Below are positions 1-17,703 of a stretch of 17,703 nucleotides of DNA, in pieces. Both the position numbers and the translations under genes were made by a program. How positions within the stretch are numbered: the stretch's first letter is position 1; each line of letters begins with the position of its first letter. A model generated the notes under the pieces. The model was given only the letters and a program-made list of their open reading frames with translations. It was not told the DNA's origin and did no database searches. This DNA is from Candidatus Bathyarchaeota archaeon (GTDB lineage: Archaea > Thermoproteota > Bathyarchaeia > Bathyarchaeales > Bathycorpusculaceae). The DNA lies in assembly GCA_963777155.1 (NCBI GenBank), contig CAVZPM010000026.1, positions 1 to 17,703 on the forward strand. The letters run 5' to 3'.

Positions 1-1769
1 TTGATTTTATTCGCAGACGCGTCTCCGTGGTCGTTGAACGCAAAGGCCAAAGATACTTCATAGCCAAAGGAGCCCCCGAAGAAATTCTCAAGGTTTGCTC
101 TTACTATGAACGAAACAAACTGGTAGCAGACCTTAGTGAGGAAACACGCAAGAAAATCGAGCAAAAATATCATGATTATAGCGCGGAGGGACTTAGAGTT
201 TTAGGTGTTGCCTACAAACGTCTCAAAGTAGACAAAGCAGTTTACTCAATAAATGATGAAAACGATATGGTTTTTCTAGGTTTTGTGGCTTTCCTTGACC
301 CTCCAAAAGAAACCGCAAAACAATCGCTTCAGCTACTAGGTAAAGCAGGGATTGAACTGAAAATCCTCACAGGTGACAACGAGTTAGTAACAAGAAAAGT
401 CTGCGAGGAACTCGGGTTTGAAGTAAAAGGTGTAGCTCTTGGCAACGACATCGGCAACATGCCTGACGAAACATTGATGGTAATCGTTGAAGAAGCAAAC
501 GTCTTCTGCCGCGTCAACCCAATTCAAAAGGACCGCATAATCACCCTACTAAAGAAGAACGGACACGTCGTCGGCTACATGGGTGACGGCATAAACGATG
601 CTCCCTCACTAAAAACCAGTGACGTAGGCGTATCGGTGGACAATGCCGTTGATGTTGCAAGAGAATCCGCCGACATAATCCTATCCAGAAACGACTTAAC
701 CGTCTTAGCGGAAGGTGTCTTGGAAGGTAGAAAAACCTTTGGCAACACAATGAAATACATCCAGCTAGGCGTCAGCTCAAACTTCGGCAACATGTTCAGT
801 GTCGCTGGCGCAGCTATTTTTCTGCCTTTTTTGCCTATGCTGCCAGTCCAAATCCTTCTAAACAACTTGCTTTATGATATGTCACAATCCACTATCACAA
901 CTGACAGAGTGGATGAAGAATACGTTGAGAGACCGAAACGATGGGACATTGCATTCATACGACGCTTTATGGTGTCTCTTGGTCCAGTAAGTTCGCTATT
1001 TGACTTTTTGACTTTCTTTACTATGCTCTTTGTTTTCATCCCGATTGTACCTCTAGCCATAATATCCATTCAACAGCAGCATCTATTCCAAACAGCTTGG
1101 TTCATCGAATCCTTATGTTCACAAATTCTAGTCGTCTTTGTTATCCGAACTAGACGAACACCTTTCTGGAAGAGCAGACCAAGCAAATACTTATTGGCCA
1201 GCAGCTTAACAATAGTTTCCTTCGCATTAATAGTGCCATTTACCCCGTTAGGTGAAGTATTTGGATTTGTGGCACCTCCACCGCTATTCTATGCAATCTT
1301 GGCAATACTTCTAGGAGCATACTTGTTACTTGCTGAAGTAGTAAAAACCTGGTTCTACAAACGGAATGCCTACCGCCTTGAACAGGTATTGGTACCAAAA
1401 AGAACCTTCTATATAACCAGAACGGCAAAGTTGATGCAGGACATGATAGCAACCTTAAGCCTTCAAGTTGATGATGAATTTACAATAGAAGCCCTAACGG
1501 ATGACTTGAACAGCGTCATAACCTACCCAATTAACTCGAATCAGATGGCACGCAATCTTCAGTACCTTAGACGTTCAGGTTTAATCAGCGTAGACTGGAA
1601 CAAACGAACCATAAAACGTCAGAAAGCATTAGGTGACTACGTTAAGAAAAGCATTATCGGTGGACCTATTTGGCTAAACATCAGGGAAGATTGGCAGAAA
1701 ATACATAACATCCTCCTAAACAAACATGGAGCAGTTAACATTGAGTACCAACAATTACTGGTTAAATGA
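1..1769 (+). CDS. mgtA: Mg2+-transporting P-type ATPase (MgtA/MgtB family), 5'-truncated by window edge, with ~130-aa C-terminal extension
   Basis: Frame open from base 3 (DFIRRRVSV, like the MgtA FDFxRRRMSV motif). Contains KGAPEE, FLDPPK, LTGDN, GDGINDAPSL, SSNFGNMFS, PFLPMLPVQILLNNLLYD and FQTAWFIES. Confidence 0.92.
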   Translation, partial: DFIRRRVSVVVERKGQRYFIAKGAPEEILKVCSYYERNKLVADLSEETRKKIEQKYHDYSAEGLRVLGVAYKRLKVDKAVYSINDENDMVFLGFVAFLDPPKETAKQSLQLLGKAGIELKILTGDNELVTRKVCEELGFEVKGVALGNDIGNMPDETLMVIVEEANVFCRVNPIQKDRIITLLKKNGHVVGYMGDGINDAPSLKTSDVGVSVDNAVDVARESADIILSRNDLTVLAEGVLEGRKTFGNTMKYIQLGVSSNFGNMFSVAGAAIFLPFLPMLPVQILLNNLLYDMSQSTITTDRVDEEYVERPKRWDIAFIRRFMVSLGPVSSLFDFLTFFTMLFVFIPIVPLAIISIQQQHLFQTAWFIESLCSQILVVFVIRTRRTPFWKSRPSKYLLASSLTIVSFALIVPFTPLGEVFGFVAPPPLFYAILAILLGAYLLLAEVVKTWFYKRNAYRLEQVLVPKRTFYITRTAKLMQDMIATLSLQVDDEFTIEALTDDLNSVITYPINSNQMARNLQYLRRSGLISVDWNKRTIKRQKALGDYVKKSIIGGPIWLNIREDWQKIHNILLNKHGAVNIEYQQLLVK

Positions 1770-1914
1770 TAACATAGTTTCAGGAATTCAGCTTCTATTT
1801 GTTTGCGAAACTTAAATGAAGCGCATGACCGTCAAAAAATGATCCGAATAACCAATCGATCCTTTCTCCAAAATGAAGAACAGGATAGGCTAAGCCAAAA
1901 AAATGAAAAATGTG

Positions 1915-2242
1915 TTATGGGTTAGCTGTAAGTTCCAATAGTTCCTTCTTAGTTAGCCCTACTCCCGGCGTAGCGTCGAGTCTCTTTTTAACTTCTCCAT
2001 TCTTGAAAAGCAATACTGTTGGGTAGTAGTCTATCTCGTATTTGTCGCATAGATCAGGCTTATCATCAATCACTATACTCATGCATTGTTTCGGATTGCT
2101 TTTTGCATATTCCTGAAAAATCGGCAAGAAACGCTGCGAATGTGGGACACCAGGAAGCGTAAAAGAGAACGAACGCTTTCTCCTTGGATTTCAAATCATC
2201 ATCAATATCGTTTTTGACTTTGTTTTGATGTTCGTTTTTCAT
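1915..2242 (-). CDS. Thioredoxin-fold protein with monothiol WCPHS site (one extra base near 2141-2146)
   Basis: ATG at 2242 overlaps the upstream TGA (ATGA). Reads MKNEHQ...AFVLFYASWCP, then after removing one base HSQRFLPIFQEY...YEIDYYPTVLLFKNGEVKKRL (cis-Pro strand of the Trx fold). Confidence 0.8.
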
Positions 2243-2973
2243 TTTTGCTCATCTTCAATCACCTCTCGATCTCCTTCTGGATAATGACTACTATCACAGA
2301 ACGGCTTGTTGGTTGATTTTCCACATCGGCAAAGAGTCACGCGGTTCCTAACTTCATAGAGCACCCCCTGACCTGAATAGACGGAGATGCCACCGCGAAC
2401 CCAAACCGGACCGCTGACACCCATACCAGGGTCCTCGATTAACCCTAACGATTTCTCAAATGACGGCTCAATGGTTTTGCCAGTTTCCTTGTCTACTACT
2501 ACAAGTCGACCGGAGGGGCAGTCGCAAGCATTTTTGACGGCGTTCTGTTTTAGTTTGGGGTCATCTGAAAAGGGAATTTGCTGCCAGATATCGCCGCCTC
2601 TATGGCAGAAACGGGCAGATGCACAAAGAATCTCGGCGTCCTTAAGCTGTAGAGTCGGACCATCAATTTCTTTTGCCATTTTCTCGAATGGTTCATTATC
2701 GCTTACCTCAGTTCCGTCGAAATTCACTTTCACATGGGTTGAGTCGCAGAACGGCTTATTCTTTGATTGCCCACATCGACACAAAGTATAGGTCTCTGGC
2801 GTCTTCATTCTATCACCCATCATCCATTCTACGGGAATGCCTGTGTGGTCACATTTTATCGTTGCCGGAAACAAGGGTATATTTCCAGAAACCAGATATG
2901 GTCCGTTCTTGAGAATCCTGATTTTAAAGTTATCCTTTGGAGTTTGGCGGTTTTTGTTCCAATTTGATTCCAT
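2239..2973 (-). CDS. CDGSH-type iron-sulfur protein: two CDGSH domains flanking a divergent ferredoxin-like domain
   Basis: LCRCGQSKNKPFCDSTH and LCRCGKSTNKPFCDSSH motifs; NGPYLV and SGPVWVRG strands; central LCASARFC...CPSGRL. Confidence 0.9.
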   Translation of the reverse strand: MESNWNKNRQTPKDNFKIRILKNGPYLVSGNIPLFPATIKCDHTGIPVEWMMGDRMKTPETYTLCRCGQSKNKPFCDSTHVKVNFDGTEVSDNEPFEKMAKEIDGPTLQLKDAEILCASARFCHRGGDIWQQIPFSDDPKLKQNAVKNACDCPSGRLVVVDKETGKTIEPSFEKSLGLIEDPGMGVSGPVWVRGGISVYSGQGVLYEVRNRVTLCRCGKSTNKPFCDSSHYPEGDREVIEDEQK

Positions 2974-3158
2974 CTCTATTTAAAATTGATAAGAATAGCG
3001 ATTGGTTACTATTTCAAAAGAATTGTTTGGGGTTAGTTAAGTTTTTTGTCTTCTAAAAAAAGAGTTGGCAAAAATGCTCTTGGAACTCAAAATTTGACTG
3101 AACCGTTAATTGCATAAAGGTAATAATCTTCCTTACAATAGAATAATGAGGCGATTAA

Positions 3159-3394
3159 GTGGAAGAAAACAGAAAATTTACTTCGGAGCAATTAAGAGAG
3201 TTCAACGGGAAAAACGGCAAACCAGTTTACATCGGCTACAGAGGCAAGGTTTACGATGTAACGATTCTTCGCAGTGGCTAGACGGCGACCACTTAGGACA
3301 CCAAGCAGGAGAAGACTTAACTGAACAGATGGAGATAGCGCCCCATAGCGAAGAAGTCATGGAAAGAATGAAGAAAATCGGCGATTTAGTCTAA
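3159..3394 (+). CDS. Cytochrome b5-like heme/steroid-binding protein (~78 aa; one base missing near 3262)
   Basis: GTG at 3159 after GAGG reads MEENRKFTSEQLREFNGKNGKPVYIGYRGKVYDVT, then in the shifted frame DSSQWLDGDHLGHQAGEDLTEQMEIAPHSEEVMERMKKIGDLV. This matches the b5 pattern (GKVYDVT, H..AG.DLT, PH). The N-terminus of ORF-track 3110..3394 is spurious. Confidence 0.85.
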
Positions 3395-3496
3395 GTAACA
3401 TTTTTTCTGTTAGGTGAACAGCAACATTTTCTTGGCGCTTTGAATTTTCCGGTCTTGATTGTTTACGTCGTCTAGCGGTCATTAATTTCGTATTTT

Positions 3497-3536
3497 AAGT
3501 AATCTCAAAAATCACCATTATATTTTGAGGTTACTT
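3497..3536. repeat. 14-bp inverted repeat (operator or hairpin)
   Basis: AAGTAATCTCAAAA (3497-3510), 12-nt spacer, TTTTGAGGTTACTT (3523-3536). The one mismatch is a U-G pair on the + strand. Confidence 0.55.
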
Positions 3537-3662
3537 GGAAATAAGGCTATTTTCTTGTTACAATGGTATGATTCTTCATCAGTCTACTAGAACAATCAAA
3601 TAATTGCGGTTTTTCGCTGAAAAATCTTATTAGTATAAGTGTGTTATAGACAATCGATAAGA

Positions 3663-4019
3663 ATGGATCCTCAATGCGAAATAGTAGGCAAATACGTTCT
3701 GCCAATATTTAGGTCGATGCTTGCCAAAGAACTCGTACAAAAATACCATCTTTCCCAAACTGAAGCAGCTAAAAAATTAGGCACTACCCAAGCCGCTGTG
3801 AGCCAATACCTAAGTTCAAAACGTGCCTACAAAGGCACCGAGCAAGTTGAGCAGTACTTGCCCAAAATCCAAATTATGGCATCTGAGACTGCCCAGAAGC
3901 TCGTTAATAATGAAATTGCCTCCAAAGATGTTACTTTTGATTTTTGCAAGCTTTGCGTTACTTTTTGTACAAAAGATTCTGTGAAAACTGGAGTTTTAAA
4001 CCCTGAATATTTCATTTAA
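3663..4019 (+). CDS. Archaeal HTH transcriptional regulator (COG2522-like) with C-terminal CxxC
   Basis: PQCEIVGKYVLPIFRSMLAKEL followed by HTH LSQTEAAKKLGTTQAAVSQYLSSKR, and FCKLC. ATG 3663 is preferred over GTG 3639. Confidence 0.8.
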   Translation: MDPQCEIVGKYVLPIFRSMLAKELVQKYHLSQTEAAKKLGTTQAAVSQYLSSKRAYKGTEQVEQYLPKIQIMASETAQKLVNNEIASKDVTFDFCKLCVTFCTKDSVKTGVLNPEYFI

Positions 4020-4039
4020 CCTAAACTAAGAAAACTGGC

Positions 4040-6012
<1,973 letters not shown>

Positions 6013-6035
6013 ATACCACAAACTTTTCCTTTTTT

Positions 6036-7168
6036 ATGGAGGCAAACAAGCTAATAACAAACGAAAAACCCAACCCAACGCAAACCTACACTTTTGCCCA
6101 CTCCCCAGACGAGCTAACGTTGGAATCGGGCGAAAAACTAGGTCCAATAACGCTTGCCTACGAAACATACGGCAAACTAAATGCTGAAAAATCCAACGCA
6201 ATACTGGTTGTTCATGCACTCACCGGTGACTCACATGCTGCTGGAACAGAACGGTTGGTGGGAGAACCTGATCGGACCAGGCAAAGGCATTGATACAAAC
6301 AAGTATTTCGTCATATGCAGCAACGTCATCGGCGGCTGCAAAGGCTCCACTGGACCATCCTCGACCAACCCAAAGACTGGAAAGCCGTATGGTCTGAGTT
6401 TTCCCTTAATCGGCATCGGTGACATGGTTGAGGCTCAAAAACGTCTAATTGACCACTTAGGCATCGAAAAGCTCATTTCAGTTGTTGGCGGTTCAATGGG
6501 CGGCATGCAGGTTTTACAATGGATGGTTTCTTACCCCTACAAGATACGCTCAGCAATTCCCATAGCAACCACATTAAATCACACACCCCAGCAAATTGCC
6601 TTCAACGAGGTTGGACGACAGGCGGTAATGGCTGACCCTGACTGGAAAAACGGCGATTACTACGGCCACTCTCCCCCTGCAAAAGGCTTAGCGGTGGCAA
6701 GAATGATTGGGCACATAACCTACATGAGCGATACATCAATGACTGAGAAGTTCGGCAGAAAAACCCGAGCCGACAAAGAACCCTTCAAGTTTGCAGCTGA
6801 TTTCGAAGTTGAAGGTTACCTACGTTACCGAGGAGACAACTTCGTGAAACGCTTTGACGCAAACAGCTATCTCTACCTAACAAAAGCCATCGACAACTTT
6901 AACCTGCTTAACGGGCACAATTTAGGAAACGTCTTCAAAGGTCTAAGGGCTAAGGTTCTGGTGCTCGCTTTCAAATCTGACTGGCTCTACCCAGCCTATC
7001 AAAGCCAAGAAACCGTAAAAGCATGCAAACTAGCCGGCGTCGAAGCAAGCTACTGCGAATTAAACAGCACATACGGACACGACTCATTCCTATCTTGAAA
7101 CCGAACAGGAAACACAGCTTATAGGAGACTTCTTGAAAGCAGTAGAGAATGGCGGTAAACACTCGTGA
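6036..7168 (+). CDS. metX: Homoserine O-acyltransferase, MetX family (extra bases near 6246 and 7093)
   Basis: [42 protein letters not shown], nucleophile GGSMGG, RFDANSY and GHDSFL. The corrected C-terminus ends at TGA 7166-7168, overlapping the metW GTG. Confidence 0.92.
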
Positions 7169-7759
7169 CAAAGCAAACCCATGTAATCGAACACAAAATT
7201 ATTTCAGGGTGGGTTAGCAGCGAAGCATCTGTTTTGGACTTGGGCTGCGGCGACGGCGAATTACTTTCTTTGTTGATAAGGCAGAAAAGTGTTCATGCAC
7301 AGGGAGTTGAGCTCAGCGAACAAGCTGCCCACAACTGCATCACGGCAGGCTTAAGCGTGTTCCAACAAGACATAGACACAGGCTTAACCGAATATGCCGA
7401 CAAAAGCGTGGACTACGTTATCTTAAACCAGACTCTTCAACAGGTCAAGAAACCCGATTTTGCCATAAAAGAAGCCTTACGTGTAGGCAAAAAAGTCATT
7501 GTGGGCTTCCCCAACTTCTGTTACATCACCGACCGCTTCCAGATTTTCTTCAGGCGGAAAAGTCCCTGTATCTTCCTCGCTGCCCTACGAATGGTATGAC
7601 ACTCCTAACCTGCATTTCCTAAGCATCGCAGACTTCAAAGCATACTGCAGAAAAAACCAAATAACCATAGAATATGAAGCGTTTATTTCGAAGAATCGGG
7701 TGGTCAAGGTTTTGCCTAACCTGTTTGGTGAAGTAGGGCTTTTTTTGCTTTCAAAATGA
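7165..7759 (+). CDS. metW: Methionine biosynthesis protein MetW, SAM-methyltransferase fold (one extra A near 7558-7561)
   Basis: VLDLGCGDGELL, DYVILNQTLQQV, IVGFPNF, then GGKVPVSSSLPYEWYDTPNLHFLSI. Directly coupled to metX. Confidence 0.92.
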
Positions 7760-7769
7760 CCAGTCTTGG

Positions 7770-7946
7770 TTAATTGCTTGTTTTTTTGAACCAGACAAAG
7801 CCGACTATGGCGACAACGGCTGCGGTAAGGGCTGCAAAGGGATTTATAGTCTCTGACGCCGAAAAAGAAAAGCCCATGAGAACAACTAAAACTATGATAG
7901 CAAATACCCCAACTCCCGTGCCAACGACTAAACGTTTATGGCTCAT
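7770..7946 (-). CDS. Small two-helix membrane protein (58 aa), unknown function
   Basis: ATG preceded by SD-like GAGGT; two hydrophobic stretches with basic N- and C-termini. Confidence 0.6.
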   Translation of the reverse strand: MSHKRLVVGTGVGVFAIIVLVVLMGFSFSASETINPFAALTAAVVAIVGFVWFKKTSN

Positions 7947-8089
7947 CTTTCTACCTCGCAAACTTGCTATCAAATAGAAGTTAGGGGTTGTTTTGATTTA
8001 ATGCTAAGCTTTAGAACAGCCTGTTCAAGGATTAGGACAGAAAAACGCCAAATTCAACTTATAAATAAAAATGATTTAAAGGGAGAGGT

Positions 8090-8374
8090 TTAATCTTCCT
8101 CTTCATCTAGCTTTCGTTCTTTTATTTTCAGGGTGTTTTCCTCGGAAACTATGACTTTGAATAATTCTGATAGTTCATGTTTGTGGAGGAATTTCTTTAC
8201 GGTGACACGCACATATTTCTTTGCAAGTGCTGCACCTTCACCCTTGACTGTTACGGTTTTTCCGTCGGTGGCTACGTCTCCGCCTGTCTTGTCCTTTAGG
8301 AAATCTGCCAGTTTCTCAAAGAGTTTTGCTTCGTCGCCTTTGAGTTCTGAAGCATCAACTTTCATTTCAACCAT
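8090..8374 (-). CDS. rpl22e: Large-subunit ribosomal protein eL22 (L22e)
   Basis: LAKKYVRVTVKKFLHKHELSELFKVI resembles eukaryotic eL22 [26 protein letters not shown]; acidic DEEED tail; strong SD GAGGTGA. Confidence 0.8.
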   Translation of the reverse strand: MVEMKVDASELKGDEAKLFEKLADFLKDKTGGDVATDGKTVTVKGEGAALAKKYVRVTVKKFLHKHELSELFKVIVSEENTLKIKERKLDEEED

Positions 8375-8465
8375 TTTTCTTATTCACCTCGATTCCTGTT
8401 GCGCCAATTGTCTTGTGATTTAGCTTACTTTTCATAGCAGCTCTATTGATTAAGTTTTTCGCTTA

Positions 8466-8535
8466 TGCTTGTCAGTTCGCCCGTCGAGTCCTTCTCACTG
8501 CCAAAGCTCAGACTCTAGTGCTCATCATCCAAACA
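8466..8535 (-). ncRNA. Box C/D guide sRNA; D guide predicted to target the 16S C1402-equivalent
   Basis: Minus strand reads TGTTTG G ATGATGA GCACTAGAGT CTGA GCTTTGGCA GTGAGAA GGACTCGACGGGCGAA CTGA CAAGCA. Perfect C, D' and D boxes, a degenerate C' box and a 6-bp terminal stem. Confidence 0.88.
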
Positions 8536-8828
8536 GTACATCAACAAAAGAACATAAGACTGTTACGCTGCAAAAAGAAGAGAGACCACTCAATGAGGAT
8601 AATGGTCAAGAATCCTTCATGATTTAGCCTGATTGATTCAAGTTGTTTCTGTTGTGACTGCTGAGAACTACTTACGTAAATTTCATAATCTTTAAAAGCG
8701 CCTTCATCATCTACGTATGAACTTCCATGGCGTAAAGCACATGTGTGAATCGGTAGAACGCTGGTTCAGAAAAACATGCGCTTGAATTCCATGAAAAAAT
8801 CATAATCATAAGGAGGAAAAGAACAAGA

Positions 8829-8966
8829 ATGTTATCACGAGATTGCGATGGATGCTCTCAAAGGAAGCCGTGCAGTAAACGATTTGATGTCGCTGAGAAA
8901 GGCGAAAAAGTCTACTGTCCAGACGGAACAGCCCATTTAGTAGATGCTTGTAAATCAACAATTTAG
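8829..8966 (+). CDS. 45-aa Cys-rich microprotein, putative metal/zinc finger
   Basis: MLSRDCDGCSQRKPCSKRFDVAEKGEKVYCPDGTAHLVDACKSTI*, with AGGAGG at 8811-8816. Absent from the ORF track, apparently because it is too short. Confidence 0.65.
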   Translation: MLSRDCDGCSQRKPCSKRFDVAEKGEKVYCPDGTAHLVDACKSTI

Positions 8967-9050
8967 TAGTCTAATCTGTAAATTTTAAGCAGAGAAAAAT
9001 TTTTTCCCGTTTTCTTTTTATTTTAATTTTAGATATCAATTGCTAAAGAA

Positions 9051-9459
9051 TCACAATTGATTAAGTGTATTCTTAACTTCACTCACTATTTCAGAGAAGT
9101 CTGTTTCTTTGTCTGGTTTCATACCCTTCTTTGAGACTTTCAAAATCGTCTCGTATCCCTTGCTTTTCAGCTCTTTTTCCATGGTTTTCATTGTCCGTTC
9201 ATTGCCAAAGATGCGGTACGTACAAAACAGGATGGCTTTTCTGCCTTCCACTTTATTCATACCTTCGATAAAAGTCCGTGTTTCTTTGGCAGGGCTTGAA
9301 CCTTCTACGGGTGTACCAAGGATTAATGGGTCAAAGGTTTCGATGGTCGAGGGCAATGTCCCCGAATATCCATGAGCGGTGCGTTTGCAGCATCAGCTAT
9401 TGCTTGGGCTAATCGTTTAGTGTTGCCTGTTCTTGAAAAGTAAACAACACAGGGTCCAT
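9051..9459 (-). CDS. Flavodoxin-like protein (frameshifts near 9455 and 9358)
   Basis: Reconstructed M(G)PCVVYFSRTGNTKRLAQAIA (FMN phosphate loop), then FDPLILGTPV and KAILFCTY. Confidence 0.82.
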
Positions 9460-9559
9460 AATTGAATTAGCGTTTGATTGGTTAATATAACCTTCCCCCA
9501 GAGTCTATGTGGTAAGTTTAAAAGTTCAGCCAAGCAGTATTTCTTTGAAGCGAAAAACC

Positions 9560-11332
9560 ATGGATTACGCCATAATCGCAGATGCCTATCAGAAAATCGA
9601 AGCAACCACTAAACGCCTAGAAATGACTGATTTGCTGGTTGAATTGCTAAAGAAAACCCCAAAAGATGTCATTTCAAGGGTTGTTTATTTGACACAGGGC
9701 AAACTGTACCCTGACTTTGAAGGCATCGAGATGGGTGTGGCGGAGAAACTTGCCGTAAAAGCTCTTTCTCGGGCGGCTGGGCAAAGCGAAAACGTAATCC
9801 AAGCTGAACTACAGAAGAGCGGCGACATCGGCGAAACCTCAGAAAAACAGTTATCAAAACGCAAACAATCAACGTTTTTTACTAAAACACTCACTGCCGA
9901 ACGTGTTTACGAAACGCTCGATAAACTTGCAAAAACCTCAGGCAGCGGCGCGGTGGATACGAAGATGGCGCTTCTTTGTGGACTTTTAACTGATGCATCC
10001 CCCCAAGAGGCTAAATGGATAATTCGAACAGTTACAGGCAATCTGCGTTTGGGAATCGCCGACATGACAGTGCTTGATGCACTGGCGATTGCATATGGCG
10101 GCGGAAAAGAAGCCCGCGAACTCATCGAACGAGCCTACAACATTTCATCTGACTTAGGCAGAGTCGCCAGCATAGTTGCCGAGAAGGGCTTAGACGGCAT
10201 CAACAAATTCCAAGTTATGGTTTTTGAACCAATTAGACCAATGCTGGCTGAGCGGCTTGGTGCCCCCGAGGAGATTTTGGAGAAATTCAGCGGCAAATGC
10301 GTTGCTGAATACAAGTATGATGGTGAACGAATTCAAGCTCATAAAAAAGGTGGCAAAGTCATTTTGTTTTCTAGACGATTAGAAAACATTTCTGACCAAT
10401 ACCCTGACGCCGTTGACTTAATCAAGGAAAAAATTGGTGCGGAAGAAGCTATTTTGGAAGCGGAATGTGTCGCGATGGATTTGGAAACAGGCGATATGCG
10501 TCCTTTTCAGGAATTAATGCATCGGAGGCGTAAGTATGGTGTAGAAGCGGCCATAGATGAGTACCCGATTTCACTGTTCGCTTTCGATGCCCTCTATGTT
10601 GATGGAAAAGACCTAACCCAAGAACCGTTCACTCAAAGACGAAAAACACTGCAAAAAATCATCAAACAAGGCGACCGCATAAAACCTGCCACACAGAAAC
10701 TGGTCAGTAACCCTAAGGAACTTGAGGATTTCTTTGAACAAGCCATCGGTGAAGGCTGCGAAGGCTTAATGTGTAAATCTATCGCTAAAGATTCGGTTTA
10801 TCAGGCTGGAAGTCGTGGTTGGCTTTGGATAAAATATAAACGCGATTACAAGAGTGAAATGACTGATACCGTGGATTTAGTCGTTGTTGGCGCTTTTCAT
10901 GGTAGAGGCAAACGAGTTGGAACCTATGGTGCGTTGCTTTTAGCTACCTATAATGCTGAAACAGATACTTTTGAAACTGTAACCAAATGCGGCACAGGCT
11001 TTACTGATAAAGACTTAGCGACCCTTCATGAAATGCTTCAGAAACATGTGATTCCACGTAAAAACAGCCGAGTCCAATCAACGATGGAAGCTGACGTCTG
11101 GTTTGAGCCAGTGGTGGTTCTGGAGATACTAGGTGCAGAAGTCACCCTTAGCCCAATCCACATGTCGGCTATGAATTCCATTCGCAAAGGTGCAGGTTTA
11201 GCGATTCGTTTTCCACGGTTTACAGGCAAATACCGCACCGACAAGGCACCTGAAGACGCAACCACCTCCAAGGAAATTGTGGAAATGTACCGTGGACAAC
11301 TGAAGAAAACCGGTGAAGCCCAAAAAAGCTAA
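9560..11332 (+). CDS. lig: ATP-dependent DNA ligase, archaeal type
   Basis: PMLAER, EYKYDGERIQ (adenylated Lys), EGLMCK, YQAGSRGWLWIKYK, DLVVVGAFHGRGKR, GTGFTD and IRFPRF. ATG 9560 is preferred over GTG 9509. Confidence 0.97.
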   Translation: MDYAIIADAYQKIEATTKRLEMTDLLVELLKKTPKDVISRVVYLTQGKLYPDFEGIEMGVAEKLAVKALSRAAGQSENVIQAELQKSGDIGETSEKQLSKRKQSTFFTKTLTAERVYETLDKLAKTSGSGAVDTKMALLCGLLTDASPQEAKWIIRTVTGNLRLGIADMTVLDALAIAYGGGKEARELIERAYNISSDLGRVASIVAEKGLDGINKFQVMVFEPIRPMLAERLGAPEEILEKFSGKCVAEYKYDGERIQAHKKGGKVILFSRRLENISDQYPDAVDLIKEKIGAEEAILEAECVAMDLETGDMRPFQELMHRRRKYGVEAAIDEYPISLFAFDALYVDGKDLTQEPFTQRRKTLQKIIKQGDRIKPATQKLVSNPKELEDFFEQAIGEGCEGLMCKSIAKDSVYQAGSRGWLWIKYKRDYKSEMTDTVDLVVVGAFHGRGKRVGTYGALLLATYNAETDTFETVTKCGTGFTDKDLATLHEMLQKHVIPRKNSRVQSTMEADVWFEPVVVLEILGAEVTLSPIHMSAMNSIRKGAGLAIRFPRFTGKYRTDKAPEDATTSKEIVEMYRGQLKKTGEAQKS

Positions 11333-11379
11333 AACTGATAAAGTACAAACGCGCATTGTATTTGCGAGTGCTGATTGGC

Positions 11380-12004
11380 TTGTCCTTAGACCCAGAAAAA
11401 ATGAAATCCATGATTGCGTTTAAAAAACGGCTAGAAGATCAACTTGAAAAGTTAACCGTGGAAACCATTGAGGTCCAAGCAACCCTTGACGCAGTTAACC
11501 AGATTCTGCTTGAGAAAGGGTTTCAAAAGAGGAGACATAAAAGAAGTCCCCTTGGCACCAGCAACCATGCCTCAAGAAGTGGTTTTGCCAAAACATGAAC
11601 CTGAACCGCCTAAAGCAGCTCTAACTCAGCAGCACACCGAATCTGAAAGCGTCATACCCCTAAAAACCATGGCGGATGAACCCTTAGCACTCATGTACTT
11701 CGATAAACAAACCATCCATGTGCTCCCTGACGAAAGCAAAAACTTCAGCGTCAACACACCTCCCTTCAGCAACTTCCTTGTTGAGAAGGTCTTCGCTAAG
11801 ATGCAGGAAAAAGACAAAGAACTCGTTCGGTTGGGACAGTTAGCGACGGATAAAATGTTTTCCTTCAACGTCGTTCGGGAAGGTGACTTGATTCGGGAAA
11901 TAATAATTAAAAACGTCGATGATGAGAGGCTTAAAGAGCTTAAGTCAAGTGTTCGGTGGACTTTTGAGAAAATGTATGAAAAAATGAAAAGTAGCGGAAT
12001 TTAG
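11380..12004 (+). CDS. Hypothetical protein with N-terminal coiled coil (one extra base near 11520); start uncertain
   Basis: ORFs 11356..11598 and 11468..12004 join at LLEKG|FKRGD. Heptad-like N-terminus, Pro-rich linker and globular C-domain (TPPFSNFL). Confidence 0.7.
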
Positions 12005-12006
12005 AG

Positions 12007-12342
12007 TTACACTGAATGCTTCTGTAGTGCATCAGTTATTCTGTTCTTTGGACACAAACCAACAAGCCTTTCTGCTTCTTTGCCGTCTTTGAAAACTATC
12101 ATAGTTGGTATGCTATAGACTTGGAATTTTTCAGCAGATGCTGGATTCTCGTCGACATCCAGTTTGCTGATTAGGACTTTGCCGCTGTATTCTTTTGCTA
12201 GCTCCACGATTATTGGTGCTAAGGCTCGGCATGGACCGCACCAGTTAGCCCAGAAATCAACAAAAACTAGTTTGTTTTTCGTTATGGTTTCATCAAAATT
12301 CGAATCGGTTACATGAAAAGGTTCAGCGCTCATTTTGGACAT
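12007..12342 (-). CDS. trxA: Thioredoxin
   Basis: VDFWANWCGPCRAL, LDVDENP and SIPTMIVFKDG. Confidence 0.95.
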   Translation of the reverse strand: MSKMSAEPFHVTDSNFDETITKNKLVFVDFWANWCGPCRALAPIIVELAKEYSGKVLISKLDVDENPASAEKFQVYSIPTMIVFKDGKEAERLVGLCPKNRITDALQKHSV

Positions 12343-12403
12343 ACTCCATAATAACTAGTAATAGTTTTAGGTTAGTTTGATATAAACTGTTCGCGCCTAA
12401 AGA

Positions 12404-12622
12404 TTATCGGCACTGTTTCATTTTTTCTAGCAATGCCTTGAATGTCACATATGATTCTTCAGGTTCGGAGATATCAGCAGCGATCTTTTCATTTCTTTCC
12501 ATTCAAAGCCAATACCGTTCTTTTCAAAAACCACTTGTGCTTTTCGGCTTAGAACTTCCGCGAAAACCTGCTTTATTCCCGAATAGACACATAGAAGAGC
12601 CAGAGAATCTGTGGTTAGGCAT
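12404..12622 (-). CDS. Possible small hypothetical protein (~72 aa, needs two indel corrections)
   Basis: Protein-like segments LLCVYSGIKQVFAEVLSRKAQVVFEKNGIGFEWKE and EKIAADISEPEESYVTFKALLEKMKQCR* lie in adjacent frames and fill the gap between two co-oriented genes. Confidence 0.3.
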
Positions 12623-12643
12623 CTAAGAACACTATTGGTTAAA

Positions 12644-13270
12644 CTAAAGTTCCTGTTTAAAATAGTGCTCAAGCAGCCTGCGTGTTCCTCGCCGCACTAT
12701 CTCTGATAATGTCCCTGCACTAATCCCCAACTTCGCCGCCAACTCAGCCATCCCAATCTGTCGTGGATAATCAAAAAAGCCGCTTTTAAGCGCCAGCCAG
12801 AAAATCCGTTCCTGATTCTCAGTTAAAACGTCGATTTTCTGTTCAAACTTGCCGACTTTGCGGATGTTAATTTTGTGACCTGTTTTCTCTAAATCGCTTA
12901 TTATGCCTCTGTAAGCTTCAAAGGTTGGTACCATGAAGCTGTACGTTATGATGTTATCCTGCATGCTTTTGCCCGACACCAAAAACGCATCGTGATTCAG
13001 TATGGTGTTGCAGACTTCACAGCCCTCGCTTTCAAGCCAAACGGAGGATTTTCCTTCAACATGACCTTTGGCAGCGAGTTCTTTAGGAACTTTTTTTGCC
13101 TGATCTGCTCCTACATCCATTAGATGACGCACGGAACCACTGCTGGAGCTGCGCACATCAACTACTTTGAGGTGCTTAAATCCTAAAGAAGCTAGTTTCC
13201 CAACCATTTTGCACTGTTTGTTTTCAACTTCGATTACGACTTGGTAGGGTTCACGCCATGTATCAGCCAA
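12644..13270 (-). CDS. Bacterio-opsin-activator-type (HTH_10) transcriptional regulator
   Basis: C-terminal LTENQERIFWLALKSGFFDYPRQIGMAELAAKLGISAGTLSEIVRRG; N-terminal domain with CEVC. Confidence 0.9.
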   Translation of the reverse strand: MADTWREPYQVVIEVENKQCKMVGKLASLGFKHLKVVDVRSSSSGSVRHLMDVGADQAKKVPKELAAKGHVEGKSSVWLESEGCEVCNTILNHDAFLVSGKSMQDNIITYSFMVPTFEAYRGIISDLEKTGHKINIRKVGKFEQKIDVLTENQERIFWLALKSGFFDYPRQIGMAELAAKLGISAGTLSEIVRRGTRRLLEHYFKQEL

Positions 13271-13371
13271 ACAAATCTGCCGTCCAACCTAATTGTGGGA
13301 AACGTTTGTTAAATAGGTAGTTCCAAAAAAGGAAAATTCCTAGAAAAAGGATGGGTGAGTTGTGGAAGTTT

Positions 13372-13823
13372 CTATTGGAATCCAATATGGCCCCTTTCAT
13401 CACCATTTTTGACTTTGCTTTCTTTCAGTTTACCAAATTCTAAAGCACGCTTAACTAACCGTTCAAATATTTCAAAATCAGAATGCTGAAGAGTTGTCTG
13501 CTCAAAGCTGACATACTTGTTGTTTTTTGCTTGGACTAACTAATCTTTCGAACTCAGCCTCCAAAATATCTCTGGTAATAATCGGCTTACCGTCAAGCAA
13601 TCTAAAGCCACAATTAAGACAATATTCAAAATCGAACTCTAACACCCTTCCTTTGGAGTTTCCCTCACCAAAATATTTGGTGTCGCCTAATTTGGTGAAC
13701 ATGACATCATCGAATTCAATAAAGGATACATGGGTTTTTTTGATGTCATGTTTGTGGTTCAAGTCAGCACACTTCTTAGCTTGCTCTTCATCAAGGGACT
13801 TAGTTTATTTAAACGCTGGTCAT
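13372..13823 (-). CDS. Hypothetical protein with CxxC (frameshifts near 13810 and 13525)
   Basis: Core ORF 13502..13762 (YCLNCG) extends upstream as KSLDEEQAKKCAD. After an A-run it continues in another frame as KYVSFEQTTLQHSDFEIFERLVKRAL...GFQ*. Confidence 0.45.
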
Positions 13824-13960
13824 AATTATTTCCCTGAATGTCCCTTAAATAGTTGGCATCTGGAATCCAAACGGATTCTTTCGAAAGGTTCCACATCTTT
13901 TATAGCATTCAATGCCTAGATATTTGAACAGTTTTGACAGTGCTAAACTGAGTTATCCCG

Positions 13961-14720
13961 ATGAGTTTCATTGATCTAAAACTGTTAGAAACCATATTCT
14001 CAGGCATTATTGTAGCTGTGGCTTTCCCAATCGGCGCTTTAATAGCGATATACCTACCTTATTCCTCGTCTAGAACGAGCACTGTTTGCAGCGTTCGGCG
14101 CCGGTGTATTTTTCGCTGCCACAATGCTTCTAACCGAACAAGCGTTGGCTTTGGGAAATGTTTTGGATTTGGTGTTGGGTTTTGGCCTTGGCGCTGCAAC
14201 ATTCGGGTTAGCTCAACACTTGATCAGGCACAGACATCAGTCGAAAGATGATGCAGAGCCGGAAAGAAAAAGAAAACAGGAACGATCCGACGGCAGACTC
14301 TCAATTGTAGGAACAGTGCTAGACAGCGTTCCTGAAACGCTGTTTGTTGGAATTATCGCTTTTCTAAATCAACCAGGACTTTTCGCTGCGGTAGTGGTGC
14401 TTTTTTTGGGTAATCTTGCAACAACTTTGGAGGGCGCAAAAATAATGCATAAGCAAGGCATGGGTAAAAAACAAATACTCAGAGGGTGGCTAGCAGATTT
14501 CGGCATAGTTGCCATAGCTGCCCCAATCGGTTATTTTCTTGCGGGGGCTGTAGTAAACGATGTTTTAGCAGTTGTACTAAGTTTTGCCGCAGGGACATTG
14601 ATAGTTTTCATTGCTGGGGAACTCATTGCCCGAGCCTACCGTGAATCAACGGGACATAGTGAAGACCTTTCGATATCGGCTGGTTTCCTAATTGGCGTAA
14701 TACTCTTATTTGTTCTATAA
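13961..14720 (+). CDS. ZIP-family divalent metal transporter (one extra base near 14075)
   Basis: AFPIGALIA, then AAFGAGVFFA, His/charged loop HLIRHRH, LDSVPE, LSFAAGTLI and terminal GFLIG; multiple TM helices. Confidence 0.78.
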
Positions 14721-14799
14721 CCATTGTCAAAGCGTTCCGAAAACAAAAATAAGGACAAACCAAACAACAATAACGCGCCAAGCAAAAATAAAGCCAAGT

Positions 14800-14876
14800 G
14801 GCCGGGGTGGTGTAGCTTGGCAGCATAGAGGCCTGTGGAGCCTTTCGCCCGAGTTCAAATCTCGGCCCCGGCCCCA
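14800..14876 (+). tRNA. tRNA-His (GTG), intronless, with encoded G-1, C73 and CCA
   Basis: Acceptor GCCGGGG/CCCCGGC (14801-07/14866-72); anticodon arm GAGGC-CTGTGGA-GCCTT (GTG at 14835-37); T arm CCGAG-TTCAAAT-CTCGG. Confidence 0.97.
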
Positions 14877-14889
14877 CCAAAAATGGGTT

Positions 14890-15453
14890 TTAGTAATGTT
14901 TTTCTATTCCACCAAAACCAATCTGCTTGTTTTTCTCAGTTAATTTGATAAGATTATTGAGACGTTTTTTAAATTCCTCTGGGCGGTTGCGTGCACCCTC
15001 AACGTAAGCGACGCGGATTCTCTGGTATTGAAGCGAAAACTTTTGGAAATTCTCCCACACCATCTTATTGGTTTTAAGGGCTCCTAAAATATCCGAAGGC
15101 ATAACAAAGTCTTCACTTAGGACATCTTGGATTGCTACCTTAACCGATGGTATAACCATGCCTTCCTTGACAAGTTTTCTTAGACGGACTTTGTTGGCTT
15201 CTGAATAGGGGCTCTTGGGGTTGCGGGGAGAGAAACGTTGAGCATAACTGTAATCATCAATGCGTTTAACGGTACTGTCAATCCAGCCAAAACACAGTGC
15301 CTCTTCAACCGCATCATCATAGAGTATACGGGGTTTGCCACTTGCCTTCTTTGGGTATACTAACCAGATTTCTTTTTCCTTGTCATAATTTTCTGCAAGC
15401 CATGTCCGCCAAGTCTGTCTGTCAGTAACATACAGCGTCTTTCCAATATTCAT
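14890..15453 (-). CDS. YdeI/OmpD-associated family protein
   Basis: WRTWLAEN, EIWLVYPKKASG, YDDAVEEALCFGWIDS, QRFSPR, and a C-terminal OmdA-like PSDILGAL...FQKFS...RL segment. Confidence 0.9.
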   Translation of the reverse strand: MNIGKTLYVTDRQTWRTWLAENYDKEKEIWLVYPKKASGKPRILYDDAVEEALCFGWIDSTVKRIDDYSYAQRFSPRNPKSPYSEANKVRLRKLVKEGMVIPSVKVAIQDVLSEDFVMPSDILGALKTNKMVWENFQKFSLQYQRIRVAYVEGARNRPEEFKKRLNNLIKLTEKNKQIGFGGIEKHY

Positions 15454-15573
15454 AAGCTAACCAGAGACATCAATAGTTAATTTTTGCGTTAATTAAATGA
15501 TGCGTTTCATGTTTAAGAGGTATTAACTAGGAAAACTACAACAACATTTAACCAACACCACACATACTTTTAG

Positions 15574-15783
15574 TTGCCTTACCGAAATTGAGCACCCATA
15601 ACGACGGACTCAACAGAGGAACGTAAGAAACACAAATCTTGCACCTATGACGACAGAGTTCTACCCAATTATGGAACAGGTGGGGCAAAGGGCAAAAGTC
15701 CCGCGCCGAGAGAGCTTAGCCAAGCTAAAAGCGACGCTCAGCTATGAGGTTAAGTGTTAGGTTACGTCGGGAGACACCAGCCC
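15574..15783 (+). ncRNA. Two-hairpin structured RNA, copy 1 (H/ACA-like guide candidate)
   Basis: Stems TTGCCTTACC/GGTGGGGCAA, CCATAA/TTATGG, GGACTC/GAGTTC, GTAAGA/TCTTGC, GGGC/GCCC, TCCCG/CGGGA and CTTAGCC/GGTTAAG. K-turn CAGA/ATGACGA; ACA at 15676 and 15774; TTTAA 27 nt upstream. Confidence 0.72.
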
Positions 15784-15865
15784 AAAAAATAAAATGCTTT
15801 GTTTTAATGTAGCCGTATGGAATCCAAACCATGTGACTAAATAGTTGTGAATTTGTATCCAAGTG

Positions 15866-15883
15866 AGTAAATTCTTAAATTCC
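15866..15883 (+). promoter_or_regulatory. Putative BRE/TATA of tyrS (copy 1)
   Basis: AGTAAATTCTTAAATTCC is identical to 16798-16815 within otherwise unalignable spacer DNA, ~40 nt before TTG. Confidence 0.55.
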
Positions 15884-15922
15884 TATTCATTATTAGGCTA
15901 TCAACAACTGAGTTGAAGCCGC

Positions 15923-16090
15923 TTGGACATAGAAAAGAAGATTGAACTTATTTGCAGACCGCCCACAGAAGAGGTCGTCACACCAGAGGATTTGCGTCAG
16001 CTATTCGAAAAAGAAGAACACCCAATCGCCTACAACGGCTGGGAACCATCCGGGTTAGCACATCTGGGAACGGGCGTTATCTGCGCTTAT
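15923..16090 (+). pseudogene. tyrS: Truncated 5' fragment (56 codons) of tyrosyl-tRNA synthetase
   Basis: 53/56 aa identical to the N-terminus at 16856, then runs into antisense ydeI sequence and stops at 16150. Confidence 0.9.
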
Positions 16091-16420
16091 ATCTTGGATT
16101 GCTACCTTAACCGATGGTATAACCATGCCTTCCTTGACAAGTTTTCTTAGGCGGACTTTGTTGGCTTCTGAATATGGGGTCTTGGGGTTGCGGGGAGAGA
16201 AACGTTGAGCATAACTGTAATCATCAATGCGTTTAACGGTACTGTCAATCCAGCCAAAACACAGCGCCTCTTCAACAGCATCATCATAGAGTATGCGGGG
16301 TTTGCCACTTGCCTTCTTTGGGTATACTAACCAGATTTCTTTCTCTTTGTCATAATTTTCTGCAAGCCATGCCCGCCAGGTTTGTCTGTCAGTAACATAG
16401 AGCTTCTTTCCAACATTCAT
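16091..16420 (-). pseudogene. 3'-truncated second copy of the ydeI-like gene (110 codons)
   Basis: About 14 differences in 330 nt versus 15124-15453 (hand count); lacks the OmdA-like C-terminal domain. Confidence 0.9.
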
Positions 16421-16540
16421 ATGCTAACCCGACGTCAATAAAGTTAATTTTTGCTTTAATTAAATGATGCGTTTCATGTTTTAGAGTTATTAATTAACAA
16501 AACTACAACAACATTTAACCAACACCGCACATATTTTTAG

Positions 16541-16752
16541 TTGCCTTACCGAAATTGAGCACCCATAACGACGGACCCGACAGAGGAAAGGCAAGCCCAA
16601 CAAAACTTGCTCCCATGACGAACGGGTTCTACCCAATTATGGAACAGGTGAGACACGGGCGAAAAAAAAATCCCATCAAGCTTAACCTAGCTTAAAGCGA
16701 CGCTTAGCTGTGCGGTTAAGTGTTCCAGTTCTAGTGGGAGACAAACAGCCCG
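16541..16752 (+). ncRNA. Two-hairpin structured RNA, copy 2
   Basis: Same fold as copy 1: GGACCCG/CGGGTTC, GCAAG/CTTGC, CGGGC/GCCCG, TCCCAT/GTGGGA and CTTAACC/GGTTAAG. ACA at 16644 and 16741. Confidence 0.7.
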
Positions 16753-16797
16753 TAAAAAGATTTTTGACATAACATGTTCTCATTCCGTCGGCTGACT

Positions 16798-16815
16798 AGT
16801 AAATTCTTAAATTCC
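16798..16815 (+). promoter_or_regulatory. Putative BRE/TATA of tyrS (copy 2)
   Basis: AGTAAATTCTTAAATTCC conserved between the duplicated units. Confidence 0.55.
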
Positions 16816-16855
16816 CAGTTCCTATTAGGCTATGAAGAATTGGGCTGTGACTGAC

Positions 16856-17703
16856 TTGGATTTAGAGAAAAAGATTGAGCTCATCTGCCGACCGCCAACG
16901 GAAGAAGTTATAACACCAGAGGATTTGCGCATGCTTTTCGAGAAGGAAGAGCATCCCATCGCGTATAATGGTTGGGAGCCTTCTGGCTTAGCTCATTTGG
17001 GAACAGGGGTTATTTGCGCTTACAAAATGAAGGATTTCGCTGAGGCAGGCGTGCATTTTAAAGCGTTTTTGGCAACATGGCATGCATGGTTAAACAACAA
17101 GTTAGGCGGCGACCGCGCACTTATCCGCAAAGCTGCAGACCTATTCCGCCACTCATGGCTCTCACTAGGTGTTCCCGGCGACAAAGTGGAATTCATCTAT
17201 TCCGACGAGCTCTACAAAGACATTGATTATTGGGCAAAAACCGTGATAATTTCTAAAAACCTCACTTTAGCCCGAACCACGCGCACTTTGGAAATCGCTG
17301 GCAGAAAAGAGGGAGAAGCACATTACGTCTCTGATTACCTTTACACACCCATGCAGGTCGCTGACATTTTTGAGATGAAAGTAAAGATTTGCCAACTCGG
17401 CATGGATCAACGCAAAGCGAACATGGTTGGCCGCGAAATCGGAGAAAAAATCGGCTGTTGGAAACCAGTCTGCGTACATCACCATTTACTGCAGGGTCTA
17501 GCGAAAACCTCGGAATTTGGCCGATTCCCGAAGGACAAGAAAAAGAAGCTGTAGCTTCAGCACAAAATGTCCAAGAGCAAACCAGACACATGCATCTTCA
17601 TCTACGATACACCCGAAGAAATCAAACAAAAAATGAGTAAAGCATTCTGCCCAGAAAGAACCGTAAAATTCAACCCAATAATGGACATCTGTAAATACAT
17701 AGT
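16856..17703 (+). CDS. tyrS: Tyrosyl-tRNA synthetase, archaeal type (indels near 17505-17511 and 17563; runs off window)
   Basis: YNGWEPSGLAHLG (HIGH region), YTPMQVADIF, LGMDQRK, and after correction KMSKSKPD and KAFCP. The TTG start is conserved in both copies. Confidence 0.95.

What the first reader, a model, noticed from the sequence alone, without database searches (positions are those of the whole stretch)
15574..15783. Unannotated ~210-nt two-hairpin RNA supported by covariation between its two copies; H/ACA-like guide architecture
Seen: between ydeI and tyrS both units keep the same fold. Compensatory changes: GGAC[T]C/G[A]GTTC vs GGAC[C]C/G[G]GTTC, and TCCC[G]/[C]GGGA vs TCCC[A]/[T]GGGA. 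Consistent wobble changes: G[T/C]AAG:CTTGC, CTTA[G/A]CC:GGTTAAG, CTTACC:GGTG[G/A]G. G-U pairs imply the + strand, and a conserved TTTAA box sits 27 nt upstream. Hairpin 1 has a lower stem, an internal pocket, an upper stem, a K-turn (CAGA/ATGACGA) and ACA 14 nt from the pocket top. Hairpin 2 also ends in stem-G-ACA. Established: this is the archaeal H/ACA layout. Tentative targets from recalled rRNA consensus: ACGACGG and ACCCA flank 23S UGGGU-UUAGA-CCGUCGU (2586 region), and GAGAGAG and GTTAC flank helix-69 GUAAC-UAUGA-CUCUCUU (1915/1917). Both are known archaeal pseudouridine regions, but the gaps exceed the canonical 2 nt. Unusually, each hairpin plus ACA is enclosed by an extra outer stem.
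Basis: partly seen in the sequence, partly recalled or inferred. Interest (0 to 1): 0.8.

Follow-up and report, generated by a model that had tools for sequence, protein, structure and literature searches.

The report
Clamped two-hairpin H/ACA guide RNA
This gap holds a real, conserved small RNA gene of a Bathyarchaeia archaeon that most likely tells the enzyme Cbf5 which uridines at two key sites of the large ribosomal RNA to turn into pseudouridine; it is a new, oddly clamped example of a known kind of guide RNA.

Summary
Window 15574-15786 (+) encodes a ~210-nt two-hairpin RNA. It folds better than shuffles on the + strand only (z -2.9 against +0.7). It matches no Rfam family.

A covariance model finds it in 137 of 151 genomes of the order and 89 of 151 of the class Bathyarchaeia. 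On 65 sequences, 32 of 49 pairs change on both sides, and 0 of 500 shuffles reach this.

Each hairpin has a lower stem, a pocket, an upper stem with a K-turn-type motif, and an ACA kept in 65 of 65 sequences. An extra outer helix closes each hairpin.

The invariant pocket bases best match two 23S rRNA sites of congeners: the peptidyl-transferase loop (ugggu[UUAGA]ccgucg) and helix 69 (uaac[UCUGA]cucucuc). Haloferax sR-h45, a 210-nt double H/ACA guide, serves these sites in the same hairpin order (PMC7075261).

Metatranscriptome contigs cover only the RNA.

Verdict: an H/ACA pseudouridylation guide, a clamped variant of a known kind. The "second copy" lies in a 967-bp repeat unit of doubtful origin, and its hairpin-2 pocket is remodelled. 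This scan had noted the family before on other DNA.

The parts
15547..15551 (+). TTTAA promoter (TATA-like) box, 23-27 nt before the first paired base of the RNA
   Evidence: Read. A TTTAA / ATAAAT-type box stands at the same distance in most of the 31 aligned relatives. Its promoter role is inferred from general knowledge of archaeal promoters and was not tested.
15576..15583 (+). Outer stem S1, 5' strand (GCCUUACC); pairs with 15679-15686
   Evidence: Helix 1: 7 of 8 pairs change on both sides; 88.8-91.2% of cells are paired.
15584..15594 (+). 11-nt linker between S1 and hairpin 1, opposite the ACA; its 3' part GAGCA is conserved only within the main group of the genus
   Evidence: Alignments. 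Function unknown.
15595..15601 (+). Hairpin 1 lower stem P1, 5' strand (CCCAUAA); pairs with 15669-15675
   Evidence: Helix 2: 5-6 of 7 pairs change on both sides (for example A-U 25 against G-C 39 at one pair).
15602..15607 (+). Hairpin 1 5' guide (CGAC plus GG, the two bottom bases of the upper stem); complementary to 23S ccgucg
   Evidence: GACGGA is invariant in 65 of 65 sequences. Target scan.
15606..15611 (+). Hairpin 1 upper stem P2, 5' strand (GGACUC); pairs with 15656-15661 (GAGUUC)
Evidence: Helix 3 (U-A 24 against C-G 32 at one pair).
15614..15619 (+). Hairpin 1 K-turn, non-bulged strand (CAGA, then GG of the C-stem)
   Evidence: G15616 in 63 of 65 and A15617 in 65 of 65 sequences. 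GG pairs with CC 15644-15645 (helix 4; both pairs change on both sides).
15623..15642 (+). Hairpin 1 apical stem-loop (GUAAG ... CUUGC)
   Evidence: Helix 5: 3-5 of 5 pairs change on both sides.
15646..15652 (+). Hairpin 1 K-turn, bulged strand (UAU bulge, then GA sheared against GA, then CG)
   Evidence: U15648 in 57 of 65, G15649 in 62 of 65, A15650 in 48 of 65 sequences (the lower counts come from an alignment shift in the divergent group). The strand arrangement is that of archaeal H/ACA K-turns. L7Ae binding was not tested.
15662..15668 (+). Hairpin 1 3' guide (U ACCCA A); ACCCA is complementary to 23S ugggu
   Evidence: ACCCA in 64-65 of 65 sequences. Target scan.
15676..15678 (+). ACA box 1, one nt after P1 and immediately before the S1 3' strand
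   Evidence: A, C and A each in 65 of 65 sequences. [quoted passage not shown]
15679..15686 (+). Outer stem S1, 3' strand (GGUGGGGC)
   Evidence: Helix 1.
15690..15693 (+). Outer stem S2, 5' strand (GGGC; CGGGC(G) in most relatives); pairs with 15780-15783
   Evidence: Duplex search of linker against tail in 42 sequences: a 4-9 bp helix in all 42. It reads GGGUG/CACCC or CAUCC in two other-family members, against GGGCG/CGCCC elsewhere.
15699..15707 (+). Hairpin 2 lower stem P1, 5' strand (UCCCGCG, plus the CC extension)
   Evidence: Helices 6 and 7. One pair reads C-G 47 / U-A 11 / A-U 3. The CC/GG extension is 99% paired, with double changes in 1-2 sequences.
15708..15714 (+). Hairpin 2 5' guide (GAGAGAG); complementary to 23S cucucuc, 3' of the helix 69 loop
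   Evidence: 63-65 of 65 sequences at the first six positions; the last is G 49 / A 16. Target scan.
15715..15721 (+). Hairpin 2 upper stem P2, 5' strand (CUUAGCC); pairs with 15748-15754 (GGUUAAG)
   Evidence: Helix 8: 3 of 7 pairs change on both sides.
15722..15747 (+). Hairpin 2 K-turn-type motif and apical stem-loop: AA / GCU ... AGC / UAU bulge / GA
   Evidence: A15723, U15745 and G15746 in 65 of 65 sequences. The second sheared position varies (15722: A 43, U 12, G 9, C 1; 15747: A 50, C 15). The five other-family members aligned carry the canonical GA on this strand.
15755..15764 (+). Hairpin 2 3' guide region (U GUUA GG UUA). GUUA is complementary to 23S uaac. GG pairs with CC 15706-15707, leaving UUA as a bulge
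   Evidence: 59-65 of 65 sequences per position.. A stand-alone relative has only UGUUAGC here.
15765..15772 (+). Hairpin 2 lower stem P1, 3' strand (CG U CGGGA, with U15767 bulged)
   Evidence: Helix 6.
15774..15776 (+). ACA box 2, one nt after P1
   Evidence: A and C in 65 of 65 sequences; third position A in 50 of 65, with 8 gaps caused by alignment.
15780..15783 (+). Outer stem S2, 3' strand (GCCC)
16539..16756 (+). Copy B of the RNA in the second repeat unit. Hairpin 1 is intact. The hairpin 2 pocket is remodelled: five bases of the 5' guide are missing and the 3' guide is changed
   Evidence: 194.6 bits against model R1. Alignments. Its pocket sequence occurs in none of the other 64 sequences.

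Best explanation
Window 15574-15786 (+) is the gene of a box H/ACA guide sRNA with two guide hairpins. It is transcribed on its own from a TTTAA-box promoter.

Inferred mechanism. Each hairpin binds L7Ae at its K-turn. Each binds Cbf5-Nop10-Gar1 at its lower stem and ACA box. Each opens its internal loop to pair with 23S rRNA on both sides of a uridine, which Cbf5 isomerises to pseudouridine.

Hairpin 1 (guides ACCCA and CGACGG) addresses the peptidyl-transferase-centre loop ugggu-UUAGA-ccgucg. That is U2585/U2586 in recalled E. coli numbering, most likely 2586. Hairpin 2 (guides GUUA and GAGAGAG) addresses the helix 69 loop uaac-UCUGA-cucucuc, that is U1915 and probably U1917.

This is the same pair of jobs, in the same 5'-to-3' order, and in an RNA of the same size as Haloferax volcanii sR-h45.

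Shown here: the fold and its covariation; conservation of the guide bases, ACA boxes and K-turn bases; complementarity to real 23S rRNA of congeners; presence of the partner protein genes; presence of the RNA in metatranscriptome assemblies. Inferred: protein binding, pseudouridine formation, which uridine is modified, and the role of the two outer helices. These helices probably act as clamps that protect or pre-organise each module.
For: 1. Fold. z is -2.94 on the + strand only. RNAalifold on a MAFFT alignment recovers all helices. 27 of 49 pairs (42 sequences) and 32 of 49 pairs (65 sequences) change on both sides; 0 of 500 shuffles reach this; slid controls give 6-13.

2. Conservation. Found in 34 of 36 congeners by DNA search. 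By model R1: 137 of 151 genomes of the order (99 of 105 high-quality genomes; all 12 families), 89 of 151 of the class, and only 10 of 131 genomes outside the class in the phylum, all weak and mostly single hairpins.

3. H/ACA hallmarks (65 sequences). ACA 1 is present in 65 of 65. The A and C of ACA 2 are present in 65 of 65. GACGGA is in 65 of 65, ACCCA in 64-65 of 65, GAGAGA in 63-65 of 65. The K-turn G and A bases are in 62-65 of 65.

4. Geometry. Hairpin 1 has a 6-bp upper stem and 13-14 nt from the last target-pairing base to ACA. Functional Pyrococcus guides have 5-6 bp and 14-15 nt (PMC2377435, abstract and section 22). Hairpin 2 has 9 positions from the pocket to the distal G.A pair; the stated norm is 9-10 (PMC7075261, introduction). 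Its spacing is 17-18 nt, like the 17 and 19 of sR-h45 SL2 (PMC7075261, section 12).

5. Targets. The best LSU+SSU match of each pocket is the PTC loop or helix 69. 3 of 300 shuffled guides equal hairpin 1's score.

6. Stand-alone relatives in other classes. A hairpin-1-like 72-nt hairpin has AACCCAA, which pairs with both uridines before the third U; sR-h45 SL1 does the same with its two A's. A hairpin-2-like hairpin has UGUUAGC and a canonical 14-nt spacing.

7. Proteins. Nop10, Gar1 and L7Ae genes are in this MAG. Cbf5 is in 5 of 5 congeners.

8. Expression. In three metatranscriptome runs of two studies, contigs lie only on 15585-15776, with summed word depth up to 1775. Flanking bins read 0-1.

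9. Known counterpart. sR-h45 is 210 nt; SL1 makes Psi2605 and SL2 makes Psi1940 and Psi1942; SL2 leaves UNUN unpaired (PMC7075261, abstract and sections 3, 6-8, 12, 19 read).
Against: - Both predicted duplexes leave 5 target bases unpaired (7 for hairpin 1 if the two bottom pairs of its upper stem stay closed), against the canonical 2.
- Hairpin 2's complementarity score alone is not unusual: 28 of 300 shuffled guides reach it. The scan settings (2-5 unpaired bases, one skipped guide base) were chosen after the candidate sites were seen.
- Hairpin 1's distal G.A pair lies 12 positions above the pocket, against the usual 9-10. It is 10 only if the GG opens.
- In this genus the hairpin 2 K-turn has A.A or C.A instead of A.G at the second sheared pair.
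- ACA 1 is not in a free tail. It lies in an internal loop, directly followed by the outer helix.
- No Cbf5 gene was found in this MAG (the weak hits are PUA-domain proteins and a Pus10-like protein). The MAG is 90.6% complete and also lacks both rRNA genes. In one congener cbf5 lies 2 kb from the 23S gene.
- The rRNA used is from congeners, not from this genome.
- The model-fitted alignments lean towards the structure they were fitted to.
- The metatranscriptome evidence comes from contigs at 90% likeness or more, so it pools relatives and gives no reliable ends. A DNA run also shows raised depth on this conserved stretch, about 17 times its flanks.
- No pseudouridine data exist for any Bathyarchaeia rRNA that I could find (0 papers).
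Confidence: 0.85

Rival explanations
1. It is an H/ACA-type RNP that binds these two rRNA sites without modifying them, acting as a folding or assembly chaperone in the manner recalled for eukaryotic snR30/U17. Alternatively, its true substrates are other RNAs.
For: Both predicted duplexes leave 5 target bases unpaired instead of 2. Hairpin 2's match is not significant by score alone (28 of 300). An alternative pairing of hairpin 1 would pair every pocket base and bulge only UU, away from the junction (my reading).
Against: sR-h45 SL2 modifies two uridines with 4 unpaired target bases and 17/19-nt spacing (PMC7075261, sections 8 and 12). Pyrococcus guides work with UNN unpaired (PMC2377435, abstract). 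Stand-alone relatives of both hairpins have canonical geometry at the same sites. The two sites are known, conserved pseudouridine sites (PMC7075261 discussion passage; PMC2377435 section 26).
Confidence: 0.08
2. It is a cis-acting leader of tyrS, an archaeal counterpart of a T-box or riboswitch that controls the tyrosyl-tRNA synthetase gene downstream.
For: It lies on the same strand about 135 nt upstream of a tyrS start. tyrS lies within 1.5 kb of the RNA in 30 of 54 related loci.
Against: 24 of 54 related loci show no tyrS within reach; some of these are cut short by contig ends. In L005 the RNA points away from tyrS. It has its own TTTAA box. Metatranscriptome contigs cover the RNA but not tyrS. 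The invariant bases are the pocket strands and the ACA boxes, not a tRNA-binding or terminator/antiterminator layout.
Confidence: 0.03
3. It is a structured RNA of another class (another L7Ae/K-turn RNP, or a stable RNA of unknown function), and its resemblance to H/ACA guides is superficial.
For: No Rfam family matches even at E up to 10. The enclosing outer helices are not part of the described H/ACA layout. No Cbf5 gene was found in this MAG.
Against: The resemblance has many parts and all are conserved: stem-pocket-stem twice, ACA twice at the right place, K-turn strands in the right orientation, guide bases invariant and complementary to two known pseudouridine sites, and single-hairpin relatives with the canonical H/ACA form.
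Confidence: 0.04

Closest known systems
[quoted passage not shown]
   Same: - About 210 nt with two guide hairpins.
- The 5' hairpin addresses the loop between helices 90 and 93 (Psi2605). The 3' hairpin addresses the helix 69 loop (Psi1940 and Psi1942).
- K-turns with G:A pairs lie in both upper stems.
- The helix 69 hairpin is atypical in the same two ways: more than two unpaired target bases, and a long ACA spacing (17 and 19 nt there, 17-18 nt here).
- It is a stand-alone intergenic gene.
   Different: - sR-h45 has a 56-nt linker and an H box (AUAGCUA) after SL1. Here a plain ACA follows hairpin 1 and the linker is about 20 nt.
- No outer closing helices are described for sR-h45.
- sR-h45 SL1 pairs canonically (two A's pair with the two uridines before the target). 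Here this genus has U in place of one of these A's, and 5 target bases stay unpaired.
- The hosts belong to different archaeal phyla.
Pyrococcus/Thermococcales box H/ACA sRNAs (Pab21, Pab35, Pab40, Pab91, Pab105, Pab160; Rfam Hgc families; PMC2377435)
   Same: Archaeal one- to three-hairpin guides with a K-turn or K-loop, an ANA box, a 5-6 bp upper helix and 14-15 nt ACA spacing. One motif can guide more than one site. One of the two conserved helix 69 pseudouridines is present in P. abyssi.
   Different: No Rfam family matches this RNA even at E up to 10. The hairpin content and targets differ, and those RNAs have no outer clamps. The names of the individual Pab RNAs and of the Rfam families are recalled, apart from those in the sections I read.
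Eukaryotic snR191 / U19 (helix 69 guides) as cited in PMC7075261
   Same: A single pocket guides the two alternate helix 69 uridines.
   Different: These are eukaryotic hairpin-hinge-hairpin-tail snoRNAs with Nhp2 instead of L7Ae and no K-turn. I saw only the discussion passage of PMC7075261.

Membership tests
Archaeal box H/ACA guide sRNA | Hairpin made of lower stem, internal loop (pocket) and upper stem | tested here: met
   Both hairpins: helices 2, 3, 6 and 8 have changes on both sides at 2-6 pairs each. Overall 32 of 49 pairs; 0 of 500 shuffles reach this.
Archaeal box H/ACA guide sRNA | ACA (ANA) trinucleotide directly 3' of the lower stem | tested here: met
   ACA 1 is present in 65 of 65 sequences, one nt after P1. 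ACA 2: A and C in 65 of 65, third A in 50 of 65 plus 8 alignment gaps, one nt after P1. Unusually, ACA 1 is followed at once by the outer helix.
Archaeal box H/ACA guide sRNA | K-turn or K-loop with tandem sheared G.A pairs in the upper stem, bulged strand on the 3' side | tested here: inconclusive
   By sequence alone. Hairpin 1 has GA (63 and 65 of 65) opposite UGA (57, 62 and 48 of 65). Hairpin 2 has the first G.A pair in 65 of 65, but the second position is A.A or C.A in this genus; the five other-family members aligned carry canonical GA. Neither the three-dimensional kink nor L7Ae binding was tested.
Archaeal box H/ACA guide sRNA | Distance from ACA to target uridine of about 15 nt (14-15 in Pyrococcus; 15 +/- 1 in general) | tested here: inconclusive
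   Hairpin 1: 13-14 nt between the last target-pairing base and ACA, which meets the rule. Hairpin 2: 17-18 nt in linear count, which does not meet it but resembles sR-h45 SL2 (17 and 19). It is 14 if the UUA bulge and U15767 are left out of the helix (helix 7; PMC7075261 section 12; PMC2377435 section 22).
Archaeal box H/ACA guide sRNA | Upper helix of 5-6 bp, or 9-10 positions from pocket to the distal G.A pair | tested here: inconclusive
   Hairpin 1: 6-bp helix (meets the Pyrococcus measure) but 12 positions to the distal G.A, or 10 if the bottom GG opens. Hairpin 2: 7 bp and 9 positions (coordinates; papers as above).
Archaeal box H/ACA guide sRNA | Both pocket strands complementary to a target RNA on either side of an unpaired uridine | tested here: met
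   Against congeners' 23S rRNA: ugggu[UUAGA]ccgucg (5+6 bp; 3 of 300 shuffled guides score as high) and uaac[UCUGA]cucucuc (4+7 bp; 28 of 300). Five target bases are unpaired, not two. The rRNA of this MAG itself is not assembled.
Archaeal box H/ACA guide sRNA | Host encodes Cbf5, Nop10, Gar1 and L7Ae | tested here: inconclusive
   Nop10 (80.6 bits), Gar1 (32.6 bits) and L7Ae (100.5 bits) score over their cut-offs in this MAG. Cbf5 was not found here but is in 5 of 5 congeners at 430-448 bits. The MAG is 90.6% complete.
Archaeal box H/ACA guide sRNA | Guide-dependent pseudouridine formation at the predicted site | not testable with these tools
   Needs pseudouridine mapping or in vitro reconstitution.
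sR-h45 family (Haloferax) | Two hairpins in the order PTC-loop guide, then helix 69 guide, in one RNA of about 200 nt | tested here: met
   with PMC7075261 (abstract and section 6; the gene spans 210 nt according to the methods passage seen).
sR-h45 family (Haloferax) | Sequence or profile homology to sR-h45 itself | not testable with these tools
   The sR-h45 sequence appears only in a figure of the paper. No Haloferax genome handle was available for a model search.
Any Rfam 15 family | Score at or above the family's gathering threshold | tested here: not met
   The only gathering hit in the window is a tRNA at 14801-14873. On 15400-15950 at E up to 10 there are two chance-level hits outside the RNA.

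The most novel reading that the evidence does not exclude
The two covarying outer helices make this a distinct, class-wide 'clamped' form of H/ACA RNP. In it the ACA box sits in an internal loop rather than in a free tail. Each widened pocket, with five unpaired target bases, isomerises two uridines (U1915+U1917 and U2585+U2586), so that one RNA would place four pseudouridines in the ribosome's active centre. The clamps might also serve as processing or circularisation signals. Abundant RNA fragment ends at 15585 and about 15713 would then be maturation sites rather than breakage at loops.
Probability: 0.15. Interest if true: 0.6.

Novelty: new variant of a known kind. Interest (0 to 1): 0.45.

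Why it matters
- It gives Bathyarchaeia, an abundant and mostly uncultured sediment and soil lineage, its first well-supported guide RNA family. The family comes with a covariance model that finds one copy in most genomes, and no Rfam entry covers it. The only literature check was one search (Bathyarchae + pseudouridine + guide RNA) in the open-access library held here; it found 0 papers.
- One RNA that serves helix 69 and the peptidyl-transferase loop, in the same order, now appears both in a halophilic euryarchaeon and in a Thermoproteota class. This suggests either an old linkage or convergence, and it predicts pseudouridines at these sites in Bathyarchaeia ribosomes.
- The outer clamps and the wide target loops offer natural test cases for the 'atypical pseudouridylation' rules worked out on sR-h45.
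- For annotation, the RNA is a reliable marker that should be masked from ORF calling.

Tried and rejected
- Rfam at gathering and at E up to 10: nothing relevant.
- Own-genome rRNA for target pairing: neither the 23S nor the 16S gene is assembled, so congeners' rRNA was used.
- Guide-target covariation. Of five other-family genomes, only two had the helix 69 region assembled. Both differ from the genus at most by one C/U that the guide G tolerates, so the test was uninformative.
The 5' side varies without compensation while the 3' side stays fixed. It is replaced by CCCAUAA/UUAUGGA.
This is less likely than the GUUA next to the upper stem, because a stand-alone relative lacks GUUAC.
The bases do not fit: the bulge would be 6 nt and the second pair A.C. 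Rejected by inspection.
- A pairing between AGCAC (15591-15595) and GUGUU (15754-15758). It is absent from the divergent group and is treated as chance.
- First motif counts by regular expression were wrong, because ACCCAA also occurs in the upper stem of some relatives. They were replaced by column counts.
- Confirming the 967-bp repeat with reads. No run held more than 0.24 of the sampled words, and no contig bridged the junction at 16090/16091. The bins of copy B's altered hairpin 2 had no cover. This shows nothing either way.
- A new target for copy B's hairpin 2. The best match is a weak 16S site (score 23), which is not convincing.
- Search of earlier scan notes by sequence: nothing found.
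Full report
**What is there**

The window is a whole 17.7-kb contig of a 2.29-Mb archaeal MAG. Between a ydeI/OmdA-family gene (14890-15453, minus strand) and a tyrS start lies a stretch of about 210 nt. Its + strand folds at -62.6 kcal/mol (z -2.94; 0 of 200 shuffles fold as well). Its - strand does not stand out (z +0.73). Rfam finds only a tRNA at 14801-14873 in the window. On the RNA itself it finds nothing, even at E up to 10.

**The two copies**

A 967-bp unit (15124-16090) is repeated at 16091-17057. The repeat, however, is not a plain duplication.

- The truncated tyrS piece of unit A differs from the full tyrS of unit B at 37 of 168 bases. Of the codons that differ, 32 are synonymous and 3 are not.
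- The ydeI piece differs at only 14 of 330 bases.

So the two units diverged as working genes in different lineages. They were then joined either by recombination with DNA of a relative or by a chimeric assembly. Reads could not settle this. Copy B keeps hairpin 1 but has a remodelled hairpin 2 pocket.

**Relatives and structure**

A DNA search found the RNA in 34 of 36 congeners. A MAFFT alignment of 31 sequences with RNAalifold gave a consensus fold in which 16 of 43 pairs show compensatory change. From this alignment and a curated structure I built covariance model R1 (219 positions, 49 pairs).

| Alignment fitted to R1 | Cells paired | Pairs changed on both sides | Shuffles reaching this | Slid controls |
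|---|---|---|---|---|
| 42 sequences | 94.6% | 27 of 49 | 0 of 500 | 6-8 pairs |
| 65 sequences | 92.8% | 32 of 49 | 0 of 500 | 6-13 pairs |

These alignments lean towards the model. The independent RNAalifold result points the same way.

R1 finds full-length matches as follows.

- Order: 137 of 151 genomes (99 of 105 high-quality genomes; all 12 families), almost always one copy per genome.
- Class: 89 of 151 genomes.
- Rest of the phylum: 10 of 131 genomes, all weak.

A pattern scan of species-representative genomes named the lineage. 74 of the 80 listed record titles are Bathyarchaeia or Bathyarchaeota. This pattern was built from hairpin 1 features, so it says nothing about how well those features are conserved.

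**Anatomy (copy A)**

- TTTAA box: 15547-15551.
- Outer stem S1: 15576-15583 with 15679-15686.
- Hairpin 1:
  - lower stem CCCAUAA / UUAUGGA (15595-15601 with 15669-15675)
  - 5' guide CGAC(GG)
  - upper stem GGACUC / GAGUUC
  - K-turn: CAGA opposite a UAU bulge followed by GACG
  - apical stem GUAAG / CUUGC
  - 3' guide U-ACCCA-A
  - one A, then ACA (15676-15678), which abuts the S1 3' strand
- Linker with the S2 5' strand GGGC (15690-15693).
- Hairpin 2:
  - lower stem UCCCGCG / CG(U)CGGGA, extended by CC/GG with a UUA bulge
  - 5' guide GAGAGAG
  - upper stem CUUAGCC / GGUUAAG
  - K-turn-type motif: AA opposite a UAU bulge followed by GA
  - small apical hairpin
  - 3' guide U-GUUA
  - G, then ACA (15774-15776)
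- S2 3' strand GCCC (15780-15783).

Column counts over 65 sequences:

| Element | Conservation |
|---|---|
| GACGGA | 65 of 65 |
| ACCCA | 64-65 of 65 |
| ACA 1 | 65 of 65 |
| GAGAGA | 63-65 of 65 |
| UGUUAGGUUAC | 59-65 of 65 per position |
| A and C of ACA 2 | 65 of 65 |
| First sheared G.A pair of hairpin 2 | 65 of 65 |

So the most constrained bases are the pocket strands, the ACA boxes and the K-turn cores. The stems vary with compensation. This is the signature of a guide RNA.

The outer stems are real. In S1, 7 of 8 pairs change on both sides. For S2, a 4-9 bp helix forms in all 42 sequences examined, with GGGUG/CACCC in place of GGGCG/CGCCC in two other-family members.

**Targets**

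This MAG has neither rRNA gene assembled. I therefore took 23S and 16S rRNA from five congeners. In these the two genes are unlinked. All five congeners read GCUGGGUUUAGACCGUCGUG in the peptidyl-transferase loop region and GGGAGUAACUCUGACUCUCUCAAGG at helix 69.

A scan for bipartite complementarity gave, as the best hit of each pocket in LSU plus SSU:

- hairpin 1: ugggu[UUAGA]ccgucg
- hairpin 2: uaac[UCUGA]cucucuc

With a strict hairpin 1 pocket, the PTC site was the only hit with 9 or more bp. Shuffled guides reach the observed score in 3 of 300 trials for hairpin 1 and in 28 of 300 for hairpin 2. I set the scan settings after seeing the sites. The stronger argument is therefore that both best hits fall on the two places served by one known RNA.

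**Comparison with what is known**

Haloferax volcanii sR-h45 is a 210-nt double stem-loop H/ACA RNA. Its SL1 makes Psi2605, in the loop between helices 90 and 93. Its SL2 makes Psi1940 and Psi1942 in helix 69. SL2 is atypical: UNUN stays unpaired, it needs the ACA box, and its ACA spacing is 17 and 19 nt (PMC7075261: abstract, introduction, sections 6-8, 12 and 19, and passages found). I recall from memory that these sites correspond to E. coli 2586, 1915 and 1917.

The RNA here has the same size, the same order of hairpins and the same kind of atypical helix 69 hairpin (17-18 nt linear spacing). If the UUA bulge and U15767 are left out of the extended lower stem, the helical count becomes 14.

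Rules from Pyrococcus call for an upper helix of 5-6 bp and a spacing of 14-15 nt, and they tolerate UNN unpaired (PMC2377435: abstract and sections 22, 26, 28). Hairpin 1 fits these rules.

Single-hairpin relatives in other classes of the phylum clarify the registers.

- A 72-nt hairpin-1-like RNA has AACCCAA. Its two A's pair with the two uridines before the third U, as the two A's of sR-h45 SL1 do. This points to the third U (E. coli 2586) as the target.
- A hairpin-2-like RNA has UGUUAGC followed directly by the lower stem. This gives the canonical 14-nt spacing, with GUUA as the guide.

**Supporting context**

- Nop10, Gar1 and L7Ae genes are in this MAG.
- Cbf5 was not found here. It is present in 5 of 5 congeners, in one of them 2 kb from the 23S gene, which is also missing from this MAG. 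An assembly gap is the likeliest reason.
- tyrS lies near the RNA in 30 of 54 related loci. In L005 the RNA points the other way. The RNA is therefore its own unit and not a tyrS leader.
- In three metatranscriptome runs from two studies, contigs lie only on 15585-15776, with summed word depth up to 1775. Flanking bins are at 0-1. In a DNA run the same stretch exceeds its flanks about 17-fold. These are contigs of relatives at 90% likeness or more, so they show presence in RNA libraries, not levels or true ends.

**Points against, and open points**

- Five target bases stay unpaired in both duplexes, or seven for hairpin 1 if its bottom two pairs stay shut.
- Hairpin 1's K-turn lies 12 positions above the pocket rather than 9-10.
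- In this genus the hairpin 2 K-turn has a non-G.A second pair.
- ACA 1 is boxed in by S1.
- No pseudouridine data exist for this lineage, and one literature search found nothing on it.
- Homology to sR-h45, as opposed to convergence, could not be tested.

**Verdict**

This is an H/ACA pseudouridylation guide RNA gene (confidence about 0.85). Its target assignment is probable (about 0.7) but unproven.

It is a clamped, class-wide variant of a known kind, absent from Rfam. The same family was already noted by this scan on other DNA (e1-2082722, e1-5291107). I checked their main claims here independently.

Noticed in passing
window 15124-16090 and 16091-17057: A 967-bp tandem repeat whose identity falls from 96% (ydeI part) to 79% (tyrS part). 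The truncated tyrS piece in unit A differs from the full tyrS at 37 of 168 bases; 32 codon differences are synonymous and 3 are not. The units therefore diverged as working genes. Either DNA of a relative recombined in, or the contig is a chimera of two populations.
   Followed up: partly
window 16680-16745 (copy B, hairpin 2): Copy B keeps the hairpin, the K-turn-type motif and the ACA. It lacks five bases of the 5' guide and has a changed 3' guide. No other of the 64 aligned sequences has this pocket. It is either a decaying spare or a guide with a new, unidentified target; the best rRNA match is weak.
   Followed up: partly
G000 whole genome; relatives G001, G003, G014, G030, G035: This MAG lacks 16S rRNA, 23S rRNA and cbf5. 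In five congeners the 16S and 23S genes lie far apart (unlinked), and in G001 cbf5 ends about 2 kb before the 23S gene.
   Followed up: partly
window 15585, 15603, about 15713, 15735, 15755: In metatranscriptome contigs, sequencing-adapter sequence abuts the RNA at these places (table 7). All of them fall in predicted single-stranded parts: the 5' linker, both pockets and the apical loop. This fits breakage or processing at loops. Depth over hairpin 1 plus the linker is 10-25 times that over hairpin 2.
   Followed up: no
L005 (G022:C1), RNA at 1534-1754 (+): Here tyrS lies upstream and divergent, and ydeI lies downstream. The RNA gene is thus inverted relative to its neighbours when compared with the window.
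   Followed up: no
L053 (G004:C22), about 253-385: A second, partial copy in one congener. It carries the 3' half of hairpin 2 with its guide and ACA but has no hairpin 1 (27 bits).
   Followed up: no
L212-L216 and L217 (other classes of the phylum): Stand-alone 72-nt hairpin-1-like H/ACA hairpins, and one hairpin-2-like hairpin with canonical spacing. In one search, 7 of the 8 searched genomes of one family outside the class (f45) had a weak match, most of them covering hairpin 1 only. The two modules thus occur separately outside Bathyarchaeia.
   Followed up: partly
window 14801-14873 (+): A tRNA gene (Rfam, 53.8 bits), overlapped by a spurious minus-strand ORF.
   Followed up: no
G000:C9:63801-65144 (+): A 447-residue protein with Cys-rich motifs that gives a weak partial match to the Cbf5 model. 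By eye it looks like the archaeal pseudouridine synthase Pus10. No family search was run on it.
   Followed up: no
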